NCBI GenBank assembly: GCA_003514055.1
Contig: DOSG01000002.1
Location: 13,985 to 77,984 of the forward strand
Direction: 5' to 3'
DNA: 64,000 nucleotides
Source of the DNA: Candidatus Yanofskybacteria bacterium
Lineage (GTDB): Bacteria > Patescibacteriota > Minisyncoccia > 2-02-FULL-40-12 > GWA2-44-9
Shown: in pieces, positions 1 through 64,000 of the stretch
Layout: each line of letters starts with the position of its first letter
Numbering within the stretch: position 1 is the stretch's first letter
Position numbers and translations under genes: made by a program
The notes under the pieces: generated by a model
The model's input: the letters and a program-made list of their open reading frames with translations, nothing else
Databases searched by the model: none
What the model was told of the DNA's origin: nothing

Positions 1-373
1 CTATCATGAAGTTGACTCTTCCGAAATGGCTTTCAAAATTGCTGGATCCATGGCTTTGCAGGAAGCGTCTAAGAGAGCTAAGCCCGTGATATTAGAGCCA
101 ATTATGAAAGTTGAGATTATTACCCCAGAGGAGTCTCTTGGAGAAACTACCGGAGACTTATCTTCAAGGCGCGGCCAAATATTGGGAATAGCCGATAGGA
201 GCCCTTTGAATTTAAAAGTTATTGACTCCAGGGTTCCACTCTCTGAAATGTTTGGTTATGCCACGTCTTTAAGATCGTTGACTCAGGGCAGGGGAACATT
301 TAATATGGAGTTCGAAAGCTATGAAGTTGTTCCCAATAATATAGCTGCCCAGATTATTGATGGTAAGAAATAA
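1..373 (+). CDS. fusA: Elongation factor G, C-terminal fragment (gene begins upstream of window)
   Basis: Translation ends ...[28 protein letters not shown], a typical EF-G C-terminus; sits upstream of tuf as in the str operon. Confidence 0.85.
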
Positions 374-390
374 TTTTAACCGTAGAGCAT

Positions 391-723
391 ATGAAGATTG
401 ATGAATTAAAGAAATTGATGAATAAATCCACGGCTGTTCTAGTCATGGAGAATGGAGATCCGTCTTACGTCGTCTTGAATTATGATACCTATAAGGATTT
501 AGTATTAACCAAGGAAGATGAAAAAAGCGTTAAGATAAATCAGAATTTGCCTCCGCAGGAATCGTTAAAAGAGCCGGTTTTTAGAGGCGTAGACGAGATA
601 ATTGCTGCATCTAAGATGACTTTCGGGGAGAATGAGCTGGAAATACTTGAGAGAATTAACAAAGATATCCAGGTTCTAAGAGAGGAAATACAGAAAGAAG
701 AGAAATTGTTAACTATTGACTAA
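391..723 (+). CDS. Hypothetical 110-aa protein with a Phd/YefM-antitoxin-like N-terminal region
   Basis: N-terminus (STAVLVMENGDPSYVVLNYDTYKDL) fits the YefM/Phd beta-strand pattern (PvlItrnGkpvaVLmsleeYesL); acidic coiled-coil C-terminus; inserted between fusA and tuf. Confidence 0.45.
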   Translation: MKIDELKKLMNKSTAVLVMENGDPSYVVLNYDTYKDLVLTKEDEKSVKINQNLPPQESLKEPVFRGVDEIIAASKMTFGENELEILERINKDIQVLREEIQKEEKLLTID

Positions 724-844
724 TATTTTTATCTCGGTTAAAATAAACATTGCTAATTTATTAATCTAATCATCTGCTTCTGGACTATGACTTCTAGGCT
801 TCCCAATTCAGCCTATAAGCTATAAGCCAAGAGCCAAAACAAGA

Positions 845-2047
845 ATGGCAGGGAAATTCGAAAGATCAAAGCCACACTTAAATGTTGGCACAATCGGTCA
901 CGTTGACCACGGCAAGACGACATTAACGGCGTCTATTTTGCATGCTCTAAACCTCATGAAAGATGAGGGATATAGCGCTCGAGTCGAGGACGTAAGTCAG
1001 ATCGACAACTCACCAGAAGAGAGAGCCAGGGGTATTACGATCGCTACTCACCACTCTGAATACGAGACTCCAAAAAGACATTATGCTCACGTTGATTGCC
1101 CAGGGCACGCCGATTACATTAAGAACATGATCACTGGTGCCGCTCAGATGGATGGTGCAATTTTAGTTGTGGCCGCTACTGATGGACCAATGCCTCAGAC
1201 TAGAGAACACATTCTTTTGGCCTACCAGGTTGGCGTTCCTTCCGTAGTAGTCTTCATGAACAAGTGTGATCAAGTTGATGATCCGGAAATGTTAGATTTA
1301 GTCGAAGCTGAGATAAGAGAACTGTTAAATAAATATCAGTTCCCTGGCGATACTACCCCGATCATAAGAGGTTCAGCTCTAAAAGCATTAGAGGCGAAAT
1401 CGAAGGACGATGCGACTATCAAGCCGATAATCGAATTGGTAAATGCCCTCGATTCCTTTATCCCTGAGCCAAAAAGAGATGTTGAGAAGCCATTCCTTAT
1501 GCCAATCGAAGACATCTTTTCTATCGAAGGCCGAGGAACAGTTGTCACTGGTAGAATTGAAAGAGGAGTCCTTAATCTTAACGATGAAGTGGAGATAGTG
1601 GGTATTAAGCCAACCGCCAAGACAGTTGTAACGGGTATTGAGATGTTCAACAAGCAGCTAGATCGAGGTGAGGCTGGTGATAATGCCGGAATTCTATTAA
1701 GAGGAACTAAGAAAGAAGATGTCGAAAGAGGACAGATCTTGGCCAAACCTGGATCAATCACTCCGCATATTGAATTTGAAGCTCAGGTTTACATCTTAAC
1801 CAAGGAAGAGGGAGGTAGACATACCCCATTTTTCAAGGGTTACAAGCCTCAGTTTTACTTTAGAACAACTGATGTTACCGGAGAGGTATTCTTGCCAGAG
1901 GGAAGCGAAATGATTATGCCTGGCGATACCGCCAATGTAAAAGTTAAACTTATTGCTCCGATTGCCATGGAAGAAAAACTCAAGTTTGCCATTAGAGAAG
2001 GCGGTAAAACTGTGGGTGCCGGATCAGTAACTAAGATTATAGCCTAA
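845..2047 (+). CDS. tuf: Elongation factor Tu
   Basis: [13 protein letters not shown]-loop, DCPGHADY, full-length EF-Tu homology. Confidence 0.97.
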
Positions 2048-2054
2048 AGCAATT

Positions 2055-2100
2055 CCGTCCTCTGCGCTCTGGCCCTTCTGGGGCTAGGCGCAGAGGACGG
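2055..2100 (+). terminator. Long imperfect hairpin between tuf and rpsJ (13-bp perfect outer stem ccgtcctctgcgc/gcgcagaggacgg); attenuator or processing stem, weak U-tract
   Basis: Inverted repeat 2055-2067 / 2088-2100 read directly. Confidence 0.35.
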
Positions 2101-2130
2101 ATCGCTCTTTATAAAGACACACACATCACA

Positions 2131-2454
2131 ATGGCAAAGAAAACAGAAACAAGTCAGAGAATAAGGATCAAGTTGAAGGCTTACGATAATAAGATTATCG
2201 ACAAGTCGGCTCAACAAATAATCGAAACCATCGAAAGATATGGTGGTAAGCCCATTGGTCCCGTGCCATTGCCAACAGAGATTCACAAATACACCGTGAA
2301 TCGCTCGACCTTCATTGATAAGAATTCCAGAGAGCAATTCGAGATGAGAATTCACAAGAGGATTATTGACATCAATACTCCGACTCCAAAAATTATCGAC
2401 GCGCTGATGAATCTAAACCTGCCGTCTGGAGTCGACATCGAAGTCAAGATGTAA
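2131..2454 (+). CDS. rpsJ: 30S ribosomal protein S10
   Basis: [10 protein letters not shown]...PLPT motif, 107 aa. Confidence 0.95.
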
Positions 2455-2730
2455 GCGTGACTAGCTAATACTTATTACTTTACTTTCGGCGTATGATGAG
2501 GTATCATATTCCGGAGACTAAGGTCATAATAAAAATCGGTAGAATTTATCCGGCCAACCCTGAGATTACCGAAGGGTCCGGTTTTCTAAAAATGCACCGA
2601 TTCCAGTTATAATCTTAATTATTCCGCGGGCAAAAAGATAAGTATCATATTTTCTTTTTGTTAGACAACATTCGCAAGAATAGGGTCTGTTTCCGCCGGA
2701 AGACGGATTTTTATTTTATTAGCCTAGATC

Positions 2731-3345
2731 ATGAAATTCATAATTGGAAAAAAACTAGGTATGTCCCAATTTTTTAGAGAAGATGGGGCAGTAGTACCCA
2801 TGACTGTCGTGGAGGTCACGCCGAATGTTGTGGTACAGGTAAAGACCGTCGAGAATGATGGCTACGAAGCTGTACAGCTTGGCTTCGGATCAAAAAAGAA
2901 CAATACCAAGGCTTTGAAGAAGCACTTTAAAGATTTGGGGTCTTTTGCTTTGTTGAAGGAATTTAAGGGCTCAAAATTTGCTGATAAAGATTTAGCCGTC
3001 GGTGATAAAATAGACGCGTCATTATTCGAGATTGGTGACAAGGTTAAGGTTACCGGATTAGCCAAGGGCAAAGGTTTCGCCGGTGCCGTTAAGAGACACG
3101 GTTTCCACGGTATGCCCGCTAGTCATGGCCACAGATCAGTTCAGAGACACGTCGGTTCTATCGGGCAGAGATTTCCTCAGCACACGCTTAAAGGTTTAAG
3201 GATGGCCGGAAGAATGGGTGGCGGCAAATCAACTGCCAGAGGTCTTCAGATTGTTCATATCGATCAAGAGAATAATCTTATTTGTATAAAAGGCGCGTTA
3301 CCGGGCAATATCGGTGGCGTGTTAGAAATAATTTCGAGTAAATAA
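2731..3345 (+). CDS. rplC: 50S ribosomal protein L3
   Basis: MKFIIGKKLGMSQ...; L3 family. Confidence 0.95.
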   Translation: MKFIIGKKLGMSQFFREDGAVVPMTVVEVTPNVVVQVKTVENDGYEAVQLGFGSKKNNTKALKKHFKDLGSFALLKEFKGSKFADKDLAVGDKIDASLFEIGDKVKVTGLAKGKGFAGAVKRHGFHGMPASHGHRSVQRHVGSIGQRFPQHTLKGLRMAGRMGGGKSTARGLQIVHIDQENNLICIKGALPGNIGGVLEIISSK

Positions 3346-3346
3346 A

Positions 3347-3991
3347 ATGGAAGCAGTATTATATAACCAAAAAGGAGATAACATCGGTACGGTAGACCTT
3401 CCAAAGGAGTTTTTTGGTGTAGCCATGAGCGAGGATCTATTGCATCAAGTTGTTGTTTCCCAGATGGCTAACCAGAGACAAGTTATTGCTCATGCCAAGG
3501 GCCGAGACGAGGTCAGAGGTGGAGGCAAAAAACCATGGAAGCAGAAAGGCACTGGTCGTGCCAGGCATGGATCAATTAGATCTCCAATTTGGAAGGGCGG
3601 CGGCGCTACTCATGGCCCAAGAAAAGAGAAGGACTACTCAAAGAAGATCAACGCAAAGATGGCCCAGAAAGCTTTTAGAGTTGCCCTATCGGCCAAGTTG
3701 AGGGATGGTCAGATATTCATAGTTGACGAGCTTAAGCTGGAAGTACCAAAGACCAGAGAAGTTACGGCGATATTGAAGAATATGTCGAAAAATTTCGAGA
3801 ATGCTAGGCTTGGGAGCACGTTGATGGTATCAGGAACCAACAGGAGAGACTTAGTTATTGCTTCTGGGAATTTGAAGAATGTTGACACGATAGAGTCTAG
3901 GAATTTAAATGCCCTGAAAGTTCTTACTTTTAAGAACATAATTATGACCAAGGATTCTATTGAAAAAATGGTCAAGTCCACCGTTAAATAA
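3347..3991 (+). CDS. rplD: 50S ribosomal protein L4
   Basis: GGGKKPWKQKGTGRAR... L4 signature. Confidence 0.95.
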   Translation: MEAVLYNQKGDNIGTVDLPKEFFGVAMSEDLLHQVVVSQMANQRQVIAHAKGRDEVRGGGKKPWKQKGTGRARHGSIRSPIWKGGGATHGPRKEKDYSKKINAKMAQKAFRVALSAKLRDGQIFIVDELKLEVPKTREVTAILKNMSKNFENARLGSTLMVSGTNRRDLVIASGNLKNVDTIESRNLNALKVLTFKNIIMTKDSIEKMVKSTVK

Positions 3992-3993
3992 AT

Positions 3994-4419
3994 ATGAAGT
4001 TAAATATTTTTAAAAACGACGAAGATAAGAGCAAGAAGAATTCAAAAAAAGTTGAGGCCACTTTAGATTCGCAGGAAGGTTCGAAAGAGGCAATTAAAGA
4101 GGATGCGGTCTCTAGCTCGATTAAATTAAATTATCTACCTGGAGCCTATAGAGTATTGAAGAGTTTCTATATAAGTGAAAAGGCTACTAACCTTGTGACG
4201 ATGAACCAGTATGTGTTCGTAGTCGGAGACAAGACTAATAAGGTAGAAGTCAAAAAGAATATTGAGAAATTATTTGATGTTAAAGTTAAAGACGTAAGGA
4301 TAATAAATATGCCTAGTAAGATTAGGAATGTCGGCAGACATTCTGGCATTAAATCTGGGTTCAAAAAGGCCATTGTAGTTTTGAAAGATGGCTACTCAAT
4401 AGACCAAGCCAAAGCATAA
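3994..4419 (+). CDS. rplW: 50S ribosomal protein L23 with ~50-aa Lys/Glu-rich N-terminal extension
   Basis: Conserved L23 core starts near YRVLKSFYISEKAT; no internal ATG so the extension appears real. Confidence 0.88.
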   Translation: MKLNIFKNDEDKSKKNSKKVEATLDSQEGSKEAIKEDAVSSSIKLNYLPGAYRVLKSFYISEKATNLVTMNQYVFVVGDKTNKVEVKKNIEKLFDVKVKDVRIINMPSKIRNVGRHSGIKSGFKKAIVVLKDGYSIDQAKA

Positions 4420-4423
4420 AAAC

Positions 4424-5248
4424 ATGAAAAGTTATAATCCTACAACACCATCAAGAAGACATGCCACGGGATATAGTTTTGACAATCTAACCAAGGTTGC
4501 TCCTTTGAAGTCTTTAAAGGGTGGGATTGTGAAATCTACCGGCAGGAATAACCAGGGTATTATAACCAGCTATCATCGCGGCGGCGGCGTTAAGAGACTT
4601 TATAGATTCGTTGATTTTAAACAAAAAAAGTTTGATATACCTGGCAAGATTTTTTCAATAGAATATGATCCGAATAGAACAGCTAGGATCGCCAGAGTTC
4701 ATTTTGCCGATGGCGAAAAGATGTATATCCTTGCTCCGGAGGGAATGAAGGCCGGTGATCCGATTATATTTTCGGAAAAGGCACCATTGAAGTTGGGCAA
4801 TAGAATGAAATTGAAAAATATTCCTCAGGGAATGATGGTCTATAATGTTGAATTATTCCCTGGTCAGGGCGGGAAGATCGTCAGATCTGCTGGAGGCGGA
4901 GCTACGGTTTTAGCCAGCGATGCGGGGCATGTCCACTTAGTGATGCCTTCATCTGAGGTTAGGATGGTTTCTGAAGAATGTTATGCTTCTGTCGGTCAGG
5001 TCTCGAACCAAGAGCATAGCTCAATAGTCCTCGGTAAGGCCGGCCGATCAAGGTGGCTGAACAAGAGACCCAAGGTTAGAGGAACAGCCATGAATCCGGT
5101 TGACCATCCGTATGGCGGAGGAGAGGGGAGACAGGGTAGAGGAACAAGACGACCTAAGACCAGACAAGGTAAGATTACTGGAGGCAGGAAGACTAGGAAT
5201 AAGAAGAAAAAGTCGGGCAAGTTCATAGTTAGAAGAAGGCACAAATAA
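4424..5248 (+). CDS. rplB: 50S ribosomal protein L2
   Basis: L2 family, GRNNQG..., Gly/Arg C-terminus. Confidence 0.97.
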   Translation: MKSYNPTTPSRRHATGYSFDNLTKVAPLKSLKGGIVKSTGRNNQGIITSYHRGGGVKRLYRFVDFKQKKFDIPGKIFSIEYDPNRTARIARVHFADGEKMYILAPEGMKAGDPIIFSEKAPLKLGNRMKLKNIPQGMMVYNVELFPGQGGKIVRSAGGGATVLASDAGHVHLVMPSSEVRMVSEECYASVGQVSNQEHSSIVLGKAGRSRWLNKRPKVRGTAMNPVDHPYGGGEGRQGRGTRRPKTRQGKITGGRKTRNKKKKSGKFIVRRRHK

Positions 5249-5267
5249 TTATCATTAATCTAGAATC

Positions 5268-5618
5268 ATGTCGCGATCACTAAAAAAAGGACCATACGTT
5301 GACCAAAAATTGCTGAAGAAAATCAGTAATTTAAAAGCGGGCGACAAGACCGTTGTTAAGACGTGGGCTAGAGCTTGTACGATCGTTCCTGAGATGATAG
5401 GCTACACCTTCGGCGTACATAATGGACGAATTCATATCCCTGTTTTGATTACAGAAGACATGGTTGGCCACAAGCTTGGTGAGTTTTCTTTGACTAAGAA
5501 GTTCTCAAGACATGGTGGCAAGATGCAGAGAGAAATAGAAGCCGCAGCAAAGCAGAAAGAGTTAGATGCAGCCAAGGCCGCAAAAGCGGCTCCGACTGCA
5601 GAAGCAGTGAAAAAATAA
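5268..5618 (+). CDS. rpsS: 30S ribosomal protein S19 with Ala/Lys-rich C-terminal tail
   Basis: [11 protein letters not shown]...HNGR; 116 aa versus about 92 typical. Confidence 0.94.
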
Positions 5619-5627
5619 TAAAATAAT

Positions 5628-6143
5628 ATGGCAGAAGTAAAAGCAAAATTAAATGGATTGCGTATGGCCCCAAGAAAAGTTAGGGCTATTACCCAATTGC
5701 TGAGAGGCAAGGATGCTTTGTTTGCCATAAATCAATTGGAATTTTTAATCAGAAAGCCAGCCAATCCAGTTAAGAAGTTACTCGAGTCTGCGATTGCTAG
5801 CGCTGAGAACGATTTTCAATTGGTTAAGGAGAACCTATTTATTAAAGAGTTCAGAGTTGACGAGGGAGTGAAGCTTAGAAGATTCAAGCCTAAAGGTTTT
5901 GGTCGCGCAGCCCTTATTCAAAAGAAGACCAGTCATGTAGTGTTGGTTCTCTCAGAAAGAGTCGCCGGTCTTAAGTCTGTGAATGTGGCCAAGGATGATG
6001 AGTCGAAAAAGGCTAAAGTTTCTAAGGTCAAAGAAGATAAGGCGTCCTCCAAGCTTGAAGATAAAAAGCCAAGCATAAAGAAAGAAATCGGGGCTAAGAA
6101 AGATGGCTTCGTTAAAAAGATATTCCAGAGGAAGGCAGTTTAA
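5628..6143 (+). CDS. rplV: 50S ribosomal protein L22 with ~60-aa Lys-rich C-terminal extension
   Basis: L22 core AKLNGLRMAPRKVR...; 171 aa versus about 110. Confidence 0.92.
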   Translation: MAEVKAKLNGLRMAPRKVRAITQLLRGKDALFAINQLEFLIRKPANPVKKLLESAIASAENDFQLVKENLFIKEFRVDEGVKLRRFKPKGFGRAALIQKKTSHVVLVLSERVAGLKSVNVAKDDESKKAKVSKVKEDKASSKLEDKKPSIKKEIGAKKDGFVKKIFQRKAV

Positions 6144-6166
6144 TATTATAAATCCAAATAAATAAT

Positions 6167-6805
6167 ATGGGTCATAAGATTTCACCAACATCATTCAGGA
6201 TAGGAATACAAAAAGACTGGCTGTCTCGCTGGTTTGGCCAACGAAAATATATATCACTCTTGAAGGACGATGTTGCTGTTAGAGCTTTTCTTGAGAAGAA
6301 GATGAAGAATATGTCCGTCGATCGCGTCGAAATAGAGCGCGGTACAGATTTACTGAACATAATTATCTTTAGCTCGAGGCCGGGATTATTGATTGGTAGA
6401 GGAGGAACTGGGATAGATGAGCTTAAGACTGCGATACGCAAGGTTTTAAAAAAGAAGGTTGGCGTTAGGATCGAGATTCAGGAGATAAAGAATCCTGAGT
6501 CTTCAGCTGCGATTATGGCCGAATCCATTGCGGATCAGATTGAGAAAAGATTACCATTCAGAAGAATAATGAAGCAAACTTTAGCTAAGATAATCGCCAG
6601 TAAGCAGGCTAAAGGTGCCAAAATTCAGTTAAGTGGAAGATTGGATGGCGCCGAGATTGCTAGAACAGAGCACTTAGAGGAGGGCAATCTGCCGTTACAA
6701 ACTTTGAGAGCCGACATAGATTACGCAAAATATACAGCCAGAACGACATACGGAGCGATTGGTATCAAGGTTTGGATATTTAAAGGCTTAACTTTCGACA
6801 AATAA
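6167..6805 (+). CDS. rpsC: 30S ribosomal protein S3
   Basis: MGHKISPTSFRIGI..., KH domain. Confidence 0.95.
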   Translation: MGHKISPTSFRIGIQKDWLSRWFGQRKYISLLKDDVAVRAFLEKKMKNMSVDRVEIERGTDLLNIIIFSSRPGLLIGRGGTGIDELKTAIRKVLKKKVGVRIEIQEIKNPESSAAIMAESIADQIEKRLPFRRIMKQTLAKIIASKQAKGAKIQLSGRLDGAEIARTEHLEEGNLPLQTLRADIDYAKYTARTTYGAIGIKVWIFKGLTFDK

Positions 6806-6809
6806 TACC

Positions 6810-7214
6810 ATGTTTCAACCAAGCAAAGTAAAACATTCCAAAGTTCACAAAGGTAAAAATCGTTTAGTTGCCGCAAGAGGAACGGTTCTTAGCTTTGGTA
6901 GTTTTGGGCTCAAAGCCGAAGAGGCTCAGTGGGTGAAGGCGAATCAGCTTGAGTCAGCGAGAAGGGTAATCGCTAGATATTTGCAAAGAGGCGGTAAAAT
7001 TTGGGTCAGAGTTTTTCCATCAAAGCCGAGAACAGCTCGAAGTCCAGAGTTGGGTATGGGTGGAGGACGAGGCGCTTTGGATCATTTCGTGGCAGTTGTT
7101 GAAGCCGGTAGAGTCATCTTTGAAATAGATGGCATAGGCGAAGTACAGGCTCGCGAGGCTTTGAAATTAGCAGCCCACAAGTTACCACTGAAAACTAGAA
7201 TAATTTCAAGATAA
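6810..7214 (+). CDS. rplP: 50S ribosomal protein L16
   Basis: L16 family. Confidence 0.95.
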   Translation: MFQPSKVKHSKVHKGKNRLVAARGTVLSFGSFGLKAEEAQWVKANQLESARRVIARYLQRGGKIWVRVFPSKPRTARSPELGMGGGRGALDHFVAVVEAGRVIFEIDGIGEVQAREALKLAAHKLPLKTRIISR

Positions 7215-7215
7215 T

Positions 7216-7404
7216 ATGGCTAAGAATATATATAAAGCAATGGAGATAAAAGAGCTAACCACTAATTTGGATAATTTAAAGGCGCAGCTAATGCAATTAA
7301 GTTTCGATCTTGCCGATAAGAAGTTAAAAGATACATCTAAGATTAGTAAGACCAAGAAGGGGATAGCTAAAATTTTGACCGAGCTAAAAATCAAGTCGAA
7401 ATAA
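7216..7404 (+). CDS. rpmC: 50S ribosomal protein L29
   Basis: Size, position and coiled-coil composition. Confidence 0.82.
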
Positions 7405-7411
7405 CATAAAG

Positions 7412-7684
7412 ATGACTACCTTAGAAACAAAAAATAGAATATTAAAGGGCGTGGTCGTTTCTGACAAGATGGATAAAACCGTTGTGATTGAGATACTAAG
7501 ATTGAAAAAACATCCGAAGTATAAAAAGTTTTATAAAGTAAGTAAGAGATTTAAGGCTCATGATGAAGAGAATAAATATCATGTTGGGGATAACGTTTTA
7601 ATTAAAGAGACTAAACCGATTTCGAAAGACAAGAAGTGGATTGTGGTAGATAAGATCGCTGCCGGCAAGGAGAAGCAATCGTAA
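7412..7684 (+). CDS. rpsQ: 30S ribosomal protein S17
   Basis: [16 protein letters not shown]... S17 OB fold. Confidence 0.9.
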
Positions 7685-7706
7685 TATTAATTTAGAATAA
7701 AAATAT

Positions 7707-8072
7707 ATGTTGCAATTAAGATCAATAGTTGATGTAGCAGATAACTCTGGAGCTAAGAAGGTCGGCGTATTTAAGGTACTCGGAGGATCAAAGAAAAGAT
7801 ATGCTCAGTTAGGCGATATAGTTGTAGTCTCAGTTAAGGTTGCTGAACCAAGGAAAGCAGTCAAGAAGAAAGATATCTTAAAGGCAGTCGTCGTCAGACA
7901 AAGAAAACCATTCAGAAGAAAAGACGGCAGTTATATCAAGTTTGATGACAACGCCGTGGTTATATTAGAAGGAAAGGAACCGAAAGGCGGCAGAATATTC
8001 GGTCCAATACCGAGAGAGATAAAAGAAAAGGGTTTTGGTACTATAGCATCCTTAGCGCAAGAGGTAGTTTAA
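7707..8072 (+). CDS. rplN: 50S ribosomal protein L14
   Basis: [17 protein letters not shown]... Confidence 0.95.
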
Positions 8073-8082
8073 AGATAAATTT

Positions 8083-8388
8083 ATGAAAATAAAGAAAGGC
8101 GACAACGTAATAATGCTATCTGGCAAAGACAAGGGTAAGAAAGGGAAAATCCTATCGGTTTTTTCGGATACCAATAGGGCGATAGTCGAAGGTTTGAATC
8201 TAGTCAAGAAGTCGGTTAGAGCCAGACAGCAAGGCCAGAAGGGGCAGATAATACATAAAGAAAGATCTGCTAGCGTATCTAGTATGGCCTTGATCTGTAA
8301 GTCTTGCGGGAAGCCGACTAGAATTGGTTATAGAATTGAGGCTGGAAGCAAGGCTAGAATCTGTAAAAAATGTGGAGGTGAGGTATAG
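8083..8388 (+). CDS. rplX: 50S ribosomal protein L24 (KOW) carrying a CxxC...CxxC putative zinc knuckle in its C-terminal hairpin
   Basis: KKGDNVIMLSGKDKGKKGKI KOW motif; CKSCGKPTRIGYRIEAGSKARICKKCGG. Confidence 0.9.
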   Translation: MKIKKGDNVIMLSGKDKGKKGKILSVFSDTNRAIVEGLNLVKKSVRARQQGQKGQIIHKERSASVSSMALICKSCGKPTRIGYRIEAGSKARICKKCGGEV

Positions 8389-8441
8389 GCTTCCCAAATT
8401 TAGAAAAATCTGTATAATATAACGAGTCAATAAATATTCAT

Positions 8442-8981
8442 ATGTCGTCACGATTAATAGAAAAATATAGGAAAGAAGTGGCCCCTGCATTGCAGAAGGA
8501 GTTTAAGGTTGCCAATGTTATGGGTATACCAAAGATGGAGAAGATCGTGATCAATACGGGTATCGGAAAGTTATTAAAGGACGACAAGGCAGTCGATAAG
8601 GTAGAGAGAGATCTAGCCCTGATTTCCGGGCAGAAGCCGATTCGAAGGAAAGCCAAGAAGTCTATCGCTGGTTTCAAAATAAGAGAAGGCATGGATATAG
8701 GCTTGTCGGTCACTCTTAGGGGCAAGAGAATGTACGATTTCGCTGATCGCTTGATCTCCATAGCTTTGCCAAGATCTAAAGATTTCAGAGGAATAGATCA
8801 GAAGAATTTTGATAAAATGGGTAATTTGAATTTAGGGATCAAAGAACAAAGTATATTTTCGGAAATTACCTACGAGACTTTGAAAGATATATTTAGTATC
8901 CAGGTTACAGTTGTTACGACTGCAAAGAATCGAGACATGGGTATAAAATTGTTAAAACTTATGGGTTTTCCAATAAAATAA
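8442..8981 (+). CDS. rplE: 50S ribosomal protein L5
   Basis: L5 family. Confidence 0.95.
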   Translation: MSSRLIEKYRKEVAPALQKEFKVANVMGIPKMEKIVINTGIGKLLKDDKAVDKVERDLALISGQKPIRRKAKKSIAGFKIREGMDIGLSVTLRGKRMYDFADRLISIALPRSKDFRGIDQKNFDKMGNLNLGIKEQSIFSEITYETLKDIFSIQVTVVTTAKNRDMGIKLLKLMGFPIK

Positions 8982-8982
8982 A

Positions 8983-9168
8983 ATGCCAAAAAAATCGACA
9001 ATAGCCAGATCCAATAAGAAGCCGAAATATTCTACCAGAATTGTGAGAAGGTGTTTTATCTGCGGAAGGAAGCCTGGCTATATTGGTAAAGTTGGTCTAT
9101 GCAGAATTCACTTCAGAGAATTGGCTAGCGCTGGACTTCTGCCTGGCGTAAAGAAATCGAGTTGGTAA
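8983..9168 (+). CDS. rpsZ: 30S ribosomal protein S14 type Z (zinc-binding, C3H variant)
   Basis: 61 aa; CFICGRK...GLCRIHFRELA. Confidence 0.9.
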   Translation: MPKKSTIARSNKKPKYSTRIVRRCFICGRKPGYIGKVGLCRIHFRELASAGLLPGVKKSSW

Positions 9169-9191
9169 TTATTGTTAATTAATTATATAAA

Positions 9192-9593
9192 ATGACAGAC
9201 CCAATTTCAGACATGTTAATAGTGATAAAGAATGCCCAAGCCGTTAAGAAAGAACAGGTGGTTATTCCGTTCTCGAGAATGAAATTAGCGATTGCCAAGG
9301 TGTTGAAAGACTCCGAATTTATTACCGACTACGAGAAGAAGGCCAAGAAGATTAAAAACAGCGAGCATGATTTTTTATATATAACCTTAAAGTATGAGGA
9401 TAACCACGGAGCCATAAGCGACATTAAGCTAGTGAGTAAGCCATCTAGAAGAATGTATCTGGGCGCTAAGGAGATAAGGCCTGTTAGATCTGGGTATGGC
9501 ATTGGTATATTATCTACTTCAAAGGGTGTCATGAGCTCTATCGAGGCCAGGAAGAGCGGCCTTGGCGGAGAGATAATCTGTGAGATATGGTAA
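9192..9593 (+). CDS. rpsH: 30S ribosomal protein S8
   Basis: MTDPISDMLI..IKNA.. Confidence 0.95.
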   Translation: MTDPISDMLIVIKNAQAVKKEQVVIPFSRMKLAIAKVLKDSEFITDYEKKAKKIKNSEHDFLYITLKYEDNHGAISDIKLVSKPSRRMYLGAKEIRPVRSGYGIGILSTSKGVMSSIEARKSGLGGEIICEIW

Positions 9594-9616
9594 TTGGGAA
9601 TTAGCTAAATAATAAA

Positions 9617-10171
9617 ATGTCTAAAATAGGAAAGAGAACAATTAATATCCCCGCCGGAGTTGATATAAGAATCAACGATGGTTTCATGTACGTGAAGGGC
9701 CCAAAGGGAGAATTGAGTAGGCCCGTTTCTGGCTATTTGAATTTTGACATAGACAAGAACGAGCTAAAAATATATCCTCAAAAACTAAGCAAGAAGTTGC
9801 AGGGCAAGGTAATGGCTCTTTGGGGACTATCTTGGGCTTTAACTCAGAATATGATTAAGGGTGTGACTGATGGATTTGAGAAGGGGTTAGAATTTCAAGG
9901 TGTCGGATACAAGGCCGCGGTTAAGGGGGACAATCTAGAGCTGGAACTTGGCTATTCGCATTCGATTACGATAGTTGCGCCTAAAGGCATAGCATTTAAA
10001 GTTGAGAAGAATTCTATTAAGGTTAGCGGTATCGATAACGAATTGATAGGCAAAGTTGCCGCCGAGATAAGATCAAAGAGGAAGCCCGAACCATTCCAGG
10101 GGAGTGGCATTAGATATTCGGACGAAGTAATTAAAAAGAAAGCTGGCAAAAAGGCAGCTTCAACAGCCTAA
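9617..10171 (+). CDS. rplF: 50S ribosomal protein L6
   Basis: L6 family, two-domain. Confidence 0.95.
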   Translation: MSKIGKRTINIPAGVDIRINDGFMYVKGPKGELSRPVSGYLNFDIDKNELKIYPQKLSKKLQGKVMALWGLSWALTQNMIKGVTDGFEKGLEFQGVGYKAAVKGDNLELELGYSHSITIVAPKGIAFKVEKNSIKVSGIDNELIGKVAAEIRSKRKPEPFQGSGIRYSDEVIKKKAGKKAASTA

Positions 10172-10183
10172 GATTAAACTACA

Positions 10184-10534
10184 ATGGAAAGAACAAAAAC
10201 AGAAAAAAGAATTAGTAGGCACGCCAAGGTTAGGGCGAAAATATCCGGCACAGCAGAAAGGCCTAGGATTTCTGTTTTCAGGAGCAATCGCGGCTTGGTT
10301 GTCCAATTTATTGATGACGTCGCCAATAAAACGATATTAAGCGCAAAGACTCAAGAAGTAAAAAAGATAAAAGGTTCCAAATCTGAGAAATCTGAGAAAA
10401 TTGGAGAAGCCTTAGCCAAGAAAGCCGTGGCAGCTGGTATTAAGGAGGCGGTTTTCGATCGTGGTGGATTTCAATTTCATGGACGAGTTAAGGCTTTAGC
10501 TGAAAGCTTAAGGAAGGGTGGAATTAAATTTTAA
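10184..10534 (+). CDS. rplR: 50S ribosomal protein L18
   Basis: RPRISVFRSNRGLVVQFIDD... Confidence 0.9.
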   Translation: MERTKTEKRISRHAKVRAKISGTAERPRISVFRSNRGLVVQFIDDVANKTILSAKTQEVKKIKGSKSEKSEKIGEALAKKAVAAGIKEAVFDRGGFQFHGRVKALAESLRKGGIKF

Positions 10535-10539
10535 TAAAT

Positions 10540-11136
10540 ATGGAAAATCAGATCAACAATCCAGTAGCTGGTAATCAACCCACGGCACCAAGTCCAAGCA
10601 GGCCCGGCCAACGACCAGGTGGTTTTGGCGGCAGAAGATCTGGCCCAGGAAGAGGTGGCAGGCCAACCAATCGTGGCCCAAGACAAGATTTCGTCAAGCC
10701 AGAATATGAGCAGAAAGTTCTCGACATCGCTAGAGTTGCTAGAGTAACCAAGGGGGGTAAGAGATTTAGCTTCCGAGCAACTATCGTAATAGGCGATATG
10801 CATGGAAAGGTTGGCGTCGGGATGGCTAAAGGCAAAGACGTAGCTCAATCAGTGCAGAAGGCGTATAACCAAGCTAAAAAAGTTATGGTTTCTGTTCCAA
10901 TCGTTGGAGGAACCATCCCTTACCAAGTTGAAGCCAAGTACAATAGCGCCGTTGTGATTCTGAAGCCATCGAAAGGTGGCGTAAAGGCCGGTGGTCCTGT
11001 TCGTGTTGTTGCTAAGCTTCTAGGAATAAGCAGTCTTACTGGCAAGCTAGTCGAGAGGACGAATAATAAGGTTAATATCGCTATGGCAACTATCCAGGCC
11101 TTGGGCAAGATTAGGATTAAAGAGCTTAAGAAATAA
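10540..11136 (+). CDS. rpsE: 30S ribosomal protein S5 with Gly/Arg/Pro-rich N-terminal extension; followed directly by rplO (no L30 gene)
   Basis: S5 core VTKGGKRFSFRATIVIGD...; RGG-like N-terminus. Confidence 0.93.
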   Translation: MENQINNPVAGNQPTAPSPSRPGQRPGGFGGRRSGPGRGGRPTNRGPRQDFVKPEYEQKVLDIARVARVTKGGKRFSFRATIVIGDMHGKVGVGMAKGKDVAQSVQKAYNQAKKVMVSVPIVGGTIPYQVEAKYNSAVVILKPSKGGVKAGGPVRVVAKLLGISSLTGKLVERTNNKVNIAMATIQALGKIRIKELKK

Positions 11137-11152
11137 AATACCTGCTAATCAT

Positions 11153-11626
11153 ATGGATCTAAGCAATATAAAATCAAACACAAAGAGGAAGAGCCAAAAG
11201 AGAGTTGGCCGAGGAGGTAAGCGCGGTTTTTCTTCTGGCCATGGGACTAAAGGACAAAAAGGCCGAGCTGGAGCCAGCGTGAAGCCTGGATTTAGAGGTG
11301 GCGACAATCGACTTTGGCAGTTGTTCCCTAAAAGTAGGGGAGCCTCAAAGAAGCCTGGCAATGCTAGACCTCACATGAAGCATCGTTTCTTTATGCTCAA
11401 ACATGATAAGCCAGCGGCAATTAATCTCTACGATCTTAATAATTTGAAAGATGGGCAAGAGATTACGCCAAAGACTCTAAAAGAGCTTGGTTTGATATAT
11501 AGCGTTAAGAATGGAGTTAAAATTCTCTCTGGTGGGGATCTAAAGAAGAAACTAGTATTCAGTGGTCTGAAAATTTCTAAAATTGCGCAGGAAAAGATAT
11601 TGAAATCTGGTGGAGTAATCAAATAA
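11153..11626 (+). CDS. rplO: 50S ribosomal protein L15
   Basis: GRGGKRGFSSGHGTKGQKGRAG... Confidence 0.9.
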   Translation: MDLSNIKSNTKRKSQKRVGRGGKRGFSSGHGTKGQKGRAGASVKPGFRGGDNRLWQLFPKSRGASKKPGNARPHMKHRFFMLKHDKPAAINLYDLNNLKDGQEITPKTLKELGLIYSVKNGVKILSGGDLKKKLVFSGLKISKIAQEKILKSGGVIK

Positions 11627-11640
11627 CTTAATCACTTACC

Positions 11641-12900
11641 TTGAATAAGCTAATCCAAATATTCAAAAAAGCTGACCTAAGAAATAAGGTTCTGTATATT
11701 TTCGCTTTGCTAGTAATCTCCAGATTAGTTTCAAATATTCCTATTCCAGCGATTGACGCTCTAAAACTAAAAGAATTCTTCTCCCAAAATCAATTTTTTG
11801 GAATGTTGAGTACTTTCACGGGCGGATCTTTATCCACTCTTTCTCTGGGTATGCTCGGCCTAGGTCCCTATATCACTGGCTCCATCATCATGCAGCTATT
11901 AACTATGATATTCCCATCTCTCGAGCAAATGTATAAATATGATGGCGAAGCTGGCAGGATGAGATTCAATCAATATTCGAGATGGCTGACTGTGCCATTA
12001 GCCATACTTCAGGGCTATGGATTTTTAACTATATTTATTCGTCAGGGCGTAATAAATCCGCTCAATTTAGTCGGATGGATTTCAGCTCTAGCGTCTATTG
12101 TCGCCGGTAGCATATTTTTGATGTGGTTAGGAGAATTAATAACTGAGAAGAATCTAGGCAATGGCGTGTCTCTGCTAATTCTTGCTGGTATAGTTGCTTC
12201 TTTTCCGGCTAGCTTGAGTCAGACCCTTTTCACGTATACAGCTAGCGATCTCTTTACGTACGCAGGCTTCGTCATTGTGGCGCTATTCGTTATAGTAGGC
12301 GTTGTTTATATATCTGAGGCTCAGAGAAATATCCCCATAAACTATGCGCGTAGAGTCAGGGGGATGAGAGTCTATGGCGGAGTCTCCACATATTTGCCTA
12401 TGAGAGTTAATAACGCCGGAGTTATTCCAATTATATTCGCCTTATCGATTTTAATGATACCCGGTATGCTGGCTAATTTTCTTTCAGCATCTAACATAGC
12501 TATAGTATCTCGAATTGCTACGTTCGTGAGAGACATAGTCCAGAATCAAGCCGTGTATGATATCTCCTATTTCTTACTCGTTGTTCTGTTCACTTACTTT
12601 TATACTGCAGTTACTTTTGATCCAAAATCGATTGCCGACAATGTTCAGAAGCAGGGAGGTTATATCCCAGGAATTAGGCCGGGACCAATGACTGCTCAGT
12701 TCTTAAACCACCTACTCAACAGAGTTACTTTAGTTGGAGCCGTATTCTTAGGCGTAATTGCTGTCTTGCCTAACGTTGTAAGGGGTGCGACTGGTATATC
12801 AACTTTCGCCGTTGGCGGAACGTCAATACTAATTGTCGTCTCGGTGGCGCTGGAAATTATGAAGCAGGTAGATGCTCAATTGTCGATGTACGAATACTAA
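11641..12900 (+). CDS. secY: Preprotein translocase SecY (apparent TTG start)
   Basis: 10 TM, SecY family; codon at 11641 is ttg. Confidence 0.92.
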   Translation: MNKLIQIFKKADLRNKVLYIFALLVISRLVSNIPIPAIDALKLKEFFSQNQFFGMLSTFTGGSLSTLSLGMLGLGPYITGSIIMQLLTMIFPSLEQMYKYDGEAGRMRFNQYSRWLTVPLAILQGYGFLTIFIRQGVINPLNLVGWISALASIVAGSIFLMWLGELITEKNLGNGVSLLILAGIVASFPASLSQTLFTYTASDLFTYAGFVIVALFVIVGVVYISEAQRNIPINYARRVRGMRVYGGVSTYLPMRVNNAGVIPIIFALSILMIPGMLANFLSASNIAIVSRIATFVRDIVQNQAVYDISYFLLVVLFTYFYTAVTFDPKSIADNVQKQGGYIPGIRPGPMTAQFLNHLLNRVTLVGAVFLGVIAVLPNVVRGATGISTFAVGGTSILIVVSVALEIMKQVDAQLSMYEY

Positions 12901-12914
12901 TTGTTAAATAAAAA

Positions 12915-12945
12915 TACCGCCCCAGCTGGGGCGGTATTTTTATTT
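12915..12945 (+). terminator. Rho-independent terminator after secY
   Basis: taccgcccc-agct-ggggcggta followed by tttttattt. Confidence 0.85.
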
Positions 12946-12977
12946 GTGGGCTATTTAAAAAATGTTATTATTCAGGC

Positions 12978-13667
12978 ATGGAAAGTCACCCTAGAAAGAA
13001 AGCGGTTATATTGATTGGTGCTCCTGGATCTGGCAAGGGCACTCAGGCCGAGATCTTGGCTAAGAAATTCAATCTCTTTCACTTGCAAACGTCTAGATTG
13101 ATTGAGCCAATCATAAATAATCAAGAACTCGTAAAAAATGATCCCGAGACTGCCGAGGTTAAGAGACTGTGGGATGCGGGGGAGCTTGTCCCTTTCACTT
13201 GGGTTGTGAAAATAATGTTTAATAAAATTGAGGAGGTAGATAGCGGCCCGATGGAGGGCATAGTATTTGACGGATCTCCACGTACAATTGACGAAGCTAG
13301 GCTGGAGATACCGCTACTTAACGAGATATTTAATCAAGATCAAGTTAAGATATTTTACATTAGGCTTGGGCCCGAAGAATCATTTAAGAGAAACAGCCGC
13401 CGGAGAATCTGCGAAGCTAATCAGCACCCAATACCGAATTTTGAAGAATTTAAGGATGTGGCGGTTTGCCCCCAAGATGGTAGTAGGCTGATTGTGCGCT
13501 CCCTTGATGATCCGGAAGTAATTAGAGAGAGGTATAAAGTTTTCCTAAGAAGAACTGAGCCTATTATCGGATATCTAAAAGAAACTGGCTATAAGGTATT
13601 TGAGATTAATGGTGAGCAATCGATAGATAAGGTCACGCAGGATATTTTATACGAGTTATCAAAATGA
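12978..13667 (+). CDS. adk: Adenylate kinase
   Basis: ILIGAPGSGKGTQA P-loop; adk follows secY as in spc operon. Confidence 0.93.
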   Translation: MESHPRKKAVILIGAPGSGKGTQAEILAKKFNLFHLQTSRLIEPIINNQELVKNDPETAEVKRLWDAGELVPFTWVVKIMFNKIEEVDSGPMEGIVFDGSPRTIDEARLEIPLLNEIFNQDQVKIFYIRLGPEESFKRNSRRRICEANQHPIPNFEEFKDVAVCPQDGSRLIVRSLDDPEVIRERYKVFLRRTEPIIGYLKETGYKVFEINGEQSIDKVTQDILYELSK

Positions 13668-14410
13668 ATTTAAAGACTGAAAAAGAAATTAAGACTATGA
13701 AGGAAGGCGGAGAAATTCTATCCGCAATTTTACGCAAGCTATCAGAGGCCGCAAAGCCGGGGATAGCCACTTATGAGTTAGAAGAACTTGCACGGAGCCT
13801 GGTTTCTTCGTATAAAGTGAAATCATCTTTCTTGGGATTTGATGGTTATCCATGTGCCCTGTGCGTATCTATTAATGAAGAGATAGTCCACGGCGTGCCA
13901 TCAGACAGAATAATCATGGATGGTGATCTAGTTAAGATAGACATGGGCGTACTGCATAATGGATTCCACACTGATTCGGCGACTACAGTATTGATGCCCG
14001 GAGGCAAGGATCGAGATATAAAAGAGAGATTGATGAATGTCACGAAAGAAGCTCTAAGGATAGGCATATCTAAAGCCACAGTCGGAAGCACTCTTGGTGA
14101 TCTTGGCCATGCGATCCAGAAGTACGTCGAGGATAGCGGCTTTAATGTTGTACGTGACCTAATTGGGCATGGCATCGGCAGAGAATTACATGAGGATCCT
14201 CAGGTTCCCAACTATGGCAAGCCAGGCATGGGTCCGAAGTTAGTGGCGGGGATGGTCATCGCCATAGAGCCGATGGTGGTCACGGGTAGCTGGAAAATAG
14301 CCGATGGGGACGACGGATTTGCCTATAAAACCAAGGATTTAAGCCTATCTGCTCATTTTGAGCATACTGTAGCCATAACCGAAGAGGGGCCATTGACAAT
14401 AACTTCGTAA
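13664..14410 (+). CDS. map: Methionine aminopeptidase type I
   Basis: Pita-bread fold motifs, HGIGRELHEDP. Confidence 0.93.
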   Translation: MNLKTEKEIKTMKEGGEILSAILRKLSEAAKPGIATYELEELARSLVSSYKVKSSFLGFDGYPCALCVSINEEIVHGVPSDRIIMDGDLVKIDMGVLHNGFHTDSATTVLMPGGKDRDIKERLMNVTKEALRIGISKATVGSTLGDLGHAIQKYVEDSGFNVVRDLIGHGIGRELHEDPQVPNYGKPGMGPKLVAGMVIAIEPMVVTGSWKIADGDDGFAYKTKDLSLSAHFEHTVAITEEGPLTITS

Positions 14411-14447
14411 TATGAGATAATTATGTAGGAATTATCTAATTATCTGC

Positions 14448-15497
14448 ATGATTAAATGGCCATTCGGTATAACTGAATATCTTAAGGACTTCTTTATTCC
14501 TTCTAAGAACAACAACTATCAGCCCAAAAGTCTGGGCAATAGGAGTTTTTTCATAATCCTTTCGATACTTGTAGCGATAAAGCTCCTAAGCATTTTTTCT
14601 TTTTATGAATTTCTTGGTGCCGATATTTTTAATCAGGTTTCTCAATCTGACCTATTGGCGCTAACCAATGATGTAAGGAGAGACAACGGGGTCCCAGTAT
14701 TAAATCAGAGCGTGGCCCTAAATGCCTCGGCTCAGATGAAGTTGGCAGACATGTTCGATAAAAATTATTTTGCGCACGAGTCCCCAAGCAATATTTCTCC
14801 TTGGAATTGGTTTGATCGAGCTAAATACAGTTATTCTATCGCGGGTGAGAATCTGGCTATGAACTTCGTTTCTACTAATGAAGTTGTTAAGGCTTGGATT
14901 AATTCAGGATCTCATAAGAAAAATTTACTATACAAAGATTTTGTTGATACTGGTATAGCCGTTGGTTCTGGCAAGATTAATGGGCAGAATACTATAGTCG
15001 TAGTTCAGCATTTCGGCAAGCCATTAGTCCAGCCTAAGTCGGCTAGTGTAGTTTCTGAACCGAGACCAATTGTTAAAGCTAGTACGGCGGCCGTAAGTCC
15101 CAAACCCAAGGCCAAGCCGACAGTAAGTTCGACGCCAGAACCGGTTAAAAAGATTAGTCCGATATCTTTGCTAATGGCTCCCGGCGGACAAGTAAAAGAT
15201 GTCATTACGACGATCAGCAGTGATGAGAACAACCAAGAGAAGGACCCAGCTTATGGGGCTTATTACTCGAACGTAGCGTTAAATGATGCTTTGATCGCTG
15301 GAGCGCTGTTGGCTGCCCTGATCCTAATCCTCAAAATTTTTGTTGTCATAAAGGTCCAGTATCCACGGCTAATACTTAGGGGAATCCTCCTGCTGGTAAT
15401 TAGTCTTGCTCTCATATATTTCAAGGATTATAGATTCTTGCAGGGCAATATAATTATCAGTACTGGGAACACGGCCTCAATACAAAATCAAAAATAA
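14448..15497 (+). CDS. Membrane-anchored CAP/SCP/PR-1 (YkwD-like) domain protein with Pro/Ser/Lys linker and C-terminal TM
   Basis: CAP motifs ...AHESP...GENLA...W..S..H..N.L; N- and C-terminal hydrophobic helices. Confidence 0.7.
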   Translation: MIKWPFGITEYLKDFFIPSKNNNYQPKSLGNRSFFIILSILVAIKLLSIFSFYEFLGADIFNQVSQSDLLALTNDVRRDNGVPVLNQSVALNASAQMKLADMFDKNYFAHESPSNISPWNWFDRAKYSYSIAGENLAMNFVSTNEVVKAWINSGSHKKNLLYKDFVDTGIAVGSGKINGQNTIVVVQHFGKPLVQPKSASVVSEPRPIVKASTAAVSPKPKAKPTVSSTPEPVKKISPISLLMAPGGQVKDVITTISSDENNQEKDPAYGAYYSNVALNDALIAGALLAALILILKIFVVIKVQYPRLILRGILLLVISLALIYFKDYRFLQGNIIISTGNTASIQNQK

Positions 15498-15501
15498 TAA
15501 A

Positions 15502-16368
15502 ATGAGAAGCTTATTTTTTATAAAAAAGAATAGTGCTGTAATCAAGACTTCAAATCCGGAGCCGGGGTTTTATGCTTCCCTGGAAGAGGTGAAAGAAGTT
15601 CCGACTACATATAACCGCGTGATAAGATTACTCGGTGTCTTTGCTGTGGCTTTCTTGGTAATCGTGTTGATAGCTAATATTGGAAATATCTTTGGTATCG
15701 CTAACGATTCGGTCAATCCAAAGCTAACCGAAGAAGAGAAGAATGCTCAGATGACAGAATTTTATAGGAAAACCTATGGCTATGGATCGGGCTATCCGGA
15801 TGATGGTTTTGGTGGATCAAATGTACCAGAGCTGAGCGCTTATCCAACTAATGGAAGTGTGGCTGGAGACATAGATTTCATCCCCGCTAACAATAATAGT
15901 CAAGCACAAACAAATAATTCGGCAGCCTCAATCGGGAGCTCCGTACAAGCAATTTCTTCTAACTATGTTTACATCCCCAAGTTAGGAATAAAGGTACCGC
16001 TGGTGATATCGAGCAAAACAGATTCAAAATCTCTACTCGCGGAATTGAATAAAGGCGTTTTAGTATATCCTCAATCGTCTATCCCGGGCGACGGGGGCAT
16101 GACGGTTATCGTTGGGCACTCTTCTTCTAATACTTTAGGAGCTAAATATGGACGAGTTTTCTCTGGTCTATCTAAACTAAGCGGGGGAGATCAGATATTC
16201 ATCAATTTCAATGGAAAAGATTATACATACAATGTAGAGATAAAGAAGACGGGCACAGTAGAAGAGCTTGCCAATCTCGGGATAAACAATGACTTGGTGC
16301 TGGCTACCTGCTGGCCAATCGGGACCGATAGGAACAGGATAATAATAGGTGCTAATTTACAGAGGTAG
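15502..16368 (+). CDS. Sortase-family transpeptidase
   Basis: N-terminal TM; catalytic His (TVIVGHSS), Cys (LVLATCWP) and Arg (TDRNRIIIGA). Confidence 0.75.
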   Translation: MRSLFFIKKNSAVIKTSNPEPGFYASLEEVKEVPTTYNRVIRLLGVFAVAFLVIVLIANIGNIFGIANDSVNPKLTEEEKNAQMTEFYRKTYGYGSGYPDDGFGGSNVPELSAYPTNGSVAGDIDFIPANNNSQAQTNNSAASIGSSVQAISSNYVYIPKLGIKVPLVISSKTDSKSLLAELNKGVLVYPQSSIPGDGGMTVIVGHSSSNTLGAKYGRVFSGLSKLSGGDQIFINFNGKDYTYNVEIKKTGTVEELANLGINNDLVLATCWPIGTDRNRIIIGANLQR

Positions 16369-16420
16369 GCGGGAAAGGTAGTTGACACGATTAAAATAAA
16401 ATGACATAATATAAAATAAC

Positions 16421-18361
<1,941 letters not shown>

Positions 18362-18377
18362 AAAATGACGGCAGTGT

Positions 18378-18420
18378 CCTACAAAAATACGACCCATACG
18401 GGTCGTATTTTTGTAGGCTT
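18378..18420 (+). terminator. Rho-independent terminator (18-bp perfect stem) after surface-protein gene
   Basis: cctacaaaaatacgaccc-atac-gggtcgtatttttgtagg. Confidence 0.8.
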
Positions 18421-18507
18421 AGCAGGGGCCCAACGATCTATATTCAACACAGAGGCTCGAAGTAAAAGCTGGCAAAATTGGCCATTCAGGCGTTATCGGG
18501 AAAGGTG

Positions 18508-18537
18508 TTGACTTGTGTACAAGCTATCTGATATAAT
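18508..18537 (+). promoter_or_regulatory. Sigma70-type promoter for the 23S-5S unit (TTGACT, 18-nt spacer, TATAAT), followed by boxA-like tgctctaatca at about 18612
   Basis: ttgacttgtgtacaagctatctgatataat read directly, about 480 nt upstream of 23S 5' end. Confidence 0.55.
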
Positions 18538-19014
18538 GCCTGTACTTAAATATATGGATAAATCACTACAACTTCTGGTCAAAAGCGGCTGATTGGTCTA
18601 GTGTATTTTTATGCTCTAATCAGAAGCCGCTCGGAAGCGGTAATTTTTTTAAGAGTTTATCTAGACGAGTATCGCGAGTATGGTAATTAAACTCTTACCC
18701 CGCATCCGTAGGCGTAAATGTGTGGTAGAGATAAGTGGATGCAGATAGTATTCGTAGGGATTAAAAATTATACCTTGGCTAGTGGATGGCGGGGTGATCA
18801 AAAGATTGGCTCTCGACGATAGGCCACTAGGCGGCTCTTCGCTGACAGCTAATGAAAGAAGCTTGAAAATTTGTTAGTACGCTTTAGTAGAACGAATTGG
18901 ATATTTGTTTTACTAAAAGCGGGAAAATGCATTAAGTAAAGAAATCACACTGATAGTTACTCATTTGTAGTTAGTAAGAAGAAATATTTATCTAATTTTT
19001 GTAAATCAAAATTT

Positions 19015-22000
19015 AGACGGATATAAGGGCGTATGGAGGATGCCTAGACACTAGAAGGCGATGAAGGTCGTGGCGTGACTGCGATAAACTTCGGGGAGCC
19101 GTCGAGCGGGCTTTGATCCGGAGGTAACCGAATGGGGCAACCCAATATGACAAACTCATATTATCTCGCGTAAGCGAGATGCGTACCTGGGGAAGTGAAA
19201 CATCTCAGTACCCAGAGGAAAAGAGAACGAAGTTATCCCCTTAGTAGCGGCGAGCGAAAAGGGAACAGCCTAAACCGATTTCATAATTTATTATGTCGTC
19301 GGGGTAATAGGGATAGTACAACTAAAAATTTGAATTTCGGTCTTCTTGATCGAGATTCAAGTTTTTAAAAGAAGTTACAAATTCGTGCGTTAGCAGAATG
19401 GCCCTGGAATGGCCAACCAAAGAAGGTGACAGTCCTGTAAGCGAAAACAAACGAACTTCTGTATTATTTCCTGAGTAGCCCGGGATAAGGATGTCCTGGG
19501 TGAATTTGTCCATACTACTGGATAAGGCTAAATACTTCTAGTGATCGATAGTGAACCAGTACCGTGAGGGAAAGGTGAAAAGCACCCCGATGAGGGGAGT
19601 GAAATAGCAACTGAAACCATATGCCTACAAAGAGCAGGAGCCGTACTTTGCACAGAGATCCTAAGTCCTAAACGAATTGGAAAATTGTTTAGAGTTTGGA
19701 AATTAGAATTTAGAGTTTCCGTGCAGGGTGCGGTGACTGTGTGCCTATTGAAGAATGACCCAACGAGTTTATTTAAATTACACTCTAAGTCCTTATGGGA
19801 CGAAGGGGAAGGGAAACCGAGTGTTAATAGCGCGTCATCCAACTTAAATTTTTGGACTACGTAAGTTCAAAAATTTAAGTTGGATATGTAGTTTGAGTAA
19901 GACCCGAAGCCAGGCGAGCTAACCATGACCAGGATGAAGGTTACCGAAAGGTAACTGGAGGTCCGAACCAGTTGGTAGCGCAATACCATTGGATGAGTTG
20001 TGGTTCGTAGTGAAAAGCTTATCGAGCTTGGTAATAGCTGGTTCTCTCCGAAATGCCTTTAGGGGCAGCGTTGCACAGTAGCAGAGGGGGTAGAGCACTG
20101 AATGGTAATCCGTGCCCTTTTGGGTAGGACTACCAAACAAACTCCGAATACCTTTGTGGAATGTGCGGCAGTGAGTAAGCGGGGGCAAAGCTTCGTTTAC
20201 GCAAGGGAAACAGCCCAGATCACCGCTTAAGGTCCCAAAATTTAGACTAAGTGAAAAGGAAGTGTTTTGCCTTAGACAGGTAGGAGGTTGGCTTAGAAGC
20301 AGCCATCCTTTAAAGAGTGCGTAATAGCTCACTATTCGATCTCATCGCAAGATGAGGAGGCAAAGTGCGCCGAAAATTTATAGGGGCTAAGTCTAATACC
20401 GAAAGCGTGGGTTCGGTGATTTCATAAAGGAAAGTTGTGGACAGAGATAGTTCAAGGGAAGAACATCTGGCCTCATAAGCCAGAGATACGTGGCTCAACT
20501 CCACGGCTCTGTCCCATAAGTCGGGCGGGAACGACAATCAATTTCATACAGAACCTGTCTGCCAGACACAGCGGGTTCCACGATTGTTGTTTTCGTCCGA
20601 CAACCTTTCATCTCGTTCTTCGAGATGTCCTTTATGAAACCACCGAGCGGTAGGAGAGCATTCTGATCTGCTGTGAAGGTTCGCTGTGAAGCGGGCTGGA
20701 GCGGTCAGAAGGGAAAATGTTGGGATGAGTAACCGCAAGACCGGTTAAAGTCCGGTCCGTCGTAAGCCTAAGGTTTCCTCCGCGATGGCAATCATCGGAG
20801 GGTTAGGCGTCCCTAAGGATAACCGTGCTTTCGAGCGCGGGATGCCGATGGTGAGCCGGTTAATATTCCGGCCCCACTTATGTATATCTGATTGAGATGA
20901 CGGGCAACACAAGATCAAGCACATTATTGGATTTGATGTTTTCCACCCATAGACTTTCTACCAGGAAAATCCGGTAGAGGCCGCAAGGCAATGTCGAGGG
21001 TAGAAGAAATCGTCGCAAGACGAGATTTGATCGAAGAGGGCTCCAAGAAAAGTCTCTAATGTTAGTACATGAGTGCACGTACCTAAAACCGAAACAGGTG
21101 GGCTGGTGTAAGTGCACCAAGACGAACGGGTGATTATTGGTTAAGGAACTCGGCAAAAAAGCGGCCGTAAGTTCGCGATAAGGCCTGCCGCCGCAAGGCG
21201 GCCACAGCTAAAGAACCCCTGGCGACTGTTTATCAAAAACACAACTCCGTGCTAAGCCGAAAGGCGCTGTATACGGGGTGACGCTTGTCCGGTGCCGGAA
21301 CGTTAACGGTGGAGGTGGTATGTCGCAAGATGTACTGCTGACGCCCGAAGCGCCGGTGAACGACGGCAGTAACTATAACTGTCTAAAAGTAGCAAAATAC
21401 CTTGTGGGGTAAGTTCCCACGCGCATGAATAGCGGAACGACTGGGGGACTGTCTCAACCAATAGCCCGGTGAAAATGCAATGTCGGTAAAGATGCCGACT
21501 TCCCGCGCCAAGACGGAAAGACCCCGGAAGCTTCACTGCAGCTTGGTATTGGTCTACGAGTTGTTATACGTAGCGTAGTGAGTAGGATTTGAAGCCACAC
21601 TCTCGGGTGTGGTGGATCCGCCAATGAAACACTCATTTTAACGATTTGTAGCTCTAACCGGTAACACCCTAAAAGGGTGGGACAATAAAAGCTAAAGTAA
21701 GCTCCTGGTGATAGATTTATTACTGAGAATTTTAGTAATCAATCTTATGGAGTTATTTTAGATTTTATCAATGTCTTACTTTTCTAGGGTGTTATCGAGA
21801 CAGTGCCTGGCGGGCAGTTTAAGTGGGGCACTTTCCTCCCAAAAAGTAATGGAGGAGTTCATCAAGGTTGGCTAGCTCCGGATGGAAATCGGAGCGATAG
21901 TGTAAAGGCACAAGCCAGCTTTACTGCAAGGCGGATATGCCGCGCAGTTGCGAAAGCAGGACCTAGTGAACCGACTCTAACTCGTAGGAGTGGAGAAGAT

Positions 22001-22456
22001 CATCAGATAAAAGCTACTCCGGGGATAACAGGCTGGTACTGCCCGAGCGTTCACAGCGACGGCAGTGTTCGGCACCTCGATGTCGGCTCGCCCTATCCTG
22101 GGACTGAAGAAGGCCCCAAGGGTTTGGCTGTTCGCCAATTAAAAGGGTACGCGAGCTGGGTTCAAACCGTCGTGAGACAGGTTGGTCCATATCTGGCGTG
22201 GGCGTTGAATATTTGAGAGGGGTTGTCCCTAGTACGAGAGGACCGGGACGAACAAACCTCTGGTGAACCAGCTGTTCTGCCAAGAGCATCGCTGGATAGC
22301 TATGTTTGGTTCTGATAAGCGCTGAAAGCATATAAGCGCGAAGCAGGCCTCAAGATGAGATATTCTGGATCCCTTGTAGACTACAAGGTTGATAGGACTC
22401 AGGTGTAAGCACAGCGATGTGTTCAGCCGAGAGTTACTAATTGATCCTCATCCGTC
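19015..22456 (+). rRNA. rrl: 23S ribosomal RNA (about 3.4 kb; includes expansion insertions at about 20430-20650 and 21680-21790)
   Basis: Conserved 23S segments: ggatgcct...gaaggtcgtg; ggggaagtgaaacatctcagtacc; gtgaaccagtaccgtgagggaaaggtgaaaag; agacggaaagaccccg; ggggataacaggctg; cacctcgatgtcggctc; tagtacgagaggaccgg. Confidence 0.92.
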
Positions 22457-22547
22457 TAAATTTTGCTTAGCAAGATTTAGATATTTCTTCTGTAACTGTT
22501 AGTGTAATCACTTAATGTTTTTTGATAGAGTAGTTGGGAGTATCGAT

Positions 22548-22628
22548 TTTTCGAGTGCGGGCTGTATTTTCCTGATGGAAAATCACCCTCTCGCTCGGCG
22601 CCGTCGCGCCTGCGCGGGCCTCTCAAAA
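22548..22628 (+). repeat. Copy A of an ~80-nt structured intergenic repeat family, inside the 23S-5S spacer
   Basis: tttcgagtgcgggctgtattttcctgatggaaaatcaccctctcgctcggcgccgtcgcgcctgcgcgggcctctcaaaa; matches copies at 44.1, 50.9 and 52.7 kb. Confidence 0.75.
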
Positions 22629-22675
22629 CCGACACTCCCAGCTACTCTGGTAGTGTCAGAAAGATCGTGTTTAGT

Positions 22676-22788
22676 GTAAGGTAGCTATACCAAGGGTGCT
22701 CCACCTGATCCCATTCCGAACTCAGAAGTGAAATCCCTTATGGCCCATGATAGTCGGTTTTCCCGGCGAAAGTAGGTAGCTGCCTCAC
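22676..22788 (+). rRNA. rrf: 5S ribosomal RNA
   Basis: ccacctgatcccattccgaactcagaagtgaaa ... gtaggtagctgcctcac aligns to bacterial 5S; helix I pairs with G.U wobbles. Confidence 0.85.
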
Positions 22789-22867
22789 ACTGATCACGAT
22801 TTTTAGTTACTTGCTAATGAGTGTACTACGTGAGACTATATGTCTAGTTCTTTTTGGAGTAAACACG

Positions 22868-23071
22868 ATGACTAAAAGGCGTATATTGATGCTTAATATA
22901 ATCGGTTGGATATTTGGTATTATATGGATTGCCGTGCTTATCATGGGGCTCTTTATCGATGATTTGGCATCTAATATGCCGTGGCTGGGAGCTCATTTGA
23001 TCTCTGGGGTTATCGTAATTATAATTTGTGCAATAAAATACCGCGAGGCTTTGTCTTTCGGAGGTAACTAG
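22868..23071 (+). CDS. Small 2-TM membrane protein, hypothetical (start chosen downstream of the 5S 3' end)
   Basis: ORF with two hydrophobic helices; no recognisable family. Confidence 0.4.
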   Translation: MTKRRILMLNIIGWIFGIIWIAVLIMGLFIDDLASNMPWLGAHLISGVIVIIICAIKYREALSFGGN

Positions 23072-23072
23072 T

Positions 23073-23098
23073 GGGGCTAATCAGCCCTTCTTTTTTTA
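23073..23098 (+). terminator. Weak rho-independent terminator
   Basis: gggct-aatc-agccc then ttcttttttt. Confidence 0.45.
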
Positions 23099-23125
23099 TG
23101 TTGGTTTGATAATATAAGAGTACAT

Positions 23126-23953
23126 ATGGATAAAAGGTCGGCCAAGCAATTCTTCATAGGCGCTATCTATCTGATCATCTTTGCTCTGTTAGCATATGGT
23201 ATTTATGCTATGTTCTTTAAAGTTGTCCCAACATGTACCGATAGTATTCAAAACGGCAAAGAGGTTGGAGTCGATTGTGGCATCCAGGCTGGATGTGAAC
23301 CATGCGGAGAGGCGATTAAACCAATAGACATAATATCTAGCCAGCTAATCAAGGTAAATGAAGGTGACTATGACTTTGTAGCGCAAGCTACTAATCCTAA
23401 CACCGAGCTTGGATCGTCGAGAGTTGATTTCGATTTAGTATATAAATCTAGCGATGGCACCGAGAAGATAAGCCCAGATTTTTTCTATATCGCTCCAGGC
23501 CAGACAAAATACATAGTTAGGCAGAGAGTCCAGATAGAAGATATAGCGTCTGTTGAAATTAAAATTAAGAACGCCGCATGGAGTAAGCTAGATATTGCGA
23601 CTGAACCTGTTAATTTTGTTGTCAAAAAAGATTATGTCGTAGTCAATGCCGATGGTGTCCATAGTCAGGTTCTGGGGACTGTATATAACCCATCAAATTA
23701 TGATTTGAGCAACGTAGATGTAGCCGTTGTTTTATATGGCGAAAGTAATAAGATAATAGCTGTAAATAAGACTGATATAAAAACGTTAAATTCTCAGAGT
23801 GAAAGACAGTTCAAGGTTTTCTGGACGAAGCCATTTGCGGGGACTTATTACCGAGCCGATGTCGAAGTTACTACTAACCTGTTTGATAATTCCAACTTCA
23901 TAAAAGCCCATGGATCAACCGAGGAATTTCAGAGAATTTACGAGAAGAATTAG
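23126..23953 (+). CDS. Membrane-anchored extracytoplasmic protein, hypothetical (two similar beta-rich halves)
   Basis: N-terminal TM then Cys-containing segment (CTDSIQNGKEVGVDCGIQAGCEPCGE); no family recognised. Confidence 0.55.
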   Translation: MDKRSAKQFFIGAIYLIIFALLAYGIYAMFFKVVPTCTDSIQNGKEVGVDCGIQAGCEPCGEAIKPIDIISSQLIKVNEGDYDFVAQATNPNTELGSSRVDFDLVYKSSDGTEKISPDFFYIAPGQTKYIVRQRVQIEDIASVEIKIKNAAWSKLDIATEPVNFVVKKDYVVVNADGVHSQVLGTVYNPSNYDLSNVDVAVVLYGESNKIIAVNKTDIKTLNSQSERQFKVFWTKPFAGTYYRADVEVTTNLFDNSNFIKAHGSTEEFQRIYEKN

Positions 23954-25025
23954 TTTCTATTTCCACGAAATTGATTTTATTTTATTTGCCACCATGGTGG
24001 CAATTTCTTTATTTGGAGTAGTTAATATGTATGGCATATCGGGTAGCGTACACGAGCTAGTCCCGAAGCAGTTATTAATAGTCGTTATCGCTATCTGCGT
24101 GATGACATTCTTCTCTTTCATAAACTATAGGTATCTAAAGAACTATTCTTTCCCGGTAGTGTTCTCGTATGTTGTCTCAATCCTACTACTTCTGTTGACC
24201 TTCTATTCTAGATCTATCCGTGGGGTTAACTCTTGGATCATTTTAGGAAATTATACATTCGAGCCGGTAGAACTGGCGAAGTTGGTTTTAATAATTTTAT
24301 TGGCAAAATTCTTTTCTCAGAGGCATATTCATATAAACGATATCAAGAACATAATAATATCGGGCATATATTTTGGCATTCCGGCCGCTATCATTATTCT
24401 TCAGCCAGATCTTGGATCGGCAATAATATTCTCCTTGATATGGCTATCAATGTTGATGGCTTCTGGCATAAGTAAAAAACATTTCATAATCCTAGTTATC
24501 GCTGGGTTAATAGTATCTGGTTTCGGCTGGAATTTTGTCCTTAAAGATTATCAGAAAACCAGGGTGATCTCTTTTCTGAACCCGTATAAAGATCCAAGGG
24601 GAGCGGGCTATAACTTAATTCAATCGAAGATAGCGATTGGAACCGGCTATTGGTTTGGAAATGGTCTTGGCAACGGAGCTCAGGTGAAGTTGGGTTTCTT
24701 GCCGGAGCCGAAGAATGATTTCGTATTTGCGGCGACGATAGAGCAATTCGGCCTGGTGGGTATGAGTTTGGTTCTGGCCACCATATTGCTTATGCTGTCC
24801 CGGATTGTTAATATTGGCAAGCGTTCAAATAATAATTTTGGTCGCTTGTTCTCTATCGGGCTGGCAGTATTTATATTCGCCCACGTTTTCGTAGGGGCCT
24901 CGGTCAACATCGGTTTGATGCCGGCCACGGGAATACCATTCCCGTTCCTTAGCTATGGAGGTAGCAATCTAATATCGATAGCTATCGGCCTAGGCGTAAT
25001 GCAAAATATTAAAAGAAATTCATAA
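23910..25025 (+). CDS. ftsW: SEDS-family peptidoglycan glycosyltransferase FtsW/RodA
   Basis: C-terminal ...ATGIPFPFLSYGGSNLIS motif; about 10 TM; 44-nt overlap with upstream gene. Confidence 0.85.
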   Translation: MDQPRNFREFTRRISFYFHEIDFILFATMVAISLFGVVNMYGISGSVHELVPKQLLIVVIAICVMTFFSFINYRYLKNYSFPVVFSYVVSILLLLLTFYSRSIRGVNSWIILGNYTFEPVELAKLVLIILLAKFFSQRHIHINDIKNIIISGIYFGIPAAIIILQPDLGSAIIFSLIWLSMLMASGISKKHFIILVIAGLIVSGFGWNFVLKDYQKTRVISFLNPYKDPRGAGYNLIQSKIAIGTGYWFGNGLGNGAQVKLGFLPEPKNDFVFAATIEQFGLVGMSLVLATILLMLSRIVNIGKRSNNNFGRLFSIGLAVFIFAHVFVGASVNIGLMPATGIPFPFLSYGGSNLISIAIGLGVMQNIKRNS

Positions 25026-25029
25026 ATTT

Positions 25030-25290
25030 ATGTATCTAGAGATAGAATTATTCGAGGATCCGCATAAAGTGATAGTTTACCTCAAGGAGGAGTCGGGCAC
25101 CGTTGACTTTGTCGAAATAGTAGCAGACCACAAATTTGACCATGTGTTGATAGGCGCTGTTGACAAATTCTTAAAAAAGAATAAGATTAATCCATTGTCT
25201 TTGAAGGAGGTTAAGGTGGGTGGGCATATTGACAAAAATAGCTCATCGCACAAGATGGTTCTGGCTTTCGTGAGTGCCTTAAATAGCTAG
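25030..25290 (+). CDS. Hypothetical 86-aa protein
   Basis: ORF only; no family recognised. Confidence 0.35.
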   Translation: MYLEIELFEDPHKVIVYLKEESGTVDFVEIVADHKFDHVLIGAVDKFLKKNKINPLSLKEVKVGGHIDKNSSSHKMVLAFVSALNS

Positions 25291-25567
25291 GGATAAAGCC
25301 ATTAATTAATTTGCTAGCCTTTAAATAGATATCAACCGGGAGATTAACTATCGAACCGATTGTGGATATTTAAAAGCTAACAATTCCAGCCCTTCCTTGT
25401 CGAACACACAAAGTAGATAAAATTTTTAAATCGTTGGGCACGACCTGATAGACCGTGTTCGTTTTTAGCGCGTTAAGAGCTATTTAGACTATTTTTCTTT
25501 GTTTGTTAAACTAAATTTCTTAAAAATCGAATTACCGACAGCGTAAGCGGGTAATTGCGATAAAATA

Positions 25568-28500
25568 ATGATGCGCAAAATATTTTCCAAGCATTCGGTA
25601 GAAAATTTTGAAGCTCCAAATTTAGTCCAAGTCCAATTGGATTCGTATAGATGGTTTTTGGATCATGGACTCAAGGAATTATTAAAAGACGTATCTCCGG
25701 TAGACGACTGGACGGGTAAAGAGCTTAAGCTTAGTTTTTTGGATTTTAAGCTGGACGAGCCAAAGTACAAGGAGAGAGTAGCGCTTGAGAAAAACATAAC
25801 CTACGAAGCGCCCCTCAAAGTTAAGGTTGGCCTAGAGAACAAAAGAACTGGCCAATACAGAGAGCAGGAATTATTCTTAGCAGATTTCCCCCTAATGACG
25901 CCTAGGGGTACTTTTATTATCAATGGTGTCGAGAGAGTCGTCATATCACAATTAATTAGAAGCCCAGGCGCCCTATTCTCATTATCAAAATCAAGTCGCT
26001 TTAAGCGATATTTTGGTGCCAAATTAATTCCTGCTCGTGGCGCATGGCTAGAATTTGAAACCGAATATAACGGAGTAATATCAGCCAGGATAGACAGAAA
26101 GAGAAAAGTTCCAGTTACCGCTATCTTGAGGGCTTTTGGTATATCTAAAGACGATGATATCAAGAAACATTTTGTAGACGTTGATACCGATGAGCAAACT
26201 AAGTTCATATTGTCCACGATTTTAGCTGATCCATCTTCGAACGAAGAAGAGGGCTTAATTGAGATGTATAAGAGGATAAGGCCTGGAGATCCGGCTACGG
26301 TTGATAATGCTAGGCAGATGATACATAACATGTTCTTTAACCCGGCTCGTTATGATTTATCAAAAGTTGGCAGATTCAGAACCAACAAAAGATTTAATGA
26401 AGAGATCGGCTTAGAAGATCCACAGGAGAGAGTTCTGAGAGCTCAAGATATTATAAATATTTTGAAAGAGATAATTAGGCTGAATAACGATCCTCATTCC
26501 GAGCCAGACAACATAGATCACCTTGGCAATAGGAGAGTTAAGACTTTAGGCGAATTGCTACAAGATAGATTGAGAGTAGCTTTTGCCAGGATGGAGAGAA
26601 TTATAAAAGACAGAATGAGTACCATGGAACCGGAGTCAGTCATGCCGGCACAGCTCATCAATTCTCGACCCTTTGTGGCCGCATTAAAAGAATTTTTCGC
26701 TTCTGGTCAACTTTCACAATTCATGGACCAACATAATCCGTTGGCCGAATTAGAGCACAAGAGAAGACTATCGGCTCTGGGTCCTGGAGGTCTAACTCGA
26801 GAAAGGGCTAGCTTTGAAGTAAGAGACGTTCACCCCTCACACTATGGGAGGATTTGTCCTATCGCAACTCCAGAAGGTCCTAATATCGGTTTGGTTGGAC
26901 ACTTAGCCTTGTATTCCAAGATTTCTCCTCTCGGTTTTATTCTTACGCCGTATATAAAAGTAATCGACAGTAAGGTTACGGACGAGGTAATATACATGGA
27001 TGCCACCGAGGAAGAAAGACATATTATAGCTCAGGCCGGAGCCGAAATAGATAAGAATGGTAAGCTTGTTGGCGACAAGATCGTGGCTAGATTAAAAGGT
27101 GAGCCTGGTACGGCCATGCCATCGGAAATAAATTATATAGACGTTTCTCCAAGGCAACAGTTTTCTGTAGCCACCTCTTTGATTCCATTCTTAGAGCACG
27201 ATGACGCTAATCGCGCCTTGATGGGATCGAATATGCAAAGACAAGCTGTTCCGCTGATTATGCCAGAGGCGCCTTATGTTGGAACCGGCCTAGAGGGTAA
27301 GATCGCGAAAGATTCGGGATTAGTCACTCTTGCTTCTGAAAATGGAGTAATCAAAGAAGTTGATTCAGGCCACATTACCCTAGAGACTGAGAAGGGCAAG
27401 GATATCGAATATGATTTAATAAAATTTGCTAAGTCTAATGCATTCACTTGTATTAATCAAAGGCCAATAATAGCGAAAGGCGACAAAGTTAAAAAAGGAC
27501 AGCCTTTGGCGGACGGACCGTCTACTGACAAGGGCGAGCTGGCTCTTGGAAGGAATTTAGTTATGGCTTTTATGTCTTTTGACGGATGCAACTTTGAAGA
27601 CGCCATTGTTCTCTCAGATAGATTGGTCAAGGAAGACATTCTCTCGTCTATTCACATAGAAGACTATTCGACTGATGTTCGTGAGACTAAGCTTGGTCCA
27701 GAGGTAACTACTTACGATATTCCGAACGTAGCCATGGAAAGATTGAATGATCTTGATCCAGATGGCGTAGTTAGGGTTGGAGCCGAAGTCAGGTCTCAAG
27801 ATATTCTAATTGGTAAGATTTCACCAAAAGGTGAGAGCGATTTAACGGCAGAGGAGAGATTGCTAAGAGCTATATTCGGCGAGAAATCTAGAGATGTTAA
27901 AGATACGTCACTAAGATTAAGCTATGGTAAGCAGGGCAGAGTTGTTGACGTTAAGACGTTTTCGAGAGACGAGGGTGACAAGCTGGATGTTGGCGTTATC
28001 AAAAGAATCCAAGTCTCAGTGGCCGAATTAAGAAAAATTCAAGTAGGCGATAAACTAGCCGGAAGACACGGAAACAAAGGAGTAATTTCAATAATATTAC
28101 CGAAAGAAGATATGCCATTTTTGCCAGATGGAACCCCAGTTGATATGGTGTTGTCTCCATTAGGCATCATTTCTCGTATGAATATCGGACAAGTACTCGA
28201 AGCCCATCTAGGATTAGCTGCTAAAAAATTAGATTACCATGCCGCAACTCCAGCTATGGCCGGACCGACCGAGGAAACAATCAAGGAAGAACTTGAGAAG
28301 GCTGGATATCCAGTCGACGGTAAGATTCAACTATATGACGGTAGAACCGGATTACCATTTGATCAAAAGTCATTTGTTGGTGTTACCTATTTCATGAAGC
28401 TTATTCACATGGTGGAGGACAAGATCCACATGAGATCTATCGGTCCTTATTCTCTAATTACCCAGCAGCCGCTAGGAGGGAAGGCTCAGTTTGGCGGACA

Positions 28501-28726
28501 AAGATTTGGAGAGATGGAAGTCTGGGCTCTAGAGGGATATGGCGCGGCACACACATTACAAGAAATGCTAACTATCAAGTCTGACGATGTTTTGGGTCGA
28601 GCAAAGACTTACGAATCAATAGTAAACGGTGAGAAGATAAGAGCTCCACATCTGCCGGAATCATTTAAGGTTTTGGTCTCAGAAATAAAGGGCTTGGGCT
28701 TAAACGTAGAACTTATCGAAAGATAA
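25568..28726 (+). CDS. rpoB: DNA-directed RNA polymerase beta subunit (compact, 1052 aa)
   Basis: Conserved RpoB blocks throughout (e.g. FGEMEVWALEGYGAA). Confidence 0.97.
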   Translation: MMRKIFSKHSVENFEAPNLVQVQLDSYRWFLDHGLKELLKDVSPVDDWTGKELKLSFLDFKLDEPKYKERVALEKNITYEAPLKVKVGLENKRTGQYREQELFLADFPLMTPRGTFIINGVERVVISQLIRSPGALFSLSKSSRFKRYFGAKLIPARGAWLEFETEYNGVISARIDRKRKVPVTAILRAFGISKDDDIKKHFVDVDTDEQTKFILSTILADPSSNEEEGLIEMYKRIRPGDPATVDNARQMIHNMFFNPARYDLSKVGRFRTNKRFNEEIGLEDPQERVLRAQDIINILKEIIRLNNDPHSEPDNIDHLGNRRVKTLGELLQDRLRVAFARMERIIKDRMSTMEPESVMPAQLINSRPFVAALKEFFASGQLSQFMDQHNPLAELEHKRRLSALGPGGLTRERASFEVRDVHPSHYGRICPIATPEGPNIGLVGHLALYSKISPLGFILTPYIKVIDSKVTDEVIYMDATEEERHIIAQAGAEIDKNGKLVGDKIVARLKGEPGTAMPSEINYIDVSPRQQFSVATSLIPFLEHDDANRALMGSNMQRQAVPLIMPEAPYVGTGLEGKIAKDSGLVTLASENGVIKEVDSGHITLETEKGKDIEYDLIKFAKSNAFTCINQRPIIAKGDKVKKGQPLADGPSTDKGELALGRNLVMAFMSFDGCNFEDAIVLSDRLVKEDILSSIHIEDYSTDVRETKLGPEVTTYDIPNVAMERLNDLDPDGVVRVGAEVRSQDILIGKISPKGESDLTAEERLLRAIFGEKSRDVKDTSLRLSYGKQGRVVDVKTFSRDEGDKLDVGVIKRIQVSVAELRKIQVGDKLAGRHGNKGVISIILPKEDMPFLPDGTPVDMVLSPLGIISRMNIGQVLEAHLGLAAKKLDYHAATPAMAGPTEETIKEELEKAGYPVDGKIQLYDGRTGLPFDQKSFVGVTYFMKLIHMVEDKIHMRSIGPYSLITQQPLGGKAQFGGQRFGEMEVWALEGYGAAHTLQEMLTIKSDDVLGRAKTYESIVNGEKIRAPHLPESFKVLVSEIKGLGLNVELIER

Positions 28727-28744
28727 CTTCACCCAAAATATAAA

Positions 28745-31700
28745 ATGAATCTATCATCTATAAAACTAAAGGTCGCATCGCCAGAAGATATCTTATCGTG
28801 GTCATACGGTGAAGTTACAAAGCCGGAGACTATAAACTACAGAACTCAGAAACCCGAGAGAGAAGGGCTATTCTCAGAAGCTATCTTCGGTCCAACTAAG
28901 GACTGGGAATGTTATTGCGGTAAGTACAAGAGAATTCGATATAAGGGAATCATCTGCGATAGGTGCGGTGTTGAAGTCACGCGCTCAATTGTTAGAAGAG
29001 AGAGAATGGGACACATTAAGCTGGCCGCACCAGTCGCGCATATTTGGTTTTTGAGAGGTGTGCCGTCAAAGATTGCCGCCATACTTGGCGTCTCCTTGCC
29101 AGAACTTGAGAAGGTCGTCTACTTTGCCAGCTATGTAGTCATGAAAGTGAACGAAGACTTGAAGGCCGAAGCTATGAAGAGAGTTGAGGGCGAATTTAAG
29201 TCTAAGATAAAAAATCTAGCCGAAGGATCAGATGAGGAAAGGGCTTTGAAAGAGTTGAAAGACAGAGAAAGAAATAATCTTAGGAATTTAGTTAAGTACC
29301 AAATTATTTCAGAGCTAGACTTTAGAGATCTATCATTAAAATATGGTGAAGTTTTTGAAGCTGGTATCGGCGCTGAAGCTATCCGAAGATTGCTCGAAGA
29401 TATAAACCTTGAAGATGCAATCGTCAACTTAGAGGCTGAGGCCAAGAATGAGACCAATCCTCTGGAGGCCAAGAAGATGGCAAGAAGGATGAAGTTCTTA
29501 AGGGGTATGCATCGAGCCGGAATAAGGCCCGAGTGGATGGTTATAACTATTCTGCCGATTATCCCGCCATCACTAAGACCGATGGTGCCTTTGGATGGTG
29601 GAAGATACGCTACGTCCGATCTAAATGATTTGTACAGAAGAGTAATCAATAGAAATAATAGACTAAAGCATTTAATAGAATTAAAGGCGCCCGAAGTAAT
29701 TACCAAGAACGAGAAGAGAATGCTTCAAGAAGCCGTCGATGCTCTGATTGATAATTCCATGAGAAGAGGTCAGGTTACTACTGCCGCTTCGACTGGGCAG
29801 AAGAGGGCTCTCAAGTCTCTAGCTGACATGCTTAAAGGTAAACAGGGACGTTTTAGACAGAATTTACTTGGAAAAAGAGTAGATTACTCAGGCCGAAGCG
29901 TTATCGTAGTCGGTCCAGAGATGAGTATGGATGAATGCGGCTTGCCGAAACGTATGGCTCTAGAATTATTCAAGCCTTTTGTTATCGGTATTTTAATTAG
30001 AAAAGAATTAGCTCACAACATTAAGTCAGCCGGTAGATTGATTGAGCAAGAGACGCCAGACGTTTGGGCGGCTTTAGAAGAAGCCATGACCGAGAAGCTG
30101 GTATTGCTAAATCGTGCTCCAACATTGCACAGATTGTCTGTTCAAGCTTTTAAGCCAACTCTTATTGAGGGTAAGGCTATAAAGGTCCCAGCACTACCAA
30201 CGACAGCGTTTAACGCCGACTTCGACGGTGACCAAATGGCCGTTCATTTGCCATTGACTGACGAAGCTCAAAAAGAAGCTAGAGAATTGATGTTGGCTTC
30301 ACGAGGAATACTCAAGCCAGCTACTGGCGAGCCGGTAGCCGTTCCTAAGAATGACGTTGTCTTAGGTGTTTACTATCTAACCAGCATTAACGAGGGTGGA
30401 AAGGGCGAGGGTAAGTTTTTTGGAAGTACTGAGGAAGCCATGATGGCTCTAAGTAATGATTTTATAGAATTAAGATCTAAGATCAAAATTCAGAATCCTG
30501 ACAAGACCGAGGGGCAACCTAGATTGGTAGAGACAACAGTCGGACGTCTAATATTTAATCAGGCATTACCCGAAGGTCACAAGTTCGTAAATAGGACCAT
30601 AGCCAAACACGACCTAAAGAATATCGAATCAGATATCTGGGATGAGAACCCGTTTGAAGTCATAGTAAAGTTTCTTAATACGATTACGAGTCTTGGATTC
30701 AAGTACGCGACCATATCTGGATTGTCTTGGGGTATGGATGACATCAGAATCCCGAAAGAGAAGCCTCAAATCATCGAAGAGGCCGACAAGCTGACCGAAG
30801 AGAATATGCAATTATATGAACAGGGATTATTGACTGAGTATGAAAGAAAATCTAGAGCTATTGAAATATGGAATGGTGCTAAAAATAAACTGTCAGTCTT
30901 GGTCAAAAAATCGCTAGGCCCCAATGACTCGGCTTACATGATGGTTGAATCGAAAGCCAGAGGAAGCTGGACGGTGCTAGATCAAATGATGGGTATGAGA
31001 GGTATTTTCGCTAATCCGTCTGGAGAACTAATCGAACTACCAGTTAGGAGTTCTCTTAAGGAAGGCTTGGCCCCACTTGAATATTTCATTTCAACTCACG
31101 GCGCTAGAAAGGGATTAGTAGACACCGCTCTTAAGACTGCAACTGCGGGCTATTTAACCAGAAGACTAGTTGATGTTGCTCAGGATATCGTCATCACCGA
31201 AGAAGACTGTAAGGATAAAGAGGGATATATCTTGTATGCCGACGATAAAAAGTTTAGTGGTGATACTCTTGGTAAAAGAATTAAGGGGAGGGTTGTCATG
31301 GATGATATTCTTGGCGATGACGGCGAAGTCATAGTTAAGAAGGGCAAAATCGTAGACAAAGAAACAGCCAAGAGAGTAGAAAGCTTGAAACTTGAGAAGA
31401 TAAGAATCCGATCGTTGCTTAAATGTAAATCTCTAGCTGGTGTCTGCAGAATGTGCTATGGCTACGATCTATCAAAGAATAAATTAGTTGAGATTGGCGA
31501 GGCCGTAGGAGTTGTTACGGCTCAGGCAATTGGAGAGCCTGGCACCCAGTTAACCATGAGAACATTCCATACTGGAGGTGTTGCTGGTGGCGGTGCCGAC
31601 ATTACGATGGGTCTACCTCGCGTTGAAGAAATATTTGAGGCCCGACCGCCATCATTTAAGGCTCTTGTCTCTGATGTTGATGGTAAAGTCGTATCCGTGG

Positions 31701-32326
31701 AGGAGAAGGGAAAGCAGAAAATACTTACTATCCAAGTATCGGGTACAGGTGAGAATAGAGAATACGCAGTTTCTCCAAATATCGCCATCGCCGTAGTTGC
31801 CGGAGACTTTGTTACTCTTGGTCAGCAATTGAGCGAAGGTAACATAGACATTAAGGACTTATATCACGTCACAAAGGATGCCGACTTGGTTGCTAGAAAT
31901 ATAATCAGAGAAGTCCAAGCCATCTACTTCCCAACCGGAGATAGTATTAACGACAAACACGTTGAGCTCATTACTCGACAGATGTTTTCTAGAGTGAAGG
32001 TCCTAAATCCTGGCGATACAGATTTGCTATCCGGTGATATCATGGAGAAGAGGAGAGTCTGGCAAGAAAACGCCGTAGCCAAGGATGGAGATAAGCTTGA
32101 GGCGACCTATGAGCAATTACTATCTGGTATAACTAGAGTATCGTTAACGACTGATAGCTTCTTGTCGTCAGCCTCATTCCAAGAAACGGCCAAGGTATTG
32201 ATCGAAAGCGCGACAGTTGGTAAGGAGGACTTCTTAAGAGGTCTAAAAGAAAATGTTATTATTGGCCGCCTGATACCAGCTGGTACGGGCCTAAACAGCG
32301 AAATTGAGGAGATGATAGAGGAGTAA
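28745..32326 (+). CDS. rpoC: DNA-directed RNA polymerase beta' subunit
   Basis: NADFDGDQMAVH catalytic motif, Zn-binding Cys clusters. Confidence 0.97.
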   Translation: MNLSSIKLKVASPEDILSWSYGEVTKPETINYRTQKPEREGLFSEAIFGPTKDWECYCGKYKRIRYKGIICDRCGVEVTRSIVRRERMGHIKLAAPVAHIWFLRGVPSKIAAILGVSLPELEKVVYFASYVVMKVNEDLKAEAMKRVEGEFKSKIKNLAEGSDEERALKELKDRERNNLRNLVKYQIISELDFRDLSLKYGEVFEAGIGAEAIRRLLEDINLEDAIVNLEAEAKNETNPLEAKKMARRMKFLRGMHRAGIRPEWMVITILPIIPPSLRPMVPLDGGRYATSDLNDLYRRVINRNNRLKHLIELKAPEVITKNEKRMLQEAVDALIDNSMRRGQVTTAASTGQKRALKSLADMLKGKQGRFRQNLLGKRVDYSGRSVIVVGPEMSMDECGLPKRMALELFKPFVIGILIRKELAHNIKSAGRLIEQETPDVWAALEEAMTEKLVLLNRAPTLHRLSVQAFKPTLIEGKAIKVPALPTTAFNADFDGDQMAVHLPLTDEAQKEARELMLASRGILKPATGEPVAVPKNDVVLGVYYLTSINEGGKGEGKFFGSTEEAMMALSNDFIELRSKIKIQNPDKTEGQPRLVETTVGRLIFNQALPEGHKFVNRTIAKHDLKNIESDIWDENPFEVIVKFLNTITSLGFKYATISGLSWGMDDIRIPKEKPQIIEEADKLTEENMQLYEQGLLTEYERKSRAIEIWNGAKNKLSVLVKKSLGPNDSAYMMVESKARGSWTVLDQMMGMRGIFANPSGELIELPVRSSLKEGLAPLEYFISTHGARKGLVDTALKTATAGYLTRRLVDVAQDIVITEEDCKDKEGYILYADDKKFSGDTLGKRIKGRVVMDDILGDDGEVIVKKGKIVDKETAKRVESLKLEKIRIRSLLKCKSLAGVCRMCYGYDLSKNKLVEIGEAVGVVTAQAIGEPGTQLTMRTFHTGGVAGGGADITMGLPRVEEIFEARPPSFKALVSDVDGKVVSVEEKGKQKILTIQVSGTGENREYAVSPNIAIAVVAGDFVTLGQQLSEGNIDIKDLYHVTKDADLVARNIIREVQAIYFPTGDSINDKHVELITRQMFSRVKVLNPGDTDLLSGDIMEKRRVWQENAVAKDGDKLEATYEQLLSGITRVSLTTDSFLSSASFQETAKVLIESATVGKEDFLRGLKENVIIGRLIPAGTGLNSEIEEMIEE

Positions 32327-32333
32327 TCAACGA

Positions 32334-32372
32334 GATAAACAAAACCGCCCCTTTGGGGCGGTTTTGTTTATC
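32334..32372. terminator. Strong terminator (18-bp perfect stem) after rpoC
   Basis: gataaacaaaaccgcccc-ttt-ggggcggttttgtttatc. Confidence 0.85.
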
Positions 32373-32457
32373 TGCCACAATAATTATCCGCCTTTTTACT
32401 TGCTAACTTGGCCAGATTATTTGTATACTTATAAGGCAATTAAAATCATGGGAAGAC

Positions 32458-34664
32458 CAAAAAAGAACAAGGAAGTTATTAAGTCACGACCAGAGAAGGG
32501 TAGACTAGAAGGGCCATCGCGTTTCGATATAGGTCAGGAAACAAAAAATAGTATTTGGGGGATTTTAAGTTTTATTCTTGCCGTTGTTAGCGTTCTCAGT
32601 TTTATTGGCCGTGCCGGTCAGGGCGGAGCATTGTTTGATTCTTTTGCTCGTTCTCTTTTTGGCTGGGGATTTTTTATAATACCGGTAGCACTAGTTCTGC
32701 TGGGCGTAGCTTTTATTAAATCTATATCTAGAAAAATATACTTTAGCGCCGTATTTGGCACAATCCTATTCACTCTAGCTACGTTGGCTATATTTTTTAT
32801 TTTTGGAGAAGGCTCTTTCAATGTTCGCGTTACTCAGGGCGGCTACTTGGGTATTATACTGGGCTTGCCGCTTCTTAAGTCCGTTGGATTCGTAGCCTCG
32901 GCTATAATCTTGGTGGCGCTTATCCTTATATCGGTATTAGTGTCTTTGGATGTATCGATTACTGGACTATTTTACAAGAACGAAGTTGATGAAGAAGTTG
33001 ATGAGAAGAAGGAAAGACTGACAGATAATGTTGTGGTGAAGAGGAATAACGAAGTGGTTGAAGATAAAAAACCGATGCAAGAAGCTAGGCCGGTAGCTAG
33101 ACCAGTCAAGGCGGAAATTACCGACAAAGAATTCGTCATTAAGAACATGAAGCCTGGCAATTGGGCTCTACCACCAACAACCTTTTTGCAGGAAGATCAG
33201 GACTCTCCGGCTACGGGTGATATAAACGCCAGCGCCATGATCATCAAGAGAACCCTTGGGAACTTTGGCATAGACGTTGAGATGGGCGAAGTCTCAATTG
33301 GCCCGACAGTTACTCAGTATACGATGCGTCCAGCCGTGGGCGTAAAATTGTCTAAAATTACAACTTTAAATCCAGACTTATCTCTGGCTCTAGCCGCTCA
33401 TCCTCTTAGAATTGAGGCTCCAATTCCTGGCAAAGCTTTAGTTGGCATCGAAGTTCCTAATAAAAAAGTGGCTCTAGTTGGATTAAAGAATATGTTTGAG
33501 GAAGAAGATTTTCTTAAATCTAAAAATTTCTTACCACTAGCACTCGGAAGAGATGTTTCAGGTGGAGCTGTTTTCGCCGGTTTAGATAAGATGCCGCACT
33601 TACTCATCGCCGGAGCGACCGGTACTGGAAAGTCTGTAGCTATTAATTCGATTCTGTTGTCTATGTTGTATAAGCACTCTCCTGACGTCCTGAAAATGAT
33701 TTTGGTAGATCCAAAGAGAGTAGAGCTAAGCTTGTACAATGACATTCCTCATCTAATCACGCCAGTCATCACCGATAATAAGAAAGTTCTAGGAGCTTTA
33801 CGCTGGGCGGTGACTGAGATGGAACGCCGCTATGAAACATTGCAAAAAATGGGATCTAGAGATTTATTCTCATATAATGCCAAGATGACCGAGAAGTCGG
33901 AACCATTGATGCCCTTCATTGTTATAGTTATCGATGAATTGGCTGATCTTATGGCTTCTTATGGACGAGATGTTGAAGCGGCAATTGTTAGGCTGGCTCA
34001 AATGTCTCGTGCTGTCGGTATTCATTTGATAGTTTCAACTCAGAGGCCATCGGTAGAGGTTATAACTGGACTGATCAAGGCCAACATCACATCGAGGATT
34101 GGCCTACAGGTGGCGAGTCAAGTTGATTCAAGAACCATATTGGATATGGGCGGAGCCGAGAAATTGCTTGGCCGCGGTGATATGCTTTTCTTGTCGGGAG
34201 ATACATCCAAGCCTAGAAGACTTCAAGGGCCAATGGTAACCGAGAAAGAGGTAAAGGATGTCGTTAAATTCTGGAAGACTCAGGCCGAGAAGATGGAAGT
34301 AACCGAAGAAGCGGGGTTAACTATTGATTTCGAAGCCAAGTCTTCGAGCGGTGGCGGTGGATTTGGCGGTGATGGCGGCAATGAAGAAGACGATATGTAC
34401 GAAGAGGCCAAAGAGACCGTAATTCAAGCCGGAAAAGCTTCGGCTTCCTTGTTGCAGAGAAGACTAAGAGTCGGCTACGCTCGGGCCGCTAGATTACTAG
34501 ATATACTCGAGGATAAGGGCATCATCGGCCCGGGCGATGGCGCCAAGCCTAGGGAGGTTTATGTTAAGCCCGAAGGTATGGCGGTGTCTGGCCCCATGGC
34601 ATATGGCGAGTCAGGTATAAACGCCGATACACCCGAAGCCGAGAGACAAGAAGATCCAGTATAA
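32458..34664 (+). CDS. ftsK: DNA translocase FtsK/SpoIIIE (start set at MGRPKK, downstream of terminator)
   Basis: 4 N-terminal TM, Walker A GATGTGKSV, Walker B VIDELADL, C-terminal gamma winged helix. Confidence 0.9.
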
Positions 34665-34669
34665 TAATT

Positions 34670-34705
34670 AAACAAATCGCACCACCTAGGGGGTGCGATT
34701 TGTTT
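34670..34705 (+). terminator. Rho-independent terminator after ftsK
   Basis: aaacaaatcgcacc-acctaggg-ggtgcgatttgttt. Confidence 0.8.
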
Positions 34706-34766
34706 ACAACTGATTTGATTTCCAGATAATTTCACATATACTTTTATTACTAATTAATCCAACTTT

Positions 34767-35789
34767 ATGGCTAAGAAACAAGAGGACAAACAGCATATCC
34801 AAGATGGTAAAAATAAGTCAGTAGACTTAATGGTGAAGGAGATACAAGAGAAGTATGGTGATGGATCTATTATGAGACTTGGGAATGTTGCTAAGGTAGA
34901 CGTAGACGTCATCCCAACGGGGTCTATTTCGCTTGATTTAGCCCTAGGCGTGGGGGGTATCCCCAGGGGTAGGGTAATAGAGGTATTTGGCCCAGAAAGC
35001 TCTGGTAAAACGACCCTGGCGCTTCACATAGTTTCTGAGGCTCAGAAGCTTGGTGGAGTTGCTGCTTATATCGACGCTGAACATGCCCTAGATCCAGAAT
35101 ATGCCAAGAAGATTGGTGTTAAGATCGATCAACTTTTGATATCCCAGCCGGATACTGGAGAGCAGGCCCTGGATATACTCGAGAGCCTAGTTAAATCTGG
35201 CGGTGTAGACATCGTGGTGATCGATTCGGTAGCAGCGCTTACTCCTCGCGCAGAGATTGAGGGGGAGATGGATCAGCAGCACGTGGGTGGCCAGGCTAGA
35301 CTCATGTCGCATGCTCTAAGAAAGTTGACGGCTATTGTTGCAAAATCGAAGACGTCTGTCCTATTCATTAATCAATTGAGGCAGAAGATTGGCATTATGT
35401 TCGGTAATCCAGAGACTACTCCTGGCGGCCTAGCCTTGAAGTTTTATTCTTCTGTTAGAATAGATATTCGACGCTCGGCCCAGATCCAAAATGGTGAGAA
35501 AATCGTGGGCAACAGAACTAAGGTTAAGATTGTGAAAAATAAAGTTGCGCCACCATTTAGAACTTGCGAGTTTGATATTATGTATAATGAAGGCATCTCA
35601 AGATATTCGGATGTTGTTAATTCGGGCGTGCGCTATGGTGTTTTAACTAAGGCAGGAAGCTGGTTTAATTATGGAGAGGTAAGGCTGGGGCAGGGTATCG
35701 AAGGCTCACGGCAATTTATAAAAGAAAATCCAAAAGTAGAGAAGGAGATAGTTGAGAAAATTAAGGCCGCAGCTGTTCTGGAGGCGTAG
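34767..35789 (+). CDS. recA: Recombinase RecA
   Basis: [13 protein letters not shown] Walker A; full RecA homology. Confidence 0.97.
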
Positions 35790-35808
35790 GTTATTAATAA
35801 TTTATTCG

Positions 35809-35848
35809 AACTAAAAAGACGATGGCATCTGCCATCGTCTTTTTAGTT
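35809..35848. terminator. Bidirectional terminator between convergent recA and rpsR
   Basis: aactaaaaagacgatggc-atct-gccatcgtctttttagtt. Confidence 0.85.
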
Positions 35849-35853
35849 CACTC

Positions 35854-36066
35854 TTACTTAACTACGGTTTGATTTCTCGTGTATGGCATCATAGCCATGT
35901 ATCTAGCGAGCTTAACGGCATTAGCTATTAATCTTTGATGTTTATTGCAGAGTCTATTCCTACGAGATGATCCGATCTTAAATTGAGAAGTCACAAACTT
36001 TCTCAAGAATTGGGTATCTTTGTAGTCGATAAACTCAGTTTTCTTTTGGCAAAAATCGCAATTCAT
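35854..36066 (-). CDS. rpsR: 30S ribosomal protein S18
   Basis: CDFC..IDYKD..LRKF...RR.R.C.K.QR.I..A.K.AR. Confidence 0.85.
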   Translation of the reverse strand: MNCDFCQKKTEFIDYKDTQFLRKFVTSQFKIGSSRRNRLCNKHQRLIANAVKLARYMAMMPYTRNQTVVK

Positions 36067-36092
36067 TTTTTATTTTATTTCTTAATTATTTT

Positions 36093-36602
36093 TTAGAATG
36101 GTAGGTCCTTCTCTTTTATAGCCATTTCGTCTTCTTCGATGCCGGCATGCAATGGCTCGTTCTCGTCTATTATGGGGATATCAGCATCAGCTGTCTCGGC
36201 GGTAACGCTGGGCTTGTTGGCCGCTGGTCGGATATCGCTTACGAAGCTATCAGATTGATCACTATTGCTTGCGCCAGTAGTTCTCGGTCCAAGCTGTAGA
36301 TTCTCAGCGATTATCTCGGTGGTGTATCTTTTAACGTTGTCTTGGCCCGTCCAATTCCTGGTCTGCATCCTACCCTCGATCATCACTAAGCCGCCTTTCC
36401 TTAGGAACTTACTGGCAACTTCTCCTAATTTGGCCCAGGCGATTACGGTGTGATATTCAGTCGCCTCGCGTCGGCCAGTCTGGTCGGTCCAGACTCTATT
36501 GGTGGCCATCTTTATGGTGGTCACCGTCAGTCCAGATGGAGTTGATCTGGCTTCCGGATCTTGGGTCAACCTTCCGATTAAATATACTTTATTGAGATTC
36601 AT
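36093..36602 (-). CDS. ssb: Single-stranded DNA-binding protein
   Basis: OB fold N-terminus, disordered linker, acidic tail ending DLPF. Confidence 0.9.
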   Translation of the reverse strand: MNLNKVYLIGRLTQDPEARSTPSGLTVTTIKMATNRVWTDQTGRREATEYHTVIAWAKLGEVASKFLRKGGLVMIEGRMQTRNWTGQDNVKRYTTEIIAENLQLGPRTTGASNSDQSDSFVSDIRPAANKPSVTAETADADIPIIDENEPLHAGIEEDEMAIKEKDLPF

Positions 36603-36627
36603 ATATTTTGTTTATTTTTTTAGCCTA

Positions 36628-37065
36628 CTATAGATTCTCGATTATAGTTTCGAGTTGCTCGTCTAGTTGTTTGCTGTCTTTTTCTGGCACCTTGACTTGC
36701 TCTCTCTTCTCGAATCTCTCTCTGGCTTTCTGTTGTCTAGCAATAGTTTTACTGCGTTGCTTGTCGGAAGGCAACTTAACTATGAGATATCTAAAGACAT
36801 TAACATCTGCCTTCATAAACTCATTCAGATTATTAAGCATTTCGCCATCTTTGGTGCTAAAATGCATATATCCGAAGTAGCTACCCTTGTGATGCAGAAC
36901 TGGGTAGGACAGTCTAGTCCTAACTGGTTCTTTCGAAAGGGTTATGTTGGCACCATTCGAAGTAACGAAACCTTCAATAGCGCTTCTGGCCTCTGGTATC
37001 TTTGATTCTTCCAAGTCTGGGGTCATATGAAAAGCCAGCTCGTAATTCTGCGAATCTTCTTTCAT
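36628..37065 (-). CDS. rpsF: 30S ribosomal protein S6 with charged C-terminal extension
   Basis: YELAFHMTPDLEE... S6 pattern; rpsF-ssb-rpsR order. Confidence 0.85.
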   Translation of the reverse strand: MKEDSQNYELAFHMTPDLEESKIPEARSAIEGFVTSNGANITLSKEPVRTRLSYPVLHHKGSYFGYMHFSTKDGEMLNNLNEFMKADVNVFRYLIVKLPSDKQRSKTIARQQKARERFEKREQVKVPEKDSKQLDEQLETIIENL

Positions 37066-37190
37066 TTTGTGGTCTTCATGTGAGGCGACAGATGGTACCT
37101 CATAGAGGTCCCAATGGTTATTCTATCGACGACCACGAAGCCGTTATTTATCGTGCCTATATGCTAACAATTTTATTGTTACTTGTCAAA

Positions 37191-38282
37191 CTAGATTTTG
37201 ATCTCTACGACGTCACCTTCTTGAATGATGTAGTCGCGGCCAACTGTATGTATCTGGCCTTTTGATTTAGATTCTGACCAGCCTCCACATTCGAGTAGTG
37301 TTTTCCAGTTAACGACGTCAGCTCGGATAAATAGTTTCTCAAAATCAGTATGGATGGCGCGCGAAGCCTTGGGGATAAAGTCTCCGATATGGGCCGTCCA
37401 AGCCCTGGTCTCATCTTCGCCTGTGGTCAAGAAGGTCAGGAGGCCAAGGGTTTTATAGCTTTCTTTTATCAAGCGATCTAGTCCACTTTCCGGCAGTCCA
37501 AACTCGGTTAGATATTCTTTTTTTTCTTCTGGCACTAGTTCAGATAGGGTTAATTCTAGCTTGTTACACATTACGATGTATGGCGCGTTGGCGAACATTT
37601 TCTTAAGAGCTTCATCGGGCTCCCATTTGTTCATAATTTGATCTTCTGAGACGTTTATCACGTATAGGAATTTTTTGGCCGTAAGGAGATTTAGCTCTTT
37701 GGCTAAGTTAACTTCTTCTTCGGACAGTTCGAGTTTAGATATGATCTCGCCAGCGTCTAATTGTTTTTTAAACTTTTCTAAAATATGCATTTCGGCTTGG
37801 GCATGCTTGCCCTCGATCGTTTGGAATTTGGCCAGCTTAGATGTTTTTTCGATTCTCTTGCTTACCGTTTCCATGTCGGCCATTACGAGTTCAGTATTTA
37901 TAATTGATGTGTCATCGGCTGGATCAATGCGATTGTGAACGTGCGTAATGTTGCCATCGACGAATGCGCGTACAACTTGAGCAATGGCATCGACTTCCCG
38001 AATATTAGCCAGGAATTTGTTGCCCAATCCTTCGCCCAATGACGCGCCCTTAACTAGCCCGGCGATATCCGTAAATTCAATAGTGGTATTTATTATTTTT
38101 TTCGAGTTTGATAGCTGGGCCAGGGGAGCAAGTCTTTCGTCTGGTACGGCAACGACGCCGACGTTGGGGTCGATAGTGGTGAATGGATAATTTTGAATAT
38201 CTACTTGTTTGTTGGTAACGGCCTTGAACAGTGTAGATTTTCCGACGTTTGGTAATCCGACAATTCCGATAGATAATGACAT
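37191..38282 (-). CDS. ychF: Ribosome-binding ATPase YchF (Obg family)
   Basis: GIVGLPNVGKSTLF, DIAGLV, C-terminal TGS domain. Confidence 0.93.
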   Translation of the reverse strand: MSLSIGIVGLPNVGKSTLFKAVTNKQVDIQNYPFTTIDPNVGVVAVPDERLAPLAQLSNSKKIINTTIEFTDIAGLVKGASLGEGLGNKFLANIREVDAIAQVVRAFVDGNITHVHNRIDPADDTSIINTELVMADMETVSKRIEKTSKLAKFQTIEGKHAQAEMHILEKFKKQLDAGEIISKLELSEEEVNLAKELNLLTAKKFLYVINVSEDQIMNKWEPDEALKKMFANAPYIVMCNKLELTLSELVPEEKKEYLTEFGLPESGLDRLIKESYKTLGLLTFLTTGEDETRAWTAHIGDFIPKASRAIHTDFEKLFIRADVVNWKTLLECGGWSESKSKGQIHTVGRDYIIQEGDVVEIKI

Positions 38283-38441
38283 AGGATCATGGTAACAAAA
38301 ATTTACAAAAAACCAAGCTTAGTATCCCATGCATCGAGTGTATCTCTGGTTACGGCTGGGATAGTACGTGGTTTGACTACGCATTGACCTAATTAGTATA
38401 TCTGTTACCCTGGCTCTAGCGTCATTTACAAGAGGTGCGTA

Positions 38442-39212
38442 ATGAGACATCCTCAACTGGTTCGAAGCGCGGCTTTGGCCTTATTTATCGTAGCACTACC
38501 TAGCCTGGCCTTATCGCAGGATAATGAAGGTGAAAAGCAGAACTATAGGGGTAAATATGAAGTTTCTTTGTGGCTGGAATTAAATACTGGCTTTTCAGAC
38601 TATAGACCAGTGTTCGATAAGGATTATAAGAAGCTTTTCTTGCCCATCGGAGGGATAGAAGAGCTTGATACAAAAGCTAGGATATCTACCCTTGGAATTC
38701 GGCCCGTTTTTGCTATAGCCCTGCATCGAGGTAAGATTAATGTCACTCTACCGATTTCCTATAGAATCGCTGATTGGAGCTTATCGGAGGTCAATGATTC
38801 AACTCCTCATGGCCTAGTTAGTCTGACGACTATCGATTGGTGGGATAGGGTTATCGCTGGGGATGTGGTATCTAGCCATTTCAGTCCTCGAGTCGGTTTA
38901 GCTATGACCTTTGGCAGAATCGAAATCTCTCCTTCGATACAGCACTATCAGCTAAAAGAAAGAAGGTATCGGGGTATTGACTGTGTGGGTTGCGGGAATA
39001 GCTCGGAAGTATACGAAAGCAAGGTGTTAGAAAGCGGTGTTAGTCCACGCATCGAATTTGTGTGGTTGGCTCGTGGTTTCGGAGAGAGAAAGAGCGATTA
39101 CGCTCCAGATCCAGTCTTTAACGGTTTAAGTGTCGCCTATGAACGAGTTGGATCTAAATATTGGCGATTAAGTATCGCCCTTAGGATGCTTGGTATCGAA
39201 TTAAAAAAGTGA
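38442..39212 (+). CDS. Secreted hypothetical protein (signal peptide)
   Basis: N-terminal MRHPQLVRSAALALFIVALPSLALSQ; no family recognised. Confidence 0.55.
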   Translation: MRHPQLVRSAALALFIVALPSLALSQDNEGEKQNYRGKYEVSLWLELNTGFSDYRPVFDKDYKKLFLPIGGIEELDTKARISTLGIRPVFAIALHRGKINVTLPISYRIADWSLSEVNDSTPHGLVSLTTIDWWDRVIAGDVVSSHFSPRVGLAMTFGRIEISPSIQHYQLKERRYRGIDCVGCGNSSEVYESKVLESGVSPRIEFVWLARGFGERKSDYAPDPVFNGLSVAYERVGSKYWRLSIALRMLGIELKK

Positions 39213-39219
39213 AGATTTT

Positions 39220-39243
39220 GCCCCTACTCGGGGCCTTTTTATT
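39220..39243 (+). terminator. Rho-independent terminator
   Basis: gcccc-tactc-ggggc then cttttt. Confidence 0.7.
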
Positions 39244-39417
39244 TCTACAAAGAAAGATAAATTAGTTTGGATGAGAGAGGTGCTGTAGCGGGAATGGGAT
39301 CATACAAAGAGAATAGGAAGTAACTTCGGAGAGTCTATAGGATGGAATAGCTCACTTAAATCGCAGTGGAGCTCTATGTTAAAGCAAAAGGGCGTAGCTG
39401 TGATATACTTCTGATGT

Positions 39418-40755
39418 ATGGGAGACATTTTTAAAGCCTACGATGTCAGGGGAATATATCCGACCGAACTGGATGAAAATCGAGCCTATTTAATCGCGAA
39501 GGCCACTGTTAAATCTCTAGGTGCCAAAAAAATCGTAGTTGGTCAAGATGAGAGGAGCTCATCGCCGGGAATAAGCGAAGCCGTGGTACGTGGAGCGGTA
39601 GAAATGGGCTGTGACGTGATTTACATCGGTCAGACGACAACTCCTATATTTTACTTCACAGTTAACCACCTGCAAGTAGATGGAGGCATTATGATAACTG
39701 CCTCGCATAATCCGATTGAGTATGGTGGACTAAAGATAGTCGGCAGAGATGCCATAAGCGTTGGTCTCGAAAACGGTCTTGCGGAGATAAGAGATATCTC
39801 GAATGGAGAAATTGGATTGGCTGATAAGCGTGGCAATTTGATCAAAAAAGATGATGCGCTTGATAATTACGTGAGTTGGATTTTAGACAACGAGAAGATA
39901 AAGCCTGGAGAGCTTGATAATTTCAATATAGTAATCGATATTGGCGATGGTCCAGTTTTTAGGTCAATGAAGAGAGTCTTGGATGCTATTCGTATTAATT
40001 ACACGAACCTTGGTGGGAGCTTCTTAAGCGGCAAGTCTCCAAATCCATATCGTCCTAGTGCGCTTGATGCCCTAATAGTTAAGATTAATAATGATAAATT
40101 CGATTTTGGAATATCTCTTGACCTTGATGGCGATCGTTTAGCGATAGTGTCTAATGATGGAATGATCGTCTCGGTGTCGAGTATATTAGCAATGTTGTGG
40201 CAGCAGTCGTTTGGCCTATGGAGTAAACCTAAGATTGTATATACGGCCAACATGTCCAAAAATGTTGTAAGAATTTTTGGTCATCGGGGCATTATATCTA
40301 AGATAGGTAGAGTAGCTGTAGCTAATTCAATGCGAGGCAAGAAGGCTAGCCTTGGTGCAGAAAATTCAGGCCACATATTTTTTAAGGAAGCCAACTATTC
40401 TGAATGCCCAGAGATGGTAATTATTAGACTACTCAAAGTTCTCAAAGATAAAAAGGCATCCATATCTGAAGTGATAAAAACATTGTCTGGCGAATATGTC
40501 GGTTCTGGCGAGATCGCTATAGCGACTGATAAAGACTGGAAAGACGTGATCAATATCGTTAAGAGCAAATATTCCAATGGTAAGATTTCAGAGTTGGACG
40601 GCGTGTCAATTGATTTTAACGACTGGTGGTTTAACTTGAGGTCAAGCAACACTGAGCCGCTTATGAGGTTGTTTGTTGAGGCAAAGAGCGGGGAGTTGCT
40701 GAACGAGAAGAAGAATGAGCTAATTAATTTCATAGATAAGAACAAGAGCGTATAG
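39418..40755 (+). CDS. alpha-D-phosphohexomutase (phosphomannomutase/phosphoglucomutase)
   Basis: Active-site TASHNP, four-domain layout. Confidence 0.85.
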   Translation: MGDIFKAYDVRGIYPTELDENRAYLIAKATVKSLGAKKIVVGQDERSSSPGISEAVVRGAVEMGCDVIYIGQTTTPIFYFTVNHLQVDGGIMITASHNPIEYGGLKIVGRDAISVGLENGLAEIRDISNGEIGLADKRGNLIKKDDALDNYVSWILDNEKIKPGELDNFNIVIDIGDGPVFRSMKRVLDAIRINYTNLGGSFLSGKSPNPYRPSALDALIVKINNDKFDFGISLDLDGDRLAIVSNDGMIVSVSSILAMLWQQSFGLWSKPKIVYTANMSKNVVRIFGHRGIISKIGRVAVANSMRGKKASLGAENSGHIFFKEANYSECPEMVIIRLLKVLKDKKASISEVIKTLSGEYVGSGEIAIATDKDWKDVINIVKSKYSNGKISELDGVSIDFNDWWFNLRSSNTEPLMRLFVEAKSGELLNEKKNELINFIDKNKSV

Positions 40756-40761
40756 AATTTT

Positions 40762-40801
40762 AATGGCGGTCTTCTAAACCTGAAGGCCGCCATTGTTTTT
40801 C
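40762..40801 (+). terminator. Rho-independent terminator after phosphohexomutase
   Basis: aatggcggtcttc-taaacct-gaaggccgccatt then gttttt. Confidence 0.7.
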
Positions 40802-40850
40802 AGCCCGTACTCAAGAAAGCCACAGTCTCGCTCTAAACGCTCTTACATAA

Positions 40851-40898
40851 GATTAATCAACCTAAAACGCCCATATGGGCGTTTTAGGTTGATTAATC
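40851..40898. repeat. Perfect 23-bp-arm palindrome (hairpin), putative terminator of the convergent rnj gene or a protein-binding site
   Basis: gattaatcaacctaaaacgccca-tat-gggcgttttaggttgattaatc. Confidence 0.6.
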
Positions 40899-40903
40899 TG
40901 AGC

Positions 40904-42754
40904 TTAGACTTCCAGTATGACTGGCAAGACCATTGGTCGACGTTCTGTCTTTTGGAACAGGAACTGTCCAACCTGATTTCTAATTTGATCTTTGAGATAA
41001 GCCAAGTTCGGATTTGTTATGTTCTGGGCTTCTACTATATATTTTATTTTCTTTCTAATTTGGCCTAGCAACTCTTTATTGTCTTTAAGGTATATAAAGC
41101 CACGAGAGATTATATCGGGACTACCCTTAACTTTTCCGTTATTGGCATCGACTAGGGTAATGACAACGATGAATCCATCGGCGGCCAGTATCTGCCTATC
41201 ACGCAGAACAACATTGCCAATATCGCCGATACCAAGGCCGTCAACAAAGACATAGTCTGATGGCGCTTGTTTCTTATCAAACCACCATTTATCTTTTTCG
41301 ACGTGAGTAACCGTTCCATTGTCGGCAATTATGATGTTGTTTTCGGGAATTCCTTCCTCCATGCCTAAGAATTTATGATTCACCATCATGGAATATTGTC
41401 CATGAATTGGCATCAAGAATCTAGGCTTAATTAGCTGGATCATTCTTCTTAGATCTTCTTTGCTACCGTGCCCGCCGGCATGAATATCTAGCATTTTATA
41501 ATTAAATACCTGAGCTCCATTTCTGTAGAGTTGATCTTTTAGGAACTGAACATTCCTTTCGTTGCCTGGGACGACCGAAGAAGAGAATATGTACGTATCT
41601 TTCTTGTGTGTCTGTAGGTGCTTATGCTCTCCGCTAGCGATTCTCATGAGAACGGCATTGCCTTCGCCTTGCGCTCCGGTAACTATGGCAGTTACTTTCT
41701 CTCTTGGATAATTGTGAACCTCATCCATTGTTATCTGAGTGCCTTTTTGGAGTTTCAGATATCCAAGCTTTTTACATATTTCGACATTGCTCTTCATCGA
41801 ATAACCATCGAACACAACCTTACGACCGAATTTCTCGGATATAGTTATGATCTGTTGGATACGGTTGATAAGAGATGCGAAGGTTCCAACGATGACCATG
41901 CCCGTAGAATCTGAGAATAATTTCTCCAAGTTCTTGGTAACATCTTGTTCGGAGAGTGAGTGACCTTCGGATTCAGCTCCAGTTGAGTCGGACATCAGTA
42001 ACAGCACGCCCTCATCGGCGATCCTTTTCATCTCTTCTATGTCTGCTGGCAAATCATTGACTGGGGTATCGTCGAATTTATAGTCAGACGTGTGAACGAC
42101 ATGTCCAAGAGGAGTTTTTATGACTATCTCTAAGTCGTCAGGAATTGAATGGTTTATTCTCAACACCTTCACCGAAATCTTATCGCTGATCTTAATCTCG
42201 TCTCCAGCCTTAACCTCGTTCACGACTAGAGGTTTCTGGAATTTGAAGTCGTCCTGCCTCTTAATCATTATGGCTCGAGTTAGGGGAGCGGCGTATATAT
42301 CTGGGTCGCCAATCTTATCTCTAAGGAACGGCAAAGCTCCGATGTGATCCATATGACCATGAGTAAAGAACATGGCCTTAACCATATCTTTTTTATCTTC
42401 TAACCATCCAACATTAGGTAGGATGGAATCAATACCGGGCATATTTTCTTCTGCCCATCTCAATCCGCAGTCAATCAAGATAATGTCATCATCGTATTGG
42501 ATGGCCGACATATTCCTGCCGATCTCACCTAAACCGCCCAGATGGACAATTTTAAGCCCTCCGGTTTTGCTATCGGTTTCCTTGTAGTTCGGATCTTTAT
42601 CGGTCCTAAAGACTTTTATGCGTCTTACGACCGGTTTTGACCATTCACGACCGCGGCCACCGCCGCGAGGGGACTTCTTTTTCGGCATAGCCGGAGAAGT
42701 CGTTGGTGCAGCCGGAGCCGATGTGGCTGTGGCTACTATTTTTTCTTCTATCAT
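40904..42754 (-). CDS. rnj: Ribonuclease J (metallo-beta-lactamase/beta-CASP) with ~75-aa low-complexity N-terminal extension
   Basis: FFTHGHMDHIGALP, beta-CASP region. Confidence 0.9.
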   Translation of the reverse strand: MIEEKIVATATSAPAAPTTSPAMPKKKSPRGGGRGREWSKPVVRRIKVFRTDKDPNYKETDSKTGGLKIVHLGGLGEIGRNMSAIQYDDDIILIDCGLRWAEENMPGIDSILPNVGWLEDKKDMVKAMFFTHGHMDHIGALPFLRDKIGDPDIYAAPLTRAIMIKRQDDFKFQKPLVVNEVKAGDEIKISDKISVKVLRINHSIPDDLEIVIKTPLGHVVHTSDYKFDDTPVNDLPADIEEMKRIADEGVLLLMSDSTGAESEGHSLSEQDVTKNLEKLFSDSTGMVIVGTFASLINRIQQIITISEKFGRKVVFDGYSMKSNVEICKKLGYLKLQKGTQITMDEVHNYPREKVTAIVTGAQGEGNAVLMRIASGEHKHLQTHKKDTYIFSSSVVPGNERNVQFLKDQLYRNGAQVFNYKMLDIHAGGHGSKEDLRRMIQLIKPRFLMPIHGQYSMMVNHKFLGMEEGIPENNIIIADNGTVTHVEKDKWWFDKKQAPSDYVFVDGLGIGDIGNVVLRDRQILAADGFIVVITLVDANNGKVKGSPDIISRGFIYLKDNKELLGQIRKKIKYIVEAQNITNPNLAYLKDQIRNQVGQFLFQKTERRPMVLPVILEV

Positions 42755-43016
42755 TTCGATTTCTATAACTGGATCTGGAAAAGATTAGTCAAATTAAAAA
42801 CTGTACTAAAGCTAATTTCGAGATCCTAAATTAAAAAGTAATTTACAAAAAGTGGGCGGGGGGAGATTTGGTCACGAATCACGGCTCACCGTCGTTCGTC
42901 GTGTTCGCGACCCCGCCTCGTGGTTGCATCTGCTGACGCAACATCGCTCCGGCTTTCAAATCTCCCAACACAACAAATAAATTTGTTGTGTTGCCACTAT
43001 TTCAATTATTATTCTG

Positions 43017-43100
43017 TGGGCGGGGGGAGATTTGAACTCCCACGGGCTTGCGCCCATAGCGCTCTGAACGCTACGTGTCTGCCAGTTTCACCACTCGCCC
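43017..43100 (-). tRNA. tRNA-Leu (anticodon CAG), class II long variable arm
   Basis: Minus-strand read GGGCGAG...GTAGCG-TTCAGAG-CGCTAT...GGGAG-TTCAAAT-CTCCC-CCCGCCC-A; one A.C mismatch in acceptor stem. Confidence 0.8.
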
Positions 43101-43114
43101 GGTGAATCTATGAG

Positions 43115-44059
43115 TTAGTTGTTCCTAGCTCTTTTGTATTCGTCTATGATCGGGGTTGGCGCGGGAGCTATTCCTAGTGATTCTGCCAAATAAAAACTTG
43201 TCCAAAGACCAAAAATGTAGTTTTCTAACACCTTTTCTAGTAGCGAACTACTAGGAGAGACATTAACAGTAGAATAAGTATACCCTAGTTTGGTTAAAAT
43301 TGCAATGGTGGCCTCGATGCTTTTGGCTATTCTCGGATCGTCTTTCTGGTCCCGAATTATGATGGGATGAATCGAGTTTTGTGAGGCGGCCAGGCCTTCC
43401 AGCTCGTTATGATTTAGCGCTGGAAAGTAATTCCACGCTGCCGGAACTTTAGCATTCTCATTAAATAATGTCTTCCAAAAACCTGCTAGCTTTCTCCATT
43501 TAAACGATGAGTACATCAGAGGAGTTCTCTTGCCAATGCTTTCGGCTATAATCTTAGCTTCTTTTTCTAATCTATCTTGATCTATAGATACGTTGCCGAG
43601 CTCAATGCCTAATATACCTAGAAGAGCTCCCAACTCATAGCCAGCTCCCAGTCTAGCCGGGAAATTATCATCTTCAAGGTCGACGTAGGGGACACCTCTT
43701 TCTTTAGCCATATCTATCATTTTGCCGCCTTTAGATATGACAACCACTGGTAGGCCTCTATCTATCGCCGCGCTTAAGGCGGAGATCGTCTCTTCGGTGT
43801 TGCCCGACCAAGACATGCAGATAACTAAGCTTGATTTATCTATCCAGCCGGGCAAGTCATAGTCTCGGTTAATAAAAACCTTGGGGCGGCTATCCTTATT
43901 CTGCTCTGATGTCAGCATCCAGAGTATCTCTCCAGCAACAATAGACCCGCCAATGCCAGCGATTACGTAGTCGTCATATTCTCGATCTAACTTCTTTTCA
44001 GTTCCTAGCTTGTAGCCAGCTTGTAGCTGATCCGTAAAGCCTCGTATAACCTCTTTCAT
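43115..44059 (-). CDS. SIS-domain bifunctional phosphoglucose/phosphomannose isomerase-like protein
   Basis: GIGGS and SWSGNTEE SIS motifs; archaeal-type PGI/PMI architecture. Confidence 0.7.
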   Translation of the reverse strand: MKEVIRGFTDQLQAGYKLGTEKKLDREYDDYVIAGIGGSIVAGEILWMLTSEQNKDSRPKVFINRDYDLPGWIDKSSLVICMSWSGNTEETISALSAAIDRGLPVVVISKGGKMIDMAKERGVPYVDLEDDNFPARLGAGYELGALLGILGIELGNVSIDQDRLEKEAKIIAESIGKRTPLMYSSFKWRKLAGFWKTLFNENAKVPAAWNYFPALNHNELEGLAASQNSIHPIIIRDQKDDPRIAKSIEATIAILTKLGYTYSTVNVSPSSSLLEKVLENYIFGLWTSFYLAESLGIAPAPTPIIDEYKRARNN

Positions 44060-44090
44060 TTTGATTTTTTGCCTCGGAGGTGGATGTGAG

Positions 44091-44173
44091 TTTTGAGAGG
44101 CCCGCGCAGGCTCGACTGGAGCCGAGCGAGAGGGTGATTTCTCAGTAGAGAAATACAGCCCGTACTCGAGAAA
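44091..44173 (-). repeat. Copy B of the ~80-nt structured repeat family
   Basis: Reverse complement tttctcgagtacgggctgtatttctctactgagaaatcaccctctcgctcggctccagtcgagcctgcgcgggcctctcaaaa. Confidence 0.75.
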
Positions 44174-44191
44174 CTTATAGCCACCGTAGAT

Positions 44192-45982
44192 TTATTTAGA
44201 TGATCTCTTGGTATTAATATACCATTTTTCGACATTAACGAAACGGTCAGATGGCATCGAGATAATTTTGGTTTTAAATCCCTTAATGTCCTTTGCCTGG
44301 CCGTATAGGTAGTCTGGGTTATACAGGAATATCGCGGGGATATCCTCGATGACTATTCTTTGAAAGTCGTCATATTTTTTCATTCTCTCGATTGGATTGA
44401 GAGTCTGGCGTGCTTCTTCTAGTATTGTATCTGCAGTCTTGTTGTCGTATAGGGCTAGATTTAGTCCCTTGTCTTTCTTCTGGGATGAATGCCATAGCGT
44501 AAATGGATCTGGATCTATGCTCAGAATCTCTCCAAAAAGCAAAATCTCGTAAGCCCTTTCTCTTATGGTTTGTTGAAGTGCGGCGATGGGTAGAACTTCG
44601 ATATTCACTTCAAAGCCAATTTTTCCCCACTGCTCTTTAAGGATGTCGGCCGCTTCGGATAATTCGGGCCAGGTTGAGGTGGTTATTTTTATGGTTAATC
44701 TTTTTTCGTTTTTGCCAGTTCCTTTTCTGAGAACGCCTCTCTCGTCCGGGTTAGTCCATCCAGTCTCTTTCAATACCTGCTTAGCCAACTCAGTATCGAA
44801 ATCATATTTCTTAACTTCGTTATTTATATCTATAACGTCGCCCACCAATGGCGAGTTAACTATGCTACCATGCCCGTCCAACACTTTATTTATGATCTCT
44901 TGGCGATCTGTGCCATAAGCCAAAGCTAATCTAATATTTTTATCAGCTAGTACCTCGCTCTGATTGGTGTTCATGAAGGCTCCAAAATATCTTGGCATCT
45001 TAAGCTCCTGCACGTTGAGCCTGTTCCTGAATTTAACCTTATCTAGATTTACGGGAGAGATGTATCCAAGATTCTGGATATCATTTCTATTGTAGGCCTC
45101 AATGAGTTCAATCTCTGAGGCATAGAAATTTAATTTTATAGTGTCTATGTGGGCCCTCCCGTCGTAATAGTTCTCATTAGCGGAAAGTTCGTAGGAGGTT
45201 ATTGTGCCTGTGTTATCTTTCTTTAACTTATTGAACTTATACGGTCCGGAGCCGATTGGCTTGAGATTGAGTTCGGATAGAGAGAAATTTATCGGCTTTA
45301 CTTCTTGCCAGACATGCTTCGGCAATATATTTAGAGTCAAATTATTCAAAAATTGGGCATACTTATCGTTTAATTTTAATATTAGAGTCAATTCGTCGAC
45401 TTTTTCGACGGTGACGCCAGTCCAGTTGGCTTTCTGAAGGCTGCCATAGTCCGAGCTCTGAGCGGTTTCAATAGTAAACAAAACATCATCTGCCGTTAGC
45501 GCTACGCCGTCGTGCCACTTTATGCCCGGTTTAAGATAGACGGTATATTTTAGGCCATCACTAGATATGTCGTATGACTTTGCTAGGTCGGGGACTAACT
45601 TACCCTCTTCGTTATATTTTAGAAGTCCCGAGTATATTAAGCTTACTAGATCTCGATCGGCGTCATTGGCTTGAGATAGAAGTGGATTTATGTGGCGTGG
45701 CTCTCCGACGATACCTTCAACAAAAGAGCCTCCATAATCTGGAGTCTCTTGGGTGTAGTGTCTGTAAGCGGTAACCGGAATAGATAATAATGAGCCTAAT
45801 ATAATTACCAAAAAACTGAAGATGATATATCTTTCTTTGGTGGATAATATTTTAGAAAGAAGTCTAGCCTTTTCTTCTAGGCTTTTGAAAAAGCGCTTTT
45901 TTGGTTTTATAGCTGGTAGCTTGTTGCTATCTTCGGGCTTGTAACCAAAAAAATCATCCAATTGGTTTTCGCTTTTAAGCAT
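44192..45982 (-). CDS. ABC-transporter substrate-binding protein, family 5 (OppA/DppA-like), N-terminal TM anchor
   Basis: SBP_bac_5 pattern (KWHDG...TADDV); 596 aa. Confidence 0.8.
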   Translation of the reverse strand: MLKSENQLDDFFGYKPEDSNKLPAIKPKKRFFKSLEEKARLLSKILSTKERYIIFSFLVIILGSLLSIPVTAYRHYTQETPDYGGSFVEGIVGEPRHINPLLSQANDADRDLVSLIYSGLLKYNEEGKLVPDLAKSYDISSDGLKYTVYLKPGIKWHDGVALTADDVLFTIETAQSSDYGSLQKANWTGVTVEKVDELTLILKLNDKYAQFLNNLTLNILPKHVWQEVKPINFSLSELNLKPIGSGPYKFNKLKKDNTGTITSYELSANENYYDGRAHIDTIKLNFYASEIELIEAYNRNDIQNLGYISPVNLDKVKFRNRLNVQELKMPRYFGAFMNTNQSEVLADKNIRLALAYGTDRQEIINKVLDGHGSIVNSPLVGDVIDINNEVKKYDFDTELAKQVLKETGWTNPDERGVLRKGTGKNEKRLTIKITTSTWPELSEAADILKEQWGKIGFEVNIEVLPIAALQQTIRERAYEILLFGEILSIDPDPFTLWHSSQKKDKGLNLALYDNKTADTILEEARQTLNPIERMKKYDDFQRIVIEDIPAIFLYNPDYLYGQAKDIKGFKTKIISMPSDRFVNVEKWYINTKRSSK

Positions 45983-45992
45983 TGTCTTTAGA

Positions 45993-46211
45993 TTAACGAG
46001 TGAATAATCCCCAGATAGAAGTAGCTAGGAATAAGACGGTAATGACGATTGTGAAATAGAATATGGTTTTCTCGGCTCCGCGCTTTGTTGAATATTCCAT
46101 TGATGAGCCACCTAGCGCCGAAGAAAGTCCACTGCCTCTTTGCTGAAGCAGGATTGAGATTGTTAGAAGCACGGCTAGAACTATTTGTACGTAGGGTAAG
46201 TATTTGATCAT
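45993..46211 (-). CDS. secG: Preprotein translocase subunit SecG
   Basis: LLQQRGSGLSSALGGS, 2 TM, 72 aa. Confidence 0.8.
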   Translation of the reverse strand: MIKYLPYVQIVLAVLLTISILLQQRGSGLSSALGGSSMEYSTKRGAEKTIFYFTIVITVLFLATSIWGLFTR

Positions 46212-46231
46212 TTTTATTATTTTTTTGTGTA

Positions 46232-46585
46232 CTAGTCTATTGTTTTCGTGAAAGTCGCCACTACCATGTTTACTAGGCTTACTATGAGCGTTGCCCAGAC
46301 CAAAGTAGTCAGGTTGTTAATTGCGACTGATACGAAGGCGTAATCGACTAACCACAGCATTAATGCATTAATTACGATTATAAATAAGCCTAGAGTGATG
46401 ATTATTATTGGCGACAAAACTAATTTGAGCGCCGGACGGACTATCATATTAAGTAGTCCCAGGGCTACTCCAGCCAATAGATATTCTTTAATCCCGCCAG
46501 TTATAATAAAAGCTGGCGATAGGAAGTATGTCGCCACATAAAGTGCAGCGGAATTGCCCAAGATTCTGATTAGAAAACCTAGCAT
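46232..46585 (-). CDS. Phage-holin-4-like (YvlD/PF04020-type) membrane protein
   Basis: 4 TM; NMIVRPALKLVLSPIIIITLGLFIIVINALML matches the family core. Confidence 0.6.
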   Translation of the reverse strand: MLGFLIRILGNSAALYVATYFLSPAFIITGGIKEYLLAGVALGLLNMIVRPALKLVLSPIIIITLGLFIIVINALMLWLVDYAFVSVAINNLTTLVWATLIVSLVNMVVATFTKTID

Positions 46586-47049
46586 ATGTTAACTTATTTG
46601 CGATTTAAATGATATCATACGGGTCAAAAATATCAATGGCAATGATCGCTTGGATAATCACTTGTTCGACATGTCAGAATTTCCCAGCGAGAAATTCTGA
46701 CTAATTTCCTCGGCTCGCTCGTCCTTCTCCGGCAGTCGCCGGATTAGGACACCTGCCCGCTCGCCTCCGGATTGTCTCACAAGTGACTATCCTCGCTATT
46801 TTAGGTAGATGCGAAGCCTTAGTCATTTTGTGCAAGTTTTAATCTGTGCAAGCGAAAGCTCAAGTCTACAGCGAGAACTCGCGCAGGCGTTTCGGCTATA
46901 ACATATTTGATATAGCCCCGAAGGGGCGATAAGAAAACGGATCTTCGAAATGCCGAGCGTGTAGATAGTCGAGCTCGCAGGAAGCGAGAACTATCGGTTG
47001 AGTCGTGGGCTTGGGCTGGAGCGACTTGACTATCGGTGCAAAGAAATGA

Positions 47050-48306
47050 TTAAGGCGTAGTCATATTTCTGTGGAGTTTGCGGTAGTAGCTGATGGCGAA
47101 GCGGTGAGCTTCGGCGTCGACATTGAGAACTATGTTTCTGACGTCAGCTGGAAGCTTATCCAATTTGATAGGCAACTTGCGTCCGCGTATGTATATGTGA
47201 CTGCCGACGTGTTTCTCATTTTTCGTCAGAGACAATAGCGCAATATCTTTTGGCACTATGCTCGAGGCTATATTCAATTGTCCCTTGCCGCCATCTATTA
47301 TCACTAGGTTGGGCTTTGCCCATTCTGAATGCCTGAAACGCCTAGTCAAAATCTCTTTAAGCATGCGAGTATCGTCTGAGACATTTGAATCTCTAATTTT
47401 AAATTTTCGGTAACCACTTTTATCTGCTAACCCATTCTTAAATGTGACCATTGACCCAACGGCGTTGATGCCCTGAATATTAGATATGTCGTAACCCTCT
47501 ATTCTGACGGCGCTAGTTAGTCCGAAAAATTTCGCAATAGTCTCTAATTTTGAATTATGATCTTCGTCATTAATTCTTTTATCGATTATTTGCGAGTTTC
47601 TGAATATTTTTTTAATTGCATCAAGCTTATCTCTGATCTTGATGGCTTCGTCGAATCTTTCTTTCTTGCCTAAGATAATCATTTTTTTCTTTAAGCTTGT
47701 CACGATATTATTTCTCTTTCTCGCTAAAATCTTCTTAATGATGTATATATTCTTGTCGTAATTCTTGATTTCATCTTTGGTAGCTTCACGTTTTTTTAGA
47801 CAGCAAAAACCAGAACAATTACCAATATGATAGTTGAGACAATAGTTATTGTGAAGTTGTTTACAGGTACAGTAGAGGAATGCTCTTCGAAGTTGCTTCA
47901 ATGTGGTTTTGAGTGCCGTGCTATCGGTGAATGGCCCGATGTCTTGGATGCTCATCGGCTGACGAACAATCGTTATTCTTGGAAATTGATCATCGGAAAA
48001 TTGGACATATGAGTATTGTTTGTCATCTCGTAAAACTATATTGAACTTTGGACGCAGCTTCTTTATCAGCTGGGCTTCCAAAATCAGAGCTTCAATATCG
48101 GAATCGGTGTTTTGAAAGTTTATGATGGTAGCTGCCTGGATCATGGTCGTTATTCTAGTATCCGTGGGTCGGGAATAGCTCTTGAGCCTATTCTTTATAT
48201 TATTGGCCTTACCTACGTACAAAATTGCATCTTTATTTCTAAATATGTATATTCCTGACCCATTTGGGGCTTTTGCTATGATATTTTTGAGTTTTCCGGC
48301 TATCAT
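47050..48306 (-). CDS. uvrC: UvrC-like excinuclease, short form (GIY-YIG, Cys4, UVR and RNase-H-like domains; no C-terminal HhH2)
   Basis: N-terminus GIYIFRNKDAILYVGKANNIKNRLKSY; Cys cluster; ends ...DAEAHRFAISYYRKLHR. Confidence 0.85.
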   Translation of the reverse strand: MIAGKLKNIIAKAPNGSGIYIFRNKDAILYVGKANNIKNRLKSYSRPTDTRITTMIQAATIINFQNTDSDIEALILEAQLIKKLRPKFNIVLRDDKQYSYVQFSDDQFPRITIVRQPMSIQDIGPFTDSTALKTTLKQLRRAFLYCTCKQLHNNYCLNYHIGNCSGFCCLKKREATKDEIKNYDKNIYIIKKILARKRNNIVTSLKKKMIILGKKERFDEAIKIRDKLDAIKKIFRNSQIIDKRINDEDHNSKLETIAKFFGLTSAVRIEGYDISNIQGINAVGSMVTFKNGLADKSGYRKFKIRDSNVSDDTRMLKEILTRRFRHSEWAKPNLVIIDGGKGQLNIASSIVPKDIALLSLTKNEKHVGSHIYIRGRKLPIKLDKLPADVRNIVLNVDAEAHRFAISYYRKLHRNMTTP

Positions 48307-48336
48307 TTGGACCTAAGTATACCCTAAAATACACTA

Positions 48337-48366
48337 TTGACAAACGGGGTATAAGTGTGCTATAAT
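48337..48366 (+). promoter_or_regulatory. Consensus sigma70 promoter (TTGACA, 18-nt spacer, TATAAT) facing the GC-rich cassette
   Basis: ttgacaaacggggtataagtgtgctataat read directly; followed by 5'UTR hairpin tggagcc-gtt-ggctcca. Confidence 0.55.
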
Positions 48367-48440
48367 GGGCATACAGTACGGTACAATTTGATTCAGCATC
48401 GTAAACTCGAAATGGAGCCGTTGGCTCCAAGAGGACGAAG

Positions 48441-48833
48441 ATGGCAATCAGGAATGAGCTTCGGGTGGCGTTTGACGCATTGCGGGAGCGGATCATCCGC
48501 GACAAGACCAAGCGTCTGCCGGATCTGAGCGCGGCCATCGAGGCGGCGTTCGAGGTTGGCGACGACGAAGAGGTCGATCGTATGATGGGCCTCCGCGAGA
48601 GGCTCGAAGCGACGATCGAGATCGATGAGCTGGAACTGCGCCTTCTCGGCAACGAGATCGGCCAGCCGTTCCGGCAAAACGACGTCGTCGACGTACGCAT
48701 CATCTCGTGGGGCCTGGGCGGCAAAGGCCAGGCCGAGGTGAAGATCGCGGCTCGCGACGGGAAAACCGTCGTTCGCCACATGCATCTCATCAATGGGCGT
48801 GATCGCTACGGCAACCGCTATGCGACATTCTAG
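48441..48833 (+). CDS. Hypothetical 130-aa protein in a >60% GC island
   Basis: Strong GC3 periodicity in this frame; gagga RBS; no family recognised. Confidence 0.55.
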   Translation: MAIRNELRVAFDALRERIIRDKTKRLPDLSAAIEAAFEVGDDEEVDRMMGLRERLEATIEIDELELRLLGNEIGQPFRQNDVVDVRIISWGLGGKGQAEVKIAARDGKTVVRHMHLINGRDRYGNRYATF

Positions 48834-48845
48834 GAGGAGGAAATC

Positions 48846-49058
48846 ATGACGCAGGTACTCGGCAAGACTCCGGCGGGCAAGTTGAAGGTTCTCGTCGACG
48901 GACGTGAGTGCGAAGGCTGCCCCGGCAGCCTGATCGCCACCCACGAGCCGGGCATTTTCACCAGAGAGGGCGAGTTCATCGCTCTGCCGGTGGTGAGCGA
49001 CGTCGAGACGCATCAGCTCGCGGTGCCCACGGTCGACGGCCAGTTCCTCTTCTTGTAG
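48846..49058 (+). CDS. Hypothetical 70-aa protein in the GC-rich island
   Basis: aggaggagg Shine-Dalgarno 7 nt upstream; GC3-rich frame. Confidence 0.5.
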   Translation: MTQVLGKTPAGKLKVLVDGRECEGCPGSLIATHEPGIFTREGEFIALPVVSDVETHQLAVPTVDGQFLFL

Positions 49059-49272
49059 GGACCAGCTCTCGGCGACGGCGCCAGGACGGGTCGGAGGCAA
49101 AGTCTCGACCAACTAACGGCAATCGCCGCCGTCCCGTCCACTCCAACAACAAAAATAGACTGCGCGATGTGCGCAATCAGGAGCGTCGAATGCCAGGTTG
49201 AACGCCACGGTGATGGGTTCCGGAAAAAACCCTCGGGTCAAAGCAGGCATGACCTTGGAACAGAACCTGTAA

Positions 49273-49297
49273 GCGGCACGCGAGTGCCGCTTTTTTT
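49273..49297 (+). terminator. Rho-independent terminator closing the GC-rich cassette
   Basis: gcggcac-gcga-gtgccgc followed by ttttttt. Confidence 0.8.
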
Positions 49298-49461
49298 CAT
49301 GCTTTAAAACTGCGCTTCGCCCCATCCATTTTTTCATCTTGTCCTCGACTACGCCAAGTCTAATCGATAGAGAAACAATGATGCAGGCGAGGACACGATG
49401 AAAAGATACTATTGATGGCGCCGCCATTGTTTTTTACTCGCTATCTGATTACCATGTCTGT

Positions 49462-50451
49462 ATGGATTATTTGCGGGATTCAATTCTTGCGACATTGGCC
49501 TATTACGACATCTTAGACATGTCGCTGACTCATCTTGAGGTTTATAAATTTCTCATTAACCCAGCGAGAGTTTATAGAAGCTCAGAAGAAATAAAAGACG
49601 CTTCACTGCATGACGTTATAGCCATGCTAGCCAAAATGGTTAAGTCGGAAACGATTGGCCAAAAAAATGGTTTCTATTTTTTACCGAGAAAGGATGAGCT
49701 ATACGACTTAAGAATAGCTAGGGAGAAAATTGCTACTCAGAAATGGAAAAAGATGATGAGCTTGGCTAAGTGGTTTGCGATTGTGCCATATTTGCGCGGG
49801 CTGTTCGCTAGTGGCTCAATGGCGGTGGGTAATGTAAATGAGAAAAGTGATTTTGATATTCTAGTTATCTCTAAGTCTGGGCGTCTATACACGGCTAGAC
49901 TGTTTTTGTATTTAGTCGCTTCGCTCATGCGCTCAAGGAGGGGCCGGTACGACAAGATAGCGCCGAATAAATTTTGTCTTAATCATCACATAATCGATAC
50001 AAAGCTTAGGTTAGAGCATGAAAGCCTATTTAATGCTCAGACCTACGCTAGTCTCAAGCCAATATTAATAGAGCAAGACTTGTTCAATAGTTTTTATTCT
50101 GCGAATAACTGGATAAACAAATTCGTGTGCAACTTTAAGCCGAATAGTGACTTCGTTGAGAGACGCTTGGTGCCGAATAAATTCTTAGGCGTGGTGGCGA
50201 AGGCGATGGAATCTTTACTGAATAATCGACTCGGAGATCTCATAGAGAAGATTTTAAGAAATTATCAGCAACGTCGAATTAGGAATAATCCAGTTACTTA
50301 CGCGACTAAGGGTAGGATCATCTTTAATGACGTGGAATTGGAATTTCATCCATATTCCTTCGAGGCTTCAGTCGTTCGTGATTATAATGATAAGGTTCAT
50401 AGGCTTGGCCTATTGCCACCATTTGAGGAGAGGGATTCTGGCCTAAAATAA
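49462..50451 (+). CDS. Polymerase-beta-superfamily nucleotidyltransferase-domain protein
   Basis: hG[GS]x9-13Dh[DE]h motif: GSMAVGNVNEKSDFDILVI. Confidence 0.6.
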   Translation: MDYLRDSILATLAYYDILDMSLTHLEVYKFLINPARVYRSSEEIKDASLHDVIAMLAKMVKSETIGQKNGFYFLPRKDELYDLRIAREKIATQKWKKMMSLAKWFAIVPYLRGLFASGSMAVGNVNEKSDFDILVISKSGRLYTARLFLYLVASLMRSRRGRYDKIAPNKFCLNHHIIDTKLRLEHESLFNAQTYASLKPILIEQDLFNSFYSANNWINKFVCNFKPNSDFVERRLVPNKFLGVVAKAMESLLNNRLGDLIEKILRNYQQRRIRNNPVTYATKGRIIFNDVELEFHPYSFEASVVRDYNDKVHRLGLLPPFEERDSGLK

Positions 50452-50566
50452 TCTTGACTTAAAAAAATCTACGACTATAATTAGCACTTAAGATATAAGA
50501 GTGCTAATTTTATTCGTAATCAATAGGATTAATTGGTTACGGGTTTGGTTGGCATATAAAATAAAC

Positions 50567-50860
50567 ATGTTAAAACCGCTATCTGATCACGTGGTACTGG
50601 AGCCAATCCGAGAAGAAAAAAAGAAAGGAGGGATAATCTTACCCGATACTTTAGATAAAGAAAGATCTGAGAAGGGCAAAGTGATTTCCGTGGGTCCTGG
50701 CAAATACGATCCGGCAGTTGCCGGAGGCAAAAGGATGCCTCTGCAGGTAAAGAAGGGCGATGTAGTTCTATTCACCAAGTATGGCCCGAACGAAGTTAAG
50801 ATGGATGGTAAAGAATATCTAATCGTCAAGGAAGACGATATCTTGGCAATAATAGACTAA
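50567..50860 (+). CDS. groES: Co-chaperonin GroES
   Basis: LKPLSDHVVLEP...; start set at MLKP. Confidence 0.93.
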   Translation: MLKPLSDHVVLEPIREEKKKGGIILPDTLDKERSEKGKVISVGPGKYDPAVAGGKRMPLQVKKGDVVLFTKYGPNEVKMDGKEYLIVKEDDILAIID

Positions 50861-50896
50861 TTAAAACCTAAACTTAAAAACGATCAGTAATGTGCA

Positions 50897-52636
<1,740 letters not shown>

Positions 52637-52676
52637 TCATTTTTTAAAGTCACGAGAAAGGGCATAGGTATGGGTT

Positions 52677-52798
52677 TTTCGAGTACGGGCTGTATTTCTC
52701 TACTGGGAAATCACCCTCTCCCTACAGAGACTTGGAGGATGGGCTAAAGCACCATCCCTCCGAGGCGGCGCCGTCGAGCCTGCGCGGGCCTCTCGAAA
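52677..52798 (+). repeat. Copy D of the repeat family, carrying a nested 45-nt hairpin insertion, inside the stem-loop of the groEL terminator
   Basis: tttcgagtacgggctgtatttctctactgggaaatcaccctctcc[ctacagagacttggaggatgggctaaagcaccatccctccgagg]cggcgccgtcgagcctgcgcgggcctctcgaaa; flanks gggcatagg...cctatgccc-ttttt. Confidence 0.75.
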
Positions 52799-52932
52799 CT
52801 CACGCCTATGCCCTTTTTGTTTGGCTGCAATAACCATGGCTGTCTTTTCGGCCTCAAAGACAGCCATGGTTATTGATTGACCGGAGCGACTTAATGTTCT
52901 AGAATTTAGGTAACAATTTAAATACAAATACT

Positions 52933-53484
52933 ATGTTTATGTGGATTAGCTTGGGAATCTTGGTCGTGTTGGTTCTCTACGTTGTTGGAGTCTTTAATGG
53001 CCTAGTATCAGCCAGGAATAGAGTTAAGGAAGCTTGGTCAGACATTGACGTTCAATTAAAGCGCAGATATGATCTAATCCCTAATTTAGTAGAGACTGTT
53101 AAGGGATATGCTTCTCATGAGCAAGGTACTCTAGATGCTGTGATAAATGCCAGATCAAAAGCTATGGGCGCCCAATCTGTGACCGACAAGGCTGAAGCCG
53201 AGAATGTCCTCACCGGAACTCTAAAAAGTTTATTTGCTTTATCGGAAAATTATCCTCAGCTAAGAGCAGTTGAGAGCTTCACTAAATTGCAAGATGAGCT
53301 ATCTGATACCGAAAACAAAATCCAGGCCGCAAGAAGATTCTATAATGGCAATGTTTTAGTATTAAATAACAAGATCGAACAATTTCCTACTAATGTATTC
53401 GCTTCGATGTTCGGATTTGTTAAGGAGAAATTCTTCGAATTGGCCGACGCGAAAGAGAAAGAGCCCGTTAAGGTTGCTTTCTAG
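52933..53484 (+). CDS. lemA: LemA family protein
   Basis: N-terminal TM; LemA core RYDLIPNLVETVKGYASHE. Confidence 0.85.
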   Translation: MFMWISLGILVVLVLYVVGVFNGLVSARNRVKEAWSDIDVQLKRRYDLIPNLVETVKGYASHEQGTLDAVINARSKAMGAQSVTDKAEAENVLTGTLKSLFALSENYPQLRAVESFTKLQDELSDTENKIQAARRFYNGNVLVLNNKIEQFPTNVFASMFGFVKEKFFELADAKEKEPVKVAF

Positions 53485-53494
53485 CATCGTGCGC

Positions 53495-55240
53495 ATGGGC
53501 CTCAACAATAAATACAAAACCGGCTTAGCTATCGTGGCTTTGTCGGTTTTTGCTTTGTTTGGACTGACTGCTAATGCTCAGGCGGAGAAAATCATTAATT
53601 TCGATGCCTCGATCAAGGTCAACGCTGATTCTAGTATTAATGTCGTTGAGAAGATAAAATATGATTTTGGAAATATTGAGAAGCATGGCATATACAGGGA
53701 TATAGAGACGCAGGGCAAATTAAAAGTATCAAACGTATCTGTAGTTGATGAGCGGGGTAAGCCTTACGAATTCGAGATTGCTAAATCTGGGGACACTCAG
53801 AGTATCAAGATAGGCAGTGCCAATCTCACTATATCGGGCATACATACATATGTGATAAGTTACTCGGTCAATGGAGCTATAGGGTATTTCGATAATTTTG
53901 ACGAGATCTACTGGAATGCAACGGGCGATGGGTGGGCTGTTCCGATAGAAAGTGCAGTAGCGACTGTCACTTTGCCGCAAGTGATACAAGAAAGTTATGT
54001 CCGGCAAGCCTGTTATGCTGGCAATCGTGGCGCGACTACTCCTTGTAAGTTTGCTGGATACATTGCCAACTCGCTAGATCAAGTCTCGGCCTTTAACTTC
54101 TCTCAAAATAATCTGCCTGCCGGCGAGGGACTAACTGTAGCCGTTGGATTCCCGAAAGATATCGTATCTATCCCTCCGCCAACATTTTTAGAAAGAAATC
54201 CCAGCATCAGATTCTTCGTTTTTCTTCTGCCAATATTCGTCTTCGCTTTAATGTTCTTGCGTTGGAATAAGGTGGGCCGAGATCCTAAGGGTAGGGGCGT
54301 CATTATTCCTCAGTACGATGCACCAAGCGGGCTAACTCCGCTGGAGGTTTCCGCGATAATGCGCCAAAGAATCAGTAACTCTGATATATCGGCGGAGATA
54401 GTGTATCTTGCCACTAAGGGTTTTATAAAAATTATCAAAACTACCGACAAGGGACTGATTTTCTCTTCGGACGATTATATTTTCAAACAGCTTAGAAATG
54501 ATCTATCATCTCTCGAGGATCCGGTTGATAAGAAAATTATGACCAGTCTTATGGCCGGTGCAGATAGCGGATCATCCGAAATTAAATTGTCAGATCTAAA
54601 GAACGCATTCTACACCTCTATCCCTAGTATAAAAAACGAGACTTACGGCTTTTTGATAGAGAATGGACATATAAAAAGCAATCCAGAGAAAATCATTACC
54701 AAATATATTGTCAGCTCTTTCCTTGCTACGGCAGCTGCGCTGGGTGGACTAATTTGGGCCGGAGCTAGTTGGGACTTAGACGAAGTCCTTGTCGGCTTGT
54801 CATCTCTTAGTATTGTCCTCTCTGGAGTTATCGCGATTATATTCAGCATGTTAATGCCAGCCAGAACAGTCAAAGGGCAGGAGTCGAAGGAATATGTTTT
54901 AGGCCTTAAAGAATATTTACAGATTGCCGAGAAGGATAGAATCGCGTTTCATAATGCACCAGAAAAAAAGCCAGAAGTATTCGAGAAGCTTCTTCCGTAT
55001 GCGATGGTCCTTGGCGTAGACAAGGCCTGGGCTAAGGAGTTCAAGGATATATACACAACGCCGCCAAGTTGGTATTCTGATTCATCCGGTGGCGCCTTCA
55101 ATTCGATATTGTTTATCAATAGCCTGAATAGCTTTAATTCTGCGGCTACGAGTAGCCTTGGATCTAGTCCCGGTGGAGGAAGCAGTGGGGGAGGATTTTC
55201 TGGTGGCGGTATGGGCGGAGGTGGCGGTGGAAGTTGGTAG
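53495..55240 (+). CDS. DUF2207-family membrane protein (LemA partner) with Gly-rich C-terminus
   Basis: Signal peptide, central TMs, C-terminus SSGGGFSGGGMGGGGGGSW; conserved LemA-DUF2207 gene pair. Confidence 0.7.
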   Translation: MGLNNKYKTGLAIVALSVFALFGLTANAQAEKIINFDASIKVNADSSINVVEKIKYDFGNIEKHGIYRDIETQGKLKVSNVSVVDERGKPYEFEIAKSGDTQSIKIGSANLTISGIHTYVISYSVNGAIGYFDNFDEIYWNATGDGWAVPIESAVATVTLPQVIQESYVRQACYAGNRGATTPCKFAGYIANSLDQVSAFNFSQNNLPAGEGLTVAVGFPKDIVSIPPPTFLERNPSIRFFVFLLPIFVFALMFLRWNKVGRDPKGRGVIIPQYDAPSGLTPLEVSAIMRQRISNSDISAEIVYLATKGFIKIIKTTDKGLIFSSDDYIFKQLRNDLSSLEDPVDKKIMTSLMAGADSGSSEIKLSDLKNAFYTSIPSIKNETYGFLIENGHIKSNPEKIITKYIVSSFLATAAALGGLIWAGASWDLDEVLVGLSSLSIVLSGVIAIIFSMLMPARTVKGQESKEYVLGLKEYLQIAEKDRIAFHNAPEKKPEVFEKLLPYAMVLGVDKAWAKEFKDIYTTPPSWYSDSSGGAFNSILFINSLNSFNSAATSSLGSSPGGGSSGGGFSGGGMGGGGGGSW

Positions 55241-55282
55241 GTTTAAGCTTTATCTTTGGGCCAATATTGATATAATTCGATT

Positions 55283-56170
55283 ATGAATTTGTACACCCAC
55301 AAAGATTCCAATATTCGCAAAACATGGCTACTTATGACCATGTTTTTGCTGTTTGTAATCGCTGTTGGTTGGTTATTCGGTTTTGCATTGAATAAGCCGG
55401 TTATTCTTTATGGTGCAATCATCCTTAGCTTAGTTATGAATTTTACGGCCTATTGGTACTCAGACAAAGTTGCATTGGCTATGTCAGGTGCCGTTCCCGT
55501 AACCCACGAATCTCACGAGAATTTCTATCATGTGGTTGAAAATCTATGCATTACTGCCGGCCTGCCAGTTCCTAAACTATATATAATTCCTGGCGGACAG
55601 ATAAACGCATTCGCTACTGGAAGGAATGCCGAACATGCGGCCATAGCAGTTACTGAAGGCGCATTGCAGAAATTAGACAAGAATGAGCTCGAAGGAGTAC
55701 TAGCCCACGAGCTGTCGCATATTGGGAACAGAGATATTCTACTTCAGTCGGTCATCGTTGTTTTGGCTGGTTTAATTTCTATTATGGCTGACTGGTTTCT
55801 ACGTTCTATGTTCTGGGGTGGAGATGATCGCGATAACAAAAACGGGGCGATCATGCTTGTCGGGATTATAGCTTCGATCCTAGCGCCGATAGCGGCCATG
55901 ATTATCCAGTTAGCAATTTCTAGAAAAAGAGAATTTTTAGCTGATGCGTCTGGAGCACTGCTCACTCGTTATCCCGAGGGTTTGGCCAGCGCTCTTGAGA
56001 AAATTTCTCAAGACCAGCATCCTATGCGAAGGGCTTCGAGTGCGAATGCACATTTGTATATATCAAATCCGTTTCGCGGCAAGGCAAAAACGAGCTGGTT
56101 TTCTAAGATGTTCATGACTCATCCGCCGATAGAAGAAAGAGTGGCCGCTTTACGTGGCTTAAAAATTTAA
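55283..56170 (+). CDS. htpX: Zinc metalloprotease HtpX (M48)
   Basis: HELSHIGNRD HExxH, 4 TM. Confidence 0.9.
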   Translation: MNLYTHKDSNIRKTWLLMTMFLLFVIAVGWLFGFALNKPVILYGAIILSLVMNFTAYWYSDKVALAMSGAVPVTHESHENFYHVVENLCITAGLPVPKLYIIPGGQINAFATGRNAEHAAIAVTEGALQKLDKNELEGVLAHELSHIGNRDILLQSVIVVLAGLISIMADWFLRSMFWGGDDRDNKNGAIMLVGIIASILAPIAAMIIQLAISRKREFLADASGALLTRYPEGLASALEKISQDQHPMRRASSANAHLYISNPFRGKAKTSWFSKMFMTHPPIEERVAALRGLKI

Positions 56171-56218
56171 TTACTGGGAAAAAGATATTTAGATAAAATT
56201 GGTATTATTAAAAAACTT

Positions 56219-56305
56219 GGAGAGGTCGCATAGTGGTCTAGTGCGCCGCCCTGGAAAGGCGGTTTACTCGCAAGGGTATCGAGGGTTCGAATCCCTCCCT
56301 CTCCG
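56219..56305 (+). tRNA. tRNA-Ser (anticodon GGA)
   Basis: GGAGAGG...CCGCC-CTGGAAA-GGCGG...long variable arm...GAGGG-TTCGAAT-CCCTC-CCTCTCC-G. Confidence 0.85.
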
Positions 56306-56403
56306 CATTGACAGTTGAATATGTCTTAAGGCATATTCAATTGGTGCTGTTAGTTAGGCGGTAGTTAGCCAAACTTTTGTGACGATAAAAATTTAGTCGA
56401 GAC

Positions 56404-56461
56404 CGAATCCCTTCCATGGTCCTCCGAAGTCTTGACGAAGGAGATCCTCTCCGCATCGACA
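56404..56461 (+). pseudogene. Degenerate duplicate of the tRNA-Ser 3' half (T-loop plus acceptor) with a 32-nt insertion; att-like repeat
   Basis: cgaatccct...cctctccgcatcgaca versus tRNA cgaatccctccctctccgcattgaca (15/16 in the terminal segment). Confidence 0.45.
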
Positions 56462-56584
56462 ATTTAGTATCGGAGTCAACCCATTTATCTATGACGAATG
56501 TGCGACCCGAGTACATAAATTACAAACAAAAATACACGAATTATTCGTGTATTTTTGTTTGTCTAAAATTGCTAAAATGTATTT

Positions 56585-57826
56585 ATGGATAATAACGATG
56601 AATATAAAAACCATCACTATGTTCCTCAATGGTATCAAAAGAAATTTATGTTACCAGGCGAATCTGAGCTTTTTTACTTAGACATGAAGCCTAATTTTGC
56701 AATTGACTCTAAAGGAAATAAACACCAAAAAAGATCTTTATGGAAACAAGGGAGTAAAAAATGTTTTGTTGAAGAAGATTTATATACAACAAAAATTCCT
56801 AATATTAAACCAGAAGATATTGAAAAGCATTTCTTTGGACAAATAGACGTTAAAGGAAAGCCTGCCGTAGAATATTTCGAAGATTTTGATTACCCATTAA
56901 AAACATGGGGTACGTCACTTGAAGATATTTTAGTTTATATGAGTGCGCAAAAATTGCGTACTCCGAAAGGACTTTCTTTTTTAAGTAATAAGATTGGGAG
57001 TACAAACAAAGATGATATTTTAAGCACAATGATTGGGCTTAGTCGACTTCATGCTGCGATATGGACGGAATGCGTTTGGTTGATAGCTGATGCATCACAG
57101 TCAGAAACAAAATTCATAATTTCAGATCATCCTGTAACCGTCTATAATCGAGAATGTGGCCCTAGTTCTCAATCGTGTAGAGAGTCGAATGATCCTGATA
57201 TATGGCTTCAGGGCACGCATACAATCTTTCCTCTTTCTTTAGACAAGGTACTTATCTTGACTAACCTGTCTTGGGTAAGAAATCCATACCAAAAAGCAAC
57301 AGACCTTCGTCCGAACTCAAACCCTTTTCGAAATGCAATATTTAGATTTACAGATGTTCAAGTAAGAAGACACTTGGATGAGCAGGAAGTTCGTGAGATT
57401 AATTTTATTATTAAAAATAGAGCGAGACGATTTGTTGCGGCGGCAAAAAGTGAATGGCTTTATCCTGAGAAATATATCTCAAAATCTAACTGGAATAATT
57501 ATGGACATGGTTATTTATTAATGCCAGACCCAAGAGCTATACATTGGGGCGGAACCATAATATGGGGCGGTGGACCTGGCGGGTATGGTTCTATGGATGA
57601 ATATGGAAGATTGCCAGGGGATCCTGATTTCGAGGGAGGATCAAATAAAGATATGGAGTATAAAACGCTACCCTGGTTTCAAGGAGAGTTCGCAGAATTA
57701 TTTGGTCCATATAGAAGAGGTCGCTGCATGCAAACTCTAGAAATTGAGAAAGAACGTGATAGCGATGATTCTCATAAATATCACTTAGACTTAAAGAAAA
57801 AGAAATACAAGGATAGAAAAAAGTAA
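56585..57826 (+). CDS. DUF4238-family protein (family with a reported single-gene anti-phage member); 413 aa
   Basis: N-terminal HHYVPQWYQKKF matches the DUF4238 hallmark HYVPQ[FW]YL[KR]xF; very AT-rich gene in a tRNA-flanked island. Confidence 0.6.
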   Translation: MDNNDEYKNHHYVPQWYQKKFMLPGESELFYLDMKPNFAIDSKGNKHQKRSLWKQGSKKCFVEEDLYTTKIPNIKPEDIEKHFFGQIDVKGKPAVEYFEDFDYPLKTWGTSLEDILVYMSAQKLRTPKGLSFLSNKIGSTNKDDILSTMIGLSRLHAAIWTECVWLIADASQSETKFIISDHPVTVYNRECGPSSQSCRESNDPDIWLQGTHTIFPLSLDKVLILTNLSWVRNPYQKATDLRPNSNPFRNAIFRFTDVQVRRHLDEQEVREINFIIKNRARRFVAAAKSEWLYPEKYISKSNWNNYGHGYLLMPDPRAIHWGGTIIWGGGPGGYGSMDEYGRLPGDPDFEGGSNKDMEYKTLPWFQGEFAELFGPYRRGRCMQTLEIEKERDSDDSHKYHLDLKKKKYKDRKK

Positions 57827-58229
57827 TTCAGTCGCTAGTTGAGAATACCTCTGGTAAAGTTGAAGGGCCGCCTGCAAATGCATTTACGTTGGTGAATTTG
57901 AAAGATAATCTTGTATCCGTAAAAGTTCTGGGGAAGAGTGGATTAAGTTACGAAATTAGAATCTAATACTGGAAAGACAGATAGTTTATGGCTATACTGT
58001 AATTGTTCGGATTTCTTCTACGACCCAATGTTTCCTTCAGGATGCCTTTGGACGTAACAGCGCTTTCCCGTTTCACTATTACGTGCCACCTTCCCCACGC
58101 CCCTGGCTTCATGCATTTTTGTTTGGCGCGATCTTTTCGAATTAGACATGATGATGGCGGAGCCCATATCTAATATAGGGCTACTCGCCAACTTGATGTA
58201 TAATACTGTAAATAACTAAATTTAAGCAT

Positions 58230-59579
58230 ATGTCTCAAGAAGAATTTGATCCACACGACGAAAAATACAATAAGGTTAAAGATCTTCCGTGGCATGAAAG
58301 AGGAAGATATATTGACTTAGAAAGCGGGGGCTTTGTCGAAAAAACCGTGGTCGAGAATTCAGAGTTAAATCAAAGGTTGGCTGACTTGGTAAATAGGGCA
58401 GTTGATATCTTAAAACGAGATGTAAGAGATAGCGGGATAGTAGAGGAAGAAGTTAAATTAAAACACGACGAAGCTGTAAAAAATAAAGATTGGGATGGGG
58501 CCATGGTGTATGATAAAATATTGCGCCCTTTTCGTGACGCGAGGAATCTACCCTTGGTAATATTCAATAGTGAGACTGGAAGTGGTGAATTCCTTAATTA
58601 TTCAGAGAAAGCCCAAGCTATTTTTTTAGATTTAGTTGATCCAAAAGATATTGAGGTTGTTGCAGAAATTTTGGGAGACAACAGATTCTCCAATCGTTTT
58701 GAGTTAATTCGGCGAATGGATGAATCAACTTTGCAATCAGCATATGATCATATAAAAAATACAAATCTTTGGATTGCGGGAGAGTTTGTGGATGGTTCCA
58801 ACGACAAGGATTTTAAGATTAGAGTACTTAGGGAAATTTCTGAGAAGATAGACGATCCCGGCACCGTATCTGTAATAAAAATGCGCATTGGGAAATTCTT
58901 AATTCAGAACGGATTTGAAAAAGATTTTTTTGATTTATGTGATTCAGGCCTCTTAGATACAAATCTTGGGATATATTTGAAGAGTATCAGGTCAAATGAG
59001 ATTTTGTTCGAGATAGCAAAAAGATCTAAGTATCCATTCGATGTATTAAGGTGTGTGTCAGATCCCGCTATCTTTGCTAAGATAATCGAGACTCAAGCAA
59101 AAGATTTTACTTTCGAGAATGAAAGAGCGAGAGACGCGCTTATCCCGCGAGTAAGAGGGTTAAAACATGCCTTAGAAAATGAGCCGATTATAGTCGGCGT
59201 CGGCGAGATTGAAGATAGGAATAAATTTATTGTTACTTTACCTATTTTTGATCCTCACGGGGTAGACGACCAACAATTAAGCGAGCAATCAAGATATTTT
59301 ATAGCTTGGGGTGGTTTGCGTTCGGGAGGTGGTACTCATAAATCTATTTTAGCGAGCTTAAAAGAGGAGCACCCGCATCTTTCTGACAGTATTACTGTCG
59401 GTGGGTATATTAGCATTGATAACAGAGATGATAAGGTAATCGTTGTATTTAATAACCACAGCGGCGATTTTGGTTATTACGATCTAAATATTGTAGAGAA
59501 ATTTAGGCCTCAAATAGAGAAAGCGTTGAAAGACAGCCTGGGTAAAGAAGTCGAGGTTACAATGGAGTCCTCAAGTTAG
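58230..59579 (+). CDS. Hypothetical 449-aa protein in the same island
   Basis: Long ORF, AT-rich, no family recognised. Confidence 0.55.
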   Translation: MSQEEFDPHDEKYNKVKDLPWHERGRYIDLESGGFVEKTVVENSELNQRLADLVNRAVDILKRDVRDSGIVEEEVKLKHDEAVKNKDWDGAMVYDKILRPFRDARNLPLVIFNSETGSGEFLNYSEKAQAIFLDLVDPKDIEVVAEILGDNRFSNRFELIRRMDESTLQSAYDHIKNTNLWIAGEFVDGSNDKDFKIRVLREISEKIDDPGTVSVIKMRIGKFLIQNGFEKDFFDLCDSGLLDTNLGIYLKSIRSNEILFEIAKRSKYPFDVLRCVSDPAIFAKIIETQAKDFTFENERARDALIPRVRGLKHALENEPIIVGVGEIEDRNKFIVTLPIFDPHGVDDQQLSEQSRYFIAWGGLRSGGGTHKSILASLKEEHPHLSDSITVGGYISIDNRDDKVIVVFNNHSGDFGYYDLNIVEKFRPQIEKALKDSLGKEVEVTMESSS

Positions 59580-59728
59580 CTTCGAACTTTATTAGTTGGT
59601 TGTTTTACAATTTCTAGCGGATTATTTTTTGAAGATTAAGACGTAGGGGAATGTGGCATGGAATTGAAAAGATAAAAATGCTAAATTTAAAGCAACAACA
59701 AAATAATTAATAATAATCGAACAAATCT

Positions 59729-60040
59729 ATGGAAAAAAATTGTCAGGCATGTGGAATGCCCCTAACCAAAAAAGAAGACTTTGATAATGGAGACGAGAAT
59801 TCAAATTTTTGTCTGTATTGCGTTAATACCGATGGTAGCGTTAAGTCGTGCGAAGAAATTTTCGAGGGCGGTGTCCAATTCTTTATGACTCAGATTGAAG
59901 GCGATCGACAAATGGCAGAAAAAGTAACCAGAAAGAATATGGGAGAGCTATCGTATTGGCGGGACAAAAATTGCGAGGTTCTAAAAGGCGAAATGGCGAC
60001 CGATGAAGAATTCGCCGAAGTGATGAAAAAATTGAGCTAA
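59729..60040 (+). CDS. Small zinc-ribbon protein (CxxCGMPL...CxxC)
   Basis: NCQACGMPL...FCLYCV motif typical of the putative zinc-ribbon family. Confidence 0.55.
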   Translation: MEKNCQACGMPLTKKEDFDNGDENSNFCLYCVNTDGSVKSCEEIFEGGVQFFMTQIEGDRQMAEKVTRKNMGELSYWRDKNCEVLKGEMATDEEFAEVMKKLS

Positions 60041-60053
60041 AGATCTTTAGTCT

Positions 60054-60824
60054 ATGGATTATTGGCAAAGTATTATTCTAGGTATAGTCGAGGGACTTAC
60101 GGAATTTCTTCCTATTTCTTCTACGGCCCATTTAATTTTAGGTGGGAAAATTCTCAACATCGTCCAGACGGAGTTTGTAAAAAGTTTTGAAATCGTTATT
60201 CAGCTTGGTGCAATCTTGGCGGTTATATGGCTGTATTGGAAGAGAATAGTGTCTAGCAAGGAGATAATTAAAAGAATTATCGTTGCCTTTCTGCCAACGG
60301 CAATTTTCGGCTTTCTGCTCTATAAGATATTCAAGGGTTATTTAATGGAAAACTTGGCCGTCATTGTTTGGGCGTTAATACTGGGAGGTATTCTTCTTAT
60401 TGTCTTTGAATATTGGCATAAGGAAAAGGCTGATGCCGCTGAGAATATTGAAGATATCTCTTATAAAAATTGTTTTCTAATCGGAACTTGTCAGGCAATC
60501 GCCATGGTGCCCGGCGTCTCACGTGCTGGTGCTACAATCTTGGGCGGGTTATTCTTGGGCATAAAGAGAAAAACCATTGTAGAGTTTTCTTTTCTTTTAG
60601 CTGTGCCGACAATGCTAGCGGCAACTGGCTATGATTTATTAAAAACTGGGTTTACTTTTTCGGCCGATCAATTTGGCCAACTTTCTGTGGGGCTCATTGT
60701 GTCTTTCTTGGTTGCTATTCTAGCTATTAAGTTTTTACTTCGCTATATCCAACAACACGATTTTAAATTGTTCGGTCTGTACCGAATTATTATTGGCTTA
60801 ATTTTCTTGCTAATTATCCTGTGA
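60054..60824 (+). CDS. uppP: Undecaprenyl-diphosphatase
   Basis: BacA/UppP motifs (GVSRAGATI, 8 TM). Confidence 0.9.
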   Translation: MDYWQSIILGIVEGLTEFLPISSTAHLILGGKILNIVQTEFVKSFEIVIQLGAILAVIWLYWKRIVSSKEIIKRIIVAFLPTAIFGFLLYKIFKGYLMENLAVIVWALILGGILLIVFEYWHKEKADAAENIEDISYKNCFLIGTCQAIAMVPGVSRAGATILGGLFLGIKRKTIVEFSFLLAVPTMLAATGYDLLKTGFTFSADQFGQLSVGLIVSFLVAILAIKFLLRYIQQHDFKLFGLYRIIIGLIFLLIIL

Positions 60825-60864
60825 TCCTCCGCATAAGTCTGAGTGATGATGAGTAAGTCTTGCA

Positions 60865-60903
60865 AATCAGGGGAGGATCTTGAGATCCTCCCCTGATTTT
60901 TCT
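60865..60903 (+). terminator. Rho-independent terminator after uppP (15-bp stem)
   Basis: aatcaggggaggatc-ttga-gatcctcccctgatt then tttctttt. Confidence 0.85.
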
Positions 60904-60938
60904 TTTCGGGCGAGCTTGAGGCGGTTTAATGATGTGCT

Positions 60939-62039
60939 ATGATTGGACAGTATATGGTTGATGAAATCAATAAAATTGAACTTGAGCATTTAGGCTATGA
61001 TGATTTTTTTGAATCAGAATGGCAGTCTTTGGCTTTACCGCAATGCATAGTGGCTCGAGTTGTAGCTGAACACAAAGAAGCATACAAGGTTAAGACTGCT
61101 AAGAAAGAATATCTGGCCAAAATAACGGGAAAACAAATATTTGATGCCACAAAAAGAGAAGATTATCCGGCTGTTGGCGATTGGGTAGCTATAGCCGAAG
61201 CCGATGAAGAAAGGGCGATTATCTATAAAATCCTACCTAGGAGAACAATACTTAAAAAGAAATACAGCAATAAGCAAGATACTCAAATTATAGCTACTAA
61301 CATTGATGTCGCTTTTATCGTGGAATCAGTAGATAGGGATTACAATTTGAATCGTTTTGAGAGATATCTTGTCTTGGCCAGTGAGGGGAAAATCAAATCG
61401 ACTATCGTATTAAACAAAATCGATCTAATTTCAAAAGATGAATTGGATCTGAAAATTGATCAAATAAGAGAAAGGTTTAGCGATGTCGACATTATCGTAG
61501 CTAGCACTGTTGCTGAACAGGGGCTAGACGAATTGATGAACTATATAAAGGGAGGCAAGACATATTGTTTTCTTGGATCGTCTGGCGTGGGCAAGTCATC
61601 TTTGATAAATAAGTTATTAAAAAAGGACGAGATTGAGACTAGGGAGATAGGCCAGTCAACTGGTAGGGGGAGGCACACAACCACCGTTAGGGAAATGTAT
61701 TTCTTAGAAAATGGCGGAATCGTAATTGATAATCCAGGCACACGAGAGGTTGGAGTGGCTGACGCCGGCGACGGCATAGAAAATATATTTAACGAAATAA
61801 CTGCCTTATCCGAGGAGTGTAAATATGTTGATTGCACCCATATGCAGGAGCCTGGATGCGCTGTTTTGAAAGCCGTCGAGAGTGGGGAATTAGATGACGC
61901 TAAATACCAAAACTATATTAGATTAAGAAAAGAAAATGAGTATTATGGAATGTCCAATCTTGATAGAAAGCAGAAGGATCGTAAATTTGGCCAATTTGTA
62001 AAAAAAGCACTAGATCAGTTGAAGGATCTCGAATCGTAA
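60939..62039 (+). CDS. rsgA: Ribosome small-subunit biogenesis GTPase RsgA (YjeQ)
   Basis: Circularly permuted GTPase: NKIDL, GSSGVGKSSLIN, C-terminal CxxC..H..C zinc knuckle. Confidence 0.9.
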   Translation: MIGQYMVDEINKIELEHLGYDDFFESEWQSLALPQCIVARVVAEHKEAYKVKTAKKEYLAKITGKQIFDATKREDYPAVGDWVAIAEADEERAIIYKILPRRTILKKKYSNKQDTQIIATNIDVAFIVESVDRDYNLNRFERYLVLASEGKIKSTIVLNKIDLISKDELDLKIDQIRERFSDVDIIVASTVAEQGLDELMNYIKGGKTYCFLGSSGVGKSSLINKLLKKDEIETREIGQSTGRGRHTTTVREMYFLENGGIVIDNPGTREVGVADAGDGIENIFNEITALSEECKYVDCTHMQEPGCAVLKAVESGELDDAKYQNYIRLRKENEYYGMSNLDRKQKDRKFGQFVKKALDQLKDLES

Positions 62040-62054
62040 TTTTGGATAAGCGAT

Positions 62055-63200
62055 ATGGCAATTGTAAATACGCTCAAGAAGATAATATCCCAGATTAAGA
62101 AGCCAAGGATTAAATATGATCCCTTAATTGAGGTAAAAATTTCTAAGGATAATCTGCTCCATAATCTTCATCAATATCAGAGCTCTTCTCTGGGATTGAA
62201 GTTTATACCTGTTTTAAAGAGCAACGCCTACGGCCACGGCTTGGTAGAGGTTGCTGGGATACTCGATCACGAAGCCTGTGATTTTTTAGCAGTAGACTCT
62301 TTTTATGAAGCGCTTAAGCTTAGGCAGAGCAAGATAAGAAGCAATATTTTAGTCTTAGGATACACTACTCTAGAACAATTAAATCAGGGCGTTGTTGGTG
62401 GCTGTAGTTTCGTGATCACAAGCCTAGATCAGCTGGTGTATATATCTAATCATTTGCACTATGCTCAAAAATTCCATCTAAAGATCGATACCGGCATGTG
62501 TCGCCAAGGAATCTTGCCAGAGCAGACAGATGGAGCGATTCAGCTGATTAAGAAAAATAGCAACATCATCCTTGAAGGGATTTGCTCTCATTTTTCTGAT
62601 GCCGATAACGTTGATGAATCTTTTACTTTGAAGCAGATAGACGCATGGAACAAGGTTGTGGCGTCTATCGATTCCAAGTTACCAAATTTAAAATACAAAC
62701 ACATCAGCTCCACGGCTGGAATTAAATACAAAGATCGAATAAATGCGAATATGTGTCGGCTCGGGCTTGGACTCTATGGGATTGGCCAGAAAGAAGTGGG
62801 CTTAAAGCCAGCATTGCAGATGGTGGCAAAAATAACGGGAATAAAAAACATAAAAAGGGGCGACGAGGTTGGTTACGGCAAGACCTTTACTGCTCCGTCG
62901 GATATGAAGGTGGCTACCGTCGCCGCGGGATATTACGAGGGTGTAGATCGACGCTTATCCAACAGGGGATTTGTTAGGATTAGAAATCAATTCTGTTCAA
63001 TCATTGGCAGAGTGAGCATGAATATATCTACGATTGATGTGAGCGGCGTCAGCTCCATAACTATTGAAGATGAATGTATATTGATGAGTGATAAAATCGG
63101 AGATCCTAATTCCATTGAGTCTATAGCTAATTTATGTGATACAATCCCGTACGAGATATTGATTCACATTCCGCCCCATTTAAGAAGGACAATTATATGA
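62055..63200 (+). CDS. alr: Alanine racemase
   Basis: PLP-lysine motif VLKSNAYGHG. Confidence 0.9.
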   Translation: MAIVNTLKKIISQIKKPRIKYDPLIEVKISKDNLLHNLHQYQSSSLGLKFIPVLKSNAYGHGLVEVAGILDHEACDFLAVDSFYEALKLRQSKIRSNILVLGYTTLEQLNQGVVGGCSFVITSLDQLVYISNHLHYAQKFHLKIDTGMCRQGILPEQTDGAIQLIKKNSNIILEGICSHFSDADNVDESFTLKQIDAWNKVVASIDSKLPNLKYKHISSTAGIKYKDRINANMCRLGLGLYGIGQKEVGLKPALQMVAKITGIKNIKRGDEVGYGKTFTAPSDMKVATVAAGYYEGVDRRLSNRGFVRIRNQFCSIIGRVSMNISTIDVSGVSSITIEDECILMSDKIGDPNSIESIANLCDTIPYEILIHIPPHLRRTII

Positions 63201-63880
63201 CGCTAATCATCATTTGGATAATAGGGATTACCAGCTTCACGCTTTTGGGGAGTTGGTATGCCAGAAGATACAATAAGCCGGATTTGCTGATCGGCTTATA
63301 CGTGACTTTTATTTTGGTGGCTCAAATCTTAGCCGCTAAAATTTCTGTTTTCGATCTAGGGTTCGCGACTTTTTATGGCCCAAGCGGAGTCCTGCTATTT
63401 GCTGTTACTTATCTTTTTACCGATATCGTAAACGAGAAATTTGGCAGACGAGAGACTCAAAAGATGATTGCGATAGCATTCGTGTCTCAGGTGGCGATGG
63501 TCTTCTTTTTTTGGCTGGGCACACGCTTAGCTCCGGCACCTTTTTGGAATATGCAGAATACCTGGGAGCAAATATTCGGCATGGTTCCTCGAATAACTCT
63601 GGCCAGCTGGATAGCTTTTCTTGTTTCTGAGAACCTGGATGCCTATATATATTCTTGGTTTAAGGAATATACTAAGGGTAGGCATCTATGGGCGCGTAAT
63701 GTATTTAGCTCGATGCCGGCTTTACTAATCGATAGTCTGATATTTATACCTATCGCATTCTTGGGTATTTCTCCAATCTTTCCGCTTATTCTTGGCCAAA
63801 CAATTTTGAAGTGGCTGGTGGGAATAGTGAATATACCATTCATGTATCTCAACAGATACATACTAAACCTGAAAGCTTAA
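63197..63880 (+). CDS. Queuosine-precursor transporter (YhhQ/VUT family)
   Basis: VUT-family motifs ...FLVSENLDAYIYSWFKEYTKGRHLWARN... Confidence 0.75.
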   Translation: MTLIIIWIIGITSFTLLGSWYARRYNKPDLLIGLYVTFILVAQILAAKISVFDLGFATFYGPSGVLLFAVTYLFTDIVNEKFGRRETQKMIAIAFVSQVAMVFFFWLGTRLAPAPFWNMQNTWEQIFGMVPRITLASWIAFLVSENLDAYIYSWFKEYTKGRHLWARNVFSSMPALLIDSLIFIPIAFLGISPIFPLILGQTILKWLVGIVNIPFMYLNRYILNLKA

Positions 63881-63898
63881 AAACATTTAAATATACTA

Positions 63899-64000
63899 TG
63901 AAAAATAAAATAATTTGGTTTAGAGCTAAGACGTATGGTTGGGGCTGGTATCCGTCTACATGGCAAGGTTGGCTGATCATCGTTGCCTATCTATTCTTCT
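63899..64000 (+). CDS. Start of a membrane protein (truncated by window end)
   Basis: ATG with hydrophobic Trp-rich N-terminus MKNKIIWFRAKTYGWGWYPSTWQGWLIIVAYLF. Confidence 0.3.

Follow-up and report, generated by a model that had tools for sequence, protein, structure and literature searches.

An uncultured Candidatus Yanofskybacteria bacterium has a copy of a structured repeat in the spacer that separates its 23S and 5S rRNA genes. On balance, we favour the view that the repeat family is a proliferating intergenic element, selfish in the manner of REP, ERIC or Correia sequences, and not a set of orthologous RNA genes. The copy in the rRNA operon would then be a passenger, discarded with the spacer. 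Our analysis concerns a 64-kb stretch of DNA, hereafter the window, which exact protein matches assign to Candidatus Yanofskybacteria GW2011_GWF1_44_227. The source is a metagenome-assembled genome (MAG) from an aquifer and belongs to the Candidate Phyla Radiation (CPR). Members of this radiation have tiny genomes and unusual rRNA genes. Their repeats and RNA processing are little known. Judging from the sequences searched, the family appears to be a dispersed palindromic repeat without earlier description, confined to a clade of Candidatus Yanofskybacteria.

Features are listed in Table 1. According to Rfam covariance-model boundaries, the 23S-5S spacer spans 22462-22676 (215 nt). A preliminary description had placed the end of the 23S gene at about 22456, the start of the 5S gene at about 22676 and the spacer length at about 220 nt. 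The Rfam positions, 22461 and 22677, differ from these by at most 5 nt. The same boundaries put the repeat, copy A, wholly outside both mature 23S and mature 5S rRNA. Hence, its assignment to the spacer stands (sequence, Rfam). The spacer sequence is the same in five independent assemblies of the organism, so the spacer with copy A is no assembly artefact. Directly after the 3' arm of the 5S processing stem (~22783-22804), TTTTT forms the operon terminator. No 16S gene was found in the whole window and protein genes precede the 23S-5S pair (16421-19012). Hence, 16S is unlinked from 23S-5S. Among the genes upstream of 23S, one encodes a sortase-like protein and another a surface protein of 646 aa that contains a long (TP)n repeat (17238-17391).

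Copy A begins 65 nt past the 23S 3' end, beyond the 23S processing stem. It scores 141 bits with a covariance model of the family (22523-22653). A 16-bp outer stem, pairing 22526-22541 with 22634-22649, closes the entire element. Inverted flanks had been reported to bracket the repeat and this is correct; agtagttgggagt and actcccagctact are fully complementary except for one G-U pair. When 22525-22650 was folded, a single closed hairpin of 124 nt resulted (22526-22649). The stem is nearly continuous over ~28 bp; single mismatches or small loops divide it into runs of 16, 3, 4 and 3 bp. The fold has an energy of -64 kcal/mol, compared with a mean of -37.2 for shuffled sequences (z = -7.8; 0 of 200 shuffles as good). 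The hairpin also forms when the whole spacer between the processing stems is folded. Computation thus agrees with the earlier suggestion of an autonomous structure; that such a structure is excisable or processed, as was also suggested, goes beyond this evidence. The processing stems of 23S and 5S lie on either side of the hairpin, and it overlaps neither of them. Because it is self-closed, it is predicted not to compete with these stems.

Copy A was considered as an intrinsic terminator and rejected. The stem is followed by CTCTGGTAG with no U-tract, and a terminator scan made no call. We conclude that copy A is no intrinsic terminator, because CTCTGG and not a U-tract comes after the hairpin. 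A promoter scan of the spacer identified no promoter-like site. Transcription of the element together with pre-rRNA, as previously proposed, is therefore a sound expectation: the gap is 215 nt, without a promoter-like site and without a U-tract after the hairpin.

Table 1. Features of the rRNA operon and repeat copies in the window, and 23S-5S spacers of relatives
Feature	Position or length	Strand	Details
23S rRNA gene	19013-22461	+	3449 nt; Rfam LSU_rRNA_bacteria, 2331.8 bits, model 1-2925
23S processing stem, 3' strand	22450-22483	+	partner 18989-19022, upstream of 23S; inverted repeat, 34 nt, 85% complementary
Copy A outer stem, left arm	22526-22541	+	MFE folds, sequence; contains agtagttgggagt (22529-22541)
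Copy A conserved core	22548-22628	+	81-nt match to copy at 50897-50977; core end 22628/32
Copy A inner part P1		+	TTTTCGAG / CTCAAAA; consensus structure
Copy A inner part P2	22559-22588	+	consensus structure
Copy A inner part P3	22597-22610	+	consensus structure
Copy A outer stem, right arm	22634-22649	+	MFE folds, sequence; contains actcccagctact (22634-22646); then CTCTGG
5S processing stem, 5' strand	22660-22681	+	partner ~22783-22804; fold of 22652-22812
5S rRNA gene	22677-22788	+	Rfam 5S_rRNA, 73.2 bits
Remnant	40801-40833	-	left end of core only; repeat detection and alignment; missed by covariance model; other hairpins adjoin
Copy C	44066-44197	-	fills gap between genes 44192-45982 (-) and 43115-44059 (-); sense to transcription
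Copy B	50872-51002	-	between groES (50501-50860, +) and groEL (51005-52636, +); antisense to transcription
Copy B outer stem			ACGATCGGCAATGTGC / GCACATTACTGATCGT; own to copy B
Copy D	52651-52823	+	just after groEL; long form with extra 42-nt hairpin
Copy D outer stem			AAAGGGCATAGG / CCTATGCCCTTTTT; intrinsic-terminator shape
L079 spacer	about 60-70 nt		element absent
L018 spacer	70 nt		element absent
L013 spacer	about 90 nt		element absent; FtsW 62% identical, nearest species representative
L080 spacer	about 155 nt		element absent; own GC-rich hairpin present
L024 spacer	192 nt		element absent
L081 spacer	about 240 nt		element absent; carries partial 5S duplicate

Spacers of relatives were read using the conserved gene order 23S-5S-(hypothetical)-FtsW-RpoB. 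By covariance model, the element was absent from the 23S-5S spacer of all six relatives in Table 1. Removal of the 124-nt hairpin from the 215-nt window spacer leaves ~91 nt, which is close to the ~90 nt of the nearest relative. Hence, the element accounts for the spacer length. The earlier contrast with the spacers of well under 100 nt in many bacteria holds in part; the element explains the length, but a long spacer is not unusual in the group, element-free relatives ranging from ~60 to ~240 nt. A sister genome (Logan SRR28423913, L071; neighbouring protein 87% identical) has a copy at the same spacer site, in the opposite orientation. That copy is just upstream of the 5S processing stem and the contig stops within it. 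The spacer of L013 (~4985-5020) and copy A have TTTCGAGTGCG (11 nt) and CGCCGTCGCG (10 nt) in common, in the same order. These matches could be what a deletion left of the element, or could reflect chance together with 5S-stem homology. The CGCCGTCGCG match overlaps the 5S processing stem and so is attributable to 5S-stem homology. In L081, the spacer duplicate of the 5S 5' part occupies 1752-1800, just upstream of the real 5S. The 5S of L013 (5033-5172) has an insertion of ~28 nt relative to that of the window.

The window contains four full copies and one remnant. With the covariance model, full copies score 123-141 bits (E about 1e-28 to 1e-32). The model was trained on 12 copies and applied to ~240 kb, where only short copies matched. 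An exact-pattern scan of JGI metagenomes returned 12 loci, representing 8 further distinct copies in aquifer contigs. Diverged copies in related Yanofskybacteria contigs were recovered by the covariance model (L073, 121 bits; L074, 50 bits). In L078, three copies are found within 21 kb, with scores of 74, 67 and 50 bits. Copy density is ~1 per 7-16 kb. The exact pattern gave 0 matches in 185,579 species-representative genomes and 0 in IMG/VR; these zeros set no bound on the range of the family, since diverged copies found later by the covariance model show the pattern to be too strict. BLAST searches of phage and plasmid collections produced no match to the element. A scan of the whole window at Rfam gathering thresholds identified only 23S, 5S and two tRNA-model matches, and the element falls in no family. 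At E <= 10, the spacer gave a single 19-nt chance match and no ribozyme models. A by-eye likeness of CUGAUGG/CGAAAC to hammerhead core motifs was dropped because the consensus does not fit. Short-read (Logan) contigs of the sister genome stop inside copies (L071 1-58, L072 3338-3395). From this, the repeat is a likely cause of interrupted assembly in such short-read MAGs.

The family is GC-rich and non-coding. The core folds as a three-way junction; it measures 82-83 nt, and 124 nt where an optional further hairpin is present. Briefly, P1 pairs TTTC-NN-GAG with CTC-NN-GAAA, P2 is a 12-bp hairpin (GGGCTGTATTTCTC...GAGAAATCACCC) and P3 is a 5-bp hairpin (GGCNC-CAGTC-GNGCC). Conserved junction nucleotides are GAGTAC, CTCGCTC and CTGCGCGGGCC. 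Unpaired junction nucleotides kept across diverged subfamilies are GAGTACGG, CAGTCG and CTGCGC. Copy D and three metagenome copies carry the optional 42-nt hairpin, placed between P2 and P3. A different extra hairpin is inserted at the same point in L078.

Covariation supports this fold. Standard pairs are formed by 90.7% of alignment cells; with partners shifted by 1-3 columns, the share is 37-49%. Double changes are evident in 29 of 43 pairs, and 0 of 500 shuffles reach the observed values. P3 occurs as GGCGC/GCGCC, GGCTC/GAGCC, GGCAC/GTGCC and GAGCC/GGCTC. In L074, P2 is wholly rewritten with pairing fully compensated, and two copies in L078 have a lineage-specific P2 variant in common. If hairpins are selected as RNA, G-U pairs are expected to favour the transcribed strand. 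We counted 23 wobble pairs for the transcribed strand and 18 for the other; hence, there is no bias. The transcribed strand of copy A folds at -64 kcal/mol and its complement at -70 kcal/mol. For copy C, the values are -40 and -52 kcal/mol. Sense and antisense fold energies are mixed among copies, and the test for RNA-strand selection gave no signal. We conclude that the palindromy is strand-neutral, because wobble pairs show no bias and the transcribed strand of copies A and C is the less stable. Strand-neutral palindromy fits a DNA-level need, mobility that requires a hairpin, or a mutational process that matches arms.

Every copy lies within an outer stem of 12-20 bp that is unrelated to the stems of the other copies. 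The flanks are thus not a special trait of copy A, as had been supposed. Just outside the core, ~7 positions are semi-conserved (ATATGRY / RYCATAT). Beyond these, sequences are unrelated between copies, yet the two arms of any one copy are complementary for 6-15 bp further. A copy's own flanks form 14.4 Watson-Crick pairs of 20, while flanks taken from different copies form 7.3 +/- 2.1. For positions 9-24 only, the corresponding values are 9.2/16 and 4.7/16. Comparison of the flanks of copies revealed no direct target-site duplication; the flanks are inverted complements. Hence, cut-and-paste transposition of the classic type is unsupported. In a test for MITEs, conserved terminal inverted repeats were present (core ends TTTC-NN-GAG / CTC-NN-GAAA, with the semi-conserved positions outside). 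A classic MITE was rejected, as this would call for direct duplications and the flanks are inverted ones. As to a cognate autonomous IS with these termini, the covariance model matched only short copies in ~240 kb and there was no transposase among 10 window ORFs.

The stems could have arisen in two ways. In the first, the core would land in loops of existing hairpins, which are abundant in this genome. In the second, template switching during replication would extend the palindrome outwards. Replication template switching is reported to make and preserve hairpin stems in one step (PMC8794818). Template switching would also account for growth of the palindrome into unique flanks and for inversion between arms. 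In favour of loop landing, perfect terminator-type hairpins of 17-20 bp are frequent in the window. Of the empty sites compared, site D favours loop landing, site C (L078) has no hairpin and site B (L072) is unrelated AT-rich sequence. Only site D resembles a former terminator. Loop landing cannot explain every copy, since L078 has no earlier hairpin at site C. As a separate observation, the window is rich in perfect or near-perfect hairpins with tiny loops and arms of 17-34 nt, many with A-tract and T-tract ends like bidirectional terminators (12906-12945, 32333-32373, 35808-35849, 40841-40908, 52828-52875 and 56522-56562). A hairpin with 34-nt arms and zero loop adjoins the remnant at 40801-40833.

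All copies are intergenic and several span the full gap between two co-oriented genes. Relative to neighbouring genes, about 9 copies are sense and 5 are antisense. Window copies are divided two per strand and GC skew is uniformly positive, so orientation has no leading-strand bias. In the groES-groEL gap, the copy is antisense in both the window and L073, and sense in L002 and L074. A copy is thus present there in four species and persists at only 84-85% GroEL identity. The 23S-5S spacer has a copy in two species. Copies are missing from the groES-groEL gap of L072 (unrelated AT-rich sequence), L076 (2 nt) and L078 (16 nt). L078 lacks the element at site C, its gene pair overlapping there (TAATG) with no hairpin present; no closer sister was found at site C above 62% identity. 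Plain terminators of A-tract, stem and T-tract mark the 3' end of groEL in L073 and L076. In the window, the same position has a terminator-shaped stem, AAAGGGCATAGG...CCTATGCCCTTTTT, with the element as its loop. In the sister L072 (GroEL 99% identical), the copy after groEL is in the opposite orientation and has a different stem. A CIRCE (HrcA operator) at copy B was considered, as TTAGCAC adjoins, but dropped because there is no matching half-site.

The family belongs to the generic class of structured palindromic intergenic repeats (ERIC, Correia, BOX, RPE). It is multi-copy, non-coding, intergenic and hairpin-forming, with either orientation and variable presence. Closest in behaviour are ERIC/IRU, Correia/NEMIS and REP-type repeats and, within the rRNA operon, the intervening sequences (IVS) of 23S. 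What is unusual is nesting in copy-specific stems and frequent flipping. ERIC/IRU elements of Enterobacteriaceae and Vibrio are 127-bp imperfect palindromes, non-coding, that form a long imperfect hairpin. They occupy transcribed intergenic regions, including those of operons, in either orientation. Long and short forms arise by insertions at fixed points and presence varies between species. The description of our family is similar: ~100-130 nt, non-coding, hairpin-forming, intergenic in operons, in both orientations and with an optional insertion at a fixed point. However, there is no evident sequence relationship, the host phylum is another, the core is a three-way junction and not a simple hairpin, and nesting in a further copy-specific stem is undescribed for ERIC.

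Correia elements (CREE/NEMIS) of Neisseria are small dispersed palindromes, co-transcribed with their neighbours, whose hairpins are reportedly cut by RNase III. They end in conserved inverted repeats of 26 bp and duplicate a TA target. In contrast, the termini of our family decay into copy-specific stems and there is no direct duplication. As with REP, BIME and REPIN sequences, the copies are extragenic palindromes, often at gene 3' ends, with genome-specific variants and with hairpin shape kept over exact sequence. REP sequences are 20-40 nt long, have a conserved GTAG head, number hundreds of copies and are mobilised by a RAYT (Y1) transposase. Our element is 82-124 nt long with two internal hairpins, no 5' GTAG and a far lower density. 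Copy D resembles an intrinsic terminator, with A-tract, GC-rich stem and T-tract like the plain post-groEL terminators of relatives. However, the U-tract is missing after copy A and most other copies; the family as a whole is not a terminator.

The IVS of 23S rRNA, in helices 9, 25 and 45, are sporadic stem-loops of ~100-400 nt that RNase III cuts out, leaving the ribosome unharmed (reviews: PMC8708148, PMC4990558). Copy A is likewise a stem-loop carried in the rRNA operon transcript and is sporadic among relatives. An IVS replaces a helix loop inside mature 23S, and its removal fragments the rRNA. Unlike an IVS, our element is in the 23S-5S spacer and would leave both rRNAs intact on removal. 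In addition, copies are found outside the rRNA operon.

The family behaves as a repeat because its copies are intergenic, in both orientations, gained, lost or flipped between relatives, and marked by lineage-specific core variants. The element is dispensable in relatives, which lack it at the same sites. Scanning of 10 window ORFs identified no mobilising gene or transposase. Copy A is most likely a harmless passenger that is trimmed away in rRNA maturation. It would be transcribed with 23S and 5S and, according to the computed fold, would self-fold between the processing stems as an insulated side-hairpin. By analogy with IVS and Correia elements, the likeliest route of removal would be RNase III-type cleavage of the ~28-bp stem and then exonucleolytic trimming. 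Cleavage in the stem would also help to part 5S from 23S.

It is possible, if unlikely, that the family is instead a domesticated cis-acting RNA module. Such a module would be a double-stranded signal for processing or stability (RNase III site or exonuclease barrier) that separates the cistrons of polycistronic transcripts, such as 23S and 5S, groES and groEL and further gene pairs, and is kept by selection in these reduced genomes. Strong covariation of the hairpins points this way, including the fully compensated P2 of a diverged copy. Copies are positioned exactly between co-oriented genes in highly expressed operons, the groES-groEL copy being found in four species and the 23S-5S copy in two, and the stem is long enough for RNase III. 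A selected function would account just as well for persistence at groES-groEL, for the compensated P2 and for the fact that so small a genome retains the element. However, orientation flips at orthologous sites leave the junction RNA without a conserved sequence at a given site. Moreover, wobble pairs have no preference for the transcribed strand, which folds less stably in copies A and C. The element is also absent at the same sites in L072, L076 and L078 (groESL) and in six relatives (rRNA spacer).

A proliferating repeat might also be of a new, 'hairpin-nesting' type. Here, a dedicated protein would recognise the junction, and the element would insert in hairpin loops or build its own stem. 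It would flip freely and be co-opted as an inter-cistronic signal for processing or insulation, including in pre-rRNA. We consider this combination distinctly unlikely.

The conserved unpaired junction nucleotides (GAGTACGG, CAGTCG and CTGCGC) suggest sequence-specific recognition, and this could take place in DNA. A cruciform or hairpin would then be bound by a nucleoid or topology factor, a recombinase or a Y1-type transposase, as for REP/BIME, and the transcript would be irrelevant. Consistent with this, orientation is irrelevant to where copies are located and both strands pair equally well. However, no partner protein was found among the 10 window ORFs scanned, there is no leading-strand bias (two copies per strand, uniformly positive GC skew) and a density of ~1 per 7-16 kb is well under that of classic REP families. 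We judge a purely DNA-level element to be very unlikely. Least credible of all is a trans-acting product, either a discrete small RNA or an RNA of a new ribozyme or riboswitch-like type, set free from the pre-rRNA spacer and from mRNAs. The three-way junction, conserved unpaired nucleotides and optional hairpin are as in many structured RNAs, and the lack of a match to any known family would make it new. However, roughly one copy in three runs antisense to the transcription around it, outer stems share no conserved sequence, searches with Rfam ribozyme models found no match even at E <= 10, and near-identical cores with unrelated flanks indicate recent copying, not old paralogous RNA genes.

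Other features of the rRNA genes were also apparent. The window 23S is ~520 nt longer than the bacterial model, owing to insertions. AT-rich hairpin expansions are found at ~19300-19370, ~19650-19720 and ~19837-19885, the last with 22-nt arms that are 95% complementary. The insertion in helix 45 is ~235 nt long (20408-20652) and a tRNA lies inside it. This is a tRNA-Met(CAT)-like cloverleaf with an unusual T-loop (20441-20516, +; ARAGORN; Rfam 43 bits). At the same site, and with the same conserved closing stem, L013 has a canonical tRNA-Arg(CCG) with encoded CCA (535-607; Rfam 57.7 bits). The tRNA is absent from helix 45 of two other Patescibacteria 23S genes (L018, L024). A literature search retrieved no report of a tRNA within a bacterial 23S intervening sequence. 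The helix-45 tRNA is more surprising than the repeat itself. Placed inside an intervening sequence of bacterial 23S, a tRNA would imply 23S fragmentation driven by RNase P/Z. The 3' part of the L013 23S (2130-3775) has two ORFs resembling LAGLIDADG homing endonucleases, and L080 and L081 have Pfam LAGLIDADG matches in the same 23S region. Elsewhere in the window, 1.1 kb at 48300-49430 has 52% GC, compared with 42% for the genome, with uvrC (47050-48306, -) on one side and a nucleotidyltransferase-like gene (49462-50451, +) on the other. This region has no convincing ORF, the longest being without a Pfam match, and Rfam at E <= 1 gave nothing beyond chance.

Returning to the proliferating repeat, its presence means that streamlined CPR genomes also carry a structured repeat of this kind, inside essential and highly expressed operons (rRNA, groESL). 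The family is a natural test of how long hairpins in pre-rRNA are tolerated and processed. Its copy-specific stems and flips are clean material for studying the origin of hairpins, by loop insertion or by template switching. If the copies were instead selected processing signals, they would constitute a lineage-specific layer of operon maturation.

Follow-up and report, generated by a model that had tools for sequence, protein, structure and literature searches.

Two large stem-loops between uvrC and DUF360 in a Candidatus Yanofskybacteria genome, one of them a putative dispersed-repeat copy

What kind of element occupies the 464 nt of DNA between uvrC and a holin-like gene in a Candidatus Yanofskybacteria genome? 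The block spans positions 46586-47049 of a 64,000-nt stretch of DNA (hereafter, the window). The initial annotation proposed a candidate structured non-coding RNA of open identity. Here, we examine the coding potential, folding and relatives of the block. It splits into two independent stem-loops, named D1 and D2, and is not one 460-nt RNA gene.

Coding potential and folding of the uvrC-DUF360 spacer

The window belongs to a CPR/Parcubacteria genome; its closest named relatives are Candidatus Yanofskybacteria MAGs. An identical sequence occurs in MGLA01000012.1 (GCA_001794775.1) and among Rifle aquifer metagenome scaffolds. The block is flanked by two minus-strand genes, uvrC and DUF360. Its placement between uvrC and a holin-like gene was confirmed by the domain content of both neighbours. 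The features of the region are as follows.

46232-46585, minus strand: PF04020 ('Phage_holin_4_2'/DUF360) membrane-protein gene, followed by secG and an SBP_bac_5 gene
46609-46642, minus strand: σ70-like promoter of the DUF360-secG operon (TTGCCA/TTGATA ... TG-n-TATCAT)
46645-46799, plus strand (family-forward; antisense to uvrC and DUF360): D2, 155 nt, a putative diverged repeat copy recognised by its fold, by models and by covariation
46800-46815, minus strand: D1-D2 linker, containing ..CCUAAAAUAGCGAG, a flank in common with the L032 spacer element
46816-47056, minus strand: D1, a giant stem-loop of 241 nt, recognised by folds, inverted repeat I3 and conservation in L010
47050-47052, minus strand: uvrC stop codon (UAA), within the outermost D1 helix
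47050-48306, minus strand: uvrC, encoding 418 aa with GIY-YIG, UVR and UvrC RNase H domains

Handles beginning with L denote related loci. As first described, neither strand of the block carries an ORF that reaches 60 aa, and the two longest encode 44 and 40 aa. The block had also been described as clearly GC-enriched. There is enrichment (0.472 compared with 0.424 for the window) but it is modest, reaching just the 91st percentile of 464-nt windows. The contrast is sharper when the block is set against other intergenic gaps (0.32-0.46).

We measured folding against dinucleotide shuffles. The whole block gave z values of -3.1 for the plus strand and -4.85 for the minus strand. For D2 alone, folded as the plus strand, z was -7.26; for D1 alone, folded as the minus strand, z was -3.95 to -4.35. 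Strong folding is common in this DNA and approximately 9 of the 15 intergenic gaps of at least 150 nt in the window have z <= -3. Hence, hairpin density is not peculiar to the uvrC-DUF360 gap. The individual hairpins proposed previously do exist, with two corrections. The hairpin gcgag-aa-ctcgc is impossible as written, having a 2-nt loop, and the 11-bp perfect stem 46673-46683/46691-46701 is real but had been placed about 3 nt away. The hairpin 46894-46903/46908-46917 was confirmed, as were ccccgaagggg and ctcgc-aggaa-gcgag. Repeats of 7-10 nt are also present; these are weak evidence because most are by-products of the stems.

The block was compared with known RNAs using cmscan and Rfam 15. 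There was no match at the gathering threshold. At E <= 10, a scan of positions 46400-47250 returned nothing meaningful, only chance snoRNA-like matches. For the whole window, the gathering threshold retained 23S rRNA, 5S rRNA and tRNAs only, and ARAGORN detected three tRNAs and no tmRNA. These results uphold the earlier failure to match RNase P, SRP and tmRNA. On the same grounds we rejected 6S and all other Rfam families. In its size range, its GC-richness relative to an AT-rich genome and its strong folding, the block is like the genes for tmRNA, RNase P, SRP and 6S. Unlike those genes, it has no covariance model match and is unconserved in close relatives.

Across Parcubacteria, the order uvrC, DUF360, secG, SBP is widely retained. 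Typically 10-90 nt separate uvrC from DUF360, and this spacer sporadically reaches 170-800 nt. The sequences of the enlarged spacers are mostly unalignable with each other. The spacer measures 57 nt in L093, which is the closest of the complete relatives (DUF360 81% and UvrC 57% identical), and 15 nt in L002; these close relatives thus have short spacers in place of the block. Direct MAFFT alignment of the syntenic spacers yielded no usable alignment, and single-sequence covariance models replaced it for comparison. Two related contigs terminate just 3' of uvrC.

Might the whole block nevertheless be a single stand-alone structured ncRNA gene, either tmRNA-like, RNase P-like or a new large RNA? 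Its GC content above other intergenic DNA and the significant folding on both strands are consistent with this, as is conservation of the D1 flanks in L010 above the neutral rate. Against this, Rfam is negative, there is no tmRNA and the block contains two independently folding domains, one of which (D2) appears to be a repeat copy. Furthermore, neither a promoter nor a terminator brackets the block, it is missing in L093 and L002, and the spacers of relatives are non-homologous or shorter. We consider a single gene quite improbable. What stands from the initial annotation is that the block is non-coding and that selection on its structure is supported, by covariation of the D2 helices and conservation of the D1 flanks. 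A single gene of ~460 nt, or a member of a known family, it is not.

A second possibility is that the block is a degraded pseudogene, such as the lost C-terminal (HhH)2 of UvrC or some other decayed ORF. At 418 aa, UvrC is without an HhH domain, 464 nt would correspond to ~155 codons, and an open frame of 76 codons continues in phase past the stop codon. However, HhH-less UvrC of 410-450 aa is the rule in the clade, often with DUF360 directly next. Six-frame peptides of the block had no Pfam match. In addition, the frame is not kept in L010; indels are not multiples of three and substitutions have no codon pattern. Hence, the pseudogene explanation was rejected, and we rate it as extremely improbable.

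The promoter of the DUF360-secG operon bears on a third reading of the block, as an operon leader or riboswitch. In the spacer of every relative the promoter is at the DUF360-proximal end (TTGAAA...TG-n-TATCAT), and in the L011 and L102 spacers it reads TTGAAA-17-TATCAT. In the window, the DUF360 ATG is only ~25 nt beyond promoter 46609-46642, and D2 is upstream. Since the structured DNA is upstream of this conserved promoter, it cannot be the leader of the DUF360 operon.

A dispersed three-stem repeat family and its relation to D2

We used an element in the 23S-5S rRNA spacer of the window as the query for blastn and nhmmer. This identified a family of four copies in the window.

22530-22645, plus strand: copy 1, in the 23S-5S rRNA spacer, sense
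44074-44190, minus strand: copy 2, 1 nt past the SBP_bac_5 stop codon, sense; upstream of a PGI-like gene
50880-50995, minus strand: copy 3, in the groES-groEL gap, antisense
52658-52815, plus strand: copy 4, 22 nt past the groEL stop codon, sense

The repeat is ~110 nt long and has a GC-rich core with three stems (P3, P4 and a short P5). The core is enclosed by short inverted ends (UUUCGAG...CUCGAAA; 7-8 bp) and an outer stem of 12-22 bp. The ~85-nt cores of the four window copies are almost identical. Their 12-16-bp outer stems differ wholly in sequence, with complementarity kept. Stems of this copy-specific kind point either to compensatory evolution or to insertion into palindromes that were already there. 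Copy 4 has an additional 42-nt hairpin between P3 and P4. With the UUUUUGUUU found 3' of its outer stem, that stem looks like the groEL terminator.

To search related loci we used covariance models. Model R1 was built from D2 alone, R2 was built from the four window copies alone and R3 is a rebuilt model. R2 matched three copies in L011 (41-62 bits, within 8.4 kb), one of which is in the uvrC-DUF360 spacer. It also matched a copy directly 3' of the SBP stop codon in L002 (36 bits) and a copy 26 nt past a 700-aa ORF in L004, which is labelled Saccharibacteria (62.5 bits). R3 found a further copy, at 68.6 bits, between uvrC and DUF360 in L102, which was in no training set. In all, clear copies beyond the window occur in four to five other contigs, in ~0.5 Mb of related loci, and their distribution is patchy. 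The copies are intergenic. Most are in the sense orientation and begin 0-26 nt past a stop codon; some are inside operons, in either orientation. Of the 11 clear copies, 7 are sense copies located either in the rRNA spacer or no more than 26 nt from a stop codon. Because copies are found inside operons (23S-5S, groES-groEL and SBP-PGI), they are unlikely to be strong terminators.

We next consider covariation. In a nine-sequence family alignment, 92.7% of cells were paired and 32 of the 41 pairs had changed on both sides. The covariation score was 0.735, compared with 0.234 for shuffles and 0.10-0.17 for slid partners. Judged by this covariation, the family stems are under strong selection. 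In 5 of the nine copies P5 is a hairpin with a GAAA or GUAA tetraloop; the window copies are without GNRA loops. The family helices contain 13 G.U and 12 A.C pairs. These counts are equal, and hence favour neither strand, nor RNA over DNA.

The family does not correspond to anything that we could find in existing collections. No copy had an Rfam match, even at E <= 10, and phage and plasmid collections contained no family match. Among viral contigs there was one chance match, in a GC-rich contig, which the family model did not recognise. In the literature on repeats, MITEs and ncRNA in CPR, Patescibacteria and Saccharibacteria we found no description of the family. It is therefore a new, well-supported and apparently uncatalogued (no Rfam 15 match) three-stem repeat family of CPR genomes. 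We infer mobility of the family from copy number (four near-identical copies plus D2 in the 64-kb window) and patchiness only. At the copies we detected neither a target-site duplication nor a pair of filled and empty sites, and no transposase was noticed. Strain polymorphism was discarded as evidence of mobility; L005 and L008 differ solely by a stretch of Ns, an assembly gap.

Is D2 a member of this family? The outer stem of D2 pairs 46652-46665 with 46779-46792 (a 13-14-bp helix) and surrounds two perfect hairpins.

46673-46701, plus strand: hairpin assigned by fold and model alignment to family stem P3 (GUCAGAAUUUC / GAAAUUCUGAC)
46721-46749, plus strand: hairpin assigned by fold and model alignment to family stem P4, extended, with the loop AGUC

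Membership was examined as a fixed order of parts: outer stem, UUCGAG-type inner closing helix, P3, CUCNCUC-like linker, P4 with a (C/A)GUC loop, and short P5. D2 has this architecture, in this order, on the plus strand. The exceptions are P5, which is not recognisable, and P4, which is extended. A shared hairpin-loop motif (UUUC..CUGG..GAAA) was also considered and rejected; its matches were at chance level only.

Models were run in both directions. R1 matched the L032 spacer element at 34.9 bits and the 23S-5S spacer of the window at 33.9 bits. With filters off, R1 recovered the loci and strands called by R3 (two in L011, and one each in L004, L002, L032 and L024), retrieving six family copies at exact coordinates and on a consistent strand. 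In the reverse comparison, R2 and R3 scored D2 (plus strand) at 20-24.5 bits, with E about 0.001-0.02, and R3 aligned the D2 interior at 24.5 bits; plain long terminator hairpins reach comparable values. When D2 was aligned locally, the L032 element gave z = 6.2, with the alignment extending into the flank, and the L011 copies gave z of ~3. An alignment of D2 and relatives (8 sequences from 6 genomes) had 96.8% of cells paired and 43 of the 50 pairs compensatory, figures that are flattered because the alignment was fitted to the model. The element is in the same uvrC-DUF360 spacer, and in the same antisense orientation, in the window, L011, L102, L032 and L024. The family score of D2 is not decisive alone; hence, membership rests on the reciprocal hits, synteny and the L032 and L011 alignments. 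On this comparative evidence we accept D2 as an old, diverged member of the three-stem repeat family.

In five lineages the spacer copy has kept its stems intact and occupies the same place in the same orientation. This is hard to reconcile with a passive repeat and could mean that there is a locus-specific function. We considered whether the family, including D2, is a functional RNA class. Its members would be small self-cleaving ribozymes, processing 'punctuation' signals at the ends of genes, or an RNA gene with its master copy in the uvrC-DUF360 spacer and daughter copies dispersed elsewhere. The core, P3 and P4 are conserved and covary, from contigs labelled Yanofskybacteria to those labelled Saccharibacteria, and the P5 tetraloops, and the frequent sense placement close to stop codons or in the rRNA spacer, would fit. 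So would a promoter-like site on the plus strand (46589-46618; 9/12 matches, with TG), which faces D2, together with a U-rich tract 3' of the D2 outer stem on the same strand. However, none of L011, L102 and L032 shows a conserved promoter on the family-forward strand; for this reason we rejected the idea that D2 is an sRNA gene driven by a divergent promoter. Other observations also count against a functional RNA class: no Rfam ribozyme or RNA family matches the copies, the G.U and A.C counts do not differ, copies occur in both orientations relative to transcription, GNRA loops are lacking from the P5 of the window copies and the family is missing from most related loci. We judge this explanation unlikely. 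Its bolder form is slightly less likely still. In that form, the ~110-nt element would be a new functional RNA class shared by CPR phyla, and the spacer copy, found in at least five Yanofskybacteria-like lineages with D2 included, would be a conserved functional locus. If this were true, the element could serve at gene ends as a module for processing or 'punctuation', or could be a small ribozyme, in either case with an invariant core acting within any long closing helix.

The D1 stem-loop and the uvrC stop codon

In D1, which is located at the 3' end of uvrC, the outermost helix pairs 47056-47045 with 46828-46816 and covers the uvrC stop codon. Further in, long helices surround a three-way junction. 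Two parts of the interior are needed for the comparisons below.

46964-46995, minus strand: inner hairpin GAUAGUUCUCGC-UUCCU-GCGAGCUCGACUAUC, identical in L010
46892-46953, minus strand: variable tip, with hairpins GCCCC-UUCG-GGGGC and GGCUAUA..UAUAGCC

Homologues of D1 were found in the same species and in L010 only, a Logan contig encoding a UvrC that is 93% identical. In L010, the first 96 nt past the uvrC stop codon are 96.9% identical and another 39 nt are 89.7% identical. The D1 tip (~62 nt; 46892-46953) is swapped in L010 for an unrelated 13-bp GC hairpin (GACCCCGCC..GGCGGGGUC). Overall, the D1 flanks are 94.8% identical to L010, compared with 81.8% at uvrC 4-fold sites (Fisher p = 0.0013); the intergenic region upstream of uvrC is 87.3% identical. 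By this comparison, with flanks conserved above the uvrC 4-fold sites, D1 is under constraint. Of the eight substitutions between D1 and L010, six are C>U or A>G on the minus strand and are wobble-safe on that strand only. This is a weak hint that the minus-strand RNA of D1 matters.

D1 does not belong to the repeat family. R3 scored it at 6.6 bits and local alignment to the family gave z < 1. Two colinear 8-mers are common to D1 and the family (CGCTCGGC and GCCTGCGCG), and 7.4% of shuffles match as well. D1 failed every membership test and was rejected as a copy; the resemblance is one of general architecture only. No significant similarity to D1 was found outside its own species and L010, whether in the family or elsewhere.

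We also considered a simpler role. The structures could be merely a uvrC transcription terminator or insulator, with neither repeat ancestry nor any further meaning. D1 starts at the uvrC stop codon and holds a GC-rich hairpin and then an A/U-rich stretch, and in L010 a different GC-rich hairpin is at the same place. Moreover, the L032, L014, L012 and L001 spacers open with obvious terminator hairpins. However, a consensus scan of 45900-48500 for intrinsic terminators (GC-rich stem of at least 5 bp plus U-tract) found none, and the D1 hairpin GCCCC-UUCG-GGGGC is trailed only by UAUAUCAAAU. In addition, 400 nt is far beyond what termination needs, given spacers of 15-57 nt in relatives, and the family to which D2 is assigned has copies inside operons. 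A terminator or insulator alone is thus an improbable account of the block.

Known repeat systems and a proposed model for the spacer

The family can be compared with three kinds of known repeat. ERIC/IRU elements, of Enterobacteriaceae and Vibrio, are imperfect palindromes of ~127 bp. Like them, this family is multi-copy, of ~100-130 nt, and is found in transcribed intergenic DNA, including operons, in either orientation. Both also have a long imperfect stem-loop RNA fold. Some ERIC/IRU copies have insertions at a fixed internal site, with which the 42-nt insert of the post-groEL copy may be compared. Conversely, the sequence of this family is unrelated and its hosts are CPR (Yanofskybacteria- and Saccharibacteria-labelled MAGs). 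Whereas ERIC/IRU elements are simple palindromes, the core here is a three-way junction, and the outer stem varies within one genome around a nearly invariant core.

REP/BIME sequences are simple palindromes of ~35 nt, with a conserved GTAG, that are linked to a RAYT gene and thought to stabilise upstream mRNA. They share with this family the character of structured extragenic repeats just past stop codons, with a patchy distribution between genomes. The unit described here, at ~110 nt and with three stems, is three times longer, and no RAYT/IS200-like gene was noticed in the window.

MITE-type palindromic repeats (Correia elements of Neisseria, the Rickettsia palindromic elements or RPE, and pneumococcal BOX/RUP) are non-autonomous, ~100-150 nt in length and form stable hairpins. 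Correia elements can be part of mRNAs and undergo RNase III processing; RPE can sit in-frame within ORFs, for which a parallel is the hairpin-forming in-frame insert of the L072 uvrC gene. As for MITE-type repeats, there are several copies of this family per genome and the core ends are short inverted repeats (TTTCGAG/CTCGAAA). The differences are that no target-site duplication was detected, and that the long outer stems, being specific to each copy, do not qualify as conserved terminal repeats.

Taken together, our analysis points to the following explanation, which we consider probable. The spacer would hold two stem-loops, D2 being a dispersed-repeat copy and D1 a species-specific structure, and both would resemble ERIC- and REP-like transcribed repeats that serve as RNA 3'-end or processing structures. 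The block between the uvrC stop codon and the DUF360-secG promoter would thus consist of two adjacent giant stem-loops. Such modules would spread or persist as DNA repeats, as do ERIC, REP or BOX elements. Transcribed within neighbouring mRNAs, they would fold into very stable RNA structures. D1 would be the structured 3' end of the uvrC transcript, and D2 a repeat copy that has been kept immediately 5' of the next promoter. These structures may define or protect the uvrC 3' end, and may separate uvrC from the next transcription unit. Their action would be that of RNase III-type processing or stability structures rather than that of classical terminators, and RNase III processing or stabilisation is a plausible role for the long perfect stems.

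For annotation, the consequence is that the block should not be entered as a gene for a housekeeping ncRNA. In this genome, a large part of the intergenic DNA that is GC-rich and dense in hairpins is accounted for by structured repeats and long stem-loops. CPR genomes are tiny and thought to be poor in repetitive DNA. The family described here is present in contigs labelled as two CPR phyla, and within both an rRNA spacer and a groESL operon. It bears on why CPR assemblies break and on repeat masking in searches for ncRNA. As an element at gene ends, it also bears on how CPR transcripts may be processed and stabilised.

The GC-rich island beside uvrC

The region between uvrC and the nucleotidyltransferase-like gene (48307-49461) is an island of 60-67% GC, in a genome of 42% GC. 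Two features were placed within it.

48337-48366: predicted σ70 promoter, perfect (12/12 matches plus TG)
48441-48833 (+): 130-aa ORF

The predicted promoter would drive both the 130-aa ORF and a 70-aa ORF. The ~130-aa gene, for which no Pfam match was found, is also present in L010 (the relative with 93% UvrC identity), L011 (which carries copies of the three-stem repeat family) and L093 (the closest complete relative), where its position divergent from uvrC is conserved. In all three the gene has a GC content of 62-65%, whereas the loci themselves have 39-47%. Comparison of the window with L010 showed that the gene diverges far faster than uvrC. The island next to uvrC is missing from the related contig L001.

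Other structured elements of the window

Further features were found at the following positions.

19013-22461: 23S rRNA gene
20441-20516: tRNA-Met (CAT) within the 23S rRNA gene, as called by Rfam (43 bits) and also by ARAGORN
42755-43015 (-): GC-rich structured module (~110 nt) with GGGAGAUUUG/CAAAUCUCCC as its closing pair, flanked by tRNA-Leu and the RNase J gene
35807-35850, 40853-40896, 52827-52876 and 56522-56562: very long (17-20 bp) perfect hairpins after several genes

Because of several insertions, the 23S rRNA gene is ~520 nt above the bacterial consensus length. No 16S gene precedes it; a 651-nt leader (18362-19012) with a strong fold (z about -6) occupies that place. The module near the RNase J gene folds with z-scores of -4.8 on the forward strand and -6.1 on the reverse strand. 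Its sequence is unrelated to the three-stem repeat family to which D2, the diverged copy in the uvrC-DUF360 spacer, belongs, and no second copy was found among the related loci searched. The perfect hairpins appear to be the genome's actual intrinsic terminators, and they account for the low-scoring matches of every hairpin-rich covariance model in this analysis.

Structured elements in and around uvrC of relatives

In the distant relative L072, a hairpin-forming segment (AAGCGAGG-UAAGCAAGUUUUUUCGAGG...CGAGGAAAAACUUGCUUACC-GAGCGG, 737-838) lies within the uvrC ORF. It encodes, in-frame, the UvrC variable linker ahead of the IGPF motif, and its flanks resemble those of D2. The arrangement is reminiscent of the Rickettsia palindromic elements, which are inserted in ORFs.

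The contigs L010 and L101 end 205 and 134 nt past uvrC, respectively. Both are independent short-read contigs of related organisms, and both stop within the spacer just downstream of uvrC; this is the pattern that assembly-interrupting repeats would give.

Upstream of DUF360, a long hairpin (GCCAGGUAGUAG...CUACUACCUGG) occupies the 5' UTR between promoter and start codon in L024 (about 5190-5266) and L029 (about 4247-4384), and is absent from the window. Another structured element, of the GCGGAGGGAG...CUCCCUCCGC type, is present in the uvrC-DUF360 spacers of L014, L015 and L021, and its sequences can be aligned with one another; in L021 two copies, in inverted orientation, surround ~340 nt. 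It thus seems that structured repeats in general land in this spacer or are retained there.

Follow-up and report, generated by a model that had tools for sequence, protein, structure and literature searches.

Genomes of the CPR/Patescibacteria are about 1 Mb in size and have almost no intergenic space. Among dispersed repeats, REP/REPIN elements are known to work as terminators or as stabilisers of mRNA 3' ends, and elements derived from IS200/IS605 have subterminal hairpins without inverted ends, insert 3' of a fixed tetranucleotide and show a strand bias. The REPs are simple hairpins of 20-40 nt in which a GTAG/CGTC head and the stems are conserved (PMC3733652, PMC3116915). GC-rich hairpin mobile repeats are also found in organelles, as the yeast mitochondrial GC clusters, the fungal double-hairpin elements and the sponge RHEs (PMC2800124). 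Here we describe a repeat family, previously uncatalogued and known so far only from one sub-clade of the ultra-small groundwater bacteria Candidatus Yanofskybacteria (CPR/Patescibacteria), of which one copy (copy D) lies between groEL and lemA in a 64,000-nt stretch of DNA, called the window.

In the window, groEL (51005-52636, plus strand) is separated from the start of lemA (52933) by a gap of 296 nt. The GroEL protein matches that of Candidatus Yanofskybacteria bacterium GW2011_GWF1_44_227 (CPR/Parcubacteria, groundwater) with 100% identity, and the groEL-lemA spacer is exactly identical in contigs of four other samples with the same or a near-identical GroEL. Within this spacer, gggcatagg (52660-52668) is complementary to cctatgccc (52805-52813), and the T-run TTTTTGTTT follows. 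The earlier note on this DNA had read the two arms as a terminator stem with a loop of 122 nt; the arms and the T-run are real, but the 9-bp arms are separated by 136 nt and the 3' arm had been placed one base off. An inverted-repeat search returned arms of 21 nt (52657-52677 and 52796-52816) that are 86% complementary, with 118 nt between them. Folding of 52657-52816 gave a long closing stem, followed by TTTTTGTTT, with a minimum free energy of -84 kcal/mol (z -7.7); the shuffled controls averaged -54.3 +/- 3.9 kcal/mol, and 0 of 200 reached -84. Folding, a check that the note had proposed, confirmed a strong stem. The closing stem, with the T-run after it, lies 21 nt past the groEL stop codon. 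Alignment of the four window copies placed a 42-nt insert in copy D only, and the insert folded alone at -20.9 kcal/mol (z -4.6). The features of copy D and the other copies are collected in Table 1.

Table 1. Repeat copies in the window and the parts of copy D (positions are those of the window)
Feature	Position	Strand	Remarks
Copy A, short form	22530-22646	+	23S-5S rRNA spacer; own 19-bp closing stem
Truncated 5' fragment, 33 nt	40801-40833	-	ends where an unrelated hairpin (40760-40800) starts
Copy B, short form	44073-44190	-	fills the spacer of two co-oriented genes; in L022 the orthologous genes meet at TAATG without a spacer
Copy C, short form	50879-50995	-	antisense, groES-groEL spacer; absent in L065, L022 and L067
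Copy D, P1 5' arm	52657-52674	+	outer aaagggcatagg copy-specific; inner tatggg is the semi-conserved (A)TATGR box
Copy D, P1b 5' strand TTTCGAG	52677-52683	+	family-conserved; partner 52792-52798
Copy D, P2 hairpin GGGcTGtATTTCTC-TACT-GGGAAATCACCC	52687-52716	+	two conserved bulges; covaries across subfamilies
Copy D, 42-nt extra arm at the P2/P3 junction	52724-52765	+	stems 52731-52744 / 52749-52764; signature of the long subfamily
Copy D, P3 hairpin GGCGC-CGTC-GAGCC	52767-52780	+	one G.A mismatch in copy D
Copy D, junction TGCGCGGGCCT, then P1b 3' strand CTCGAAA	52781-52798	+	junction 97% conserved
Copy D, P1 3' arm	52799-52816	+	ctcacg + cctatgccc + ttt
Copy D, T-run TTTTTGTTT	52814-52822	+	terminator-like; first three T's pairable with aaa at 52657-52659
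Perfect 20-bp hairpin	52828-52875	+	12 nt past copy D, outside the repeat; second terminator candidate

Besides the four full type-1 copies and one fragment in the window, metagenomes yielded seven further distinct type-1 copies. The four window copies scored 113-128 bits with the covariance model, and 0 chance matches are expected for the 55-nt 5' half of the repeat. The alignment and these scores supported the view in the earlier note that copy D belongs to a dispersed repeat and has an additional hairpin inside it. The family alignment was built from eleven distinct type-1 copies (four from the window and seven from the metagenome scan) and has 160 columns; a further type-1 copy was found in locus L066 with a second covariance model. 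Diverged members were detected by covariance models in three related Yanofskybacteria whose GroEL is 84-85% identical: five in 12 kb of L018, two in L022 and one in L066. No family members were found in 21 kb each of L067 (Yanofskybacteria, 80% GroEL identity) and L069 (Nomurabacteria); L067 bears a diversity-generating retroelement, with a reverse transcriptase and a bAvd-like gene at 15245-16666, adjoining a serine recombinase. A scan of genome contigs with a 21-base pattern gave three matches, all by chance in unrelated genomes, and 0 of the 40 loci from viral contigs were confirmed by the covariance model. Rfam 15 gave no match at the gathering score or at E<=10 for copies C and D, and none at E<=1 for L018; permissive E-values produced solely chance miRNA-like matches, on the perfect hairpin neighbouring copy D. 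The family has a GC content of about 57% in a genome of 42% GC, at a density of about one copy per 15 kb.

The core of about 85 nt is a three-way junction of P1b, a bulged P2 and a short P3 joined by near-invariant junction strands, and is four-way in copy D. P1b (TCGAG/CTCGA) comes first and is joined over 2 nt to P2, a bulged hairpin of 12 bp whose loop is TNNT; the linker TCTCGCT then leads to P3 (5 bp, loop C(A)GTC), after which comes TGCGCGGGCCT. The closing stem P1 lies outside the core, and while its inner 7 bp are semi-conserved, its outer 8-15 bp are unique to each copy. For the 41 modelled pairs, 88.7% of the cells were paired, compared with 36-48% in slid-register controls; double changes occurred in 21 pairs, and 0 of 500 shuffles matched this. 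Double changes occurred in 30 of the 41 pairs once the diverged members were included, in an alignment that was fitted to the structural model. Among the copies, P3 covaries as GGCGC/GCGCC, GGCTC/GAGCC and GAGCC/GGCTC. The diverged subfamilies of L018 and L022 keep the P1b/P2/P3 architecture through compensatory changes, with TGGAC/GTCCA in place of TCGAG/CTCGA in P1b, and with AAATGC/GCATTT or AACTCT/AGAGTT in place of ATTTCTC/GAGAAAT in P2. The type-2 copies have conserved P1 ends (GCCYAR...YTRGGC) between which the middle of P1 covaries, which indicates that the element itself keeps its arms complementary and that the target is not the only source of the pairing.

Mean pairwise identity was 0.31 in the outer 10 bp of P1, 0.54 in the inner 7 bp and 0.89 in the core, with 0.93-0.97 in the junction strands and 0.76 in the P3 stem. 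Such a gradient could arise from gene conversion among the cores or from a raised mutation rate in hairpin arms. Since the core and junction strands are better conserved than the stems, the pattern is also a signature of purifying selection on each copy, as a functional RNA or a protein-binding site.

One further structure was seen at the uvrC/holin junction of the window (46645-46799), where 27-nt arms (78% complementary) surround a P2-like hairpin, a P3-like CCGGCAGTCGCCGG hairpin and extra GC-rich sequence. It has the place and orientation of the family member at L018 1677-1788. The covariance models R1 and R2 do not detect this structure, which may be a distant relative of the repeat family.

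We then compared orthologous loci of relatives. L065, whose groEL is 92.6% identical at the nucleotide level, has no copy C, and an AT-rich palindromic repeat takes its place. Downstream of groEL, L065 bears a family member that is oriented the other way and whose arm, AAAAAAAGCGCAGATGTTGG, differs; the contig breaks off within this member. The groES-groEL spacer contains a copy in L066 and an oppositely oriented one in L018, and the groEL gene of L066 is followed by a plain terminator hairpin. Orthologous loci without indel polymorphism had been named in advance as evidence against an insertion history at this site; instead, presence, absence and orientation all differ between relatives. These differences show gain, loss and re-orientation of the family's DNA in intergenic gaps, and the gaps that contain the repeat turn over quickly.

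Other structured sequences were seen in the same gaps. The AT-rich repeat in the groES-groEL spacer of L065 (1567-1702) is a 'tctaaa/tttaga' palindromic repeat, and 34-nt pieces like it occur in the window at 19679-19712 and 57932-57965, one of them within the 23S gene. In L018 (11640-11915) and L022 (11640-11880), about 250 nt after groEL are enclosed in a stem of 20-25 bp, ttttgccaacctcattttc...gaaaatgaaattggcaaaa, and the enclosed cassette of L018 includes a type-2 family member.

The reading that we favour, and consider reasonably probable, is that copy D belongs to the long subfamily of a structured palindromic repeat that is mobile or amplified at the DNA level, that its closing stem was borne by the element or made on insertion, and that any use as a terminator is secondary. 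Several observations count against mobility. No transposase or other mobilising protein is linked to the family: the 64-kb window has no Y1 transposase homologue, and the Y1_Tnp (IS200-like) gene of L018 has ordinary end hairpins of its own and is not flanked by the repeat. No direct target-site duplications were found, the flanks of 11 of 11 type-1 copies being inverted complements. The possible orthologous pair formed by 46645-46799 and L018 1677-1788 would suggest long-term retention. The L018 transposase gene (5834-6262) lies in the groES neighbourhood with GC-rich end hairpins and no detectable link to the repeat.

The best surviving alternative, though a doubtful one, is that the repeats are a functional structured RNA family, either processing or stability elements (e.g., RNase III substrates) or small RNA genes. 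The junction core would then be under purifying selection in each copy, the closing helix would be free to covary, and the extra arm of copy D would be an optional helix of the kind that occurs in many RNA families. The compensatory changes in P1, P1b, P2 and P3, within and between subfamilies, fit this reading, as do the variable stems beside nearly invariant junction strands, the strong fold (z -6 to -8) and the presence of copies in an rRNA spacer and inside operons. The covarying middle of the type-2 closing stem, which cannot be target-derived, and the occurrence of two different optional hairpins at one junction (the diverged copy L022a has CCTGCCTGCCGGCAGGCAGG at the P2/P3 junction) are also in its favour. 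However, the covariation expected of a generic cis-acting RNA was found without a consistent orientation or an excess of G.U on the transcribed strand. Relative to the neighbouring genes, about 10 copies have the sense and 7 the antisense orientation. G.U-type and A.C-type mismatches numbered 19 and 21 when three inherited columns were excluded, and on the transcribed strand G.U was not above A.C (14 versus 21, derived from the mismatch counts and orientations). An apparent wobble strand asymmetry (38 A.C versus 19 G.U) vanished without the three inherited columns. The better-folding strand is the transcribed one in copies C and D and the non-transcribed one in copies A and B. Mixed orientation, the lack of a G.U excess and strand-mixed folding together do not favour a strand-specific RNA function. 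The absence of an Rfam family even at E<=10, the differences in presence and orientation within the same spacer between close relatives, and the existence of a truncated copy also stand against the RNA reading.

The closing stem bears on how the repeat, taken as a mobile or amplified DNA element, came to its sites. The earlier note had read the outer stem of copy D as the groEL terminator. We found that every copy is closed by a copy-specific stem, including those in the 23S-5S spacer and in the groES-groEL operon, and that a T-run is adjacent in 2-3 of about 13 closing stems. Three filled sites could be compared with empty ones in relatives at 60-85% protein identity, a distance at which an ancestral hairpin at those sites is possible. 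The empty groES-groEL spacer measures 16 nt (L022) or 2 nt (L067), the copy B (SBP-PGI) junction in L022 is an overlapping TAATG, and the uvrC-holin junction (the L018c site) is 11 nt in L022; none contains a hairpin. For the copy B site, a search for a relative at 90-99% identity found only relatives at <=62% identity. The three empty sites without a hairpin suggest that the closing stem is brought or made on insertion. In the model that we propose, the closing stem would arrive with the element or form at insertion, and would not be a prior hairpin of the host.

The diverged copy L022a is instructive in this respect. Its 5' arm overlaps the final two codons and the stop (tTA AAC TAA) of a conserved gene whose orthologues end in GLK*, GLN* or GLNH*, and its 3' arm is the exact complement, TTAGTTTA. 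The sequence suggests that one arm of L022a is a copy made from the opposite side. At quasi-palindromes, intrastrand template switching is a well-established process (Ripley-type mutations), and it would perfect and extend inverted repeats. Such switching would be a plausible route by which one arm or flank is copied onto the other, keeping the inverted repeats complementary. The outer arms are 54-56% GC, whereas local intergenic DNA is 17-38% GC; GC-rich arms in AT-rich intergenic DNA argue against simple copying of random flanks, and template switching leaves their GC-richness unexplained.

The small GC-rich palindrome CCTGCCTGCCGGCAGGCAGG recurs at three places, namely L022 6026-6045, L018 5318-5334 and L066 6963-6985. 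Its contexts are a family-member junction, another structured element at the orthologous site and a degenerate second copy of a tRNA gene, at whose 3' end it lies.

It is also conceivable, although we hold it to be rather unlikely, that the repeats represent a new class of element, either mobile DNA or a domesticated module, in which each copy carries or creates its own private closing helix. If so, one arm would be templated on the other arm or flank, and the core would always be presented as a self-contained fold. Within a minimal CPR genome, this fold would do no harm at gene ends or in the spacers of operons and rRNA genes, and a permissive junction would take up extra arms. If selection also acted on the core in each copy, the family would represent a functional nucleic-acid module that is present in high copy number and works with some protein partner.

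The history put forward in the earlier note was that the repeat entered the loop of a pre-existing groEL terminator, as an element that targets stem-loops, and that a second small hairpin later entered copy D. We regard this layered history as quite improbable. The outer stem of copy D, with its A-tract and T-run, does resemble the terminators of this genome; a plain terminator stands at this position in L066, the visible arm of the L065 copy, AAAAAAAGCGCAG..., is terminator-like, and at L018 9800-9990 a type-1 copy lies within the apparent P2 hairpin of a truncated type-2 copy, an arrangement compatible with insertion into a hairpin. In contrast, the closing stems of most copies have no A- or T-tracts, the post-groEL stems of the window and L065 are unrelated despite 92.6% groEL identity, and the three empty sites (0-16 nt) have no hairpin, so that targeting of stem-loops as a rule is not borne out.

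The second part of this history, a local insertion into copy D, fared no better. The hairpin itself is real and, in the window, confined to copy D. However, the same 42-nt hairpin (40-42 of 42 nt identical) is found at the same junction in three other loci, L008, L009 (also L015/L016) and L012, where flanks and closing stems are unrelated to those of copy D and to one another. No free-standing copy of the hairpin was found in the window or in any fetched locus. An identical arm at the same junction in unrelated loci is a trait inherited by the long subfamily and not an event of copy D. The 42-nt arm would have been acquired once in a progenitor, turning the three-way into a four-way junction, and then inherited by all long copies. 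We also considered the arm as the core-less closing stem of a nested copy, for which a weak likeness gave only marginal support (p about 0.04 and 0.06); it is possible from the sequence that the arm is a relic of a nested family member.

A multi-copy family of self-cleaving ribozymes is very improbable: a three- or four-way junction whose junction nucleotides are conserved and whose closing stem varies would suit a hammerhead-, twister-sister- or hatchet-like fold, but no Rfam ribozyme model matched at E<=10, orientation bias is absent, and inspection by eye shows no hammerhead core (CUGANGA between stems I and II), the linker being TCTCGCT. Likeness to hammerhead, twister and twister-sister was rejected by eye and with Rfam.

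Whatever its origin, copy D probably now serves as the groEL terminator or as a 3'-end stabiliser, a secondary use that its sequence and position suggest. The usual bidirectional terminators of this genome are perfect palindromes of A-tract, GC-stem and T-tract, and copy D (aaagggcatagg...cctatgcccttttt) has the same form. Copy D shares with intrinsic terminators a GC-rich stem with an immediate T-run, placed 3' of a stop codon and before a promoter-like site for lemA (52877-52905). It differs from them in that their loops are about 3-8 nt whereas copy D has a branched structure of 118-136 nt, and in that the family stem also occurs where termination would be harmful, in the groES-groEL and 23S-5S spacers. 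A scan with the intrinsic-terminator consensus does not call copy D, and the 20-bp hairpin just downstream is a competing terminator candidate. This hairpin belongs to another family, one of long perfect hairpins (ACAATGGCnGCCTTT...AAAGnCnGCCATTGT-like), whose members recur beside repeat copies, with sites at 52828-52875 and 40760-40800 in the window, at about 2990-3040 in L011 and at about 11985-12030 in L018; the one at 40.8 kb abuts the truncation point of a repeat copy.

Several neighbouring features of the window were recorded. A tRNA-Met (CAT) gene at 20441-20516 (ARAGORN; Rfam tRNA, 43 bits) lies inside the 23S rRNA gene (19013-22461), which is 3449 nt long against a 2925-nt model, and the tRNA-bearing insertion is enclosed in a 19-bp stem (20413-20431 / 20628-20646); the segment 20413-20646 resembles an rRNA intervening sequence with a tRNA inside it. 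Upstream of groES (50454-50507), a promoter-like TTGACT-16-TATAAT is followed by a CIRCE-type repeat, TTAGCACTT-N9-GAGTGCTAA (HrcA operator). Since the listed GTG start of groES (50501) is inside this repeat, the ATG at 50567 is the likelier start. Tandem hexanucleotide units GACNCC/AACGCC (period 6/12/18) lie in a coding-like region at 16917-17391 and would encode a low-complexity repeat segment of a protein.

In genomes with so little intergenic space, a branched, covarying repeat occupies spacers in operons, one rRNA spacer and the 3' ends of genes, with turnover between strains whose genes are 92% identical. It therefore offers a tractable case of how repeats invade and persist in minimal genomes, and of how an insertion may be made harmless, or useful as a terminator, when it is closed by its own stem. 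Its copy-specific, complementary GC-rich arms are unexplained by standard transposition chemistry and point either to arm-to-arm templating or to selection on each copy. In practice, the repeat breaks assemblies, as in L065, and yields spurious open reading frame calls, such as a 55-aa 'gene' on copy D in L006.

Comparison with known systems places the family among, and apart from, several of them. The rRNA intervening sequences (RNase III stems) are likewise cassettes closed by a long imperfect helix and transcribed, as is copy A; they differ in replacing specific rRNA helices without genome-wide dispersal. The organelle GC-rich repeats share structured modules in AT-rich compact genomes, nested arrangements and fast intergenic turnover. 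They are one or two simple hairpins with other hosts and sequences, whereas the repeats described here have a covarying junction and a variable closing stem. The IS200/IS605 pattern was not seen, as the repeats have inverted-repeat ends, no common flanking tetranucleotide and mixed orientations within 30 kb.

Hairpin-forming MITEs and similar repeats (Correia/NEMIS, ERIC, RUP and the Rickettsia palindromic elements) are also non-coding, 100-160 nt long, present in transcripts and folded as RNA; they can alter termination or processing, and their subfamilies differ by internal insertions. The family is, like MITEs, multi-copy, non-coding and polymorphic for presence and absence. MITEs, however, have conserved terminal inverted repeats and direct duplications (e.g., TA), whereas here the termini are unconserved (31% identity in the outer arms and 54% in the inner (A)TATGR/YCAYAT box) and the flanks are inverted. 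The RAYT-associated REP/REPIN elements of Proteobacteria are likewise multi-copy, GC-rich, intergenic, palindromic and present in both orientations, often just past stop codons or within operons, with long persistence. They differ from the present family, which has an 85-nt multi-branch core, copy-specific closing stems and no RAYT linked to it in the window or in L018; its unit is 117-160 nt, branched and variable in its stems, with CGTC/CTAC in hairpin loops only. The family is closest in behaviour to REP/REPIN elements and hairpin-forming MITEs, yet it departs from both in the features that define them.

Follow-up and report, generated by a model that had tools for sequence, protein, structure and literature searches.

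A DUF4238-family gene beside tRNA-Ser(GGA) in a Candidatus Yanofskybacteria genome as the putative remainder of a decayed integrative element

Genomic islands and prophages associated with tRNA genes are integrated by site-specific recombinases. Elements with a large serine recombinase, among them SCCmec (CcrAB at rlmH) and the phiC31/Bxb1-type prophages, have the 3' terminus of a conserved gene as their docking site. The DUF4238 system of the E. coli P2 hotspot is named Rst_DUF4238 in DefenseFinder. In this hotspot a single DUF4238 protein (pFR101, E. coli TA007) gave strong resistance to T7 (Rousset et al. 2022, PMC9122126), and a preliminary description of the present locus was correct in pointing to a stand-alone anti-phage DUF4238 protein from E. 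coli. No published description of a DUF4238/serine-recombinase element family was found in a literature search limited to DUF4238. Here we analyzed a DUF4238 gene located next to a tRNA-Ser(GGA) gene in a 64,000-nt stretch (hereafter the window) of a Candidatus Yanofskybacteria contig (DOSG01000002.1).

The functional tRNA-Ser(GGA) gene lies on the + strand at 56219..56306 (ARAGORN; Rfam RF00005, 60.2 bits, 56219-56305), in agreement with the end at 56305 given previously, and represents the insertion target and left border. A degenerate displaced copy of its 3' part was observed at 56404..56456 (+ strand), consisting of the T-loop 9-mer CGAATCCCT, found again at 56404, an insertion of approximately 30 nt and the acceptor strand CCTCTCCGCAT. 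When 56298-56322 and 56446-56470 were compared, 21 of 25 nt were identical, and a count of the 19-nt core CCTCTCCGCATYGACARTT across the window gave two occurrences (0.04 expected), which supports the degenerate duplicate of the tRNA 3' half that had been proposed. The duplicate is a true recombination footprint: it is homologous, together with the next 125 nt, to the site in other CPR contigs where an intact tRNA-Ser meets a DUF4238/serine-recombinase element. The tyrosine-integrase scheme implied by the term "classic att footprint" is not supported; elsewhere the gene is moved by a large serine recombinase. A tRNA border and a direct repeat of the tRNA 3' end are present, with both copies upstream of the cargo. 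A third att copy had been suggested at 60829..60842 (+ strand). Its similarity is at chance level: a 14-mer search allowing up to 3 mismatches gave 7 matches (5.5 expected) and did not retrieve 60829. No right-hand att site was identified in the window or in relatives. At 23302, a further 11 nt are identical to the tRNA end.

The intact tRNA is separated from the displaced 3' end by a stuffer of approximately 100 nt (56307..56403, + strand; repeat D4 and inverted repeat I13), which contains a 16-bp hairpin (56312-56343) and whose first letters, ATTGACAGTTGAATAT, are similar to the element arm ATCGACAATTTAGTAT. The layout of contig L100 matches the window, with an intact tRNA end followed by a stuffer and a degenerate copy.

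When the window was compared with other CPR contigs using blastn, a block of 1.4 kb (56448..57833, + strand) was common to their DUF4238/serine-recombinase elements (88.2 % over 1386 nt to L087 4310-5693; 77.5 % to L090 24-1388), and the flanks on either side are unrelated. This block appears to be the surviving part of a mobile element. The homology to related elements ends at 57833, 7 nt past the DUF4238 stop codon, and does not reach 60050, where the island had been placed. The GC content of 56307-60053 is 37.5 % and that of the DUF4238 gene 36.2 %, compared with a window mean of 42.4 % and an earlier estimate of about 33 %. The former is the second-lowest value among 603 windows of equal size (sd 2.0). 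The composition differs from that of the host, the shift being modest and without a sharp right edge, and it gives no right-hand boundary because the values of uppP (38.7 %) and rsgA (38.5 %) are only slightly higher. The low GC of the DUF4238 gene relative to the host was counted for foreign origin, the value of its nearest relative (34.5 %) being similar.

Beyond the block, 396 nt are non-coding (57834..58229), at the position where relatives encode the serine recombinase. When four recombinases and 248 DUF4238 proteins were searched against this stretch using tblastn, nothing consistent and no remnant was observed, and there was no Rfam match. A marginal 47-nt match (72 %) to uppP codons 11-26 was seen here. 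A search for an integrase, as the preliminary description proposed, yielded neither a serine recombinase nor a remnant in the 64-kb window (tblastn) and no integrase among the ORFs from the tRNA to rsgA (Pfam); for this reason, we infer the loss of the recombinase rather than observe it.

The putative stand-alone defence effector is encoded at 56585..57826 (+ strand), its 413-aa product starting with MDNNDEYKNHHYVPQWYQKKF. The DUF4238 assignment made earlier from this N-terminus was confirmed by comparison with PF14022 (67.8 bits; E-value 1.3 × 10−18; gathering cut-off 27 bits). The profile was matched in two stretches, the best of which covers residues 163-288 (profile positions 184-279 of 281). 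Both the N-terminal motif H-x-[VL]-[PS]-Q-x-[YW] (HHYVPQWYQ, residues 10-18) and the central S-D-x-P strand (SDHPV, residues 180-184) are present. Among 150 family members their conservation is at least 90 %, and in the alignment with the E. coli protein they pair with HHHFLSQCY and SDNPV, respectively. Residues H11, R125 and D181-x-P183 are invariant and the C-terminal tail is lysine-rich; we speculate on this basis that the protein may be an enzyme acting on nucleic acid. The gene is an intact, full-length ORF under strong purifying selection (dN/dS = 0.037 against L087; dS 0.80). The low dN/dS (0.04) and the 57-95 % identity of the 2567 homologues across phyla are unusually conservative for a defence gene and were counted against defence.

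The AF2 model of the protein (pLDDT 91) had only one significant fold match, the DUF4238 protein of the P2-like phage Smp131, which is encoded beside the integrase of this phage. Solved structures were unmatched in the fold search, and tblastn of the window protein against phage genomes gave no match. When the window family was compared with the E. coli anti-T7 protein using hhalign, a probability of 93 % and an E-value of 3.5 × 10−7 were obtained for residues 3-220 only, and BLASTP of the two proteins gave 29 % over 83 aa (E-value 6 × 10−4). Judging from these alignments, the window protein would be a distant homologue of the anti-T7 protein. Because it is only a remote relative and has an extra conserved C-terminal half, we infer its anti-phage function rather than assign it. 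PADLOC found no match with the window protein; this is uninformative, as PADLOC-DB 2.0 also misses the canonical 359-aa DUF4238 of L006. The architecture is that of a single gene: no gene co-occurs in all loci, and the window copy stands alone between the tRNA and a 400-nt non-coding gap. Genes of type I, II and IV restriction, fused PARIS AriAB, HEC-05/GmrSD-like and Cap15 genes are found beside DUF4238 homologues. Of the candidate defence island proposed previously, a plausible stand-alone DUF4238 defence gene can be kept, but not a multi-gene island, given where the related-element homology ends.

Upstream of the gene, a conserved non-coding leader (56457..56521, + strand; GACAATTTAGTATCGG ... 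GCGACCCGAGT) was considered as a candidate recombinase-binding arm or regulatory site. It is 87.6 % identical to that of L087, although the dS of the gene is 0.80, and its 16-mer is exact in L091/L099 with one mismatch in L087. It is followed by a perfect 20-bp palindrome with an A-run and a T-run (56522..56562; inverted repeat I1), 23 nt before the ATG. The arms of 20 nt (56522-56541 and 56543-56562) are 100 % complementary, so that the perfect 18-bp palindrome placed at 56523-56561 is real but slightly longer than described. RNAalifold on 6 loci gave 15 pairs, with compensatory changes at 6 of these, and a terminator scan reported a match on the − strand. As the palindrome is symmetric, with an A-run and a T-run on either side, a function on the + strand can be supposed as well, and it probably forms an intrinsic-terminator-like hairpin that insulates the DUF4238 gene from tRNA read-through.

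In other CPR contigs, the full unit consists of tRNA-Ser, a leader of approximately 125 nt with a terminator hairpin, DUF4238, a convergent large serine recombinase and variable restriction-modification cargo. Close homologues were found directly after an intact tRNA in several contigs, namely tRNA-Ser-TGA (L087/088 and L091-093/L099), Ser-CGA (L110 and L115), Ser-GGA (L006), a Ser-type 3' end (L100) and tRNA-Gln (L105). The convergent serine recombinase is the next gene in L087, L088, L090, L091-093/L099, L102, L104, L105 and L110, and a 65-aa remnant of it follows DUF4238 in L114. The recombinase (Resolvase + Recombinase + Zn_ribbon_recom) matches the PHROG integrase phrog_95 (1 × 10−61), and its stop codon abuts or overlaps that of DUF4238. 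Pairwise identities of DUF4238 and recombinase co-vary (85.6/83.2, 76.8/78.6 and 77.8/77.8). The other flanks of the shared block include RuvX in L087 and a His_Phos_1 gene in L091.

The LemA-HtpX-tRNA-Ser(GGA) linkage is kept in the relatives L007-L012, which have other genes downstream and no DUF4238 block. The order anticipated for relatives, htpX-tRNA-Ser directly followed by uppP, was not seen, nor was a true empty site, because HtpX identity to even the closest relatives is only 60-68 %. What follows the 3' end of tRNA-Ser(GGA) varies between relatives, with a type II R-M system in L011 and two DUF4238 genes plus fused PARIS AriAB in L006.

Downstream of the DUF4238 gene, a 449-aa ORF and a zinc-ribbon ORF follow as described. 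The former (58230..59579, + strand) is a lineage-restricted orphan with no Pfam, PADLOC or PDB match and eight homologues of 30-40 % identity; the two contexts examined (L094 and L096) contain housekeeping neighbours such as DHFR and GatB, without DUF4238. A lone marginal PHROGs match of this protein (phrog_17362, unknown function; E-value 0.0082) was not regarded as meaningful. The latter (59729..60040, + strand) encodes a 103-aa Zn_ribbon_2 protein (PF12674; E-value 4 × 10−12) with no PADLOC or PHROGs match. Neither protein was matched when 80 metagenome DUF4238 loci were searched using tblastn, and both genes are absent from the encoding-contig loci L004, L006 and L087-L093. The homology stops before them and no DUF4238 link was seen at the loci searched, which does not support their initial listing as island genes; they are neighbours and not demonstrated parts of the element.

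We consider the locus to be a decayed integrative element with a retained stand-alone anti-phage or anti-mobile-element DUF4238 effector, with a probability of roughly 0.6 for this explanation as a whole. An integrative element would have inserted at the 3' end of tRNA-Ser(GGA), and the feature would be its decayed left end, of which only 56448-57833 would remain in the window (displaced degenerate tRNA 3' end, leader and intact DUF4238 gene). The recombinase and cargo would have been lost from the window, and a later event would have placed a fresh tRNA 3' end and approximately 100 nt upstream of the old tRNA end. Taken jointly, these steps are likely on the sequence comparisons. The DUF4238 gene would have been kept by selection after its vehicle decayed, as a stand-alone effector whose transcription probably starts at a promoter of its own, downstream of the insulating terminator; for this part, drawn from remote homology and neighbourhood, we regard the odds as even.

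It is highly improbable that the region is native, vertically inherited DNA in which the tRNA-end similarity reflects an old local duplication. The missing integrase (tRNA-rsgA ORFs by Pfam; serine recombinases in the 64-kb window), the modest composition shift and the similarly low GC of uppP and rsgA would fit such an origin, but the 88 % nucleotide identity is to contigs with entirely different flanks (RuvX; His_Phos_1), the breakpoints at the tRNA end and the stop codon are sharp, and relatives with LemA-HtpX-tRNA-Ser carry other genes downstream. We also see little chance that 56585-60040 is one three-gene defence system or island comprising DUF4238, the 449-aa and the zinc-ribbon genes, although the three genes share a strand and a continuously low GC content, the lowest stretch of the window, and the two extra genes are without known function. 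The related-element homology ends at 57833, a 400-nt non-coding gap separates the genes, the low GC runs on into uppP and rsgA, 449-aa homologues (L094 and L096 of eight) sit among housekeeping genes without DUF4238, and neither extra gene accompanies DUF4238 in the metagenome loci or encoding contigs mentioned above.

The DUF4238 protein might instead serve the life cycle or maintenance of the serine-recombinase element (as a directionality factor, target-site accessory protein or addiction toxin) and be a leftover in the window that has not yet decayed. The abutting or overlapping stop codons in all linked loci, the co-varying identities, the constant att-proximal position adjoining the tRNA and a very strong purifying selection, commoner for core element genes than for defence cargo, all favour this role. 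We nevertheless consider it unlikely: the window and most of the 80 metagenome loci have an intact, conserved gene but no recombinase, an unneeded gene should bear lesions at a dS of 0.8 since the L087 split, superfamily members alone act against T7 in E. coli (PMC9122126), and many homologues are located in recombinase-free defence islands. Neighbouring methyltransferases suggest still another role, a nuclease-type effector restrained by DNA methylation with its partner methyltransferase encoded elsewhere in the genome. A DNA methyltransferase is divergently upstream in L004/L098, a LexA-S24-methyltransferase fusion in L097, L101, L118, L126 and L128/129, and the recombinase elements L087, L091, L105 and L110 carry N6_N4 or ParB-methyltransferases. 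However, the fusion loci have a separate gene converging on the methyltransferase, which in L101 (8 × 10−48) and L126 (9 × 10−31) is a genuine type II restriction enzyme, so that the R-M pair is complete without DUF4238. In addition, the methyltransferase domain classes differ while DUF4238 stays conserved, no related methyltransferase is present in the 64-kb window, and, among the 62 metagenome loci in which an upstream neighbour was called, a methyltransferase adjoins the gene in only approximately 8, which makes this role very improbable.

The 413-aa DUF4238 subfamily comprises more than 2,500 clusters, from archaea and from bacteria both within and outside the CPR. A wider and doubtful proposal is that these proteins form a distinct, unusually conserved subfamily whose gene is a fixed "sentinel" of two undescribed vehicle types, encoding a damage- or infection-gated effector of new chemistry. 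If so, one vehicle would be the serine-recombinase elements that target tRNA genes (mostly tRNA-Ser) and carry swappable R-M cargo, and the other would be R-M islands with a LexA/S24 self-cleaving repressor-methyltransferase fusion divergent from DUF4238. DUF4238 would be controlled by the conserved leader or a LexA-type operator, and the gene in the window would have outlived such an element in a CPR genome and become domesticated.

Compared with known systems, the window protein shares with the E. coli anti-T7 DUF4238 the PF14022 domain, the motifs H-H-[YF]-[VL]-x-Q-x-Y, (L/I)RTP and F-I-x-S-D-x-P-V, a stand-alone gene on an integrating mobile element and, for its predicted fold, the match to a DUF4238 protein of a P2-like phage. 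It differs in sequence (the 193 aligned columns, which lie within the N-terminal 220 residues, are approximately 24 % identical) and in length, as the E. coli protein has 309 aa and is without the highly conserved C-terminal region of approximately 190 aa. The E. coli gene occupies a P2/P4 hotspot, whereas the present one belongs to a serine-recombinase element at tRNA-Ser in a CPR bacterium. The neighbourhoods of the homologues resemble R-M- and PARIS-containing defence islands and hotspots, whereas the window has no recognised defence gene beside DUF4238. As in tRNA-associated islands, the insertion is at the tRNA 3' end, which is duplicated, the GC content is lower than that of the host, and the content at the same tRNA varies in relatives, including defence cargo. 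Unlike in these islands, the intact relatives use a large serine recombinase instead of a tyrosine integrase and the window is without a recombinase; both copies of the tRNA end lie to one side of the cargo, and a far-end repeat was not found. The elements of the relatives resemble SCCmec and phiC31/Bxb1-type prophages in their Resolvase + Recombinase + Zn_ribbon_recom protein, their site-specific docking where a conserved gene ends and their variable accessory cargo, but they target a tRNA gene and carry a conserved DUF4238 gene between the att site and the recombinase.

The stretch 56219-60050 had been described as a multi-gene defence island. This reading fails: the tRNA-Ser(GGA) gene does border a genuine integrative element, but one that has decayed, and its single surviving gene, a plausible defence gene, encodes a divergent, strongly conserved DUF4238 protein. 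The tRNA gene was placed at 56219-56306 on the plus strand by both ARAGORN and Rfam, in agreement with the preliminary description, and it was the sole known RNA family found by Rfam over 55000-61500. It is followed on the same strand by ORFs of 413 aa (56585-57826), 449 aa (58230-59579) and 103 aa (59729-60040), and then by uppP.

The 413-aa ORF matched PF14022 with 67.8 bits (cut-off 27 bits), which bears out its assignment to DUF4238. In the protein collection, 2567 relatives were found. The 120 best matches are full-length (57-95 % identity); most belong to Patescibacteria, and Verrucomicrobiales and Limnocylindria account for some of them. When a 45 %-identical member was used as the query of a second search, Methanosarcinaceae and a few SEC-C fusions were added. 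The mean column identity in an alignment of 150 sequences was 48 %, and the many invariant positions include D181, P183, N188, R125, Q122 and several Trp and Pro residues. Compared with its closest relative (contig L087, 95 % amino acid identity), the gene showed a dN/dS of 0.037 at a dS of 0.80, which argues that the window copy is a working gene and not debris. The protein had no match in PHROGs, and tblastn against phages gave nothing significant (two weak matches, E-value 0.3 over 15 % of the query, from one Erwinia phage in two records). A PDB sequence search with the family profile gave no significant match either (best E-value 0.98). PADLOC matched none of the three proteins (DUF4238, 449-aa and zinc-ribbon); this result is uninformative because a canonical DUF4238 likewise receives no match.

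In related CPR contigs, the gene directly 3' of DUF4238 (which is 95 % identical to that of the window in L087/L088, 83 % in L090 and 75 % in L091-093/L099) encodes a large serine recombinase (430-441 aa) in convergent orientation, and the two stop codons abut or overlap by 4 nt. The recombinase has Resolvase, Recombinase and Zn_ribbon_recom domains and matches a PHROG integrase family at 1e-61. When 80 metagenome loci were scanned, a recombinase was found at the same position in L099, L102, L104, L105 and L110. Across five loci, the pairwise identities of DUF4238 rise and fall with those of the recombinase, which indicates that the two genes travel together. The module of tRNA, DUF4238 and convergent recombinase (L087 4229-6980, L090 1-2721, L091 9814-12570, L105 1-2766 and L110 513-3364) has a tRNA-Ser in four loci and a tRNA-Gln in L105, and it appears to represent a family of elements that use a serine recombinase to insert at tRNA genes and carry restriction-modification (R-M) cargo. 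Intact tRNA genes lie immediately upstream on the same strand: tRNA-Ser(TGA) in L087/088 and L091-093/L099, tRNA-Ser(CGA) in L110 and L115, tRNA-Ser(GGA) in L006 and tRNA-Gln in L105. Loci L090 and L100 start with a tRNA-Ser-type 3' end. Between hosts, the tRNA sequences differ and the DNA 3' of the tRNA is conserved. In locus L114, a 65-aa C-terminal recombinase stump (2088-2264) is found directly after DUF4238 and represents an intermediate stage of the decay proposed for the window.

A blastn comparison of the window with L087 gave a single block (88.2 % over 1386 nt; window 56448-57833, L087 4310-5693), which starts inside a degenerate tRNA 3' end and ends 7 nt past the DUF4238 stop codon. 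The same limits were observed with L090. The demonstrably foreign segment is taken to be approximately 56307-57833 and not the whole of 56219-60050. The region is indeed poor in GC, as had been noted, since 56307-60053 ranks second-lowest among 603 windows; its GC content is, however, 37.5 % and not 33 % (window 42.4 %, standard deviation 2.0 for equal-sized windows). The uppP and rsgA genes have a GC content nearly as low.

The degenerate duplicate of the tRNA 3' end proposed in the preliminary description was recovered. Positions 56298-56322 (the last 9 nt of the tRNA and 16 nt of flank) and 56446-56470 share 21 of 25 nt, and the CCTCTCCGCATYGACARTT pattern occurs twice in 64 kb where 0.04 occurrences are expected. 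The T-loop 9-mer is found again at 56404, separated from the rest of the degenerate copy by an insertion of about 30 nt. A suggested third att copy at 60829 showed a similarity no better than chance and was dropped. Because the block common to L087 and L090 starts inside the degenerate tRNA 3' end, the "second copy" would be the original junction of tRNA and element. In the relatives, this junction sequence comes directly after the complete tRNA; in the window, the old junction would have been displaced 148 nt from the tRNA body and have decayed. The working tRNA of the window now has a fresh copy as its end, and the ATTGACAGTTGAATAT that comes next is similar to the element arm ATCGACAATTTAGTAT. 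Locus L100 (1-285) opens with a tRNA-Ser 3' end that is intact; a terminator hairpin, a tRNA-end fragment in inverted orientation and a degenerate copy in direct orientation (approximately 186-206) come next, and DUF4238 follows. This layout independently equals that of the window, which points to repeated events at the tRNA-Ser site. No tRNA-end repeat or inverted GACAATTTAGTATCGG copy that could mark a far-end att site was found within 10 kb in the relatives.

The non-coding leader (56448-56584) starts with GACAATTTAGTATCGG, which is exact in L091/L099 and could be the element-side arm of the recombinase. The 140 nt 5' of the ATG are 87.6 % identical to L087 despite a synonymous divergence of 0.8 in the adjacent gene, which argues that the leader is under constraint, possibly because it acts as att arm, operator or RNA element. 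The palindrome reported at its end is real, with perfect 20-nt arms (56522-56541 and 56543-56562), and has the form of a hairpin with A-run, stem and T-run. Equivalent hairpins with different stems were found in L087, L090, L091, L105 and L110 (15 pairs, 6 with compensatory changes), and a comparable one was seen by eye in L006. A terminator scan flagged the window hairpin on the minus strand, and from its symmetry we infer terminator function on the plus strand as well. Most simply, the hairpin would be an element-borne terminator that keeps transcription of the tRNA from running on into DUF4238. Within 56574-56587, a TAAAAT box precedes the ATG by 6 nt and no Shine-Dalgarno sequence is visible; the spacing is similar in L087, L090 and L091, and this arrangement hints at a leaderless mRNA.

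In place of the recombinase of the relatives, the window has a non-coding stretch of 396 nt (57834-58229). When four recombinases were compared with the whole window by tblastn, nothing was found near the locus, and no DUF4238 remnant was detectable in this stretch. A second DUF4238 pseudogene in 57827-58229 was also considered and rejected, as frame and strand were inconsistent and E-values were at least 0.003 across 248 queries. The stretch 57834-58229 is richer in GC at its core and gave neither an Rfam match nor a protein remnant. Its positions 57981-58027 are similar to uppP codons 11-26 (60084-60130; 72 % over 47 nt, E-value 0.001 in a tiny search space); this marginal match may be due to chance or stem from an earlier uppP start. 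On the 3' side of uppP, a perfect 17-bp GC-rich hairpin with a T-run (60864-60899) looks like a strong intrinsic terminator.

The other two genes of the supposed island were identified as described, the 449-aa ORF having no Pfam match and the 103-aa ORF belonging to Zn_ribbon_2. Only eight homologues of the 449-aa protein were found (30-40 % identity), and the two contexts examined have housekeeping surroundings and no DUF4238. Both genes are absent from the listed encoding-contig DUF4238 loci, and tblastn of both proteins against the 80 metagenome DUF4238 loci gave no match. In the PHROGs search, the 449-aa protein had one marginal match (E-value 0.0082) and the zinc-ribbon protein none. The PDB sequence search gave nothing significant for the 449-aa protein (best E-value 0.43).

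The window matches contig MGLC01000002.1 of assembly GCA_001794795.1, a CPR/Patescibacteria genome from groundwater, and its HtpX is closest to Yanofskybacteria and Paceibacterota proteins (64-68 %). Relatives retain LemA-HtpX-tRNA-Ser(GGA) and differ in their downstream content, and the expected htpX-tRNA-Ser-uppP synteny was found in no relative within 10 kb. In the window, the longest-ORF call of the DUF2207 gene (53393-55240, within 52933-55240) shares 92 nt with the LemA ORF, whereas database calls start it near 53495, a mere start-codon ambiguity. In L011 (Harrisonbacteria, 10971-13407), tRNA-Ser(GGA) is directly followed by a type II R-M pair, namely an N6_N4 methyltransferase with HEAT repeats and a CfrBI-like restriction enzyme. 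In L006, from another CPR genome (6022-10961), tRNA-Ser(GGA) precedes a 151-aa ORF, a canonical 359-aa DUF4238, a 413-aa DUF4238 (74 % identical to that of the window) and a fused PARIS AriAB (3.8e-65). L010, L009 and L008 carry unrelated genes. The tRNA-Ser(GGA) site thus appears to take different defence cargo.

In the 118 genes immediately beside the 80 metagenome DUF4238 copies, the commonest Pfam families were Resolvase (6), LexA_DNA_bind with Peptidase_S24 (6) and N6_N4_Mtase (5), followed by HNH (4), Phage_integrase (2), D12 methyltransferase (2) and one each of Type ISP, GmrSD and Cap15. The LexA/S24 and methyltransferase matches coincide in the same proteins, fusions of 490-620 aa divergent from DUF4238 (minus strand; L097 3375-4856, L101 3903-5666, L118 983-2467, L126 4021-5886 and L128 988-2526). 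Their LexA/S24 part is 40-70 % identical between loci and the methyltransferase class varies (N6_N4, but D12 in L128). A variable gene converges on each fusion; in L101 and L126 it encodes a type II restriction enzyme. These loci look like an R-M system, a methyltransferase with a self-cleaving LexA-type repressor, always beside a conserved DUF4238. The possibility was considered that DUF4238 itself is the restriction enzyme that pairs with the neighbouring methyltransferases. This was ruled out because the restriction enzyme is separately encoded in L101 and L126, and DUF4238 is a conserved neighbour of complete R-M systems and not their nuclease.

A putative defence function is best supported for the window DUF4238, based on superfamily membership, carriage by mobile elements and defence-rich neighbourhoods. 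What the window itself adds is modest, namely a decayed element with a single plausible defence gene. CPR bacteria are regarded as poor in defence systems; the loci indicate that such genes pass between them on elements that have a serine recombinase and sit at tRNA-Ser, and that strong selection can preserve a single gene after its vehicle has decayed. The locus also points to a large, very conserved DUF4238 subfamily with a confident structure model. AlphaFold2 was unusable with 20 sequences (pLDDT 44.6) and gave a pLDDT of 91.2 and a pTM of 0.92 with the 150-sequence alignment. Together with the invariant residues, the model is a practical starting point for mutagenesis.

The stand-alone anti-phage DUF4238 of the preliminary description was confirmed in the literature: a single such protein, from a P2 hotspot, is reported to give E. 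coli strong protection from T7 (Rousset et al. 2022, PMC9122126). No description of a DUF4238 mechanism or structure was found in the literature searched. When the 150-sequence family was compared by hhalign with the E. coli protein (sequence from Table S2A of that study), window residues 3-220 were aligned (Prob 93 %, E-value 3.5e-7); nothing in the E. coli protein corresponds to the last 190 residues of the window family. In a viral structure library, the sole significant match was a 298-aa protein of Stenotrophomonas phage Smp131 (E-value 8.9e-7, TM 0.57 on target), a Peduoviridae (P2-like) phage whose only 298-aa CDS is annotated as DUF4238 just after the integrase. In its genome (L177, NC_023588, 29458-32551), a tyrosine integrase, DUF4238 and an SOS-response-associated peptidase gene follow one another, and DUF4238 again adjoins a recombinase at the element end. 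Equivalence of the window protein to the tested E. coli system is not solid; its membership in the DUF4238 superfamily is, because of the hhalign alignment to the E. coli protein and the fold match to Smp131.
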